Below the pieces are notes generated by a model that worked only from the letters and a program-made list of their open reading frames with translations, searched no databases and was not told the origin of the DNA. A program made the position numbers and the translations under genes. Positions 1 through 64,000 of a stretch of DNA of 64,000 nucleotides are shown here, in pieces; the first letter of the stretch is position 1; each line of letters starts with the position of its first letter. The DNA is from Podarcis gaigeae. Lineage: Eukaryota. The DNA lies in assembly GCA_964106915.2 (NCBI GenBank), contig OZ066916.1; one strand, written 5' to 3'.

Positions 1-133
1 ACTAGATTTCTGACTAATACAGTTAAGCTGTTGCTTTAATGATAGGATGCATTTTTATTTGTGTGTGTGTGTGAGTGTGTGATCTTTATTGTCCTTTCAA
101 AGGACAAACCAGTTTAGTTTTTCTTTTAAGACC

Positions 134-320
134 TAGTTACAGGTAGGTAGCCGTGTAGGTCTGCCATAGTCAAAACAAAATTTAAAAATTCCTTCCAGTT
201 GCACCTTAGAGACCAACTAAGTTTGTTAGTGGTATGAGCTTTCGTGTGCATGCACATGAAAGCTCATACCAATAACAAACTTAGTTGGTCTCTAAAGTGC
301 GACTGGAAGGAATTTGTTTA
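134..320. mobile_element. Penelope-like element terminal fragment arranged as an inverted repeat (hairpin 186-315)
   Basis: Arms aattccttccagttgcaccttagagaccaactaagtttgtt... and ...aacaaacttagttggtctctaaagtgcgactggaaggaatt are centred on the palindrome tgtgca|tgcaca (245-256). Flanked by direct repeat tttcttttaagacc at 120-133 and 321-334 (putative TSD). Resembles reptile Penelope termini from recall. Confidence 0.7.
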
Positions 321-517
321 TTTCTTTTAAGACCGTTATTGTATTTAAATTCACTTGACAGATTCTAATCTTTCCTCCATATCATAACATTAATAAAGGC
401 AAATTATTACAAAATGTTGAGACCCCATTGCTGGTCATTGTATGCTGTGTGGTTTAATTTGCACATTAGCAAAGCCTTCTAATTGTGAAGGAAATGATCC
501 TTTCCATCCTAGCTACA

Positions 518-710
518 GGGAAAGACTCTGCTCAGTGGTAGAGCACATGCTTGGCATGCCGCTGCTCTCAGATACAATCCGTGGAATCTTCAGGTTGGGC
601 TGGGAAACCCTCCTGTCTGAAACCCTGGAAGGCCACTGCCAATCAATGCAAACAGTACTAAGCTAGATGGACCAATGTTCTGGCTCAGTATAATGCACTT
701 CCCTATGTTC
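518..710 (+). mobile_element. tRNA-derived squamate SINE (Squam3-like), degenerate
   Basis: tRNA-like head gctcagtggtagagcacatgct and 3' end ctagatggaccaatgttctggctcagtataa...cctatgttc; a related head occurs at ~56090. Confidence 0.65.
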
Positions 711-2343
711 TTCACGTGCAGGAGGAGAACATGTGGGGTGGAGGGATGTGACAGGAAACTTGATTGACCCCATGGTATGTGCTATAATGTTAAAGATGGC
801 TGAAAAGACCAGAGAAGGTAAATGCTGGTTCAAGAAGTGTAGGCAGATTTTCTCCATGTCTGGTGGAAATGCCAGAAGGCGAAAAGCTTCTGGTCAGTAG
901 CTATAAATATGATCAAAGAAATCTTCCAGGTTAGTCTAATTACTTTCCTCTCATTATGCCTTTTAAATTAATCGCAATGTGTGGTAGCTCTTGAGAAATT
1001 TCAAACCCAGATGTTGAATGTACTCACCCTAGCAAGAATATTATATGCTAAGACTTGGAAGAAAGAACAAGCATCAATCAAACAGGAATTAATTTGGAAA
1101 TGATGGGAGCAGTTAGGGCTGATAAAATTAACATCAGTGTTATGCTCTACCTCCAGTGAGTCTTTAAATAAATTGAACTTAGTCATGCAATATATTAAGC
1201 AAGAATTGGAAATAAGGGAGATAGAAATTGATTATTTCTGATTATAAGGAGTGTTTTGTAAACAAAACAGGTTTTTCTACTATTAAATATTTTTATAGTA
1301 GCCTACATACATAAGTGATTTTTTTTTTAGTTTCTGTTGGGTGCTTAAATTCATAAATCTTCTGATGATATTAGTACTATATTTAAGGTATATGTAGTGT
1401 GTGAATGAGAGGAAGAGAGCTTATAAGCAAGTGTGATTTGACTCAAAATGTTTTTTGGATGATACCTATGGAAACATACTGCCTCCGACTGTGGAGCCAG
1501 AGTATAGTCATTGTGGCTGGTAGCCACTGAAAATCTCACCCTCCATTAATTTGTCTTAATTCTCTTTTAAAGCAATCCAGGTTGGTGGCCTTTAGTGCCT
1601 CTTGTGGGATCATTCAACATCTGAGTACAAAAACAAAATATGCAATGCAGAGGACTGAGTGAAGACCACTTTCCAAATATTCCGTGGTGGTTTATGAGGC
1701 TCTGTGGAATATTTGTTATGGAATAACTGATGGGCTGAATTAAGAGTGCACAGGAATGGAATGATGTGCGGCTGGCTTGCATGTAATGCTGAGCCATAGT
1801 TTAACACTAGGTTCGCTATAATGAGCTGAGTGAAGCCCCTTCCTTGTTTTGTCTGGCCAGCAAGAAGGACGTGGTTAGTATTTACTTTCAAAGAACCAAG
1901 GTTTAGCACTATGTGTGTATAAACCCAAGGCTGGTTGAAAACAAAGGGGTCATGGTTTTCTTTTGTTTTTTCTTTTGTTTTTTAAAGCGACTTTTAAACT
2001 ATGGATTGTGAAGCTGGATCAGATTCTGGTCCATGAAAACTTAAGCCGTAATCAATTTGTTAGCTAGTAGCGGTGGCAGCAGCAGTATTTGTCAATGTAT
2101 CTGCCACCTAATCACAATAATCTCTAAGCAGTATCTCTTCCTGTCAACATTCTAGCTGCAGTGTTTTGCCCCAGCCTCTGAACCAGGCCTAAGGGCAGTC
2201 CCACAAGACTCTTTGTTGCAAATGAATTACATCAAAATTGTAAAGTTGGGCTTCCAGCTCTAAACTTCGGCTACTGCCATATTGAAAGTGGCAACAATTC
2301 TATAGGCTTTTAAACTGTTCAAGTATTTCCTTTTATTAAGATA

Positions 2344-2620
2344 CCATATATACTCGAGTATATGCCAACCTGAATATAAGCCGAGGCACCTAATTTTAGC
2401 ACGAAAAACTGAGAAAACTTATTGACTCAAGTATAAGCCGGTTCACCACACACCAAACCTGGTGGTAGCGGCAGCGGTGGAGGAAGAACAATCAGCCCGA
2501 AAGGGCTCCTTTCAGGCTGCTAGTCCTTCCGCCCCCGCCCACCTCGACTATAAGCCGAGTGGGGCTTTTTCAGCATAAAAAATGTGCTGAAAAAGTCGGC
2601 TTATATTCGAGTATATACGG
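2344..2620. mobile_element. Tc1/mariner non-autonomous element (MITE)
   Basis: TIRs ccatatatactcgagtatatgcc / ggcttatattcgagtatatacgg with flanking TA at 2342-43 and 2621-22; internal tataagccg repeats. Confidence 0.85.
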
Positions 2621-5325
2621 TAGTAATTCTTTCTCTCAGACAATCTCACAGAAACTTGCTTCTTCTTCCCTGGCGCATCTTTCCAGTTCGTCTGAGTTAC
2701 TGAATGCCTGAAAGGGAGCAGCCAGCTCCCTGGGGGATGGCTTTTTTTTTTTTAACATGACAGGAGGGAGGAAAATAGTACTGGGAGGATAATGAGAGGA
2801 AAGGTATGGTCTCACTTGTCTAAATATAATACATTCTTTCAGCAGGTTTTTCCCTCTGTCACTTTCCAGATGCTCAGGAGGCAAGCCATTGTTCTGAGGC
2901 AGGAAATATGTACATATCTCGCTCCAAAGAATCCCCTTCAGGATTCTACTGAAATATACAGGTTTCATACTTTTATAACTCGCCTTTTTCTTTTTTCTGC
3001 TACAAGAGGAAAGTAAACACATGATGGACTGACATACACGTTTCATCTTTGCAAAGCAGTAAGCTGATTTGCTCTTCATAACTGTGAAAAAAGAAATGTC
3101 TTCCACTTTTCTACTCTGCAGTTGGAATGGGTTTTTTCCCCTGCTTCCAAGAGGGAAAGCTGCAAAAGATGACAGGTTATGAGCACAAAGCTAAATCCTA
3201 CAAGAGAAACTGCCTAAACCACATGACCATGTCTCTAATTTCATTTCCCCCCCATTTTGCCTTCATGACAACCCTGTGAGATAGACAGTGCCTTTCTTCT
3301 CACTGTCGTCACTTACTCAGAGCCATCCAGTAACCTTCGTTTGGACTGGGTTTCCCATAGGCAATCCTGACATGTTACCCACTTTACAACCATGACAATG
3401 GGGTATATGAGGATTATATTTGATGAAGCCATCCAATTAAGGCAGGACATCGTCTCCCTTTCCTCTTCCTGCTCCCACAGCCCCCAGTCTGGTCTAGATG
3501 TTGAAGGAAAGCCCATAACTGAACAGAACTCAATGCTTGTAGAATTTACAACAGGATAGCGGCTATCTTTTGTGATCACATTCTGCTACAAGTCAGCCAC
3601 AATTATCCAGTTCTTTCTTTGTTGTTGGCTTGGCAAAATTGATGCCAGGCTTTTCCATGAAGATTTGTGCCCAAAACGGCTCAAACAAACAACCAATAAA
3701 AGACCTATGTAAAATATGCAAAATCAGAATTTTTCTAAATAATAATGCCAAAACCCTTGAACAATAAATATGAAGTCAAAAAAGCACAGCAGTCAGAAAG
3801 GCCAGGATAGGACAGAAATAAAATCAAGGCATCTAAAAGGCCTGGGTAAATAAAAAAAGGTTTCACAGAAGAAGTCACACAACCTTGAACACCTTTGATT
3901 ATTTATTAGGTTGAAATTAATCCCACTGACCAGCTGAAATAGAATTGTGTCTGTAATATTCAACATCATAACCTCTGATCATAAATAGGTCACTAAAGCT
4001 TCATTTCTGTTCAACTTCCACAGTAGATCGCTCCTTGCAGTGAATAAAGAAATCTCATTTTTATTGAATTTTTTTCCAGAGAGGGAGAAGAAAGGGAAAA
4101 AGCAAACAATCCAATAAATATTTCTAATCGAATAGCTCTTAAAGCATGTTTTAATTGCAGCATTTGGCTTTAAAACTCCTTATCTCCCATGTTGCGATAA
4201 TATGTGCATAATTTATTATCTGCTCTTTAGAGGAAGAAACCAAAGATGACAGTAATTGGCAGAATAATTCATCTTCCCAAAGTAAAACTATAAACATAAG
4301 AGGAAGTGTCTGAAATATGAGTTCAACTGGAGGCCATTGTCCAGTGCGGCCTTCGGGGTTTGCAAGCAACTGCACTGCTGTCACTCTGAGTGGAACTTGT
4401 CGGTGACAGTTTTTGTTCCTTTGCTTCCAGTGGTTTAAGGTCATTAAAGGATATCCCCCCACCATTCCTCTAACATGAATGCTGTTTCCTGAAGGATAAT
4501 ATATTCTGTGTTGTCTTTCATGCATGCGATTTCCTTTTGTGCAGAAGCTGATAAATGATTCCCAGTCAATGAAGTCCAGGAGAATTGACAAGCCTTGATT
4601 GAGCATTCAAACTTGTTTAGCCAATAGGAAAAAGTGAAGAAGTAAGGCATGTGAGTGTTTGTGACAGTTTAGAATGACTCGGCATTTAAATGATGCTCTC
4701 GTATGCCCTCTGCATTTGCAGCATAAGAGACTGACTTTGCTAGAATTAAAATGGCTATGAGGGCTGTGCTCTGTCTCCATGATCAGAGGCAGTACTGCTT
4801 TTAAAGACTAATACTACTAATAATGCTACTAATACTACTACTAATAATAATAGTACCCTACCCATCTGGCTGTGATACTGATATGGGCAGATGATATGGA
4901 TGAAAATCACAACAAGTCTTATCAGTAAAATGCAAGGAAGACAAGTGTGACAGATAAAAACCAGTCCTCAGCACAGACCCTTTACCTAAGATGGTGCAGC
5001 AAAAGCCTGCCAGTAAAACAAAGGTCTTCACTGGCCAATGGAAAATGGCAGGAGGGAAATTAGGAAGATATTTTCCATCTATTCCTACTGGCTCACATTC
5101 TCAGGCTCCTTCCCCACTGCCCTTTCCTTTCAGAATTATTTTGGAACATACGGTTTTGCTCATTTCATTGAGCCATTTGCAAGTCACCTTTTCCCATCGC
5201 ATGTCATGATTAGATTTTGTAAAACAATCTGCAGAAGGCAGTTTGTTCTTCACCATTGGGAGCGCATACCTGCAGCATTTCCTCCATGATGTCTTTAGAT
5301 GCTGCCTCTGAAAACAGAACATATA

Positions 5326-5543
5326 CAGTGGTACCTCAGCTTACATCTGCTTCAGGTTACAGACTCCACTAACCCAGAAATAGTACCTTGGGTTAAGAAC
5401 TTTGCTTCAGGATGAGAACAGAAATTGTGCTCTGGCGGCAGTGGGAGGCCCCATTAGCTAAAGTGGTGCTTCAGGTTAAGAACAGTTTCAGGTTAAGAAC
5501 GGACCTCCGGAACGAATTAAGTACTTAACCCGAGGTACCACTG
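5326..5543. mobile_element. Tc1/mariner (Tigger/pogo-like) MITE, family A
   Basis: TIRs cagtggtacctc / gaggtaccactg with TA TSDs; closely related copies at 30378-30609 and 63131-63356. Confidence 0.9.
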
Positions 5544-7174
5544 TAAAATGAAAGTGAGAAGCAAGTCCAAATAATTTATTTGGAAGCTTATTTTTTGCAT
5601 AAGCTTGACGGGGAAAGTTTATAAAGTTTGAGTGTGTGTGTGTAGATATTGATCCCTTTTGGTTTTGTTGTTTCGAAGGCTGATTCTCCTACACTGAAGT
5701 GTAGCAGAACTACACTTGCAGAATGAAGTAAAAGATTGGGATGGCGGAATTCTGGATTGCAGAGACTGTGCATGAGAGTGAGGTAGTCATATTTTTAAAC
5801 ATTGCCATTTGAACTTCTTCCATGTAGTTAAACCAGAAGATTAAGGAGAAGAATTCAGAGAAGTCCTCTTTCTGTCATGCACACAGAGGGATTTACACAT
5901 GGGGGCATTTAAAGATACCACCCTCCCACCTGAAATCTGAAGCGATTTTAAGCCCACAATTCTACAGTGACATTCTGTGTATTGTGTAGAACAGTAGAAC
6001 AGCTTTATAGAGATTTATTTTAAAACTGAATTGACATTTGCTTGGCTGGAGTCAGATTGGTCACATGCAGAGGCTCATCGCACAAGCAGGTTTGTTCTGG
6101 GATTTCTGAGCAAAGCAGCTCACAAAAGTTCTGGTGCTTTGGGGGGGGGTTAAGGGTATGCATTTGGCTGGCTGCTTTGTGATGGCTCATAACAGGTGAT
6201 ATAGAAAAGGTCAGCCCAGTTTGAAACAAGTCAGGTGAATCAGCCCTGAGCTGTTCATCAGGACCACATGATGAGCTCAGTGTGGACCTTTTTCCACACT
6301 GTTTAGAAGAAGCTTGCCAGTGAACTGGGCTGATGGCCAACTGATCAGACAGCCAGTCCACCACACAAAACTATTGACCCTGCTTTAAATGCTACACAGT
6401 AGATACATAGATGTAGATATAGAGATGATGTTTATATTTTAATGTTTTCAACGCTTGTTTTATTGTGCATTTAAGTTCAGGAGTTTAATGTTTTAATGTT
6501 GATGTCATTGGTTTATATGCATATAAACCACTTATAAGCTTATTTTAGCATCAATAAATAAATAAATAATCCATGTTTAAGATGGGCTATGCAAATTAGT
6601 CCATATAGTCAAAGATGGAGAATTATTAAGAACATTTAAACTGGAATCTGCTTCAGAAAGTGTCTGCAACTAATACAAATATCTAAAGAAAGAATAGCTA
6701 TTAATTATGAGAAGGATGAAATAAACAAGCAATCTCGGCAAAGACCTCCCGGACTTGAATTAAGAGAAGAGAAAGAGGCTGCAATAGGCAATAGCATTGG
6801 ACATGTGTCATTATACATCACAATTAAATCTCTCTTTAGAATTTGGGAGAGGGGGAGTCAATAATCCCATCCATTGGACCGTTCAGTTGGAACTGAGTAG
6901 AGCAGATGATGGCAAGTGAACAGAATTTATGTCTGTATGAAGAGTGTTTTGTAGAAAATCTATGTTGATTTTTGGATGCTGCTCAATTCTCCACCGCTAT
7001 GGGACAGTACTTTATGCTAATTTTGTGGGGGCGTTCTGAAAAACACCCATTTTAGCCATCTGTTGTCCTGTAGTTATTTGGCTGACACAGATTGACGTTG
7101 ACTCAGCCTAAGCACATGTCTTTTTCAGTAATACATCTACCACTTCCACCCCTTCACCACAAAAGGGATAATGA

Positions 7175-7221
<47 letters not shown>
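7175..7221. repeat. (AAT)n microsatellite
   Basis: About 15 AAT units; explains the poly-Ile ORF at 7092. Confidence 0.95.
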
Positions 7222-7223
<2 letters not shown>

Positions 7224-10200
7224 CTATTATTGAATTACTCCACTTTCCTTCTGGGCTGGGGCTTACCCTCCTTTCAGTTTTGTGGTCCTGCAGTGATGCT
7301 TAATGATGGATGGGTGATCAAATAATCAGTAATGGCTTTGCTGGTGTGCTGTATGCTGAGGAACCTGCTTTGTTGAAAGGGCTTGTAAGAGGCTCTCACA
7401 ACTTTAGAGGGAAAGTGGCTGGCGTAGAAGTTAAATGGCTTCAGCCTGTACGTTGCATGTGGAATATCTTGTATGAACTGGAGCCTACATGGGCACTTTC
7501 GTAAGGAAGTATGCTCTGCCCATGCAATATGCTGATACCTGTTTGTTTTGTTTTTTAAAGCAGTGGGTTAACTACAAGGTTGCATGCAAATTTATGCACG
7601 CAGGCCGTTGGTTACATAAAGTGTTGTGTCCAAAGTGGGGAGGGAGGGAGGCTCCACTGCTGGGCTCCACTGCACATGGAACATGCACGCTAGATCTATG
7701 TGTGAATCAGACTTGCCCTTCTTTGATACAGTCCAGCCTTTAGAGGCTACAGATAGATCATTCTAATATATTTCCTCTGCCGTCATGTCGCTCGATTCCA
7801 TCAGAGTTGGAATTACGTTGCAGAGCCCCGGGGGGCACCATGAATATGGTGTAGAATGGAAGGTGAGAGGCTAGGGAAGGGGCTCACTGAATTTTGGCAA
7901 CGGTCAGGTCATCCCTGAAATCCTTGAGATCCTGAGGTCTACCACTGATTTCATACTTCATTACCAAGAAAGGACACAGGGAAAAGGCACCAGGTATTTG
8001 TAACAATCCAGTTTAGAACTGGCAAGACTTGGCACTTTAGAGTCTAGATTCTGACGCTTTTCAGCAGGTGGCAATTACATGCTGCCTGAAAAATAAGCAA
8101 ATATTACAAGAATTGGCCTTTATGGAGCAGCTGTGTTATGACATCCTTGGGTTGAATGTATTGGCTTCTTTTGGTATCAGATAAGGATTGTAACATGAGT
8201 TGAGTGAGTATCTTATAATCTCTGCATTATTTCCTCCCTGCAGTTTTCTTTATTGTATTTGTCAAATGTCCCATTACTTTCTCTTTTATCAGGTATTAAA
8301 AGGCTCTATTTTTCAAAATGCCCAGCCACCCACAACCATAGTTAGCAAGTAGGAATTGTGCAGGCATTGAGTTTTATTCGAGATGGAGAGAAATCAATTT
8401 CATGCTGTGCTTTTCTAGGTAGTAAACAAGATGTTTTCTTCACCTCCTCCTTGATACTGTTGTGGATGTCATGGGCATGTGCTGTCATGGTGTGGCTTCA
8501 TTTCACCCCAGGGATCGAGGAGGCAGTTACTTTGGGGTGATGGTAGTATTTACCTGCCTGTAGGAAACAGTGAAAGGCATGGTGTGGTGTTGGGGGGTGG
8601 GGAGAGAGAAGAGCTGTTATACATGGAAATGCATAATTTGAGCTTATTATGCATATGTGGGATGGAGTTGTTCTGGCAGCTTTTCCGCCCAACTGCAGAA
8701 CAGTTCATAGCAACAATATTGCAATTGTTTCCTTGCTTCTCCTGTAAACAGAGGCAGCACATGAGACAGTGCATCTCTCCCTTCCTGACAAAATTGTGTA
8801 ACATTGCTAGCTATATGGTGGGATGCCCTTGTTAGCTAGCAGGCAGAATTCACTTAAAGCTGCAGAGTGAAACTGACACTGCATCAGGACATGCCTTCTT
8901 AGTCATCCCTGGGTTACAGCAAAGATCCTGGTGCATAAAACTAGGTGAAACGTTCACCCAACAATCTAAATCCATAACAATCCAAATAGCTGTCATGATA
9001 CTTTGTTGGGATCATTGTCATGCTTTCTGGAAACGATGCGTTGATTCATGAGTGCATTGTAAATACTCAGCAGATACTATCTTAAGCCTTCAGCGCATAT
9101 GAATTTAAAACAACATAACATAATTTAAGAGTCTTATAGCATCTTAAAGACAGGGCAGATTATGTTCCTCACCATTATTGTATGGTTGGGTTCTCCTATA
9201 TCAGTCACTAGTTTATGAAATGGCTGACTATAACCAGGTCAACTGGTAGACATTTTTGGTGTCCCCTTCTCTAGCACTTCTTCACACACTACTAAAGATT
9301 TAGAGCAACCCAACAAAGTTGATTGGGGGTAGTTTCAGGGCCAACAAAAATAAATTCTTCCTATACTCCATAATTGACTTTTGAAATGTGCTTCTGGTAT
9401 GTATGGTAACTGACACTAGTGTGGCTATTTTTATATAATAAAATATTAATCGATTGCATAGATCTGTCAGTGGTTATTAGCTACGATAAGCCAAACAGAT
9501 TCCTCTGCAGCTAGAAGCAGGGTCCATCTGATGGCTGGTAGCTACAGTGCAGTAGGGCCATGGCTGATACTAGACATCACAAGAGTTGTGCGGCTGCTAC
9601 TTTCATTTTCCTCCTTTCACCTGGTAATCCCAAACTAGTGACATCATGTCATTGCACTGAAAGTTTCCCTGCCCCTATGAGTACCCACTAGTGAAGTGGA
9701 GCAGAGGAACGTGAAAGTGGAATGACACCATTTTGGACTGCTAGACTTTCTGAGGGAGAAGAGGAGGTGCCGTGTTGTTGGGCCCTGTTCAAGCTTTTAC
9801 ATCCAACAGCTTTGATCTCTGGAAAGGCCCATGACTCCAAGCACATTAATCCTTTCGAGAAACTGCCATCTCTCTAGATCTCCACAAACTTGTTGCACAA
9901 GAACCTTCCACTCCCACCAAAGTCTGCAGTCTGTCAGAGAGAGGTTTCATGTGTGTGTTGTTCAGCCAGGTCAATGAGTGTGTGCAGATCTCAGAGAGCA
10001 CATCTGTGTTTTACAACCTAGAGAAAGCTGACAACCCTTTAGGAACTTGATTTGTTTCCATTTGAAAACATTGGAGAGAGCTGGACTTAAAAGTCCTTGG
10101 TTTCAGTAAAGTGTGCCCATGAAGATTCTCCTTTGCTTTTATGGCAGCAGTGAAACACATCCTGCTGTTCTTAAAGAGAAGCCTCATCGGCTGAACATTT

Positions 10201-10341
10201 CAAATTTTTGTAGCCTTAATTTATAATTTAAGCACAGCAATATATTTTTGCTATATCAGATAATGAAATTTCAAGTGAGTTGCATGTTGGAACCTTGTAT
10301 AGACTCTTGGGAAAAAGTTCTGTTTTCTGGAATCTTCTTAG

Positions 10342-10470
10342 GTGGTACTGGTAAGATGGAACGAACCATTCCAGAAGCTTGCAACTTGTGATGCAGACGG
10401 TGGAATATTTGTTTGGATTCAGTATGAAGGCAGATGGTCTGTGGAACTTGTGAATGACCGTGGGGCACAG
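10342..10470 (+). CDS. TULP4: TULP4 coding exon 2 (WD40 region)
   Basis: ttcttag| VVLVRWNEPFQKLATCDADGGIFVWIQYEGRWSVELVNDRGAQ |gttagt; 129 nt, phase 0-0; not shown in the ORF track. Confidence 0.96.
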
Positions 10471-11082
10471 GTTAGTATCCCCTCCCTCCTTTTTTCATTT
10501 TAAAGAAAGACCACTAAAGTTCTCACTCCGTGTGGAAAGAGTAAATTGTGGAAAGAGCAATTGTTAGAGCAGCATTTTAATTGAACTCCAAAATCCATAG
10601 TTGGGCGATACTTTTATTTAGACCGACAAAAACGTCACAAGATAGAGAGCACATTTTTGAATTATTCAGAACTCTTCTGCAAACTATACGTTACACAAGG
10701 TAGGGGTTGTGGTGGGATGCTCCCCCTCTCCTATGTACAACATGAACCCAGTTGCACCAGCAGAACTGTTTATAGCTGGATACCACCCTTGTCTGGATTG
10801 AACTTCATTTTATTTAAAAAAACTTTTTTTATAGCAAGGTTTGAAAATCTGAAATGCAAGATGGTGGATGCAGCAGATGCTTTGGCATTAATGTTCCCTG
10901 CTTGTTGGCCAGACTTGTGTTAACCTCTGGGGGCACACGAGCCACTTAACCGGAACCTGCTAAACATATTGGTACCAATTGATTCTAGTCTCATTTGCTT
11001 CTATAGGGCACTGTTTCTTTTACATATGGGCTGCATTGTCAGAATAATGTTCTAGCCTCTTCTTGTCTGTGTGTGTTTTAAG

Positions 11083-11244
11083 GTGAGTGACTTTACGTGG
11101 AGCCATGATGGAACACAAGCACTGATCTCCTATAGAGATGGGTTTGTGCTAGTTGGATCAGTCAGTGGACAGAGACATTGGTCTTCAGAAATTAACCTGG
11201 AGAGTCAGATCACCTGTGGCATATGGACTCCTGATGATCTACAG
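11083..11244 (+). CDS. TULP4: TULP4 exon 3 (WD40)
   Basis: tttaag| VSDFTWSHDGTQALISYRDGFVLVGSVSGQRHWSSEINLESQITCGIWTPDDLQ |gtaagg; 162 nt, phase 0-0. Confidence 0.96.
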
Positions 11245-13827
11245 GTAAGGTTGCTTTGAAAACAAAAATTGCCACACTCTGTGTGTATGTCAGGGTTGAC
11301 TATGCATTAATCGGTAAGCACCTTCCTGCGGCTCACAGGACAAGAAGATGGTAGATTAATTTAGCTGTATGACTGACACACTCTTGTAGCTGATGTCAAG
11401 CTACACAAGTGTTCAGTGGTAATTCACATCACATGGCTACATGTATATTGTATACAGTCATATGTATATTGAGTATTGAAATGCTTGAAAACTGCTTGAG
11501 AGCACCTTCAGTAGTAGACATATTTGATGAGCAGTAGCATTGTTTTTAAATGCAGCCAGCCCAATCCAGTCCTGAGCTTGGCAATTGCTGCAGCATCCTA
11601 CCTTCCTCTACTGGGGGAAAGAAGGTGTCTGAGGATAGTATAGGCAGGCAGGAAAAGGGTTAACACATTCTCAGAACAGATTCAGGGAGGGAGCTCACCT
11701 TGGGGTCAGAAATGAGCCTCCGCTCATCTCTTGCTTTGTGCCTATCAGACCATGCCTTAAAAGACATGCTCACCCCAGATGAGCTAGCAAATACATTTGT
11801 GGACTGCTAATCTCAAACCCAGTTCAGGGTGTTCTATTTTAGAAACCAGTCAATCTAAACCAAATGCAGAATTCCATAATGAAGTATTAATGAAATATTA
11901 TACTAACACTTAACATTTAGCTCTCTCTGTGGGTCTCATATCACTTTGAAGAGGGAATTAATTATCTTTATGCCACTCTTGCTAAGGTGCACCTTCTCAG
12001 CTGCTCATTTTGATGTTGAGGGAAAAGAGAAAGAGAAATCGCTTGCTTTGCTTAAAAAATCTCCCTGGGACGAACCAATGCAAATCTCACTGGAGCTGAT
12101 AAGAAAGTTCTCATTGACTTCAGTGACCACAATTAAATGAAAAGGCTGGGTTCAGAACACAGATCTTCTGGCTCCCAGTTGTATTGTTTTAATTGCTAAC
12201 CTGCAGTTGCTGTTCAGTTTTTAGTATCAACTTTCCTGACTGAAACATAGGCTTGCTTCTCTGCTCTCTCTCATTTTCACTTCTGTTTTGCTTACGGAGA
12301 GCTCGCCGCAGCTTCTGCTGCCTAAAATAAAAAATCAGGGAAAAGCTGATAGCATTTGAAATCCTGTCACAAAGCAAAATACTTTTTTAGTAAGGCCGTG
12401 TTTACTTGTTCTGCTGACGCCGCCACACTGCATGTGTCTTGGAGGTTGATCGCAAGACTGAGCCACAGAAATGAAGGCAGTGCAGCTGCTGCTTGGTCAG
12501 ATGAAGCCGCAGCTGAAGGCAGGCGATTTTTAAAATTATTATTTTAGTCAGAATATGCTATATTCTGTTAGAGAGTGGGATGAGGTGAGATTTGATATAC
12601 AAAGGCAGCATGTGGCCATACCAAGGGCCTAATCAAACCTTGCGCAGAAACTGCTCACCTAGACTTTTCACACAAAATTCTCTTGGGATGCCAAATCCAC
12701 AGTTCCTAACACCACATGGTTAACATTATAAGATTCCATCATGCTCTTTGTTAATCGATATGGGGAAGGTGGAAATGCCCTCTGATTTTCCGAGATACTT
12801 CCTCAGCGTGAGCCTTCTTCGGCCAGAGCCCTTAAAATATCTAGGCCAGGGTTCAGCTATCAAGCAACAACATTAGAAGAACAGCTTGCTACCTGGAAGC
12901 CATTATCCCCCCAGGAGTCATACGGCGGCTTAGACCTATTTTCAATGTTGTTCTCTGAAAATGCCAAGAAATATGAACACCATGTTTTGCAAGCTGTAAC
13001 TCCAAAAGCATTCTTCAGTCCCCTATGTTTATTACATTTCTGATTCTTAGGACCACACAAAATAGCAAGCAGAAAGCTTTTAATTAATTAGGCAGTACAT
13101 TTAATGTTGCATGGAATGGAGTCAATGACTAAATTGCCAGTGTAAAATAGAGCAGTATAACCAATAACAGTGCAATTTAGGGAGTTCAAATATAACAAGG
13201 GAAGAATACTCGAGCTCATATCATATTGATTCTCTTGTTGTATAAACAAAACATTCCAGCATATAATATTTTGGGCTATTTTTAGGATTACTTCAGGTTT
13301 TCTTGTTAGTCTTGGCATTTAAAATTAATGACCTCTGGTTGCTCATGCTAAGAGCTTTATGAATGTTTTATATTCCATTGCTGCTCTTTTTGGACTGAAA
13401 ACGTGGCTTTCTTTCTATATATAGAAGGCTTACATTTTAGTGAGACCTGCCTGCTTTTATATAGTTATAAATTATGGAAACAGACAACACTGCTTAGCTT
13501 CTTGCTCAGTCACCTGTTTTATGAGTTTCTGTGAAATGGTTAATAGATCCTGTGTAAAAAGATTGCAGTCCAATGAACTCAGTGGGACATGCATAGGATT
13601 GGACTCTGAGTCAAGAAAATCACTGCTGCCTTGGCAGTGCTTACTCTTGTCATCAGCCAAATATGTTTTTCTGGGATTGCTTTGAAGTAAAGCATAAAAC
13701 TTTCTTTTAAATAGGGAACCAGTAACTGATGAGTTCAGTGGTTCTTGTCAGATCAGTATAGTGCATTCTGTGTCCTATATAAATATCATGGGGGTGATAG
13801 TGGATTTACATATAACAGTCAAACAAA

Positions 13828-14080
13828 GTAGTAGAAGAAGAGTTTGGATTTGCTATCCCGCCTTTCACTCCCCTTCAGGAGTCTCAAAGCAGCTAACAAT
13901 CTCCTTTCCCTTCCTCCCCCACAACAAACACTCTGTGAGGTGAGTGGGGCTGAGAGACTTCAGAGAAGTGTGACTGGCCCAAGGTCACCCTGCAGCCGCA
14001 TGTGGAGGAGCGGAGACGCGAACCCGGTTCCCCAGATTATGTGACTACCGCTCTTAACCACTACACCACACTGGCTCTCC
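13828..14080 (-). mobile_element. tRNA-derived SINE (Squam2/MIR-like lizard SINE)
   Basis: Minus strand begins gagagccagtgtggtgtagtggttaagagcgg (A box), with B box ggttcgcgtctcc and a simple-repeat tail. Confidence 0.8.
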
Positions 14081-17000
14081 CTATGGGAAGTAATTAAGTC
14101 ACTTATTAATCAGGATTAATAGACACTCTCCTAAAGAGGAGGAAAGCCTTTTTTTAAATATACAATCCAACCAGTAGGTTCTGAGTGTCTCTCATACTCT
14201 CCCAAGAATTTGAGATTATAGTACTGATGAAAAGCTGTAAGACTTTTGGTGCATAAAGAATCTGCAACCATTTAAACCTGGAAAGAGCATTTTCAATATG
14301 AAAATCTGGCTGGGGTTTTTTTTTTTTAAATTGCCTTGAAAAAGTTTATGTAGCTCATCTCCTGCCCCAGCTGCTCTCAAGTCATAGCTGGTAGTAGTCT
14401 GCAAGAACAAAAATCCCTTTCCAATATTGAATGTTCAGGGACTCTAAAGCTGGAGAACTCACACTCTTGATTTGAGGTACATCCCCCTGGGACCTAAGCC
14501 TGGACCTGCTCTTTTGATTTAAAGGTGTGCTTTGGGCTTTAATCAGTTCATAGTTTCTGTACCTTGGATAGTGAAAGGACTGAATATGAGACGGTTGTGA
14601 AGACTGTAGAGTCATTTTCTGGTCTGACTATACTAATAAATGGCCAAATGGGTGAACGGAAGCAAACAGAGATTCCCTTTAATCCTTTTGCCATTGTACC
14701 TCTGACAAAACAGATGTGGTTTTCACGTACTGTCTCCTTTCCAAGGAGTGCCTTTTTCCAAGTGGAGTTTGATTGTGAGCAAGTATTCTTCATCCATGGA
14801 TTTTCTCCACCATCTTTAACAATTATGCCTCTGGCTGGGGGAAGGCAGGCAGGGAAGATAAGGCACAGCTGATCTAGAAGGCACAGCTGTCTGCAAATTA
14901 TTAAAAACCTCCAATCAGTCAAGGCCTCATCTTTTAACAGGCAAAACACTGAAGAGTTAGGCAGCTTACACAATATAGCTGCCATTTGGATCACTGACCA
15001 AGGACAGCATTCTTTTGTCAATGGCCTTGTAGTGTTGAATGACTAAGCAGTGACAAAGATACAGATATTGAAATGTTCCTGTCAGAATGGCTGCAACCTA
15101 AGAACTTCATTTATTTCTTGTTTTCTTAAAAGTTGATTGACTTACAGTGCAATCCTACGTGTTCTTACTCTGGAGTTAGTTGTACTGTGTTCAGTGGGAC
15201 CTACGTCCATCTAAGTTTGCATAGGATTGCGCAATCCCATCTTTTGATCCATAAGCTTCCTTTAAGCATCAGTCAACATAACATGGCAAGATCCAAATAT
15301 CCTTCCAAGCTCATTTAAAACATATAATTAAAACAAACCAGGCAAAACTAGTAAGCTCCTAAAATAGAAAACATCGGTGTCACACTAACCATACCAGCAA
15401 TTCTATACTGATAATTCTTGGATCCTGCTAGTTAGCAGTTTTCCACACTGACACATTTTTAAAAGAATCCTCCATGATTTCTCAGCAGTGGTTGGATTTC
15501 GCTTCTTGCTGCAGTAATGATTGAACATAATGTAATGGGAGATTAGTCAGTTCTCTTCATTTCCTTAAACAGAATGAACAAGCCTCTTGAATATATTCAG
15601 ATTCCCAATCAACCGTACTGCATAAACGAATCCTAAAAATGTTCATGTGAAAGGGGGCCCTTTAACATTAGTGGACTGGAACTGAAATGGAAGTACGCGT
15701 GACTAAGATTGTAGGGCAGAGTTTAGTTTTCCAGGCATGATGCTCTTAATGCATTTGCCATTTCCTGGATTATGTTGTATGTCTTCTATAACCTGCCAAA
15801 ATGTGCAAGCCAGAGCTTGTTCAATACATCAGGGAACAAAACATGCCCAAGGGGAAGATATCTGTAGGTTACAGTCAGCCTTATCTTAGATGATGTACCT
15901 TGGCTGTTTGCTAACTACTATTTTAAACAACACAAAAGCCTTGCCTCCTCCATTCTGTATTTAGGTGGAAACTTTCCTTTATTTGTTGCTGTCAGGCTTG
16001 TAACACATTGCTTTTCCACCTGTGCTATAATGCTCCAATTCCACCTGATTGAGTCAAGTTGTTTTTTGCCAATTTTGCTCCAGGAATAGGCATCCACATT
16101 GGTCTTCGATGGTTGACTACTCATTGGTCCAGCATCCCATCATGCTTGTACTTCACAACCATCTGTAAATTGCTCCTGGATGACAGTTAAAATAATTGTA
16201 GCAGTGTTGTATCATTTTTCCATCATTTATGCTCCCCAGTGGGGGGACATTTTCAAGTTTTAGAAATTTTAAACATATTCCTACATTGATTTTATTCGAG
16301 GTATAAAGTTGTTGCTATATTCTATATGAATATTTATCACTAAATACTGAATTTCCTCCTTCTTCCAGTTAATCTTCCCCAACCATTCACTTTTCTTAAA
16401 AAAGAAGTGCAGGATTTCAATATTACTATAATTTATATGAAATCTGATAATTTATCCATATTTTTGTATGCTAATAAATTAACAAATTTCATTAAAAAAC
16501 TGCTATGTTATCTGCAAATAGGCTGGTTTTATGCTCTACATTAACAAATCTTGATACTTTGATTTGTTCATGTTGCCTAATTACATCTGCTAAAATTAAA
16601 CTGAGATAATGAACAGTGATGCCAACAAGAGGCAATAATATCTAAATTCTTTTCAAAGCCAAATCAGTTTAAATATTCTATTAGATAAGCCCACTCTAAC
16701 ATATTGTACGCTTTGTCTGCATCAAGGACAATACTGTTGGTGTTCTTCTTTTTAATTGTTTTGATGATGTCTCATGTTCTTTAAATATTTGATTTCAAGG
16801 ACCTATTTTCTATAAAACCAGTTGGGTTTATGCTGATATATTTAAGGAAGGTTTTTCTGTAATCTGGAAACTGAAAGTCAATATTTTATAACTAGTATAG
16901 GGTGGGGGTGGGGTGGGGTTAGCTATAGGATGACCACAGGACAGGTGGGGATGTAGAATTGGAAAGGAGAAAAGTGCCTGATGGGAATCAGTGAAATGGA

Positions 17001-17370
17001 GAAAGAAGCAAGTTTGTGGGAAACAGCAGGAGAAATGGCAGGGATGAAGAAGTTGAGGGCTTCAGTCATGATGGCTTTAGAAGATGTTGTTTGTGGAAGA
17101 GTAGTAGTTATGACATGGTACCCAGTATTGCCCATAATCCTAAAAGAGAATTTAATGGGGATTACGGATTTTTGGAATCAGGAACTCCACTTATTCCTGG
17201 TTGATATTTTTAATAGCTGTTTGCTTTGTCTTGCATTCACTGTGGATGTGGGCAGTTTAGCATTTCAGATTACTTGAAATATGATAATAGAGAACTGTCT
17301 TCTTCAGCCTGTTTTTATTTTTAATCGCATTTGCATTCTTGTTAACTATGATGCTTTCTTATTTTGCCAG

Positions 17371-17551
17371 GTCCTCTTTGGCACTGCTGATGGTCAGGTT
17401 ATTGTCATGGATTGCCATGGCCGAATGCTGGCACATGTTCTCCTTCATGAATCTGATGGCATCCTGAGCATGTCCTGGAACTACCCGAGCTTTTTGGTGG
17501 AAGATAGTAGTGAGAGTGACACTGATTCAGATGACTACTCCCCACCTCAAG
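17371..17551 (+). CDS. TULP4: TULP4 exon 4 (WD40 plus acidic loop)
   Basis: ttgccag| VLFGTADGQVIVMDCHGRMLAHVLLHESDGILSMSWNYPSFLVEDSSESDTDSDDYSPPQ-G |gtcatt; 181 nt, phase 0-1. Confidence 0.94.
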
Positions 17552-20500
17552 GTCATTTTGCCTCCATTTTTTGTTCATTGAATGTCTGTGGCCTGCTTTT
17601 CACTGAAATGGTAAAGTTGTGTGACATGCTTGAATGCCGTTCCATAGAAAAATGTTCTTTCCACATTGAAAAACTCCACATCAAAGGGTAGGCTAGAACT
17701 CTTGTCCCTGTTGTCTGCTTTTCTATGAAGAGGGATTTATTGTTATTCTGAGCATTTGGTTGTGTAAGCCTGCAGCTGCAGATTGAAATGATGCAGCCAA
17801 GGACTATAGTGAAAATGATTTATTTATTCATTCATTCATTTAATTTCATTTATTAATTGCTTCCTTCAAAACATCTCAGAGCAATTAACAATCATAACAT
17901 CAACACTGAAAACCTTTAAGTACAATTCCATATATAAAAACAATGAAAACAATTCCGTATATAAACAAGTAATTAAAACAACTTCATGGAAAATCCAGTG
18001 AAGATTCAGATTGCATTGGTAAACCTAACATATACAGCATGTTTGTATTGACAGTGCTTTTAATGGCATTAGCATCATGCAATTGCTATTAACAAGGCAT
18101 CAAGTTTTGCACAGGATAATATATGACCATGATATCCTTTATGGTTAATCTGCAGTTACCCATACTTTGTAGAATATAGTGGTCCTGAAGAATGTAGCTT
18201 CACCTTGACATCCTTAAATTACTTGTTTTCTTCTTGCTAAGTTATATATTTTTAAAAATAAGATGAATGTAAGAAGCCTCCTTTCCTTTACTCCTTAATG
18301 CAAGAAAACCAGAAATGGTGCAAAGATGTTCAAATCAAATAGAGATTAAGTTATTGTGCTTTTGCATATTACTTAATCAAAAGGAGGATCTGAGAACACA
18401 TTTTTCTTCTCCAGTGAATGACCTGCTGCCCCTAGTTAAAAGAATAAACTCCAAATTTGATGCATGACTTTTAATAACAGAGCAAGAAGCAAGATAGAAT
18501 GGACTACTTCTATACTTTCTACAACAGGAAAAAAAATGCACAACCAAAACAAAGTGGTTTAAAAGCTTGCATGAAACAAAGTTGACTGTGAATTAGCATC
18601 ACAGATTCAAACCTTTACAATTCTGGGTCCACTTCAGGTGCAACTGTAAGAAAGAAACATTTTTGACAATGTTGGTTTCAGTGAGAAAACTTCCTTCAAT
18701 TTTTTTGAGGAAGGTTAACAACACTGGGGAAAATGTACTGCATGAATGTGACTTTCATGACATACCTTCAAGACTCAAACTGTGGTTTCATACTGAGTGT
18801 CATCGTTGCAAAGAGAGAGAAGGTTGAGGGGAAATATCAGGGTTCCCCGACTGCAAGGAGGGCTCTACTCAACCTTTGAGTGAACAAAAGCGTCCTTCAG
18901 ACCTTTCCTGCTTCAACACAGGTGTATAGGTTGGGGACTGAGTACAAAATGGGCCCTTGAAGAATGATTATTCTGAATTGTGTTGCACCTGAAGTAAGTC
19001 TTTCTCCATGCACCTGGAGTTCCTGCCTTTTATTGGTTGGGGCAGCAGGCATCTGGGTGCAAGGGCCAAGGACCCTTCCATTCCTCACTCGCTCTTCTGG
19101 GACAATAGGAGCAAAAACACCCCACAGTGTGCTTTAGCCTGGGGGGCAACTGGCTTATTGTTGACAAACCCTTTTGCCTGCTTAGGACACTTCCCTGCAA
19201 TGGCAAATGCATTCATGAGGGAAAATCAAATATCACAACATCCTTAGAGGACTGTGTGATTAATGAGAGTGGTGATATTAGGTTTATTATAAGATTGATT
19301 TACTGTTTTAGGCAGGAACATTGTAACTTCTGGTGCATCCCTATAGATGAGTGAAGGAGGCTAGTGTGTAGTTGATGCTGAGTCAATCAGGAGTGGGTGA
19401 GCTTGGTAGCTTCCAATAATTATTCTGATATGACGTGTCCTTGTGAAGTATCACTTGTTCTTCATAAACCTTTCAAAGGAGACATGCCTTTGACTCACAT
19501 ACATGACTAGGAGGGGCTTAATTGGATTTTACTTACTTCTAAAACTATACCAATTATATGGTGCTGGCTTTTAAGTCACCGTCCACAGCACAATTTCCCT
19601 GTAGTTCAATTACCTCATTTTAACACATAAGCACATGGATAACAACATTTGGTTCCGTTCACAACTGAATGTAGCCTAATGTGTGATTAGTGAGAATATG
19701 CTTAACTGGTGCCTGGAGAGCGCCTTTCTCTTGGGACAGCAGCACCTTCTGTCAAAGCTAGTTACATAAAACAGAGAATGAAATAGCGAATGCTGCAGAT
19801 GGTGCTGTAGGCAATTTAATATTATATACAAAGGAAGTTAAACACTGAAGAATGATCTTGTCAAAACCAGACTCTCTTTTATAATGGCATGGAATAGGGT
19901 TTAGCCAACTGGTGTTCTCAGGGCAAGTAGATAAGCCCATTCTGATGCTCCAGACTCCCATTTTGGGATCCAGTCCTTATGGAGGGCCAGTTTCTATATT
20001 AAAGTCTGTGTCATGTAGCAGTAAGGGCTTAACAGAGCTGAAGTATGATTGGTCCAGTACCACGAGGTCTTCAGTCTGGAGGTCTGAGGAGGGGGACGTG
20101 TTTCTTGAAAGAAAATATTGAGTCAGATTGGTAATAGTCCCTTGGCTTTTGAGCATGTGGACAAGACAGCAGTGCAAGAGACTTTTTATGAAATGAACAT
20201 GGTGAACCATTGCTTATTTTTCTTTCAACAGAAAGCTGTGAACAAATTGCTTTTTTGAATCCCACCTTGACTAGACTTTCATAAGGTGATAGTAGCGCTA
20301 CTTCAAGGGCCCACAGCTGCCAGTTGGCTCCCCCTGGCTTAGAGGCTGAACATTGCTAGGTATCACAGAGAGGTGCAAACTGAACAGACTCTTTCTACGA
20401 AGGCCGCTCTACCCTTTTATTTCCTAGCGTGGTTGGCACTGCCTCTGTGTTTGCGCCCATTATGGGCCAGGATGGTTGCTTCTGACTCCCTTCTTTTCCT

Positions 20501-20760
20501 CATACAGCTCCAGGGACATGTAAATATTCCCACTGTGCAGGATCACTGAGGGCACAATAGAAGAATTGTGTCATTTGCATAACACTGCAGAGACCATACC
20601 ACAGTTCTGTGGCGTGAGGGTGGGGTTTATTCCTTAACAGTACTTGACAGGGTAGGAAAACATCCCCTGAGTGTCACAGCTCTTTGCACAGTCAACAGGT
20701 GATGAGCTAGGAACCTTGGTTCAAACTTCTTCCTAAAAGTTTTTTCCCCCCACTCTGCAG

Positions 20761-20895
20761 ATGGTCCAGCTGCATATCCAGTTCTGGTGCAGAACACCAA
20801 GCCGCTGCTCACTGTCAGCTTCACATCAGGAGACATTAGCTTAATGAACAACTATGACGACTTGTCTCCTACCATCATCCGCTCAGGGTTGAAAG
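20761..20895 (+). CDS. TULP4: TULP4 exon 5
   Basis: ctgcag| (D)GPAAYPVLVQNTKPLLTVSFTSGDISLMNNYDDLSPTIIRSGLK |gtacgc; 135 nt, phase 1-1. Confidence 0.95.
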
Positions 20896-21683
20896 GTACG
20901 CAAAGGGAGACTTGTCTTCCTGCCCTGCTCCCACCGCTTCATTTTCTGCTTTAGATCTTGATTGCTTTGACATGAATATTTCAGCATCTGTCTCTTGAAA
21001 TGCAACATCCATCTGCAGCGATTTCCATTAACAAGAGTGACGCCTGCTGGTGAAAAGAGCACACCTCAACAAAGGGATTCCTTCTGAAATAAACTGGTAG
21101 CCTGTCTTACATTCTCTGGCACTCGACAGCAGCAAATGAGAACCATGTGCTTTTCAAAATAACCTCCAGCTTTAGGCAGTGACCAATTTTGCTTTGCTCT
21201 CCTCTGTTCTGTTCCTTCAAGGGTTTTGGGAACCAAAGCCGGAAGGCTGGCGGGTTCCAAAGTTATTTTACTTTAAGGCAATGTTTCCAAAGGCTTAAAA
21301 GTGGAACTTCAGGTTTAATTCAGTTGAAGCAGTAGCTTCAGTTGGTAGAGTGAATGAAGACTTGCTCCACCAACCTTAGCCTGCCTTTAGCCAGACCCCA
21401 CCTGCCTGCCTCCTTGCTTACAACCAGACCAGGAGGTGGCACGGCCTTTCAGCTTCCTCCTCCTTAGTCTCAGGGCTGCCTCTTGTAGAAATTAGCAGGG
21501 AAAGGGAGGTGGAGGGATTAACCCTCCCGGCTAGTGGCAGTAACCTGTGCTTTTGGTCAGCCAGGGGAGCAGTGGAGGCCCCCGCTGCCTCCACCGGCCT
21601 GCTTACTGAGTGTAGGTGTGTGGGGTTGGGCCTATTTGCTAAGTGTAGTAAAGTGAACCTCCCCCTCCCCTTTGTGATTTCAG

Positions 21684-21850
21684 ATGTAGTGGCTCAGTGG
21701 TGCACGCAGGGAGACTTGCTGGCTGTTGCAGGCATGGAAAAGCTAAGCCAGCTGGCTGAACTCAGCGGTGCTTCCTTTCTGAAAAGTGCACTGGTCAAGT
21801 TCTACAATGTTCACGGAGAACATATCTATACCCTGGAGACTCCTGTGCAG
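21684..21850 (+). CDS. TULP4: TULP4 exon 6
   Basis: tttcag| (D)VVAQWCTQGDLLAVAGMEK...KFYNVHGEHIYTLETPVQ |gtaaag; 167 nt, phase 1-0. Confidence 0.95.
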
Positions 21851-22286
21851 GTAAAGATTACTCTGAAGTGAGATATTGAAACGGGAGCGTGGGAGAATAA
21901 CAGCCCACAAAAACAACCGCTAGCGGGGGATATTATATCAAGGGAGGTTTGCCCAGTGGATGACAGTCACTATAATTTAGATAATTTTATATGTAGGTCT
22001 CCCCCCACACAACAAATAAGTTTTGATTCCATGCTGTTAGTTACAATAATATTCAATGAAGGATGAAAAATACTGGAGAAATCTGTATTTTAAAACAAAA
22101 TGTCTTCTGGTCACTGTAATAAACTGATACCGTATCTTAGTGAAATTGTAAGTTGTACAGTCCTCAGAGAATGCTACTACTTGAACATACAGAAAAGCCC
22201 TGAGACATTAGGGTTTTCCTAATAGAATGGGTCTTAAAATATGCTTCAATGAGAGGAAAACATCTGAATTGTTACTTTTCATGCAG

Positions 22287-22511
22287 CGTCCCATAATCTC
22301 AATCTGCTGGGGTCACAGGGACTCCCGCCTGCTCATGGCTTCTGGTCCTGCCCTCTACGTTGTCCGAGTGGAGCACAGAGTGTCCAGCTTACAGCTTCTG
22401 TGCCAGCAAACCATCGCTAGCTCCTTGCGGGATGACAAAGATATCAGTAAATTGACTCTGCCTCCCAGGCTCTGCTCATACCTCACCACTGCCTTTACAC
22501 CAACGATCAAG
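22287..22511 (+). CDS. TULP4: TULP4 exon 7 (last WD40 strands plus SOCS box)
   Basis: atgcag| RPIISICWGHRDSRLLMASGPALYVVRVEHRVSSLQLLCQQTIASSL...LTLPPRLCSYLTTAFTPTIK |gtaaac; BC-box SLQLLCxxxI and LPxxL cullin box; 225 nt. Confidence 0.96.
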
Positions 22512-23239
22512 GTAAACAAATGGCTGGGTGTTAAGTGTATCAGGGTCAGTGGACAAAGGTAGATGGAGCTAAGCAGCTGACAACAGCTGAAGCATAAAGC
22601 ACACAAGCAGGGAATGTTTGATTGGTAATAAACATTCAGATTGCACTCTGAGGCTGCCATCTCAAACACTTATTTGGGACTCTGTCCCCTTGAATGCCTT
22701 GGGACTTTTGAGTAAATACACCTAGGGTTGCATAACCATTCGGAACAGCTTGTAGGGTTTTATCACTGTCGTTTTGAGAGGGTCGTGATGGCTGTTTGAA
22801 GAGCAGTGCAGGGCAACCTGACTAAGGGCTGTTTCACAAATGTAGTTTACTTGTTAAGCAGTCCAGACTGCCCTCAGGCATGTTCGTGTACCGAGAACTT
22901 ATTAATAAAACCAGTCAATCACAACTGCTGCCAGCTGCAGTTTGTGGCTGTAATGACATTTTCCACATCTGCTTCAGTTGTGGCCAAGTGTATCCATGAT
23001 TAGCCATGCAAATGTATGGGAGGTGGGTGGGACTGCTTTGGGGTAGGTGTAAACTTTGTGCATGAACAGAGCCTGGTGAATGGGCCTTTATTTAAAGGTT
23101 TCCCAGGACAAGGCGTAAAAGCTACCAGCTAGATCGCAACACCTTTTGTCTGGCTCTTATGAGAACTTCTTGAGAAATCTGATCCCAGTCCCTGTGCTGT
23201 TGACAATCTTTATACTTCTGTAAAAGAAGCAAGCACATA

Positions 23240-23493
23240 CAGTCATACCTCATGTTACGTTTGCTTCAGGTTACGTTCTTTCAGGTTACGTCCCGCGGCG
23301 ACCCAGAAGTACCGGAAAGGGTTACTTCTGGGTTTCGCCGCATGCGCACAAGTGCTAAATTGCGCTTCGCGCACGCGCACAAGCGCCAAATCATGCCACG
23401 CACGTGCGCAGATATGGCGCTTCAGGTTGCGCTCTTTTCATGTTGCAAACGGGCCTCCGGAATGGATCCCATTTGCAACCAGAGGTACCACTG
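23240..23493. mobile_element. Tc1/mariner MITE, CpG-rich, TIRs related to family A
   Basis: TA|cagtcatacctc ... gaggtaccactg|TA. Confidence 0.85.
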
Positions 23494-23740
23494 TATTACT
23501 GAAGTGGATGCTTCTTAGTCTCTCTGCAGTTCTGGTGCATCATTCTAGAAGTGGTCACTTCTCGTTTAAAATATAGCTAGCTTTTTGTGGCCCTGATTTC
23601 TTTTATTGTTTTATTAATTTAAAGGCAGAATTTACCACTGCAGTCATTAAAAATAATAACAATAATCAGGAGCATGAAAAAGCAACACAAGGGAAAACTC
23701 TTTGTATGACTCACAATTTTTCCTCCTATATTTAACTCAG

Positions 23741-23975
23741 CCTCCTATCCCAGACCCCAACAACATGAGAGATTTTGTTAGCTACCCAACATCTGGCAAC
23801 GAAAGGCTTCACTGCACAATGAAGCGGACAGAAGATGACCCGGAGGTTGGAGGGCCTTGCTATACACTGTATTTGGAATACTTAGGGGGTCTGGTGCCTA
23901 TCTTGAAAGGGCGCCGAATTAGCAAACTGCGGCCTGAGTTTGTCATCATGGATCCAAAGACTGACGGAAAAGCAG
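23741..23975 (+). CDS. TULP4: TULP4 exon 8 (first segment of tubby-like barrel)
   Basis: actcag| PPIPDPNNMRDFVSYPTSGNERLHCTMKR...EFVIMDPKTDGKA |gtacaa; 235 nt, phase 0-1. Confidence 0.96.
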
Positions 23976-24652
23976 GTACAAGGCATTAGGCAACTTTTTA
24001 GTGCCGATTTCTAGATTCCGGTCCTGTGCAGAGACCCTCAAGTGTTGCAAGTTTACTGCACGTGAATTTCTTGTGCAAACCTCGTTGATTTTATTGTATG
24101 TAACTGATCTTCCCATGAGAAAAAATATGCCCACAAATACGCTCTTTGTTGAAATGTGTCATTTTTGTCGGTCGAGCGTCATGTACTCACTGGAGCTCCC
24201 GCTTGTGGAACAAATTAGTGGATTGGGTTGTGGAGATGTGTATCCTGTTGATGCCCCAAAATTGTGCATCCACACAAGAACCCATGGCAGTACTATTTCC
24301 CTGCTCTCACCAGCCATTCTGAAAGAGACTCAGTAACAGGCATAGTTCAAGTCATCTTCCAAGTTGCAGTACATTATAATATTCAGTGTCCTGACAGGAG
24401 AGGGAAGATTCTCTAATTAGCTGTAGACATTTTTCAGTGTCAGAGAGATGCCTGTCAACTAGCATAATTGAGCACCATCCGCTTGATTTTAGGCTATTGC
24501 TGATTCTGCATGAGTTTCAAAGAATCCGCCGTGCTCCTTGCTGCGGTTGTATCTCGGCTATTGCTTATAGGATATCCTAGAAATGATTGACAGTTGTAAT
24601 TGGGATTTGGTTTCTGAAACATTATTTTTTTTAATGGGGCCTGTGTTGACAG

Positions 24653-24797
24653 ATGAAATCTATGGAAACAGTTTGATTTCCACCGTGATTGACAGCTGCA
24701 ACTGCTCTGATTCCAGTGATATTGAACTGAGCGATGACTGGGCTGCAAAAAAGTCTCCCAAAATCACTCGAGCTAGCAAATCACCCAAACTTCCCAG
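24653..24797 (+). CDS. TULP4: TULP4 exon 9
   Basis: tgacag| (D)EIYGNSLISTVIDSCNCSDSSDIELSDDWAAKKSPKITRASKSPKLP(R) |gtaacc; 145 nt, phase 1-2. Confidence 0.95.
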
Positions 24798-25251
24798 GTA
24801 ACCATTTTGCTATTTTCAAAACTCCACCTTCCTTTTTCTCCTGGGTCTTTGAATTCCTTTTTTATGCTGAGAGGGCACCCTATACACTTAGAACAAAGGG
24901 GAACCTTTTCATACAGGTATCAGAAACGGGCTGCTTCAGAAATGTTAGGGTTCTTCTTGCTGTGAAACATTATTAAGGCCCCTAGAGTTCTCCTCTGTGA
25001 TTAGCTACAAGCATAATACAGACATAATCCCCCTATAGTTCTGGTGTCCTGTCCCTGACAGTTTCAAATGTTTAACAGCACATAACAGTGCAGGGTACTT
25101 GTTAGGTTATTTGCTTGCTACTAGTGAGTGTTTTAAGCAGAGTTCTATATATATATTGTGTGTGTGTGTCTGTGTGTGTGAACGTGCGCACACGTGCATG
25201 GTGCAAATAATAATAATAAATCAAATCCTGTGATTAGGATAAAACCACCTA

Positions 25252-25833
25252 CCGTATTTTTCGTTCTATAACATGCACCCGACCATAACACGCACATAGT
25301 TTTTAGAGGAGGAAAACAAGAAAAAAAATATTCTAAACGAAACAGTGGATGTATGATTTTTGTGGTTCATGCTGTGGCCACAGACATGTGATCTGACGGT
25401 GAGTTTGGGGTAGCCCAATGCAAAAATCCTGAGGATCCATGTTTGCTGCTATTTAGGGACAGAGAGCCTGCTTGTGAAAAAACTTTGCTGCTATTTAGTG
25501 AGCTGAGTGGGGAGGAGAGAGGGACAGAGAGCTTGCTTGCTTTAAAGGAGCCAACCGGACACGAGTGTAAGCAGCTCCTCTCCTCTTCCGCTTTGCTCCT
25601 TTAAAGCAAGCAGGCTCTCTGTCCCTCTCTCCTCCCCACTCAGCGGCTCTTCTCCCGCTTTGATGTATCAAAGCGCACCACGGAGGAGGGAAGGAAGGGG
25701 AACCATGGATCCTCTGCTCACGACTGCAGCAGATCCCCCCGCCATCCGTAGGCATTCGCTCCATAACACGCACAGACATTTCCCCTTACTTTTTAGGAGG
25801 AAAAAAGTGAGTGTTATGGTGCAAAAAATACGG
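25252..25833. mobile_element. Tc1/mariner non-autonomous element with internal palindrome
   Basis: TA|ccgtattttttcgttctataaca ... tgttatggtgcaaaaaatacgg|TA; internal inverted repeat 25502-25644 (gctgagtggggaggagagagggacagagag / ctctctgtccctctctcctccccactcagc). Confidence 0.85.
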
Positions 25834-26263
25834 TACTTGGATTTTAATTTGTTGACTTAGTTTACATACTGTGTCCTGGTTCCAAGATTAGCTTTGCTTT
25901 TCAGAAATTTGGAATAATTGGCAAGCACTGAGAAAATCAGTGTTTGGGAATAAATTCTAGGTATATAGTGTGGGCAATGACTAGTGAAAGATAAGAACCC
26001 AGGACCACCATTGTATTCTACTATATATCCTAGATATAGATCAACATAAAGAAGTCTACAACAATCTCTCTCTCTCGCTCTCTGCTCAGACTTTTGAGAG
26101 CAAGGTTCCAGATTTGCTACTGGTGCTAGGAGAGTGCTTAGCTCCCTTCCCTGAGAAACATGTTCTCTAAGCACTATTCTGCTCTCTGCTTATGGGACAC
26201 TGTGGTCTGAGTTGTGTATTTTGATCTTTGTGGGGCTGGGCTAGATATCCCTTTTTCCATTCC

Positions 26264-26415
26264 ATAATAATAATAATAATAATATTTATACCCCTCCCAT
26301 CTGGCTGGGTTTCCCCAGCCACTCTGGGCTGCTCCCAACCGAATATTAAAAACACAGTACAGCATTAAACATTTAAAACTTCCCTAAACAGGGCTGCCTT
26401 TTGATGTTTCTAAAA
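26264..26415 (-). mobile_element. L2-type LINE 3' end with (TAT)n tail
   Basis: (aat)n followed by atttatacccctcccatctggctgggtttccccagccactctgggc, a typical lacertid L2 terminus from recall; a shorter copy lies near 4810-4872. Confidence 0.65.
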
Positions 26416-27302
26416 GGTGAGTGATGCTTCTCCAAAGCTCACAGCACCAGCCATGGGCATTGTGTCGGAGAAATAATGCCCTAGTTCTTTCGAAACAGCT
26501 GTTCTCCCTGTGATGCTCTTTAGCAGGGTATTAAGCCCGATGCTCTGGTTTGATGCATAGGCATAAGCCTATTATGATCCTTAGCTCCTGAACCTGGAAA
26601 CAGGCCAGCAAGGGGGGGAAATGCTTTCCTTACCAATTATTAAAATAGAACCACTTTTCTAGTACAAAAATTCCATGGGACTTCACATGTTATCTTTCCG
26701 TTTACTGTTTAGCCAGAACTAGAGATGCTGGGCAAAGTGCACTTGGACTATCTAGTATGTTAGGTTGAAGACAGATATGTGACATATTTTATAGTAATGG
26801 GCCGGTCTGAAATGCTCTTTCTGCATTCAGTCCCAATGCCCCTCGCCTTTCCAGAGTCATTCTGCAAAAGTTTGCAAGTATGAGACAGAAAGCAGCTATG
26901 CCAATTGACAGGCTCCATGTAACATCACCAAGAAACCTCCCTCCAATCCTCAGGTCCCTTTTGCATTTAAAGTTACCGTTTTAATTAATAAGGGACATGA
27001 ACATCCTTGCAGCTTTTTTCCAGGGGGGAGGAAACCTATAGAAGTCTAATGGCTAAGCCAGGGTGTCCTGTTCATTGGTGTGGCTGTCATCCCATTTGCA
27101 ATGTCAGACCGAAGGATGCACTGTGAACTCTTTTCATATTAACTCTGTCTTTGCTCTTGAAGCTACTTTCAAATGGTAAACCTTGTTAGCATTTTCCCCA
27201 CCACCCACCTAAATTTGTATTCCACGTTCTCTTTTTGTATAGAGAGACAGAGAGTACCTATTTGTGCCTGCCTCATTATTGTCATTTTTGTTTTGTATGC
27301 AG

Positions 27303-27447
27303 AATTAATATAGAAGCTCGCAAATCTCCAAAGTTGTCACGAGCTGCTCAGGAGATATCAAGATCTCCCAGGCTACCGATAAGGAAGCCTTCCATAGGTT
27401 CACCAAGCCTAACTCGTAGAGAGTTTCCTTTGGATGATATCACTCAG
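27303..27447 (+). CDS. TULP4: TULP4 exon 10
   Basis: atgcag| INIEARKSPKLSRAAQEISRSPRLPIRKPSIGSPSLTRREFPLDDITQ |gtactg; 145 nt, phase 2-0. Confidence 0.95.
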
Positions 27448-27808
27448 GTACTGCATGGCTATCTCATTATCTACCAGAAACAGAGGCACCATGTCTCTGA
27501 ATACCAGTTGCTAAGGTACAACAATGGGAGAGCCCTTTTGGCCCTGTGTCCTGTTTGTGGACTTCCCATAGGCATCTGATTGGCCACTGTGAGAACATGA
27601 TGTTGGACTAAATGGGCCTATGGCCTGATCCAGCATGCCCTTCTTATGTCCTTCACTCTTTTTCATTGGTGGAATTGCCCTTGTCAATGTGAAGATAGAA
27701 ATAATCATACTGATTGACCTAACAGGACTAGTGTAAGGATAACTAAGATAATGTATGTGAATACTATATAAATGCTTGTCGTCGTTCTGTCATACCTTTT
27801 TATTGCAG

Positions 27809-27902
27809 CACAACTACCTTGCTCAGGTCACGTCAAATATCTGGGGAACCAAATTCAAAATCGTGGGTTTGGCTGCTTTCCTACCAACCAATCTTGGTGC
27901 AG
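27809..27902 (+). CDS. TULP4: TULP4 exon 11 (tubby-like strand SNIWGTKF)
   Basis: ttgcag| HNYLAQVTSNIWGTKFKIVGLAAFLPTNLGA |gtaaat; 94 nt, phase 0-1; not in the ORF track. Confidence 0.95.
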
Positions 27903-28715
27903 GTAAATTAACTCTTTAAGAACTGTCTTCATTTCAGACTCTTCCTGACCAGAAAAAGTGTGCAAATATTCTTTAACAGTAGTTAAAATTTTGCATCTAA
28001 TTCAGTCATGGAGTTGTAAGCCATGAAACAGTTTGGACTATTTCTGTGGCATCTTCTACTGGGTCAAAACTCCATAGAAGTGGTGCTTAAAAGGATACTG
28101 TCCCTAATTGTGGGAGTATACCAGAAAAACATTCCATGTAGGGAGAAATTCCTTCTGCTCCAGAGCCTATTTCATTGCCATGTTAAGGATATACTTTATA
28201 TCTGTTTGCTTGGTAAATAAATCACATCTGTAGCTCTTTTGATTTTCCCCACTAGCTTTTGGAGGAGTGGTCATGTTTGTATTCCTCATCCACATGGTTT
28301 CCCAGTAGTCCAGACACTGACCAAGCCCAAACTTGCTTAATTTCAGTAATTGAATGAAATCATACTAGATCTTTTGCTTAGAGACTTCTTCAGTTATGAA
28401 AAAATACATAAATAGAAAGTACTTCCGGATACGTGTATATTTTTGTCTTTGTGTGGCATAACTGGGAAGCCTTGTTTGCCTGTTATCTTCCCGGTGCATG
28501 TACATACAACAAAATGTAGTTCTGTGTGCTTGTCGCATGCAGTCATCCAAATATTGCATCCTCTTTCTTAAATAGACATGCTTTCCATGTAGGAGTTTTA
28601 TCATGGTTGAAGTCCCTCTAATTGGCTGATTCCTTTAGTAATGCTGGACCCTCCCTTTGTATTTTCTGCATCACAGATCTTTTCTTTTTTCCCTTTCCTT
28701 GCATCCTTTTTGTAG

Positions 28716-28859
28716 TTATCTATAAAACCAGCTTGCTGCATCTCCAGCCTAGGCAAATGACGATATACCTTCCAGAAGTGCGGAAGATTTCCATGGACTA
28801 CATAAACCTTCCTGTCTTCAACCCCAATGTTTTTAGTGAAGATGAAGATGATTTGCCAG
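28716..28859 (+). CDS. TULP4: TULP4 exon 12
   Basis: ttgtag| (V)IYKTSLLHLQPRQMTIYLPEVRKISMDYINLPVFNPNVFSEDEDDLP |gtgaga; 144 nt, phase 1-1. Confidence 0.95.
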
Positions 28860-30377
28860 GTGAGATTGAACTGATTGTCTAAAATTTTATGAAACTCTGT
28901 AAGAAGATTGACTCTCCTTGTAATTAAAAGCCCAAGGCACATGAGTCCATTCCATGTTTTGCAAGATAGCTTGTTGTGGTGGAGAGGCCAAATTGGAGCT
29001 TGCTCTTTGACTTCCATTTTGGAGTCTGGTGAGGCTGAGAACTGCAAAATAGGGCTTGAAAGACCTGTGTACTTCCGGTGTTGTCATTGGGAGCCTGGTA
29101 GAGCATGGAGGGCTCCCTGTGCCCTTCGCAGCCTGTGTGGGCATTCCATACCATACTGCCCTTGCCCTGTGTTGTGAACAGTGCATTCAAGATCAGGGGA
29201 GCTGGAAGGCCTCGGACACAGGTGTACATACATGGTGCATTTAAAGCCTTAATGGAACCTTCTTCTCTGACTCCTGAAAGGAATGTGAAGTTGAAAAGGC
29301 TGATGAGGCAAGCCCAGGAACAGTGCAGGCTGCTGGGTGGAGGGGTGTTTCTTGGCTCCAACAAGTTTCTGATGACATAGCTGAGAGCTCAAAAGGGCCT
29401 ATTGACAATTCATAATTAATCTGTAAATGGCAGCAGCAGCAACAACCACCATTAGTTTAGATGTCCGGTGGATGTCCTTTTAATTAATCCATTTTAAATG
29501 GGTCAGTTATGAATTTGATCCAGAGAGAGTCCATTAATCCCCTGAGAAGAAGCATCTGTTAAACTGGGAATTAAATTATGAGGCTTCAGTATTAACCGCA
29601 TTTTAGAAATCTGCAAGGGGATTGACACAAGCAGACAATCAAAAGACCTGGAGTGATATAGAGGCACTCATAATTGAAAAGGTTCAATCTCCAATGGTGA
29701 CTTAACTGCACAACCTTAGAGTGGCAGGAATCCATCATGGTGCCTGGGAATTGAGGCTCCAGTGGTAGCCAGAAGCATTCACAAATGTCAACAGGTGAAC
29801 AGGTTGTATTCTCTCCTCAGATTCACATTGGGTTACTGTCATTCATGCCTTCATAACTGCTTGCTTTTCATGACATGGACTATAGCTTATTATACATTCC
29901 ACCCACTTGCATCAGAGTCTGGTTTAACAGAGTGGCAGAATACTAGATTGTTCCTGTTCCTTCTGAGATAAAGGTCTGATGCAGATACAGTGCTGGCTTC
30001 CTGCTAACTGTGGTCAACAAATGGGAAGCCAAACCCTTTCTGGGGCAAATTCCCAGTCCTTTGCTATGACGAAGCAGTTTGTTGGCTCCAATGCTTACCG
30101 CTATTAAGTCTAGCCAGGATTTCCCTTAAACCAGGTTATTGAACTGAGGACCATGGAGAAAGAGAGACTTACCCCAAGGAGGTGAGGGGCTTTGTGCAGG
30201 GACTGCATGTTCTCAGATCTGGCTCTTAATACCCTTACTGTAGTGAGGTGGGAGATAATATTACTGACCTAATATGACAGCACAAATACAAAAGTTAAAT
30301 AATCAGTATTTAACAAATGATTCCAATACCTTTAAAATGGAAATTAATGCTCTAGATGGCAGAATTAATTTAGTATA

Positions 30378-30609
30378 CAGTAGTACCTTGGGTTACAGAC
30401 GCTTCAGGTTACAGACGCTTCAGGTTATAGACTCTGCTAACCCAGAAATAGTACCTCGGGTTAAGAACTTTGCTTCAGGATGAGAACAGAAATTGCGGTG
30501 CGGTGGCAGCAGGAGGCCCCATTAGCTAAAGTGGTACCTCAGGTTAAGAACAGTTTCAGGTTAAGAACGGACCTCCAGAACGAATTAAGTTCTTAACCGG
30601 AGGTACCGT
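30378..30609. mobile_element. Tc1/mariner MITE, family A
   Basis: Same internal sequence as 5326-5543; right TIR degenerate (aggtaccgtta). Confidence 0.85.
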
Positions 30610-30672
30610 TATATCTCTTTTTGGATTAAGGCTGTGATGCTGTATTCTGATACTCATATCTTTTTGTCCCAG

Positions 30673-33326
30673 TGACTGGAACATCTGGAGTTCCGGAGAA
30701 CAACCCACCTTGCACCGTAAACATCCCGATTGCTCCTATTCACAGCTCAGCACAAGCAATGTCACCAACACAGAGCATAGGGCTGGTTCAGTCTTTGCTG
30801 GCCAATCAGAATGTGCAGCTGGACGTCCTCGCCAATCAGACGACAGCTGTGGCAGCGGCGGACCACGTGACTGACAACGCAGTCCACTACCCAATCCCAA
30901 GCAGGTATTCCAACCCAGGCCAAGTGATCTTTGGAGGAGTTGAAATGGGGCGCATCATCCAGGCACCCCCTCAGCTCCCCCTGCCGCCCCAGGGTGCAAT
31001 CCAGATGGCAATTGTGGACCACAGAGATGGGGACAGAGACCACGAACACCTCCAGAAGGCCAAGACGTTGCGTCCAGTGCCACAGGCAGCTGAAGGAGAA
31101 GCATCCGTCTTCACCACTGCCCAGGAAATTCAGATGAACAAAATGAATCCTCCCCCTCCGTACCCTGGAACCATACCAGCAGCTCCCACCACAGCTCCTC
31201 CTCCTCCTCCGGTACCTCCCCAACCTCCCATAGATCTCTGCTTGAAAAAGGGAGATTTCCCCCTTTATTCCACAGGGCATTATCAAACCCCTCTCGGCTA
31301 TGAAAGAATCACTACCTTCGACAGCAGCGGGAATGTGGAGGAAGTTTGCCGGCCTCGAACGCGGATGCTGTGCGCCCAGAACACTTACACTCTGCCAGGG
31401 CCTGGCAGCTCCGCCACTTTAAGGATCACTTCCTCAGAGAAGAAGATTCAGCAGCCTTGTACCAGCGCCACCCTAAACAGGCTCACGGTGCCGCGTTACT
31501 CCATTCCTACTGGGGATCCGCCACCTTACCCGGAGATCGCAGCCCAGCTGTCTCAAGGTCGCGGCATGGCCCAGAGATTGGACAACAGCATAATCCACGC
31601 CACTCTGCGGCGGAACAGCAGAGAGGCAGCGCTGAAAATGGCCCAGCTGGTCGACAGCCAGAGAGCCACTCTGCAGCTGCCCCCGAAACTGAAGAGCAAC
31701 ATTGTGGCAGCCCAGTACCAGCAGAGGGTGCCAACGGCACTCTACACCTGCAGCCAGTGCAGCAGCGGCAGTGGCAACAACGGTGGCGGCGGCGGTGGCA
31801 GCGGCAACCCTAATAGTGGAAGTGGGAATATGAGTGGCATCAGTGGTAACAGCAGCACGTCCAGCATGAACAGCATGAGACCGGACATGACGACCGGGAG
31901 CAGCTCTCAGCACAGCTCGGTCATCGCACACTCCGTCAGTACTTCGCCCCTGGCCTCCCAGTCCTCTTACAATTTGCTTAGCCCATTGGACAGCTCTCGT
32001 GAACGGACAGATTATGTGAACTCTGCCTTCATGGAGGATGAAACTCTTTCTCAGCACTGCCCTGTGGAGAAACCGGTGCGCCACATGCCTGTGGCCATGG
32101 CCGAGCCAGGCATTGGTGTCAAAAGACCACCCCCCTATCAGTGGGAACCAATGGTGGGTGAGGAGATATGGGTCCCTCAAGAAAGGACAGCTCCGAGTAC
32201 TTTGCCTCACCCTGCCAAACCTGCCCCCCTAGTCATTGGCCAAACTCAGCACCTGGATATATCCCGAGCACCGTTTGTTTCCCCCAAATCTCCAACCAGT
32301 CCCACTGCCACTTTCCAGATGAGCTACGGGGTTGGAGCCCCATACTTGGGGAACTACGGTGTTCCTCCCCCTCCTCCCCCTCCTCTTCTTCAGGGAATGC
32401 AGGTCCCCTGTTCTCCCAAAGAAGCTTTGGCCCCACCCCAGATTGCACAACAGGAGCCAACGGTTGTGCTTCAGCCAGGTTACCCCTCCAACCTTGCTTA
32501 CTGCCCTTTGCCCCCCCTGTACCCTGGAAATAGCACTTGCTCGAGTTTACAGCTGCCACCAATGGCCTTGCACCCGTGGAATTCCTACAGCACATGCCCA
32601 CCTGCTGCGCAGAGCACCCAAGGCACTCTGCCCCCCAAGGCGCTGCTGGTGGTGGAGAAGCCTGTCATGTCTCCTCCACCACCACCACCACCACCAGTGG
32701 AGCCTCAAGGCCACGCGGGTACAGACGCGATGGCGGAGACAGCAGACAACTTCCAAGAAGTCCTGTCCTTGACCGAGAGCCCCGTGCCTCAGCGGACAGA
32801 CAAGTTTGGGAAGAAGAATCGGAAGCGCCTGGATAGCCGAGCGGATGAAGGGAATATGCAGGCTATTACGGAGGGAAAGGTCAAGAAGGAGGCAAGGACG
32901 ACTCTGACCGATTTCAACTCGCTGATATCCAGCCCTAGGCTGGGCAGGGAGAAGAAGAAGGTCAAAAGTCAAAAGGACCAGTTGAAGTCCAAAAAACTGA
33001 ACAAGATGAACGAATTTCAGGACAGCTCAGAAAGTGAGCCTGAACTGTTTATTAGCGGGGATGAGCTAATGAACCAGAGCCAGGGCAGTAAAAAGGGATG
33101 GAAAACAAAAAGGAACTTGAGAACAGCCAGTGAACTGGATGAGTTTAAGTGCCGGAAAGCCAACGAAAAGGAGGACGGGCGGCTGGGAAGCCAGGGCTTT
33201 GTGTACGTGATGGCTAACAAGCAGCCCTTGTGGAATGAGGCAACACAAGTCTATCAACTGGACTTTGGAGGGAGAGTGACCCAAGAATCTGCAAAAAACT
33301 TCCAGATTGAGCTGGAAGGGAGACAG
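30673..33326 (+). CDS. TULP4: TULP4 exon 13 (2654 nt; Pro/Ser-rich disordered region, basic NLS-like clusters, start of C-terminal tubby segment)
   Basis: gtcccag| (V)TGTSG ... [37 protein letters not shown] |gtaaga; matches the 887-aa ORF; phase 1-0. Confidence 0.97.
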
Positions 33327-34636
33327 GTAAGATAACGAGTTGGAAATTACAGGCTGCTTCTTGTGTTAGGCCTTGACATGTGCGCCAGAGGAACAGGGCT
33401 GGCCCAAGACTTTGTGCCTCTGATGCGAGTGCTGCTACTGCCAAATCCTCCTTCCCCCTCCCCTCCAGCTTTGTAAGTTTTGCTGCTGCTAACATGGTGG
33501 CAGAACTCGCCATCTCCTCCCATCCCTATCTTCTGCCTTGCTCTGGGGAAAGGGGTCCTTCCTTAGAGTTTGGCATTCTGGGCGAGGTGGCCTTGGAAAG
33601 TGCCTGCACCACTACCACTTTGCCTCGCTGGCTAATTAAAGGTTTCAAATCACTAGAACTTCTATTTTTTAAAGTCCAGCTGTTGTGGCAAAGCAGTGTT
33701 GGGGCAGACACTCTTCCAGTTCACCTTACTCAGTATACTTTGCTCTAAGGAAGGACCCCCTTCAGTGTAAGGCATGAGGATGAGGCAAGTGTCTGGAAAG
33801 CTCAAAGCAACTGGGTGCTTGGGTAGTGGTGACAGCTGGGTGGATGGACTGGTGAAACAAGCAAGTGAGGACCTGGGGGCAGTAATCTGCCACCTCCTAC
33901 TGCCACCACCAGAAACAGTTGCCTCAGTTTGCTTTCTACAGGAATGCTGGCCCTGCAAATGCAGTATGATGTGACTGCTTTCAAATAGACACACCTTCTT
34001 GCAGATTAATTTGCAGGAAATAGTGGCATGTGAAAGGCCTGGTGCAAACAGGATCCTGATGCCTTATCCCTTGGGTGGCCAATATCTGCCCAGGGCATTG
34101 GACATACGTTTGTGTAACATCTGTAGAGCATTTGTCTCTGTCACAATTTCACAAATATTGAATACAGTCCATACCAAGGTTGCCTTTGAGGTACAGGCCA
34201 CTTCTCTGCAGCATAAAAATCTTGACTGTATAAACCCAAAGCTATTCTATTCCACCAAGAAGAAATTTGATGGTAGCTGCTTATAATTGTGGCTTCTGTG
34301 CCTCAGAGCAGCTATAACAGATTATGGGATATTTTAAATGTCACAGTGAATAGAAACATATGAACCCATGTAACTATAAGGAACATAGAAATATGATGTC
34401 ATCTTCAGCTGATGTCATACCACAGATGCACATTTCACATGAAAATAATACAATGTGAGAACAGCCTTTTGACACTCTATCATGATTACAAGACTAATAC
34501 AACAACCAACCAACCAAACCAGTGTCAAAGGTCATGAGAGTCTGAAAAACAGGCAACAGTAATGTATGTGTAAGGTGAAAGTGATGGGGGAATATATGAA
34601 CTTTAAACCCTGGCCATTATTTTCAGTCTCTTAGAG

Positions 34637-34774
34637 CAGGTATAGTGAATTTGTGGCCTTCCAAATGTTGTTGGACTACTACTCCCATTGTCCCTGACCA
34701 TTCACAATGCTGACTCGGGCTCATGGGAGTTGGAGTCCAAGAACATCTCAAGAATCATCAGTTCCCCAGCCCTG
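34637..34774. mobile_element. Palindromic hAT-derived MITE (older copy)
   Basis: cagg...cctg ends; core ggactactactccca / tgggagttggagtcc; same family as 48948-49084. Confidence 0.7.
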
Positions 34775-35468
34775 CTGCTGCTGCAGCATAGAAAACCCTG
34801 GTGCATTCTATAGCAAAGATGTATGAAAGGAGGTGCAAAACATTGTACAAACCTTAGGCAGCTTTTATTTTCTGGGATCCAGGATTGGAATGGCACTTTA
34901 GCTAGCTCTGCTTCATTGTGTAATTTTGCAGTCTCCCTGATCCACCAGGAGGCTGAGCAGACAAGTCACTGTAGATTCAATTGTGATATCTATAGGTTAT
35001 TTCGGGATTGCAGTCGTGTTGCATCGACATTGTCCAAGAACAACCAAGATCCACCAGAACATAACGGCTTCAGTCTGCTGAAAATCATGGGAAATTCCTG
35101 CTGTGCTGATATGATCTCCTCAGAATATTCAACCTCATTAATCATTGTGGGCTTTGAACTTCCCCTGTGAAAATAGGCGAAGCCAGTGCTATATTTCTAG
35201 AAAAGAGGCGCCAGAACTCACCATGAGCACTTCCCTCATTCTCTTAGAACGGCAATGCTGCCCACCTGAAAGGTGCCTGAACTGAGTTCCTCTGGGCAGA
35301 GCCACTTGCCAATTGAAATGCAGCTCTCATATGAGGCAAGAAGTTGTGAAATCACCCCGTCCTTGCTTTAATGGACCAATTTTCATATTTAACTGCTGCT
35401 CGATTTCTTGTTTATCTTTACCAACTTTTCCTCTTCTTTATTTCTTTCCCCGCCACTTTCTCCTCCAG

Positions 35469-35585
35469 GTCATGCAGTTTGGGAGGATCGATGGCAATGC
35501 TTACATTTTGGACTTTCAATATCCATTTTCAGCGGTGCAGGCCTTTGCAGTGGCTCTGGCTAATGTGACTCAGCGCCTCAAATGA
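35469..35585 (+). CDS. TULP4: TULP4 terminal coding exon 14 (tubby C-terminal strands and helix)
   Basis: ctccag| VMQFGRIDGNAYILDFQYPFSAVQAFAVALANVTQRLK TGA (35583-85). Confidence 0.97.
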   Translation, partial: VMQFGRIDGNAYILDFQYPFSAVQAFAVALANVTQRLK

Positions 35586-38500
35586 AAAAGAGAAAAAGAC
35601 CAGAGAGGGGGAGGGAGAGAAACCCTGCTAAATCTTTCACATAAGGGCCAACCCACGAAGGCCTGGCAGAGACGTGCAAAGGATTCTGCAAGTAAAGAAG
35701 AAAGTGCAACTGGAAGAAAAGAGCGAGTGCCCAAAGGAGGGCATCAACTTTAAACATTATCGGGGATGGGGTGGGGACTCTGTGGTTTGGGATTTATTTT
35801 ATTTGAATCAACATATGTGCTGGTTTCTTCAGGGCAAGCCAAGGAGGAGAGCTATTCAGTGTTATGTTGGGAAATGTGGCTTTTGGCTTGTTGTGGCGGT
35901 TCTTCTGTGTTTGCTGCAAAAAAAAATAGCTGATGTAAGCTGATAGAAGGATTTTAAAAGACTGCCCTTCGTTTTCTTTCATTCTTTTATAGACTGCCTT
36001 ATACCATGCTGGTTTTTTTTAAAAGCAGGGAATGCAACTTTCTTTCCCCCTGGACCACTTTGTACTACTTTCATCAATAGTTACAGCAAAAAAAGAAAAA
36101 AAAAGAACAACAAAAATGCTACAATATACTTGAAGACAGGTGTTTCTTCTCTGATAACTGAGCACTGTACGCACCATGGAGGTTTTTCAGAAACCTTACC
36201 TAGTTTCCAAAATGTTATTCGAAAGAAAAACAGAGCTGTTACCTGTTGGATCGCTTGCAAAAGATCAGCACATAATGCTAAGACAGATGATGACATCGCT
36301 TGGATAAGCAAGTATGCAGCTACAGAGAGCAAAAGTTGTGGCCACTTCACTCCTCCCCTGCTCCTGCTGCTCCTGTGATACCCAGAGCAAAGCCATGGTT
36401 TGCATGTGAACCTGGGCTCGTGGTTTGTCCTAACTTCAAACAAGCCATGAGCTGTAAGCAAGGTTTTTTTCTTGGTAAATCATTAGTTTGGATTGATACC
36501 AATGCTATCACTCAGCAAGGCCTGAAGTGGGAAACATTATGACAAATCCCCTGGGTTAACACAGAACGAAAGAAAGAGGAAGGAAGGAAGATGAAAAAGT
36601 GACAAACCCCAATACGGTCCCAGAATATATGAGGAATCTTTAATAAAAGTGTCAGTTGTCTGATGCATTTCAGTAGAAACGTTCCTTGGGGTCACAAGAA
36701 TATTATTTTGTTGGAATAACCTAGCAGGAAGACGTGTTTCCCTGCTGGAGAATTTTAGATTCTTTGTCAGGGACTCTGCGTCCCAGAGGTAGCTTTCTAC
36801 ATAAATGCATTGGGCAAGTGACATGTTTATGTCAGTTTCCTCATCTATCTTGGCACCTTTAATCTTTTTTTGCTGCACTTCTTGACCATGACACCTTCCC
36901 CATGGAAACTAGCAGCCTAAGTCATTCAGCATTGGAATTTTTGATTGTAACCTTAGAATAATATTCACCCTTCCTTTGCTCACAGGCTTATTTGACTTTA
37001 ATTCTCCACACACATAATGAAACAGAGCATGGTTTCTCAAAGGTGGCCACCAAGATCTTTTGTGTGCATTTGCTCGATTGATTCTGTTGATTCTTCTATA
37101 TGAAACAGGCTGCAATCAAGAAAAAACTGAGAGAATAATGTGCATATACACACACACGATTGGTGGAGTGCATTCTCTCATTTCACTCGCACAGGATAAC
37201 ATAAGAGGTAATAAAACACTTGGATGGAATCGGCAACCCCTTCTGGAACAGAGCCTGTAGACAAATGAATGGCCAAGTGTCTCCTCCATTGCTTCCTAAT
37301 CAATAGCATGCAGTAGGTTAACCCTTAATGCAGTCTTCCCAGAACATTGACATTTTCTTTGACATTTTCTTCGGCTACACTTGCTGTCCAGTAGCAGCTG
37401 TTGGGTGGGACAGAGCTGTGGAGCTGCCCTCCTGTTGCTGACATTGCTGCAGCTTACCTGGACTGCAGGGTAAGGGCTGTGTGGATGTGCCTGTGAGAAT
37501 GGCCATTTGGCTCTAGAGGTTGGTCTACAAAGCCCTAACCTCACTGCTGGCTGCCTCCAGTCACATCCAGGTAAGTTGCAGTGATGCCAGTGTTCAGAGG
37601 GCTGCTCCACTCCACAACTCCAGCCACTACTACTGCAGTCACAACTAAAGACTAGCTTGAGAGTCACCAGAATAGTGGAAAGGCTAATTAGGAATATGTA
37701 ACTCTTCAGAGAATTCTGGTCAGGATTATTCCATAAGTGGGAGAATTGTCTCTTGATTTAGAATGTGAAAGGGAGCTTTTAAGTTCAGATCTATATAAAA
37801 AGTTATATGACATTTAGGAGAACGGCATTTGGCAGTGCTACATATCCTAGAAACACTTAGAACATTTCATCTAAAACATTTCAAAATAAAACCAGGGGAG
37901 AAAAATCAACATGTTCGCAGCTGGCATCAGCATCTGACATCCTTACGCAGCTGCCATGGCACCTGTGTGCTGACATGGCACACTGATGATGTTTGCTCTG
38001 GGCTTTTCTTTAAAAGAAATTCTGGTCTGATTCTCTGAGCACTGCCAGGCACCTGGATTTAGCCACCCTTCTCATTTCCCACAATGCCCCCAACCTCATT
38101 GTTCTTGAGCATTGTGGGAAATTAAAAGGTAGCTAGATCTAAGTGACCAGAGCACTGCTATCACTGTCAGGCAAGTCCACTAGGACCTACTGATAGCAGA
38201 CTGATGCCACTAGAGGACGCTGCCCAGTGCCTTTTCAAATTTGGAGTTGGCCCTGAACATGTTAATCATGTGTCAATGTAGTATCTGGAACCCTATAGAG
38301 AAAATAAAGCAAATATAAAGAGAAGCAAATATAGAAGCATTAAAGCCTTGGGGCTGATTGTTTTTTAACAAAAGTATCCTTGCAAAGTGGAGTATGAACA
38401 AAGATAATTAAGAGTAGATCCCAGCTGTGTAAGATCAATTTGAATCAGTAGGAAGGTTTACATAGGTCACTGTGGTGAAATGTCTCCAGACTGTTACTGG

Positions 38501-39086
38501 AATAAAACAAGCTCTGTGATCGTCTCCCGGCTGTAATTGACGCTTATAATACATGTCTGAGAATTTCCCCAATATATTGTCTTAAATGACATTATATTTT
38601 ACTTTTTTTGGTCTTCATAAACTTGAATTATATTGAATTATATTATTTACAAGGAAACCTTGGGAATACAGAACCCAGGCCTAACTAACATTTCATTTGA
38701 AGGGAAGTCTTGGAAGATGTATAGAAAAATTAAAATATTGGTGCTGTGACTTGTTTTTGTTGTGTTTGTGAAATGAAAGGCAAGACCAACTAACCTAGTA
38801 AGAAGACAAAATGATGGAATAAAAAGCGCCATTATTTCTTTTTGTGTTAAACTCTGCAGCCTTAGGCTCCAGCTCTTGTGAGCAAGGTTGGTTCCCTTAC
38901 ATCTCTGCAAAATTGAATTGGATCCAGTGGTCTACCAAAACAGAACCCAATGCCTTTTGGAGACTGCAGTTCATACATTATTAGGCCATGCTGGTGCTGC
39001 AGCAGAATCTCAGCTGATTAAATAGTAGAACTGGCTCTTGAGACTCAAGGTGTACTCTTAAAGTCACATGATGCAGCAACTTGGTA

Positions 39087-39200
39087 GAAGCTAAGCAGAT
39101 CTGGGTTTGATCAGTGCTTGGATGGGCAACCCTATATATACTGTCTTGAATGTACATGGAAGAAAGGTGGAGTGTAAAGAGTGGGATATAAATTAAATAT
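39087..39200 (+). mobile_element. 5S rRNA-derived SINE (SINE3-like) remnant
   Basis: gaagctaagcagatctgggtttgatcagtgcttggatgggcaacc resembles the 5S internal promoter (A box to C box); a degenerate minus-strand copy lies near 28295-28345. Confidence 0.55.
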
Positions 39201-41462
39201 ATAAATCCTGGTTTCCTTCAGCGAACAGTATAGCATCTTGTGCAGGGAAAATATTTTTAAGGCCCATGTCCCTCATACTTTCCCCTTCTAGTATCTTTTA
39301 AGAGCTTTGTATAGAAGTGGTGTGTGTGTGTGTTTTTGCCTGAAGACCAGATGGAGTCTTTGTGATGGCAATATAATCTGACATAGAGTTCATGTACCAG
39401 CTTTGAGGAGCTTTGCATTTGACATTGCAACGTTTTGCATCTTTGGCCATTTCCTCCCCTGCTTTCTCAAGGGCATTTCATACACTGTATGAAACCTAAG
39501 TTTGCCCGACAAAGGTATACTTGGCAGGGAGTCATAACTCCCTGTCAGGTGCACCTGTATAATACCTGTGCTTTTCATTTGCAGGTTACATTTTTGGATG
39601 TGCACCTAAATGAAATGTGTGAAGTGGCTCTCGCAAGCAACTGAAAAGATAAGAGTAGGAGAAAGTTATGTTAGAGCTGGTCCTTATATTGAACAGACTG
39701 ATCACATGTGGCAGTAGCTTATAAAGTTGAGTGTGCTGGAATATATCCTTTTCCAGTCCTTCCAGCACTTTTGGGTACAACTGGAATTTTCTTCCCTGCC
39801 TTGTCATGTTACTTCTATCAGGGCAAGACAGCCATAGCAGTCAGGAGCTGGTCAAATCCTCTTGTCCATTGTCCCTTCCTCTCTACAAGAGTGATGGGAC
39901 ATACTAAATATTTCTTTTGGAATGTTAATAGTTTACGAGGAACTTTTAAAAAGTAACACTTTTCAGAATATTATTGGAAGAATTGGCTAAAATGGATACA
40001 TTTTAAGATTGCATTCCATGTTATGCAGCAATTGTTGTTTCACACCAAAATTATCGGGATGGAGAGAGAGAAATCTGACGCAAACCTTTTAATAAATTTG
40101 ATTTCTGTTTAAACCAATGCATACAACCCAAAAGATTGTAATCTGATCGAGGTGTTCTGGAGAGTTAGGAAGGTCTTCACTTGTTGAATGTTTACTCTGT
40201 CTTTATAAATGGCTAACTGAAAGAGGCATTGAAATAGTGTGTTAAGATGAAATGGATAAAAATATTAGAAGATGCTTGTATTTCCAGTGTTTTGTTAAAA
40301 TAGTGCTCAATGAGCTCATGTCATAACCATTGTTCTTGTCATTTCAGGTCCGTTTCTCTTTTCTTTTGTCTCCATTTGGTCTTCTGTTCTAATTTTCCCT
40401 ACCCCTCTCAGTCTGTGTTTTTATCCTCTCCTGTTATTTAGCAGAGGAGGGTTTTAAGCTCTTGCTATTTGTTGTAGATACAATTTTTTGTATTATTGTG
40501 GAATTGCATGGGGATACATAGGGTTGAAAAGGCACTGTAATCTTTACTGGAAAAGGGTGATATTTTTTAATTTTGCATTTGTTTATAAATGCATTATTTG
40601 GGTACTGTAACTTTGGTAATTGTTTCTGAATTTATTACTTGCCTTTAAAAATGTTATTTGAGGATTGCTTTTGTTTTATTTTTATTTTTATTTTCTTCCA
40701 AGTTTTAATAAAAATATATAGTCAGGTGCATGGATTTCCTAACCATGCAAAGCCTGCATGATGATCTCAGTTCTGCAGAGAAAATGGTACACTTATCTGA
40801 CCACCTGCAGTATTTTTAATGGCCTTTGTTTTGTTTTTCTTTTCTAAATATGCCATTCAGACCTGGGTTTCCATTGTAATTCTGAACCTTGCCCTGACCT
40901 GCCTCTCCTGTTATGTGCCCTGTGTAATAGATTGTGAAGAAGGTACCTAGAAAGCATTAAATGGTTTCCTTTCAAAAATGTGGTTTGTCCAAAATTTTGA
41001 CTGTCTACATGATTGAGATGGGGTCAGTTGCCCTATTTTCCTTGATGGTTTGGAATTGTAAGAGTTGTCCAGGTGTTGCTTATTAAAGTTTTGGCAAACT
41101 AGAGAAACTGTGAGTTGATTTTGGTGTTTTGTCTCACACTGAGAATATTGAATGTTTGTGTGTTTTAGTATGCAATGTATAGCCTCAATATTCGTAACAG
41201 ATTGTTTTATTCTTATTTGCATATCTAGGTGCCTCTTGTTCTTTCTGATGCACACTTGCTGTCATTCCTGCAGCATGATGCTGGACCAGAAACCTTGTAA
41301 TAATGTTCTGCTATAACCAAATTTTAGATAACAGCCAGTTTCCTCTGGATAGTTGATGAAGATATCCCAATGGGATTTGTTTTTCTTTACATACTAAAAA
41401 GTAGATAAGCAAGGAACAGCAGTGTTTCCTCAAAGAAAGCCTTCATTTTTTCCTTTTCTGTA

Positions 41463-41472
41463 AATAAATAAA
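41463..41472 (+). terminator. Tandem polyadenylation signals (AATAAATAAA), candidate distal TULP4 PAS
   Basis: Two overlapping AATAAA after a U-rich tract, with GT-rich sequence downstream. Confidence 0.6.
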
Positions 41473-41802
41473 GTACTGGGGTGCAAGATTGTTACCTGCT
41501 TTTAGTGGGCAACCTTTCTGGATGCAGATGCAACACATATTTCTCAAGTGGAACCAGTACAGTCCATATGCTGTTGCCTCTGAATCACCGTAGTGAAGCC
41601 CTACTTTGGATGCCATTGGAAAGGAGCCCTTTTAAAACTCTGACACACAAACACACACACTCCAGAAACATAACTATGTAAGGCTGATGCCTTAGAGTTG
41701 ATAAAAATCCCAGATCATTGGATTGAGGTGCCAGCAACAGCAAGGTCTCAGTTCTCCAGACTCTGTCAAACAGCAAGACTGACACAGCACTTGGTACTGC
41801 AG

Positions 41803-42318
41803 CAGGGGCGCCGACTTATAAAAAATATTGGGGGGGCGGGGGCCCATACCGACTTATAAAAAATATTGGGGGGGGCCAAGACCTCCAAACCGCTGCTGCT
41901 GGGGGAACGAAAGGGGCGAGCCCCGGGCTGCCCCGACCTTAAGTGAACCTGTGAGGGCCCGCCCTTTGCGGCAGCCGATTGGCTGCCGCCGTGGGCGGTG
42001 AATATTAATGAGCTAGGGGGAATCCCCGCTTCTCGCGGGACTGACGCCAGCCCCGCGAGATTGTTGATGGGTCGAGAGCCCGCAACCCCACCCCCTCTCT
42101 AGATCGGGAGTGGCTTTGTTTTAACTCATTACTGAATGTATTTTAAAAGGTAACTATCGTCAAACAAGGAAAATAAAAAATACCAACATAATTTTGTGAT
42201 TTTACAAAGCATAATATAACTAATAATTTTCTTAAATTATTGGGGGGGGCAGAGCCCCCCCAAACGAATTTTTGAGGGGGCTCGGGCCCCCTCAGGCCCC
42301 ATGGAGTCGGCGCCTATG
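41803..42318. mobile_element. hAT non-autonomous element with CpG-rich interior
   Basis: TIRs caggggcgccgact / agtcggcgcctatg; perfect 8-bp TSD tactgcag (41795-41802 and 42319-42326). Confidence 0.9.
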
Positions 42319-43249
42319 TACTGCAGGGCTTCAAACGAGGGTGGAATTTCAACCCCAATGGGGAACAGGTTTTATTGGCTGCGCTGCTAAGGGTTAGGAA
42401 TTCAATTTATAGCATTCTATGCTTTCAATTGTGGGCACATAAGCAGCGGCTTGAGTGATAGGCCACAGGTTCTGATTTTGCTCTCAATGCAAGCCAACTA
42501 TTTGGAGTGGTAGGATTCTACCACTTGGGTCAGACTTGAAATGTAGGTGGAGCCAGAATTTTATAGTTTGACACGACAAATTCATGGAGGATGAAGCTTT
42601 ATTCTAATTCCACTATTGAAGGAAATATGCCTTTGTACCAGTAGCTGGGAACCACTCAGGCCCTGCTTTTGGGCTTCCTGTGGGCATCTGGTTGACCATT
42701 TTGAAAACAGAAATACTAGGTGGGCCTTTAGTTTGATTCAGTGGGTCTCTTATGTTCTCCCCCCCCCCCTCCACACACCAGTTTCAAGAACTGCCCATTT
42801 CTCACTTGCTTGGTCTTTGCTTGGAAACTGATGCTTTAAAATTGACAGGCAGCTGTAGGTATTGTTTCTATGCCGCCTTAATGTGTTCCTCAAAGCAGAA
42901 TCAAGCTTCATGTTCTGAACTGTCTGAAGGTTGCTGAAAGGTGATATACCAGTAGCACTGACGCTTCCTTGGTTTGCAGGAACCAAACATATATCGGGCA
43001 AAATACCAGATGATGGAGAAACCGCTCTGGTTGCGAGGAATACCGAGTTGCCAAATGAGGGCCTCTGCCCCACCTCAAACCATGCCATGTGTAAACGTCC
43101 CTGAAAAACATCACGGGACCAGTTTCCCAGGGGCCATTTTGCCACCAGTCCCCGGTGGCGCTGTCCATGGTGCTGATTCTTTTCCAGCTCCACCTGGTCC
43201 GTGGACCATGGGGATTTTATCTAGTTAAAAACAACCACCACCACCATAC

Positions 43250-43830
43250 ATTAACGGCCAGCCTCGCCTTGCCTACTCTTTACGCGCATTTAATAACAGA
43301 AGCCCTCCGCGTCCCCTTAGAAAATGTATGGGGCTTCAGCAGCCAAAGCAGAGCTGGAGCCGCCGCCGCCGCCCACAAAACTCCCTTCGGCGCCCAGTGG
43401 CGGCGCTCTGCCGAGAAAGGAAGAGAGGAAAGCGGAGGGTCGCTTCAAGCGGCGGCCTCTCGGCCATTGCAGCTCTCTCCCCCTCGGCAGCCCGGCTCAG
43501 CGCCGAGAGCTCCAGACCGAGGCCCAGGCGCCACCGGGGTCTCCATGGCCGAGCGCGGGAGGCGGCGGCGGGCTTAGAGCGGGGCCCCCGGGGGTTGCTG
43601 CTGTCTCCGCGGCCGCTGGCTGGGTGAGGAGGGGCTGGCGCGATGTCCGGGTGTGGGATGGAGGCGGATTACCCCGCCTTTGAGAACCCGCTCTGCGGCG
43701 AGCTCAAGCACATTTGCAAAAGGATCAGAGAGACCTACAAGGAGATCAAAGAGGACCTGACCCCTTACAAAGATGATCGCTACTACAGGTAAGAGCAGCG
43801 GAGGCGAAGGGAGCAGCGCGCGGAGGGATG
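43250..43830 (+). promoter_or_regulatory. TMEM181: CpG island / upstream promoter of TMEM181 (exon 1a)
   Basis: High GC and CpG density, a (GCC)n run, and overlap with the first coding exon. Confidence 0.85.
43643..43788 (+). CDS. TMEM181: TMEM181 alternative first coding exon 1a
   Basis: MSGCGMEADYPAFENPLCGELKHICKRIRETYKEIKEDLTPYKDDRYY(R) |gtaaga; phase 2 joins exon 2; second in-frame ATG at 43658; in-frame TGA at 43625-27 upstream; resembles the long vertebrate TMEM181 N-terminus (...KDDRYYRLAPMR). Confidence 0.88.
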
Positions 43831-45379
43831 GAGAGGGAAAGAGAGGCCTCTTTATTTTCTAGGGAAATAGCTGTTTGCATCAGCGGTCTGGCCAAGCCCT
43901 GTTAAAAATGCTTCTTTAAATACAGCACGTAGGATTCAGAAGCAGCTATTCATTTATGAGCAATCCCAAGGGGAATCCTTATTTGCACGCACTTTGGGGG
44001 ACGTGATTTGCAGAGTGAAGCCTTCCCTCCCACCCCTACTTCTCCTCCTCCTTCTGGCCGGCTGCGGCAGCCTTTTCCCTCCCGCGCCGCCGCTTTCTCA
44101 GTACCAAGGATGGAGATGGTCCAGCGTTTCAATATGGCTGCTGGGAAAAGGTTACCTTCTTCCAGCGGAGCTACCCTTTTTGTTTCTTTTGCGATGAGGT
44201 TTTGATGAGTCACTTCAGAGAGTCCCTGAAAGGGAACGAGTTGTTTGTGTAAGGAAAAGGGGGAAAGGGAAAGAGTTGCTTGAGTAACCTTCCTGATGGC
44301 ATTTTCTAAATGTGGAATCTGGGTCTGGGATTCTTCTCGACTCTGATCATATTCCACCACCACCCTGCCCGGAAAAGCTGAGAGGGATTTCCCCCACCCC
44401 ATCACCGCCGAAAGAGCCCATGATCCTCTTGTAGTTACATGGGGTTGTAATGTAAATAATCAGGGCTCCACCTTCTCTCCCATGAGTCCTCAGGATCTAA
44501 GAGCTGTGGGTTCTTTGCTCATTCTTCCCCAAACCTTCTCCTGCCCATATTCAGGTTTTCCCCCACCTAATAGCTTATTTCCCTTTCATATGAAGAAGAA
44601 AACTACCTTTCCAAAATTTTCAGAGTTCGACAAAATCGCAGGAGCAAGGTGTCCCCCTGAGCCACAAGCCACGGAATGTCCTCCGTGTGGAACTCCATGA
44701 AATAGATGGTTCCTATGGTCAGGGGTCCCTTTACCGTTACCTATGCATAATGCATGCATTACTAACTAAAGTCTTTGCGGAATTTTATTTTTCCATGTGG
44801 TTCAGGTTCCAGCAACTCTAGCCATAAAGAAATACAATTAAAAAACAACAGCCCTCCTTGTAATACTGGATGAAATCCAGCTCCGCTAAATCCAGTGAGA
44901 GGTTTGCTGTTGACTTCAACAAAATGAGAATTGCATCCTTTACCTACAGTCTTAGCTCTTATCCCTTGATGAAAGCCACATCTCTGTACATATTTACTCA
45001 GAAGCTAAGTATCACTGTGCTTAATAGGGATTGTATTGCAAATTACGGGTCTGCTGTATAATAAAAACGGAGGTGCAAACCTTAAGAAGTATTATAAAAT
45101 TAGAAATTAAGTAATTACCAGGTCCAATCTTATGAGCTAGGAAAAGCCTGCTTCTATCTGAATCACTGGTGGGTGGCACGTCACATTTTGCCTTTTGTAC
45201 CGTTAGGACAGATAAAGGCTATTGGAGGGTTAATTATTAAAACGAACTAATTTTTTTAAAGTATGTGTATTTGTGGGGAAATAGAAGGTAAGATTTGAGT
45301 GGCGTTGCTGAGAACTAAATATATGCCTCTCTTTCCATGGGAGATAGCTCTGTGTGCGTATTTGTGATTGAGAGACTTG

Positions 45380-45960
45380 AAAACTACAATTCCCATGTCT
45401 CCTTGCGAGGCGCACTGCCATGGAACTAACTGCCCTGAGGTAGTTTCGCCCCTGGCGGCTTTCAAACTGACAGCCGTTCGCAGAAGGAGCAACGCGCAGG
45501 CGCACACCCTCGGTGCCTACGGGCACACTATACTGACAGGCGCTCAGAGGGTGTTTTCCGAGATGTTGCGGCCCCGCCCCTCCGGTCACGGCCCCGCCCC
45601 CTACAGCACCCGAGAGGCGGAGCTGGCACGTTGGGTGACGCACGCGGAAGTGATGTGTGCAGCTGGCGCTGCCACGGAGCTTGGCGGGCGGGCAGCTGCC
45701 GCTTAGCTTGGGAGAGACCCGCTGCCGGAGTGGAGGCAGCGCGGCGCGCATGCGCAGCATGGATATGGATCTGTGAGTTTTGGGGGTAGCGGGACCTGCG
45801 CTGAGGGGTGGGGGGTGCGCGGTAGTTGCGCAGGCCGCGGAGGGAACACTGGCTGACCTGAGCCTATTCCTCTAGCCGGACCACACGGGTACTGAGCGAG
45901 TGTTGCCCCGCCCCACCCGGCGTAATAAGCCGGAGCGTGTAGTGCTTTAGGCACAGATTT
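45380..45960 (+). promoter_or_regulatory. TMEM181: Second CpG island / housekeeping-type promoter of TMEM181 (exon 1b)
   Basis: ZNF143/THAP11 motif ACTACAATTCCCA (45383-95), NRF1-like sites (45493-504, 45745-56), two GC boxes (~45570-45600), half-CRE GTGACGCA (45635-42), ETS site CGGAAGTG (45645-52). Confidence 0.85.
45750..45772 (+). CDS. TMEM181: TMEM181 alternative first coding exon 1b (very short)
   Basis: ATG CGC AGC ATG GAT ATG GAT CT|gtgagt; three in-frame ATGs (45750, 45759, 45765); phase 2 gives M(RSM)DMDL-LAPMR, analogous to the short mammalian MEPLAPMR start (recall). Confidence 0.8.
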
Positions 45961-46651
45961 GGAGGAGGAAAACGCTCCTCTTTCCCTGCCTTGTGGGGCT
46001 GTCAAGAATTGGGGGGGGGGGGCTTAGGCTGTACGAGGAACTCTGTCTAACCCAGCGACCTGCTAATAAGTGTCCCAGAAGCTCCCAAGCAGAGCAGAAT
46101 GGGAACAGCTCCCTCACTACCTCCCCATTTTATCTAAATCAGAGCAAGCTGGGAAGGCAGCAGTTCCCCTGAACATACACAGACTGCTTGCTTACTATGG
46201 AATAGTCGCCGCCACCCCCTTTGCCTTCATAATTAGTGTCAGAGCCTTGGGTCAGCAGGTGACAGGTGTCAGGTGAATATGACACAGACTTTGAGCCGCA
46301 GCCCCGTTCATTTTAGAAACAAATCATTTGAGGAATGGATCCTTCTTTCCTCTAGCTCCTTTATCGCTTAGTGATTGTGAGAGGCAGGGAGAGATGTCTG
46401 AGCATGTGTGTCATATTTGTACCACTCATTAAGGCCTTTTGTGCATTTGGTGAGCTGGGTAGTGTAAACTTATTTTTGACAGAAATGCTCAGAAATGCTC
46501 ACATCGTCCCCAAAGCCATGCCAATGTAAAGGCTGGAGTCTGGACAGTGTTGGCTCGAGTTACATTGACATACAAAAGCTAGCTCAAATGTTACAGTGAA
46601 GCAAGATAAGACATTTTCAGGTACCACATGTCTTAACATAGGTATCACACA

Positions 46652-47131
46652 TGGAGTCCTGTGTTCAGCTCAGGGTGCTACAATTTAAGGATATTGACAA
46701 GCTGGAATGTGTGCAAAGGAGGGTGACCAAGATGCTAAAGGGTCTGGAAACCAAGCCTTATGAGGAACAGTTGATTGAATTGGGTTTGTTTACCCTGGAA
46801 AAGAGGGGACTGAGATACGATGCACATCTTCAAATATGTAAAGGGCTGTCACATGGAGGATGGAGCAAGCTTATTTTCTCCTGCTCCAGAGGGCAGTACC
46901 TGAACCAGTGGCTTCAAGTTACAAGAAAGGAGAGTCAGTCTAAACACGGGAAGAACAGTATTCTGGAACAAACTCCTACAAGAGGTGGTGGACTCTACTT
47001 CATTGGAGATTTTTAAGCAGAGGTTGGATGGCCATCTGTCATGTATAATCTAGTTGAGATTCCTGCATTGCAGGAGGTTGGACTAGATGACCCTTACGAG
47101 TCCCTTCCAACTCTGTACTTCTATGATTCTA
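46652..47131 (+). mobile_element. CR1 LINE 3' fragment
   Basis: ORF2 C-terminal remnant DIDKLECVQRRVTKMLKGLETKPYEEQLIELGLFTLEKRGL; ends cccttccaactct...ctatgattctat. Confidence 0.9.
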
Positions 47132-48010
47132 TAACTTCTGCTATTGCATTTAAAGTGGACTTTTATTGGTGATGAGATCCAGGAGTTTAAAAAGTAGCTG
47201 AGACCCTCTAGATCTTCCTGAAAACTTCCCTCAAGCTCCAATTCACACACGTTAAAGAGAAGTGCTGTTCTTTTGCACTGCTTGTTTCTTTAAATGTATG
47301 AACTGTCTATGAGATAGTTTGAAACTAACTCTTAGTAGGACTGCTGTGGTATTTACAATGTTTGCAAATGTCTTAGGAAAGATCTGTTTAATAAGCCGAG
47401 TTCAGGGTGCTTCTGATTTCTGCTTCTCCTCATACTTCATACAAGTTTAATAAATTTAACAAATACCTATTTTCTGCTTGTGACCTTTAGAGAGAACGGA
47501 ATTATTTCTCTGCCTAATTATCAGAAGCAACTTTATAAAATGTGTGGACAAAAGTTCACAAAACTGGTTTTGGCTCTAAAGTTCTTAAAACAAACACACA
47601 CAAGCTATGATTCAAGGCCACTACATCATTTCCTTGCTCTCCTTTCAAGGAAACTGACTCTCTTTTTTGTGTTTCCTGCTGAGGACCTGAAGGCTGATTC
47701 CTCTGTAGAAAAGTCAACTTAAATGTTGGGTTGCTTCTCTATTGCATACTGAATCTCTGCCATAGCAAGCAAGTTAACCAGTGTCTCAAAATGACCATGG
47801 CTGTAAGAGGTGGTATTACTTTCTGTCCGCAACAGATTTTCACAATGGCTGCTTGAAAACCAGTGCCATGAATAAAGTAGATAAGTTTTAGACAACACGC
47901 TGGACAGAAAACTCATGGTACCTGACATGTTCTTCAGGAATTGAGTAATATTTTAGCATTTATATAGTGTTTTTAACGTGTTGAAAGAGCTTTACGGTAC
48001 TTTAAATATT

Positions 48011-48217
48011 GCATAGTGGGTAAGAGAATCTGAGCTACAAACCAGGAAATTCCAGGTTCGTAGCTCACCTTGGTCATAAGCCACTCTCTCTTAGCCTCCA
48101 GCCGCTGCCTGCAATATGGAAGAAAATAATACTGAATTACCCTGCAGGGTTGTTGTAAGGATTTTAACTAGATAAAGCATGTGAAGTGCTTTGAACACTT
48201 GAAAGCACTATACAAAT
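48011..48217 (+). mobile_element. MIR/CORE-like SINE
   Basis: tRNA-like head, core gcagggttgttgtaaggatt, tail gtgaagtgctttgaacacttgaaagcactatacaaat. Confidence 0.7.
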
Positions 48218-48947
48218 TTCTTTATTTTTGCTATTAATAGTAATAGTTCTTGTAGCAACCAGAGGTAGGATTAGATCCACACTTTCTGGTACACAGCTCA
48301 ACCTCTTAGTCACTACGTTTCAGGATATATGCTTTGCTTCAGGATATATGATTTGCTTCACTTGCGATATGCTCATTTTAGTTACATCTCCACCTCTGCA
48401 CATCTTCAAGTAAGTGGAAGAAGATTCAGATATCCAATAATCAGCATGAACAACAGGAAAATCTCTCTGTGTTTCTTTGTTTTACTTTTGGAGAAAGCTT
48501 GGTGGTACTGCAGGAAAAAAGCACAGTAAAACAAATAATGTGAATTGCCTTGAGTCACATCAAGGTGTCATTCTGCACTTTTCATGCAAAGTGCAGCCTG
48601 ACCATAAGCATATGACTCAGAAGAAAACCTCATTGCACTTAATTAAGAATTAAGTATGGGAGGTGTGGCAAAGTGAGGGGGGTGGACTCTAACTGAATAC
48701 TTGTTTGCCAGTGGGGAAACTGACTGCTAGGTCCAGTGATGTGGGGCGGATTTTTTTTTTAAAGGGCACATTTTTCCAATTCTTTGTTTTTCTGTGAAAA
48801 AAGGTTCCATTTGATAATTTCAGTAGTAGCAATGATTGGATGTCAACTGCAAATGCAATATTAGGCAACCTTGGTGCTTTCAAATCTTTAGCTTTGTTTG
48901 CTAAATACAGGTAAAATAAACATTCTAAATTGGATTAGTCTCTAGGG

Positions 48948-49084
48948 CAGTGAAAGCCAAACTCAGCCCTCTAGCTGTTTTGAGACTACAATTCCCATCA
49001 TCCCTGACCACTTAGCTAAGGATAGCTAAGGATGATGGGAGTTGTAGTCCAAAAACAGCTGAGGGCCACGTTTGGCCATCACTG
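48948..49084. mobile_element. Palindromic hAT MITE
   Basis: cagtg...cactg ends, 8-bp TSD ctctaggg (48940-47 and 49085-92), internal hairpin gactacaattcccatcatcc / ggatgatgggagttgtagtc. Confidence 0.9.
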
Positions 49085-49636
49085 CTCTAGGGCATCAAAA
49101 GGTGTTCAGATGCAGATTTTCTTGATTTGAAATTACCAGCCCCCCATCCCACATCACTGGCTAAGTCACGGTCTTAGAACTTCCAGCTACAGTTTTAAGT
49201 CACTAATATTCCTGCTTCTTTATTGCCCATACTAAATTGATCCTGGGACAGGTACGGGTGTACTGTGCGACTCCTGGTTACATGTGCTCCAAGTGAATGC
49301 TAGATCTTTTCCCTTCTTTAAATCTTCTGTTTTCTCTCTCTCCTGCTTCTCTGATGCTGCTGAGTGATGGGGTTAAGACGCCTCTCTCTTTAGGACTGTT
49401 GCATCAGAGGTAAATCAAGGACAGTTAAACCTGTGGATATGTTGTGTTCAGTCTAACATCCTTAGGAACGGTTTTTTCCCCTTTTGGATCAGATGGGATC
49501 GTGGCCTTTTGAGGGTGTTGGTTTTCCCCTCTGTCTTTCACTGCAGCTTGGCTGGCCTGCATGGCTGATCTGGAGCAGCAGTTCTGTAAGCCCTTCTTGC
49601 AGTGTATCTCTGCTCCTCTGCTTTTGTACATTGCAG

Positions 49637-49744
49637 CCTGCATTGCATGGGAGGAAGCAAACCAAAGGCTGCTTGTGGGCTGAGTGGCATTTTGCGCTCT
49701 CTAAACCCCGGCTTTGTCGGTATAAACCGTTTTGCGCCTGCAAG
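49637..49744 (+). CDS. TMEM181: Candidate alternative TMEM181 exon (cassette, or third first exon starting at ATG 49647)
   Basis: Pyrimidine tract plus ttgcag| 108 nt, phase 2-2, open frame (S)LHCMGGSKPKAACGLSGILRSLNPGFVGINRFAPA(R) AAG|gtatga; in frame with exons 1a/1b and exon 2. Confidence 0.55.
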
Positions 49745-50957
49745 GTATGAAAAAAGAGGCAAGCCGCAGACTTGTGCACACTTTGTGTTCCCTTCCCTTG
49801 CTCTTGTCCTGCTGTCCTTAAGTGAAAAAAAAAATATGGACAGCTAGGGCAAAATCAGGCTGGATCTTGTTTACGTTACTTATGAGTGGAATAGTTAATC
49901 CGTCGTAAGCAGGGTGTATGGGGATAACTTGCAGGGGAAAGGGGGTGTATATACCTACTTCACTTGCTGGTTTCTTTCTGTGATCACCCCAATCATTTCC
50001 CCTCCCCCCCCCCATTTCTAGGAACCCAACTGGAAGAAAAACAGTTGGGTGGGTGTCCAAAGGAAAAGAGCTTTTATGAGGGACAGTCACGCTCTCACTA
50101 CATGCTTTGCAGTTTGGTTCCTTTGCCTCATATTTGCCGCTGCTGAGTTTGAAGATAATTTCCTAGATGATTTTTTTTTCCTTTTTGTGAATTGCTATTT
50201 ATTACCAAAAAAATCTCCTAATTTCTTAACTATGTATTTTGACATGCTTTTCAATTTCCTTGAATACCTGTAATGCAGAAGTGGAAGCATTCGTTCAACA
50301 AGGAAAGTGTTTCAAAATAACATGTTAGTCCTGTTTTGAGTTCCCAGTAGGCTGAATGCTAAAAGTGTCCAACCTGTTTTTCGCCCTGTAATAGATGGGT
50401 TAATTTATAGATGGCTAACTGTTTATAGTTTGAAAGTCTGCTCCATAATGTATCTTGGCGTTGCCTTCCTATTGATTCAAGCACAATCTTAATGTCAGTT
50501 CATGACTGTGCATGTAGAAAATGTTAATTCATCCCTCTTGTTACCAAGTTGTATTAAGCAGCTGATATCACGACTACTGCATATCTGTAGCATATAGTTA
50601 GAAAAAAGGTTGCACATACATTTCAGAATTTTGACGACTTTGAGAAGATATAACCAATATTCCACAGATACAAATGTGCCTGCTTGTACCACCTGCTTAG
50701 CTATATGTAAGTTTCTGTTATGGGGCACACCAATGTGTGGGGTATGTGGTCAGAATGAACCTGCTGCCAATCAAAGCAGTGCTTTACTGCCAGTCCTGGT
50801 CCCTGTTGCTCCCAGGTAACTGTGTATAGGGCTACAGCCTTCGAAAAAGCCTTCCACTTTTTGATGGCACATTTTATCAAACAAAACATAGAGTGTTTTT
50901 AACTGGATACTTGGTGTGGGAAACTTGCTAACTTGTTCTTTCTCTCCTTGTTTGCAG

Positions 50958-51061
50958 GTTGGCCCCGATGCGATTGTATACGCTGTCCAAACGCCACTTT
51001 GTCTTGGTCTTCGTTGTATTCTTCATTTGTTTTGGTTTAACCGTTTTAATAGGTATTGCAG
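50958..51061 (+). CDS. TMEM181: TMEM181 exon 2 (first TM helix)
   Basis: ttgcag| LAPMRLYTLSKRHFVLVFVVFFICFGLTVLIGIA |gtaaga; 104 nt, phase 2-1. Confidence 0.96.
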
Positions 51062-52790
51062 GTAAGATTTTGTCTTTTCGGTTAATGATTGTTTTCTCTA
51101 TTTACTTGCCTCCTATTATTTCCCATTGTTTTGCTATCAAGACATACAGCTTGAATTTGTGCCCCTTCCTTAAGTTTTTAATGAGTAGTTGGTGGTGGGG
51201 ATTGAAATTTATCAAGTGTTTAAAAGAAGCTGGCACCACCCAAAACTGACAAGGAGCAGAGATCCTACCCACTAGCCCCAGCCATGGAGCCATTTTTGCC
51301 TTTTATGTTGTCTTATCCCTGACCACTGCAAGGTTACAAATTAGCCTGTGTCTCCATTCTCACCATACATTGTCCAGAATCTGCGTCTTGAAATTATATT
51401 GGACTTAGATTTTAGTAAAACATAACTACAAACAGTGTAGTCAAGGACCAGCTTGCTGCTCCTTGAAGCAATTTTATCCAGTCGTTGATAGTCCTTCTCA
51501 AATGTACTATGTACTGAGAGAAGTAGCTAGTGCATGCTTGAACATTCTTTCTTTTGGAGAGACATGCCTCTCAATTGTGATGTCTTGATTTCTTATGGAG
51601 AGGTTGAGTAATCACTAGTAAAAGTGTAATCACTAGTAAAAGTGATTCTTTTGATGGTTTTTTTTCTTAAGGTGATATTTTGGTATTTCATCCAATTTCT
51701 TGGTGATTTCAAATTGAGCTTTTGAACTGCTTAAAAACATTTGATGTGATAGACCCTTTTTATTTGGCTTGATACTTTTGTGGGAAGCAGCCAGGGTCAA
51801 GCTGCAGGTCTTGAGACATTTCAAAATGTAATGCTAAAATGTACAAGTACATTGCTGTACTTGTATCTTAGGGATGGCACTGAAATTGAAAGCAAAAACC
51901 CATGCAGACCACACACTTGGGGAAGTGAGGGACTGTGTTTTACATATTATAAATAAATTTTAGTGAGGAAATTGCATAGCAGATTGTACCCAAATGTGTG
52001 TGCTTGCTTAGATTTGGTAAAGCACATATGGCTGCTTTAAAAAAAAGTAAAAGGTAAAGGACCCTTGGACAGTTAAGTCCAGTCAAAGTTGACTATGGGG
52101 ACACCAGGCTAACTCCCATAATAAAAAATGTGTGCATGATATATTATAAAAATCTTGTACATTTCAAAGAAATGCCTTTACATTCAAAACATGTATGTAT
52201 ATAGTTAGTCACATTGCCAAGCAGGATAATTCCTGCAAGCTCTCTCTCCACCTCCCTCCCTATTCATAAGAGGGTGGCTGTATTGATGCTAATCAGTGGC
52301 TGCATTTGAACATCACTGTAACCTATGGTTTATACCAGGGGGAGGGACAAACTGGCAGCTGTTCCTGTAAGCTTTTGTGCCCCGGGAAGACTCTCCAAAA
52401 CGTGTCACCTAATTTTTCATTTTTAAATACAAAACTGTTTAAAACTTTTAATATTTATCCCCCCCAAAAAAACTCTTGTTTTTCTACTGCTCCCGTAATG
52501 CAAAAGGCTTATTTGCCCTTTAGTCTTCCCCAACTTCATCCGTTTTTAAAAGGTATTCCCTCCCCCGACTGTTCACAGAGGACCCCTTTTATGATTCTGT
52601 GATATGAAAAGGTTTTTGTCACACCCACACACCCAATTTCCCCAAAATGTGGCTTTAAAAAAACCTATATTTTTAACTGAATTTAATAATGAATGATAAA
52701 AAATCGTCCGAAGGCAAGCTTGAGAACTGCAGTTCTCATCACAGCCACTTTTACACTTTGGCCATGAAACTTAGGCATGTTCCCTTAGGC

Positions 52791-53121
52791 CAGGGGTCAG
52801 CAACCCGCGGCTCTGGAGCCGCATGTGGCTCTTTTACAACTTTGCCGCGGCTCTGGGATGGATACTAGCGAGGGGAGAAGGTGCATTGTGCGCCCCGACA
52901 CTCCCCACTGTGGTGGGCACTGTACTGGCTGTGACGTCGCATGGGGGTGGTGTGTGCGTTAGTCACGCACAGTCCCGACGTCACCTTCCCGCCCGCTGTC
53001 AGATCGCGGCTCCGGAGATATATTTGTTTTAAATGTTGCAATGGTTTTGCGGCTCCCAGTTTTTTTTCCTTCGGAAACGGGTCCAAGTGGCTCTTTTTGT
53101 CGTAAAGGTTGCAGACCCCTG
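52791..53121. mobile_element. hAT-Charlie-like non-autonomous element
   Basis: TIRs caggggtcagcaacc / ggttgcagacccctg; perfect 8-bp TSD ccttaggc (52783-90 and 53122-29); gcggctc subterminal repeats. Confidence 0.9.
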
Positions 53122-54658
53122 CCTTAGGCCATCAGAGTGCGGCCATCAACCCCCAAAGGGTGAGCCATTCCTGGCACGTCATGATGCGACTGAGCCACAG
53201 TGAGCCTCAGGCTCCCTTGCTCCCCTGTCTCCATTCAGCACAGACATAGAGGAAAGAAGTTAAGAACCTTTCACTTCCAGTTCTAATTTCTCATTATTAT
53301 TGAATAGATATTATCCTGCCCTCCAAATAAGATTCACTAGGGAGTGCGATCTGGTCCACAGTAGGTTGACCACTGCTGATTATTCTCTATAGGCTGGGTT
53401 ATTCAAATGTTATTTACATATTTAGTACAGAGACTAGTCTACACTGAAAACACTTGTTGAAAAGAATACAAACTCTGAACTGAATACAGTTATCTGAAGA
53501 CAGTAACCCGTAAGCTTCTTGCATGCGATTCTAAACACGCATACTTAGAAGTGTCTTATAATGGAATTTCCTTGGTACACTTGGGATTGGAGTGCTGCTT
53601 TCAGTAAATTTCTATTCTCTGCTGAAACTGTGTAGTCAATAGTTTTGCTACATAATAATCTGAGCTACATTCCATCATGTAGAATTGCTCTCAAGCACCA
53701 TATGGTACTTTGTACCATGCTGGAATGGTGGACCTGACCTTTGATATTGTGGTGAAACTGTTGATGCTGTAGCTTCTTTATCCATACTCTGTTATGTTGG
53801 CAGACTGGTTTATTTGAGCCCAATTTACTGATATACATAGTTTACTTTTAAAGAGTTCAGTAGCAATAAAGGATGCCCCAGATGTTTTTTTTAAAAAAAG
53901 AAAAATACTTTTTTGAGACTTCTGTTTCTTAAAACAAGATGAGAATCCAGACTGTAGCAGAATGAGAGCTCAAAGGCATAGCTGTGGGTGCCATATAGAA
54001 GAGCAGGATTTTCTGCAAGGCAAAGATGAGTCCACATATTGTGGCTGACACATCCCAGCCTGCCCTTCAGACGTAGGGGGCAAGGTCTCGTCTGAGATCA
54101 TGCCATGTTCAAGATCCAAAGTCACTGTGTGGTGGTGGGAGTTCCTGTGGTCCCCTGCCCTCTGAGCTAGAAAGTGAGCTGAGGGGCTTTCCCTCTTGCA
54201 CTGAGTCACAGCGACACCTGGAAAGCACTGAGAAATCTCTTCATTGGGGAGGGCTTCTGCATATTTTCCAGACCAGAGAAGGGTGTACGCTTTCTGTGAT
54301 ACTACCCTCAGCAGGTTGAAAGATCCTCTGGCCAGTGGCAAACTGGCATTTGTAGACCCTTGGGTGGTGATGAACATGAAGGAAGGGTGGGCCTTGAGAG
54401 ATGCCACCTGCTCCCATTGTTCAAATATTATTTCAGTCCAGTTGTTTCTGAGGCATTGCTAGATACTGCAGTGGGCAATCTCTTTTCCTGCTGCTGGACT
54501 GTGATATCATAGAAACCTTCTCAAGGCTGCTCTCTTCCATTGTGCTGCAGTGGTTTACAAAAAGAAAATCTGGTTGCAAACCTTCTGTTGCAGGCAAATC
54601 AAATCTCCTGTCTCTTGTGCCTGGCATCTGGAATTCTGCATGTGACCTGAATTCACAG

Positions 54659-54791
54659 CAGGGCTGGGGAATCTGTGGCTGTCCAAATGCTGGACTAACT
54701 CCCATGAGCCCTGACCATCGTCCAGGCTGGCTGGGCTTGATGAGAGTTGGTGTCTAATAGCATTTGGAGGAATGCACGTCCCCCAGCCCTG
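54659..54791. mobile_element. Palindromic hAT MITE (degenerate)
   Basis: cagggctgggga / cccccagccctg ends; ggactaactccca core. Confidence 0.7.
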
Positions 54792-55303
54792 ATACTGAGA
54801 TGCCATTTAGCTATCATGGCTAATAGATATTGATAGACGTGTTCTTCTCCCACCAGAGGAAACAACCTACTTATAGAAAGCTGCTATACTGGGGGGAACT
54901 AGGCTGGTACCCTTTTCACTGGCATATCACTTCCTGTGTGCATAGAGTGTGTTTTAAAAGTAGGAGGACCATTCAACCCTCCAACAAAAAGTGCTCTAAG
55001 TTAGAACAGTCTGTGGCTATAGTCCAGTTTTGTTCTTTGGTGAACTGTATGTCTAAAGATCCTTTGAAGTCTGTAGTGTGTGGTAATGTGAATTTGTCAG
55101 AGTCCAATTGAATTCTATTGGCAATGTGGATAAGAAATCATCCCTTAATTTTGATGCATGTGTAAAACAGGAGCTTCTGTGTAATTTAACATTCTCTATC
55201 AGTCTATCATTCCTGACATTTTCAGCTAATAACGGTCATCATTAAAAATTTAGGCTACAACAGGTATTCGCATATTGAGCTCATGTCTCTGTCTATCGTA
55301 TAG

Positions 55304-55359
55304 GTCCCAATGTCATTGAACCCTTTCAAGTGAAATCTCAGTTGAATAATGGCTCCAAG
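55304..55359 (+). CDS. TMEM181: TMEM181 exon 3
   Basis: gtatag| (G)PNVIEPFQVKSQLNNGSK |gtaagt; 56 nt, phase 1-0. Confidence 0.88.
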
Positions 55360-56089
55360 GTAAGTCTTCTTATACTGTTTATAGATTGTGCATGCTTGTT
55401 CTGACACACAAATATTTCAAGGTGGGATTCACCTAACAAACCCTGTCAGGGGAGCCCTTCACAAGGACTTATGCTTGTGCAATGGGGCTTTCCTCTCATA
55501 CTCCCACCTGAGCCTCATGAAATGGGCTCCGAGAGGGATGTTGGGAGAACCCCCAAAACTGTGTGGAGGAGAGGGAGAGTCGTTTCACCTGGCAAGCTGG
55601 AATGGCAGAAAAAGCACAACATTGAATTCCACATGTAGCCTCACGTATTTGGTGTATTCAACATAATCCTTCCTAGGTCTGTGGGAGTTTGCCTTAGGAC
55701 TTATTCCATCAGCTCTTGAGCTGGTCATGTTACATGGGGCATTTTCAGGACCCTGTGGAGCAAAGCAGAACCTAGACTGCAGACCTTGTGTAGGGTGTGG
55801 GCTTCAAAGGTCATCTGCAGGTAGCCATACTCAACAGTCTAATCTCTGATATCAACAGTTGGTATGGATGCTCCTCCGAGCTCCTGCCACAGTCGTGACA
55901 TACAGAAAAGAGAGGCATGCATTTGCCTAAGAACTGATTGATAGCACTTTTTCATCGTGTCCTAGTTATTTTTGCTGTGCCTTATAAGAATTCCTTCACT
56001 TTGCTTTGCTATTCTAGAAAGCACTAGGAAGAAGAAGACAGTATCTGCACCTTTCCTGCAACAAGCATTTTAGCTGTGCTGCATGTTGA

Positions 56090-56260
56090 TGAGGAAGGCC
56101 CATGACTCAGTGGCAGAACACATTCTATGCATGCAGAAGGTCCTAGATTCAATCCCAAAAATATTCGGTTAAATTTCTGGTGTAGCAGTGCTTGTAAGAT
56201 TTCTGCCAGTCTTCTGGAGAACCCCTGGTAGAATAGATTGACCTGCATCCAGTCCTTTAC
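56090..56260 (+). mobile_element. tRNA-derived SINE (Squam3-like), degenerate
   Basis: ctcagtggcagaacacattctatgcatgcagaaggtcctagattcaatccc head. Confidence 0.55.
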
Positions 56261-56538
56261 TCTGCTAATGCGCTGATTTAGAACACCCACTGCCTCGTCT
56301 GGATTTGATGAAAAGGAGAGAGAAAGCTGGGTGTAATCCACATATTGATTGCACCACATCTCCCAGTAACCCCTCTCGGAGTTTCTTATAGTTATGAAAA
56401 AGCATGGAGGGTAAAATGGAGCCCAGTGGAATCTCATAGTATAACAACCTCACAGACAAAACTTGCTCCCAAACTTGGAGAAGCTAATATAGTAAAATGA
56501 ATGACTGTGGTTTAACTCTTGCTTCCATTTTGTTCTAG

Positions 56539-56629
56539 ATAAGGCCATTTAATTTAAGTTCACCGCCATTATCTACTTATAATCAGCAGTTATGGCTGAC
56601 ATGTGTAGTGGAGTTGGACCAACGTTTTG
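56539..56629 (+). CDS. TMEM181: TMEM181 exon 4
   Basis: ttctag| IRPFNLSSPPLSTYNQQLWLTCVVELDQRF |gtaagt; 91 nt, phase 0-1. Confidence 0.93.
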
Positions 56630-56957
56630 GTAAGTGTTACTTAGCTTATATGATTATATTAATTATGTATATATCAACCATATACGGAAATGTGTGTATA
56701 TTGCCTGCCTGTACAATGTAAGGTCACCAGGACAGATAAAAGGAAGTAGTGCTTCACACAGTGCGTAGTTAAACAACGCAATTTGTTACCACAATGTACT
56801 AGCTTCAGTGAGCAGTTGTTATTGAGGGTTGGAATGTACTCTTGATTCCGTTATAGAATCTATTCATTTTTTGTTGTTACTGCATCTGTTATTTTATATA
56901 TATATATATATTCTAGCCCATAAATTGTAGCATCTGAATGGACTTTTGTTTTTTCAG

Positions 56958-57088
56958 ATAACAAATGGAATGGCTTGAAAAAAAACTTCAATATGCTGGT
57001 TACAATAAGTGGTGTAATAGAGAATGCAAGCGTCAGGTATTTTAACAAGGAACTTCACAACCGAACAAGGACACTGAACTGTGCACAG
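56958..57088 (+). CDS. TMEM181: TMEM181 exon 5
   Basis: tttcag| (D)NKWNGLKKNFNMLVTISGVIENASVRYFNKELHNRTRTLNCAQ |gtaatg; 131 nt, phase 1-0. Confidence 0.9.
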
Positions 57089-57850
57089 GTAATGGCAATG
57101 TACCATTTCTTACAGATGAGCTATTTCTGTGGTTTAAAAGCATGATAGAGAGGTGAGGCAAGGTGAGGAAGTATCTCTGTTAGTGAAATCCATAAGCAAA
57201 ATAGCAGCTAATGTTTTTGACCCCACATTCAAAACGTTGCATTTTGAGAAGCAGTCATGGGCAATAATTCTGTTGGAGGTCCTGGAAAATTGTTGCCAGA
57301 CAGGATTGACTATATTATATTAGGTGGATGAATTTTTTGATTCTAGTTTCTTGTTAACAACAAAGTGAGGAATTGCAGAGAGCATGTTTTAGAAGTATGA
57401 ACCTCCAATTCCTCTTTCTGGAATCCACAAATCAAATCAAGATTACAGCTGTTAACAATCTGCTAGTCAACAGTTTCTGTGTTTGCTCTGTTAGTTTTCC
57501 TTGAAATCCAGTGGTTACAAAGCAGCACTTCTATTGAATGCAACTAGAGGTCCCAGATGAGTCTTTATTCTTCCTTTGCCTTATGAGCTTAGGGCAGCTG
57601 TGCTGTTACAAACAGCAGAGAAGTCTAAGGGAGTATCATGCAAGAAGGCAGGGATACCCTAACTGAATTTCGCCATTAAATCAATTCTGATATGCTAACT
57701 TATTTTTTGCAATGGTTGGGCCAACCCTAAATGTCTCAAAAGCCCAGAAAGAAAAAAACCTGATTGTACTTGGTGTGCGTATGGTGTTCTCACTGTTGAA
57801 TTTCTTTCCCTTCCCCTTCCAATTTCCCCTCTTCCAATGTGTGCTCCTAG

Positions 57851-57958
57851 CAATGTGCTGAATTTATTGTGGTTCATCTTGGTTATCTGAACTACACTCG
57901 CTATGAGATCACTGTCGCCTTTGAAAACCTTCCTCCAATCAAGCATTACAATTTCACA
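57851..57958 (+). CDS. TMEM181: TMEM181 exon 6
   Basis: tcctag| QCAEFIVVHLGYLNYTRYEITVAFENLPPIKHYNFT |gtaagt; 108 nt. Confidence 0.93.
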
Positions 57959-58219
57959 GTAAGTGAAGTAAAGGCAAACATAGAATGAAAGTGTAGTTTT
58001 AACTGTAAATCTTTGCGTTGACTGTAATATTAAAGGGCACATTATTTCCCCTTGAAGTTTCAGTGGCTAGACCCACAAGAAATACTGGTACCAGTGCTAA
58101 ATCCAGAACATCACACCGATAAATAAATGAGTAATAAAATACTGAATATAAACTATTATGACTGATGCCATCTACATTCCTTTAGCTTTTTTGTTAATAT
58201 TCTAATTTCTTTCTTTCAG

Positions 58220-58300
58220 TGGAAAACCTATAACTCAGCCTTCTCTCAAGTAGAAATCTGGTTCCGATTTGTCTTTGTGGTCCTTACTTTCATCGTCACA
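58220..58300 (+). CDS. TMEM181: TMEM181 exon 7
   Basis: tttcag| WKTYNSAFSQVEIWFRFVFVVLTFIVT |gtgagt; 81 nt. Confidence 0.95.
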
Positions 58301-58736
58301 GTGAGTGTCGATTGTTCAGTTTTATTTTTGTATGAGATACGGACGTTGCTCTGGAAGGGAGAGTTCATTGCTAGAGGGATGGAAGGATAATGGCAAGAGA
58401 CATAGGTGGGATACAAAAGAGGGAGTGCTACGGGATAAGAAAAGTGAAGTGAATACAAGGAGAAATATAAGACACTGAGGTCTTCTGGTATGTGATGCCT
58501 CCCCAACGTGGTTTGAGGTAGTTCCTGTTCACTGGGTTTTTGGGGCACTGTTGTTCTCCTGGGGCTGCGTCAGCCAACCTATTCTCTGAAGTGCAAGAAA
58601 TCCTTGCAGAACTTGCTGCCTAATGTAGCCCATGTGCCGCAGCTTACATTCTGCCGCCATTCTTCCTTTTTTATCTGAAGACAAACGGGTATTGCATAAT
58701 CTTCGCTGATTTTTTTTTTTTTATGTTCCTTTGCAG

Positions 58737-58836
58737 TGTCTCTTTGCACACTCCCTGCGCAAGTTCTCAATGCGAGATTGGGGAATAGAGCAGAAGTGGA
58801 TGTCAATCCTTCTCCCCCTGCTGTTGCTTTATAATG
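58737..58836 (+). CDS. TMEM181: TMEM181 exon 8
   Basis: ttgcag| CLFAHSLRKFSMRDWGIEQKWMSILLPLLLLYN |gtattt; 100 nt, phase 0-1. Confidence 0.95.
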
Positions 58837-59710
58837 GTATTTATATGTATTACATCATACTGTGTTAAGCTCCTGGGGCCATGCTTTATAAGGCAGATTC
58901 TCCCCCGCCCTCCTCACATAAGTGAGATTGGGGAGGAAAGGAAAAATAAATAAGTACAAGCCCCTTTCTTTTGAAATAAGTTTGGGGAAGGGCAGGATCC
59001 ATGTGATGCCCTCTTCTCAAAGAAGGACTTTTCACCCCTCTTCAGTTTTTGCCAATTCCCTATGGTGGTCCCCCCAAAAAACTTCCAGCAGTTGAATTTT
59101 GGGGGCACTGTATACTGCAGGGCGCTGGCAAAAATCACCCCCCTCTTCTGTTAGCAGAGGCATCTGCTGGTTAAAAAAGCCTTTTGTGTGAGTACAAGTG
59201 TACCAGTTGGATTGCACCCAGGGTCAGCATGGGAGAATTTCAGTTCTCACTGATTCTACCTTTTAAAAATAGCTATTTATCCTCCCTTTCCACAGTTAGG
59301 TGACCAAGGCAGCCAGCAAAGGGTGGGTTGGGAAATTATTATAAAAATAAAATAAAATACAGTGGTTTAGAATGTATAAAACAAGTGGCTGAACAACAGG
59401 AGCAGATAAAAAAATCAGCAGCTGGTTTTCGCCATCTACCATCATAGAGTTGCAGGAAAGCAATATCAGTTTGGCAAGCTAAAAACCTGTTTGAAAAAGC
59501 CAAAACTCTTTCCCTGCTGGTTAGAGTCCATATGAGAGGGAGCTAGACAGGACTCCTTAGGAGAGGATTTGCATAGTCTGGGTGCAGCCACTGAGAAGGC
59601 TCTGTTGAGTCGCAACTCTGACACACAATTAGGCTGCAAAAGAGTGTCCAAGTGTAGAGTGGAACAACATTTTCCGTGGTTGTCTTGTGACACTTTTTCT
59701 TTTGTTGCAG

Positions 59711-59841
59711 ATCCATTTTTCCCCCTCTCATTCCTAATCAACAGTTGGTTTCCTGGAATGCTAGATGACCTCTTCCAGTCGCTGTTCTTATGTGCATTGC
59801 TGCTGTTTTGGCTCTGTGTCTACCATGGGATCAGAGTGCAG
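59711..59841 (+). CDS. TMEM181: TMEM181 exon 9
   Basis: ttgcag| (D)PFFPLSFLINSWFPGMLDDLFQSLFLCALLLFWLCVYHGIRVQ |gtcagg; 131 nt. Confidence 0.95.
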
Positions 59842-60385
59842 GTCAGGAGGAGACACATATTTCAATGCTATCTACATTCTGCCTTTCACACTTATCTCTT
59901 GCTCTGTGCATATGTGTGTGCGCTTTACTGCTTTTTACTGGATAAACACTCATTAAGTCACCCATTAAAACCTATTCCAAATAAACAGTTTTGGAAAAAT
60001 CTTAAACCAAAGGAATAAATAACGTTAATAAATGGTCTCACTTGTCAAAGAACAAGTTAAACTTACTTTATTTGTAGCATTTTTAATCCTTCACTTCCTC
60101 TGCTGAATTCAGAAAGCTGTAGTTCAGCCTCTCCCCTCCTTTCCCAGCCAAGTAGATTAGAGAGAGCCTACAAATACCCTATGAACTTTATGAATTATTT
60201 TTTCCCTCTTGCATGCATCCCCAGTTTGGATTCCACCCAGAAACTCTGTGTGAGTTTCTCAAAATTAAACTATTTGTTGCTGCTGTCCCTCCAAAAAAAA
60301 GTACAACAATATTTCACAATATTGTAAATTAACTGATGTCTGAAAACCAAGTTTAATATTCTTAATTTATCCTTTTCTTTGTTAG

Positions 60386-60477
60386 GGCGAAAGGAGGTGC
60401 ATAACGTTCTATTTTCCTAAACTCCTTATTGTTGGTCTTTTGTGGCTGGCTTCTGTTACATTAGGAATATGGCAGAC
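60386..60477 (+). CDS. TMEM181: TMEM181 exon 10
   Basis: tgttag| GERRCITFYFPKLLIVGLLWLASVTLGIWQ(T) |gtgagt; 92 nt, phase 0-2. Confidence 0.95.
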
Positions 60478-61263
60478 GTGAGTAACTTCTCTCTTTTCAT
60501 CTTTCCTCTTTTCCTTTCTCTGATCACTAAATTCTTTGATCACTAAATAGCCTTGAACAAGAAAGCAGGATTTTTTTTAATAGTTCCTATCTTTTGCTTT
60601 TCCTCTAGTAAAAGCAAAGACTAAGTCCACCATTAGGAGAATGTAAAGCACATGTTGAAACTACAATAAATATTGGGAGATAGCTTTGTATCCTGAGATC
60701 TGACTAAAGTCTTCCTTAGCTGCATAGATTATTCAGTCTGTTAGCATATGATCAGAATATGAAGTCTTCCCATTACATAGAGAGAGCCCACTTTCCTTGT
60801 AGTTGAGGTACCCTCTGGAACAGATTGAGGGAGTCCAGGAACTTTCATGGTAAGGAGGAATCACTGAAAATTCTCTCCCTCCCCTATTCCGCAGAGGAAT
60901 TATTTTCTTCCATGGGTAAGCACTGCATTGGATACTCAAGAAGTGGCAAACGTTATTCAGTTCTGAGTAGTCATAGGATTTAAAAACATTTTCCTAGTGC
61001 TATGTGTATGTGTATTTGAATGTGTTTGATCCAGCTTTCTCAGTTCTGCATAAATAGAAAACATAATTACAAACTCAAATTGGAATCAATTTTTTCTGGC
61101 TTTTTCTTGAAAACTGTAGTAGAGAGAGTCCAAATCTGTATCTTATTAAGCTGAGGCGGAAGAAATGGCCAATTTTTTAAACATGTTAGTTTCTATGGAT
61201 TTATTTTTAGTTTTATGATGCATACAAATTCTTACATTAAATGATCTTATTATTTTTTTTTAG

Positions 61264-61321
61264 TGTCAATGAACTACATGACCCAACATACCAGTATGGG
61301 ATTGACACAAACAACTTTCAG
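61264..61321 (+). CDS. TMEM181: TMEM181 exon 11
   Basis: ttttag| VNELHDPTYQYGIDTNNFQ |gtaaat; 58 nt, phase 2-0. Confidence 0.93.
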
Positions 61322-61740
61322 GTAAATTAGTGTGAACAATCCTTTCTGATTATATGAGAAATGCTGTGTGGATTATCAGATTTTGAAAAACACTGAGCTA
61401 TTTTAATCCATCTGTCCAGCTGATGTCCTATGCTGACACAACTGCAAAATGATAGGTAACAGGCTGTCACTTAAATATTGGTTGTAGGTTTTCTTACATT
61501 TAGTTTCTAGGGACTTCTGATATCCATGGAAGAACCTTCAGAAAAAGAATGGTGAGAACCCACTTAAATTCAGAGTTAGAAGCTTGAAATTGTTACGTGT
61601 AAGATTCCCCTGATCACAACAAAAGCCTACCAGCTTTGCAAAAAACCATCTCACACAGATTCTTAATTCTAAGTAGATTCTTGTAATTACAGATTCTTGT
61701 AATTAGGAGAATTTCACATGTAACAAAATCAAGTTTCTAA

Positions 61741-62028
61741 AGGGCTGTCACATGAAAGATGGAGCAAGCTTGTTCTCTCCCACTCCAGAGTATAGGACCT
61801 GAACCAATGGATTCAAGTTACAAAAAAGGAGATTCTGACTAAACATCAGGAATAATTTTTTGACTGTAAGAGCAGCTTCGCACTGAAACAGACTCATGAT
61901 GGACTCTCCTTCCTTTGAGGTCTTGAGGTGGATAGCCGTCTTCCAGGGATGCTTCAGTTGATATTCCTGCATTGCAGGCGTTGGACTCCCAACTTCCCTT
62001 CTACAATTGTACAATTCTATTATTCTAA
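61741..62028 (+). mobile_element. CR1 LINE 3' fragment
   Basis: agggctgtcacatgaaagatggagcaagc...ccctt ctacaattgtacaattctatt; homologous to 46840-47131. Confidence 0.85.
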
Positions 62029-62682
62029 TTTTGTTGAAAGACTTTTGTTGCCCACTTCTGTAAACTATAACTCTTTGTTGGTCATCAGTTATATCTTTCA
62101 TTTAGATTCTTAGAAGTCCAGTTGCTGTTTCTAAGATCACGTGAGGATGTCTTAATACAACACAATAAATATTGGGAGATAATTGTATTAAGAGAAAATG
62201 AAAAAGAACAGGAAAAATGAAGTGACTTATAAAGTCACTGTTCTCAGCTTCTTTTAAAAACATGTGACCACCTGTGCATCAGGTATGCAAATCAGGGGAA
62301 ACACATAGAGAAACAGGATTGATAGCACAACATCCCTATGTTTAGCCTGACCAGCATTTTGGAAATCATGTAAAACTGTTCTTATCCGAGAAGCATATAG
62401 TGACTGGGATTACGTTTAGCCATGGTTATTCAAATGTAAAGGCTTTCATCTAAAGGCACTTTTGCCTGAGTGAAAGGCTGGATATGCACCTTTGACACTG
62501 GAGACATATATTTTAGGGCCCATCCCATTCTCATGGCTGTAATTTGTTTTATCTGTCTTTGATATTGTATTTTTACATTCTTGTAAGCTGTCCGTGGACC
62601 TCATCATGAAGCATAGGAAAGAAATGTCATAATCATCATCAAAATAATATTTTTAAAACTTTTGTATATATTTTTGTAACAG

Positions 62683-62785
62683 GGTATGAAAATCTTCTTC
62701 CTTGTGGTGGCAGCTGTGTACATTTTGTACCTTTTGTTCCTGATAATCAGGGCATGCTCAGAACTCCGTAACATGCCCTATGTCG
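62683..62785 (+). CDS. TMEM181: TMEM181 exon 12
   Basis: taacag| GMKIFFLVVAAVYILYLLFLIIRACSELRNMPYV |gtaagc; 103 nt, phase 0-1. Confidence 0.95.
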
Positions 62786-62889
62786 GTAAGCTCTGTTCTG
62801 TGCCAGTCATGGTTGCTGCATGGCAATGTTCTTCCAGTGAGATATTTGTGTTCACTTTCAGATAACCATTTTTCTTCTCCTTTCCTCAG

Positions 62890-62941
62890 ATCTCAGGCTA
62901 AAATTCTTGACCGCGTTAACATTTGTAGTTCTCGTCATTAG
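62890..62941 (+). CDS. TMEM181: TMEM181 exon 13 (gene continues beyond the window)
   Basis: cctcag| (D)LRLKFLTALTFVVLVI(S/R) |gtaaga; 52 nt; 104-nt upstream intron. Confidence 0.93.
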
Positions 62942-63036
62942 GTAAGATATTAATTCTTTTCTGAAAGGTGCTAGATACAGAAATCATTCTGCTGAGGTGC
63001 AGATTAGCATCTTACACATTTCTGATAAAGCACATA

Positions 63037-63504
63037 CAGTCAAACCTCGGATCCCAAATGCCTCCGTTTTGGAACATTTCGCCTCCCGAACACAAAAACC
63101 CAGAAGTAAATGCTCTGGTTTTCAAATGTACAGTGGTACCTCGGGTTAAGAACTTAATTCGTTCTGGAAGTCTGTTCTCAACCTGAAACTGTTCTTAACC
63201 TGAGGTAACACTTTAGCTAATGGGGCCTCCCGCTGCCGCCGTGCCACCGCTGCACAATTTCTGTTCTCAGCCTGAAGCAAAGTTCTTAACCCGAGGTACT
63301 ATTTCTGGGTTATCGGAGTCTGTAACCTGAAGCATCTGTAACCTGAGGTACCACTGTATTTCGGAAGCCAAATGTCCAACTCAGCTTCTGCTTGAGTGCA
63401 GGAAGCTCCTGCAACCAATCGGAAGCCATGCCTCGGTTGTCGAACATTTCAGAAGCCGAATGGGCTTCCAGAATGGATTACGTTCGACAACCAAGGTTTG
63501 ACTA
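63037..63504. mobile_element. Tc1/mariner MITE (host) interrupted by a family A MITE
   Basis: TA|cagtcaaacctcgg ... ccaaggtttgacta|TA. Confidence 0.85.
63131..63356. mobile_element. Tc1/mariner MITE, family A, nested and inverted relative to the 5326 copy
   Basis: TA|cagtggtacctc ... gaggtaccactg|TA. Confidence 0.9.
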
Positions 63505-63739
63505 TATTAGATGCCGATACTTTATGGCATATATACATGTAATATTTTTTGGTTTTTACAAACCACTTAGACTGTTTTGGTATTGTGGTATATAAATATA
63601 TGAAATAATAACTTCCATTGGCACAATTACCACATCCTTCTCACAACTGCATCCCCTCCCATGCACTCATCTTTTGAGAATCTGGATGTTCCTGTGCATT
63701 GACAGTAGATTTAATTAGGAAGGCTAACATTTGCCCTAA

Positions 63740-64000
63740 GGGACGCGGGTGGCGCTGTGGTCTAAACCACTGAGCCTAGGGTTTGTCGATCGGAAGGTTG
63801 GTGGTTCGAATCTCCGTGACGGGGTGAGCTCCTGTTGTTCAATCCCAGCTCCTGCCAATCTAGCAGTTCGAAAGCATGCCAAAAAATGCAAGTAGTTAAA
63901 TAGGTACCGCTCCGGTGGGAAGGTAAACGGCGTTTCTGTGCGCTGCTCTGGTTTCGCCAGAAGTGACTTAGTCATGCTGGCCACATGACCCGGAAAAACT
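63740..64000 (+). mobile_element. Sauria SINE (Squam1), cut by the window end
   Basis: gggacgcgggtggcgctgtggtctaaaccactgagc...ggttcgaatctcc...agcagttcgaaagca...aaataggtaccgctccgg. Confidence 0.9.

What the first reader, a model, noticed from the sequence alone, without database searches (positions are those of the whole stretch)
23768..35585. TULP4 appears to encode a complete tubby barrel split into three pieces by ~96-aa and ~865-aa insertions
As I recall, TULP4 is usually annotated with only a short C-terminal tubby fragment. Conceptual translation shows the missing N-terminal tubby segments upstream and in the right order. Exon 8 FVSYPTSGNERLHCTMKR..PCYTLYLE..ILKGRR..EFVIMDP parallels TUB FALRPAPQGITIKCRITR..PTYFLHLD..LLAGRK..NYLISVDP. 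Exon 11 YLAQVTSNIWGTKFKI parallels YIGKLRSNLMGTKFTV. Exons 11-12 LGAVIYKTSLLHLQPRQMTIYLP parallel [24 protein letters not shown]. Then, from 33198, [46 protein letters not shown] parallels [46 protein letters not shown]. Exons 9-10 and most of exon 13 would be very large disordered loops inside the barrel. TULP4 sequence is read from this window; TUB sequence is from recall; co-folding is inference, and the point may already be visible in structure-prediction databases.
Basis: partly seen in the sequence, partly recalled or inferred. Interest (0 to 1): 0.8.

Follow-up and report, generated by a model that had tools for sequence, protein, structure and literature searches.

The report
TULP4 tubby barrel in three pieces
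The lizard TULP4 gene in this window encodes a complete tubby-type beta-barrel whose sequence is interrupted by two long, probably floppy loops (about 100 and 860 residues). This is real and ancient, but it is a feature of a known protein that structure predictions already show.

Summary
Observation confirmed. The window holds exons 2-14 of a squamate TULP4. The seven exons cited all have AG/GT splice sites and are 90-100% identical to Pogona TULP4.

Interpretation supported, mainly by predicted structure.
- Pfam Tub matches only the C-terminal exons strongly (profile 127-253).
- The exon 11-12 segment matches profile 70-147 at E 1.4e-5.
- Exon 8 alone matches nothing.
- In an invertebrate orthologue with a short first insert, one Tub match runs over profile 2-144, so it includes the exon-8 segment.

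AlphaFold2 models of Pogona TULP4 and of a short aphid orthologue put the three segments into 4+4+4 strands plus a C-terminal helix. These superpose on the whole solved tubby domain (Z 20-21, 218-220 aligned residues). Both inserts are low-confidence.

The three segments are conserved across Bilateria. The inserts are conserved only within vertebrates.

The two basic residues of tubby's PI(4,5)P2 pocket are replaced by Q and T. The vertebrate insert carries four conserved PPxY motifs.

A published AlphaFold figure already shows a TUBBY domain in TULP4, so novelty is low. I found no text describing the split. The window's exons were not joined.

The parts
22281..22511 (+). Exon 7, carrying the SOCS box, immediately upstream of the barrel
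   Evidence: Pfam SOCS_box E 6.1e-8, 33.2 bits (cut-off 23.5). tblastn map of an orthologue onto the window.
23741..23962 (+). Barrel segment 1 (exon 8, codons 1-74): N-terminal helix and strands 1-4
   Evidence: 99% identical to P0002. Model residues 4-77 have pLDDT 72-88 and form four strands. Included in the structural alignment to tubby. Orthologue P0208 matches Tub profile 2-144. No Pfam or PDB hit on its own.
23963..27444 (+). Insert 1, about 100 aa: end of exon 8 (23963-23975), exon 9 (24653-24797) and exon 10 (27303-27444), with the introns between them
   Evidence: Model residues 78-177 have pLDDT below 50. 87-97% identical among vertebrates and 12-25% to invertebrates. Repeated [KR]SP[KR] sites.
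27445..28789 (+). Barrel segment 2: last codon of exon 10, exon 11 (27809-27902) and the first 24 full codons of exon 12 (28716-28789); strands 5-8
   Evidence: Pfam Tub profile 70-147, E 1.4e-5, on P0002:335-620. A profile of the segment finds only tubby-family chains in the PDB. Model residues 178-234 have pLDDT 84-92 and form four strands.
27824..27832 (+). Codons Q-V-T at the place of mouse tubby K330-L-R332, the PI(4,5)P2 pocket
   Evidence: hmmsearch alignment to 1c8z chain index 90-92. The chain starts at residue 241. Role of K330 and R332 taken from PMC10445746.
28790..33194 (+). Insert 2, 864 aa: rest of exon 12 (28790-28859) and most of exon 13 (30673-33194), with the intron between them
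   Evidence: Model residues 235-1087 have pLDDT below 50. Composition 13% Pro and 10% Ser, with four PPxY motifs. 71-81% identical among vertebrates and 18-20% to invertebrates.
33195..33326 (+). Barrel segment 3, first part (end of exon 13)
   Evidence: Pfam Tub profile 127-209, E 9.2e-12. Model strands from residue 1090.
35469..35585 (+). Barrel segment 3, second part (exon 14): last strands, central C-terminal helix and stop codon
   Evidence: Pfam Tub profile 222-253, E 3.1e-10. Model helix 1153-1168. 100% identical to P0002.

Best explanation
This is the 3' part of TULP4. The protein has a WD40 propeller, then a SOCS box, then a tubby domain.

The tubby domain is complete but discontinuous in sequence.
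- Exon 8 supplies an N-terminal helix and strands 1-4.
- Exons 11-12 supply strands 5-8.
- The end of exon 13 plus exon 14 supply strands 9-12 and the central C-terminal helix.

The three pieces are predicted to fold into one 12-stranded barrel like that of tubby and TULP1.

Two loops, after strand 4 and after strand 8, have been expanded into predicted disordered regions. In vertebrates they are about 100 and 860 residues long. In invertebrates they are roughly 35-170 and 75-360 residues, net of the native tubby loops.

Shown here: the exon structure, the conservation pattern, the profile matches and the predicted fold.

Inferred: that the pieces really co-fold in the cell. Also inferred: that the barrel no longer binds PI(4,5)P2 through the canonical pocket, because both basic pocket residues are replaced; that it serves instead as a protein- or ligand-binding module of a SOCS-box ubiquitin-ligase receptor; and that the vertebrate loops act as platforms for short linear motifs (PPxY, SP sites).
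For: Exon map and collinearity with Pogona TULP4.

Profile matches:
- Pfam Tub on the window's exon 13 end and exon 14.
- Tub profile 70-147 on the segment 2 region, E 1.4e-5.
- Tub profile 2-144 in one stretch on P0208:250-445.
- Tub profile 116-254 in one stretch across the short second insert of aphid TULP4.
- TULP4-family profiles hit only tubby, TULP1 and TULP3 in the PDB.

Predicted structure:
- AlphaFold2 models show 4+4+4 strands plus a C-terminal helix; the segments have pLDDT 72-94 and the inserts are below 50.
- In Foldseek, the only significant PDB matches are tubby and TULP1, E 1e-10 to 1e-13.
- VIA-align gives Z 21.3 with 218 of 265 residues of 1c8z for the aphid model.
- It gives Z 20.6 with 220 of 273 residues of 1s31 for the Pogona model.
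- Only 214 Pogona model residues have pLDDT of 50 or more, so all three segments must be in the alignment.

Conservation: segments are 34-83% identical between lizard and invertebrates, against 12-25% for the inserts.

Protein language-model neighbours of segment 1 alone are all Tub clusters, at lead level only (score 0.85).
Against: Exon 8 alone, and a 26-sequence profile of it, give no significant match to Pfam Tub or to any tubby chain in the PDB. Only 2 of 26 orthologous segment 1 pieces touch Tub, best E 0.036.

The sequence-level link for segment 1 rests on one orthologue. Five other orthologues gave no such N-terminal coverage: three had no Tub hit and two matched only profile ~112-147.

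Co-folding is a prediction. The mean pLDDT of the long model is 40.6 because of the inserts, and pTM is 0.37.

AlphaFold2 may lean towards a fold it recognises from the C-terminal half.
Confidence: 0.85

Rival explanations
1. Only the C-terminal ~150 residues are a tubby remnant. Exon 8 and exons 11-12 are conserved for another reason, for example as an extension of the SOCS-box or propeller module, and do not belong to a barrel.
For: Exon 8 has no significant profile match on its own. It begins only a few residues after the SOCS box. A preprint says AlphaFold predicts direct propeller-TUBBY contact.
Against: Segment 2 matches Tub profile 70-147, and its profile finds only tubby-family chains in the PDB. 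P0208 matches profile 2-144. The models align to the entire tubby domain at Z about 20, with more aligned residues than segments 2 and 3 alone could supply.
Confidence: 0.04
2. The barrel forms, but not constitutively within one chain. The long inserts would allow conditional folding, or assembly in trans (domain swap or oligomer), possibly controlled by modification of the inserts.
For: An insert of about 860 residues between strands 8 and 9 is a large entropic cost. The inserts carry conserved SP and PPxY sites. From memory, unverified: a short human isoform ending before the third segment is annotated.
Against: Nothing here speaks directly for it. Invertebrate orthologues with much shorter inserts have the same three segments. 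The models close the barrel in cis.
Confidence: 0.07
3. The co-folded barrel is a modelling artefact. AlphaFold2 recognises the C-terminal tubby half and fills in the rest.
For: No experimental TULP4 structure turned up among the PDB hits. PAE was not seen. pTM is 0.37 and 0.62.
Against: Independent sequence evidence supports segments 1 and 2. pLDDT is 84-92 in those segments. Two orthologues only ~43% identical gave the same strand layout, though their input alignments share many rows. The segments are strongly conserved across phyla.
Confidence: 0.04

Closest known systems
Tubby C-terminal domain of TUB and TULP1 (PDB 1C8Z, 1I7E, 1S31, 2FIM, 3C5N; Pfam PF01167)
   Same: Predicted 12-stranded barrel around a C-terminal helix. 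Superposes over the whole domain at Z 19-22, with 28-34% identity over aligned residues. The C-terminal third is strongly similar in sequence, about 100 bits.
   Different: The sequence is split by inserts of about 100 and 860 residues after strands 4 and 8. The two basic residues of the PI(4,5)P2 pocket, K330 and R332, are Q and T. The N-terminal third is too diverged for HMMER to detect on its own.
Invertebrate TULP4/Tusp orthologues (765-890 aa; aphid, bugs, snail, nematodes, amphioxus)
   Same: Same order of WD40 propeller, SOCS box and three barrel segments. Same Q/E and T/S at the pocket positions in most of them.
   Different: The inserts are far shorter and unrelated in sequence: 12-25% identity. 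No PPxY motifs in 25 of 25 rows.
Arabidopsis At5g01750 (PDB 1ZXU) and the scramblase/LOR tubby-like superfamily
   Same: Same barrel-with-central-helix fold, Z 12-13 over 149 residues.
   Different: Much more distant, at 9-12% identity. A compact single-piece domain.

Membership tests
Tubby domain (Pfam PF01167 Tub) | Score above Pfam's gathering cut-off (27 bits) | tested here: met
   Window exon 13 scores 45.6 bits and exon 14 scores 40.6 bits. Orthologue P0002 scores 110.4 bits.
Tubby domain (Pfam PF01167 Tub) | Coverage of the whole 256-position profile, not just the C-terminal half | tested here: inconclusive
   Positions 127-253 are covered directly. Positions 70-147 are covered at E 1.4e-5, 25.4 bits, just under the cut-off. 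Positions 2-144 are covered only in orthologue P0208. Window exon 8 alone gives no hit.
Tubby domain (Pfam PF01167 Tub) | 12-stranded closed beta-barrel around a central C-terminal helix | tested here: met
   Met in prediction only. The models have 4+4+4 strands plus a terminal helix. Z 19.8-21.7 to 1c8z, 1i7e and 1s31 over 205-220 residues spanning the whole chains.
Tubby domain (Pfam PF01167 Tub) | Canonical PI(4,5)P2 pocket with K330 and R332 (mouse tubby numbering) | tested here: not met
   These positions align to Q and T in the window (27824-27832), and to Q/E/H/N and T/S/K in orthologues. Role of the residues from PMC10445746. Lipid binding itself is not testable here.
TULP4/TUSP orthologue group | WD40 propeller, then SOCS box, then tubby, collinear with named TULP4 proteins | tested here: met
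   Big exon 90-91% identical to Pogona and Varanus TULP4. Exon-by-exon identity 90.5-100%. Upstream propeller and SOCS exons are in the window.
SOCS-box substrate receptor of cullin-RING ligases | SOCS box able to bind Elongin B/C and a cullin | not testable with these tools
   The SOCS_box profile match is present, E 6.1e-8. Binding was not tested.

The most novel reading that the evidence does not exclude
The discontinuity is a design, not an accident. In vertebrates the tubby barrel would act as a rigid hub from which two long regulated loops project. The second loop's four conserved PPxY motifs would recruit WW-domain proteins such as NEDD4-type ligases or YAP-like factors to a SOCS-box/cullin receptor. 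The first loop's SP sites would tune this. The barrel itself would have lost phosphoinositide binding. I found none of this described in the papers I could search.
Probability: 0.2. Interest if true: 0.55.

Novelty: already known. Interest (0 to 1): 0.3.

Why it matters
TULP4 is the least understood tubby-family member, and is usually drawn with a C-terminal tubby domain.

Knowing that the domain is complete but discontinuous matters in four ways:
- It fixes construct design: any "tubby domain" construct must include residues just after the SOCS box.
- It affects variant interpretation, because exon 8 and exons 11-12 are fold-critical.
- It affects how the short isoforms that end before the third segment are read.
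- The replacement of both PI(4,5)P2 pocket residues argues against carrying tubby's lipid-sensor function over to TULP4.

The conserved PPxY-rich loop gives a testable handle on partners.

None of this changes the known classification of the gene.

Tried and rejected
Searches that found nothing:
- Pfam on each window exon alone gave no hit for exons 8, 10, 11 and 12.
- phmmer of exon 8 against PDB sequences gave nothing.
- A 26-sequence profile of the exon-8 segment against the PDB gave only noise (guanylyl cyclase-activating protein, antibody chains; E 0.17 or worse).
- Pfam on five further invertebrate segment 1 + segment 2 pieces gave no N-terminal coverage.

Steps not possible or not taken:
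- A search meant to fetch canonical TUB and TULP1-3 sequences returned only TULP4-type proteins in its 120 listed rows. A profile-profile (hhalign) test of the exon-8 segment against canonical tubby could therefore not be run.
- The large representative-protein search was not used.
- The window's exons were not joined and no deletion construct was built. Database orthologues (P0002, P0212, P0208) stood in for them.
- Primate rows were left out of the alignments. No contig taken for human was used.

Literature:
- The Mukhopadhyay and Jackson 2011 review is not held.
- The text searches that combined TULP4 with domain- or structure-related terms and the list of TULP4 papers turned up no description of a split domain.

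Rejected idea: exon skipping cannot remove insert 1. Exons 9 and 10 total 290 nt, so skipping them shifts the frame. Insert 2 lies almost wholly inside one exon.
Full report
**What is there.** The window carries most of a TULP4 gene on the + strand. The large exon (30672-33332 as an ORF) is 90-91% identical to TULP4 of Pogona vitticeps and Varanus komodoensis, and 72-78% identical to bird and mammal TULP4. The source is therefore a squamate reptile.

A tblastn map of an orthologue places residues 81-417 on six upstream exons between 10330 and 22511. The last of these (22281-22511) holds the SOCS box (Pfam SOCS_box, E 6.1e-8).

**Checking the observation.** I read the seven exons from the DNA:
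- exon 8: 23741-23975
- exon 9: 24653-24797
- exon 10: 27303-27447
- exon 11: 27809-27902
- exon 12: 28716-28859
- exon 13: 30673-33326
- exon 14: 35469-35582, stop codon at 35583-35585

All have AG acceptors, and all but the last have GT donors. Each was translated alone and has no stop. The translations align in order to Pogona TULP4 (P0002) residues 343-1508 at 90.5-100% identity, and the junctions account for the single split codons.

Wherever a contiguous protein was needed I used database orthologues by reference. The main one was P0002, which is 99-100% identical to the window in exons 8, 11, 12 and 14.

**Sequence evidence for a tubby domain in three pieces.** Pfam's Tub profile has 256 positions.
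- On the window, the end of exon 13 matches positions 127-209 (E 9.2e-12) and exon 14 matches positions 222-253 (E 3.1e-10). Exons 8, 10, 11 and 12, scanned singly, give nothing.
- On full-length P0002, Tub scores 110 bits.
- The piece P0002:335-620 matches positions 70-147 at residues 517-573, which is exactly exons 11-12. The E-value is 1.4e-5 at 25.4 bits, just under the 27-bit cut-off.
- A profile of that segment from 24 orthologues finds six sequences among the 177,635 in the PDB. All six are tubby, TULP1 or TULP3 (E 0.008-0.05).
- A profile of the whole region hits the same proteins at E 1e-29 to 1e-32, in two stretches.

Exon 8 is the weak point.
- Neither the exon nor a 26-sequence profile of it finds tubby.
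- Only 2 of 26 orthologous pieces touch Tub, best E 0.036.
- The one positive sequence-level link is orthologue P0208. Its first insert is the shortest seen, and its exon-8 segment is 55% identical to the lizard's. In P0208, one Tub match runs from profile position 2 to 144 (E 1.7e-5).
- In aphid TULP4 the second insert is short enough that a single match spans positions 116-254.
- Language-model neighbours of the exon-8 segment alone are all Tub clusters. At score 0.85 this is only a lead.

**Structural evidence.** Two AlphaFold2 models were built with alignments of TULP4 orthologues.

The Pogona piece is P0002:340-1508, 1169 residues.
- It has confident stretches at residues 4-77, 178-234 and 1088-1169, with pLDDT mostly 72-94.
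- These contain a short helix, then 4 + 4 + 4 strands of three or more residues, then a terminal helix.
- Residues 78-177 and 235-1087 are below pLDDT 50.

The aphid piece is P0212:389-765, 377 residues. It shows the same layout.

Comparison with solved structures:
- Foldseek finds only tubby and TULP1 chains as significant matches for the aphid model (E 1e-10 to 1e-13), with alignments spanning the whole model.
- For the aphid model, VIA-align gives Z 21.3, rmsd 3.9 Å and 218 of 265 residues against mouse tubby 1c8z (model 1-377, chain 241-504).
- For the Pogona model, VIA-align gives Z 20.6, rmsd 4.1 Å, 220 of 273 residues and 31% identity against human TUB 1s31 (model 1-1169, chain 297-559).
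- The Pogona model has only 214 residues with pLDDT of 50 or more, so the ~220 aligned residues must come from all three segments.

The next unrelated folds score Z 7 or less. The Arabidopsis tubby-like protein 1zxu lies between, at Z 12-13.

These are predictions. I could see neither PAE nor coordinates.

**Evolution.** The three segments are conserved across Bilateria. Lizard against insects, snail and nematodes gives 34-61% identity for segment 1, 49-63% for segment 2 and 72-83% for segment 3. The same comparison gives 12-25% for insert 1 and 18-20% for insert 2.

Invertebrate proteins are only 765-890 residues long. The second gap, measured between conserved motifs, is 147-403 residues there, against a median of 830 in vertebrates. 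That measure includes the roughly 40 residues that join the same motifs in tubby itself (counted partly from memory).

Within vertebrates the inserts are themselves conserved: 87-97% for insert 1 and 71-81% for insert 2. They are therefore under constraint rather than being mere spacers.

The split layout is thus ancient, and the huge second insert is a vertebrate expansion.

**Likely working.** TULP4 has a propeller, a SOCS box and then this barrel, the layout of a substrate receptor for a cullin-RING ligase.

The hmmsearch alignment to 1c8z places the window's Q and T (27824-27832) at chain indices 90 and 92, which are K330 and R332. Those two residues form the canonical PI(4,5)P2 pocket, and mutating both nearly abolishes membrane clustering (PMC10445746). 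Nearly all TULP4 orthologues have Q/E and T/S at these positions.

I infer that the barrel does not bind PI(4,5)P2 in the tubby manner and acts as a different binding module.

The inserts leave the barrel after strands 4 and 8. Insert 2 is 13% proline and 10% serine. It holds four PPxY motifs, kept in 36-37 of 37 vertebrate rows and absent from all 25 invertebrate rows. Insert 1 holds repeated [KR]SP[KR] sites. That these are docking and phosphorylation sites is inference from motif knowledge only.

**Comparison with what is known.** TULP4 (TUSP) is an established tubby-family member. A preprint on the IFT-A structure states that TULP4 combines a TUBBY domain with an IFT121-like propeller, and that AlphaFold predicts the two to interact (10.1101/2022.08.09.503213). 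So the assembled barrel has already been looked at.

In the papers I could search I found no text that describes the domain as discontinuous, places the inserts, or notes the lost pocket residues. The main family review is not held.

I therefore rate the feature as already known in kind, with some undescribed detail.

**Verdict.** Interest is modest. It is a correct and tidy reading of a known protein, useful for construct design and variant interpretation, and it is not a new kind of system.

Noticed in passing
window 31152-31163, 31518-31529, 32127-32138, 32511-32522: Four PPxY motifs (three PPPY, one PPLY) lie in the large insert. They are kept in 36-37 of 37 vertebrate TULP4 rows and absent from all 25 invertebrate rows. 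They are possible WW-domain docking sites.
   Followed up: partly
window 24653-24797 and 27303-27447: Exons 9 and 10 are both exactly 145 nt. Together they carry four [KR]SP[KR] sites and one GSPS site, resembling proline-directed kinase sites. Skipping both exons would shift the frame.
   Followed up: no
window 22281-22511: The SOCS box exon lies directly upstream of the first barrel segment (Pfam SOCS_box, E 6.1e-8). The barrel therefore starts within about 15 residues of the SOCS box.
   Followed up: partly
window about 31770-31860 (exon 13): A Gly/Ser/Asn-rich low-complexity run sits in the lizard insert. The window's exon 13 is 11 residues longer than that of Pogona.
   Followed up: no
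window 30762-32601, minus strand: Several long antisense ORFs (up to 245 aa) overlap exon 13. They lie in the GC-rich coding stretch (GC 0.52-0.53) and are most likely by-products of its composition.
   Followed up: no
window 42001-46000: A second GC-rich block (GC 0.50-0.52) lies downstream of TULP4.
   Followed up: no
P0002:340-1508 model, residues 468-486, 545-586 and 1062-1075: Inside insert 2 the model draws a hairpin and helices, at pLDDT below 50. The last helix, just before strand 9, also appears in the aphid model (278-293) and may belong to the domain.
   Followed up: no
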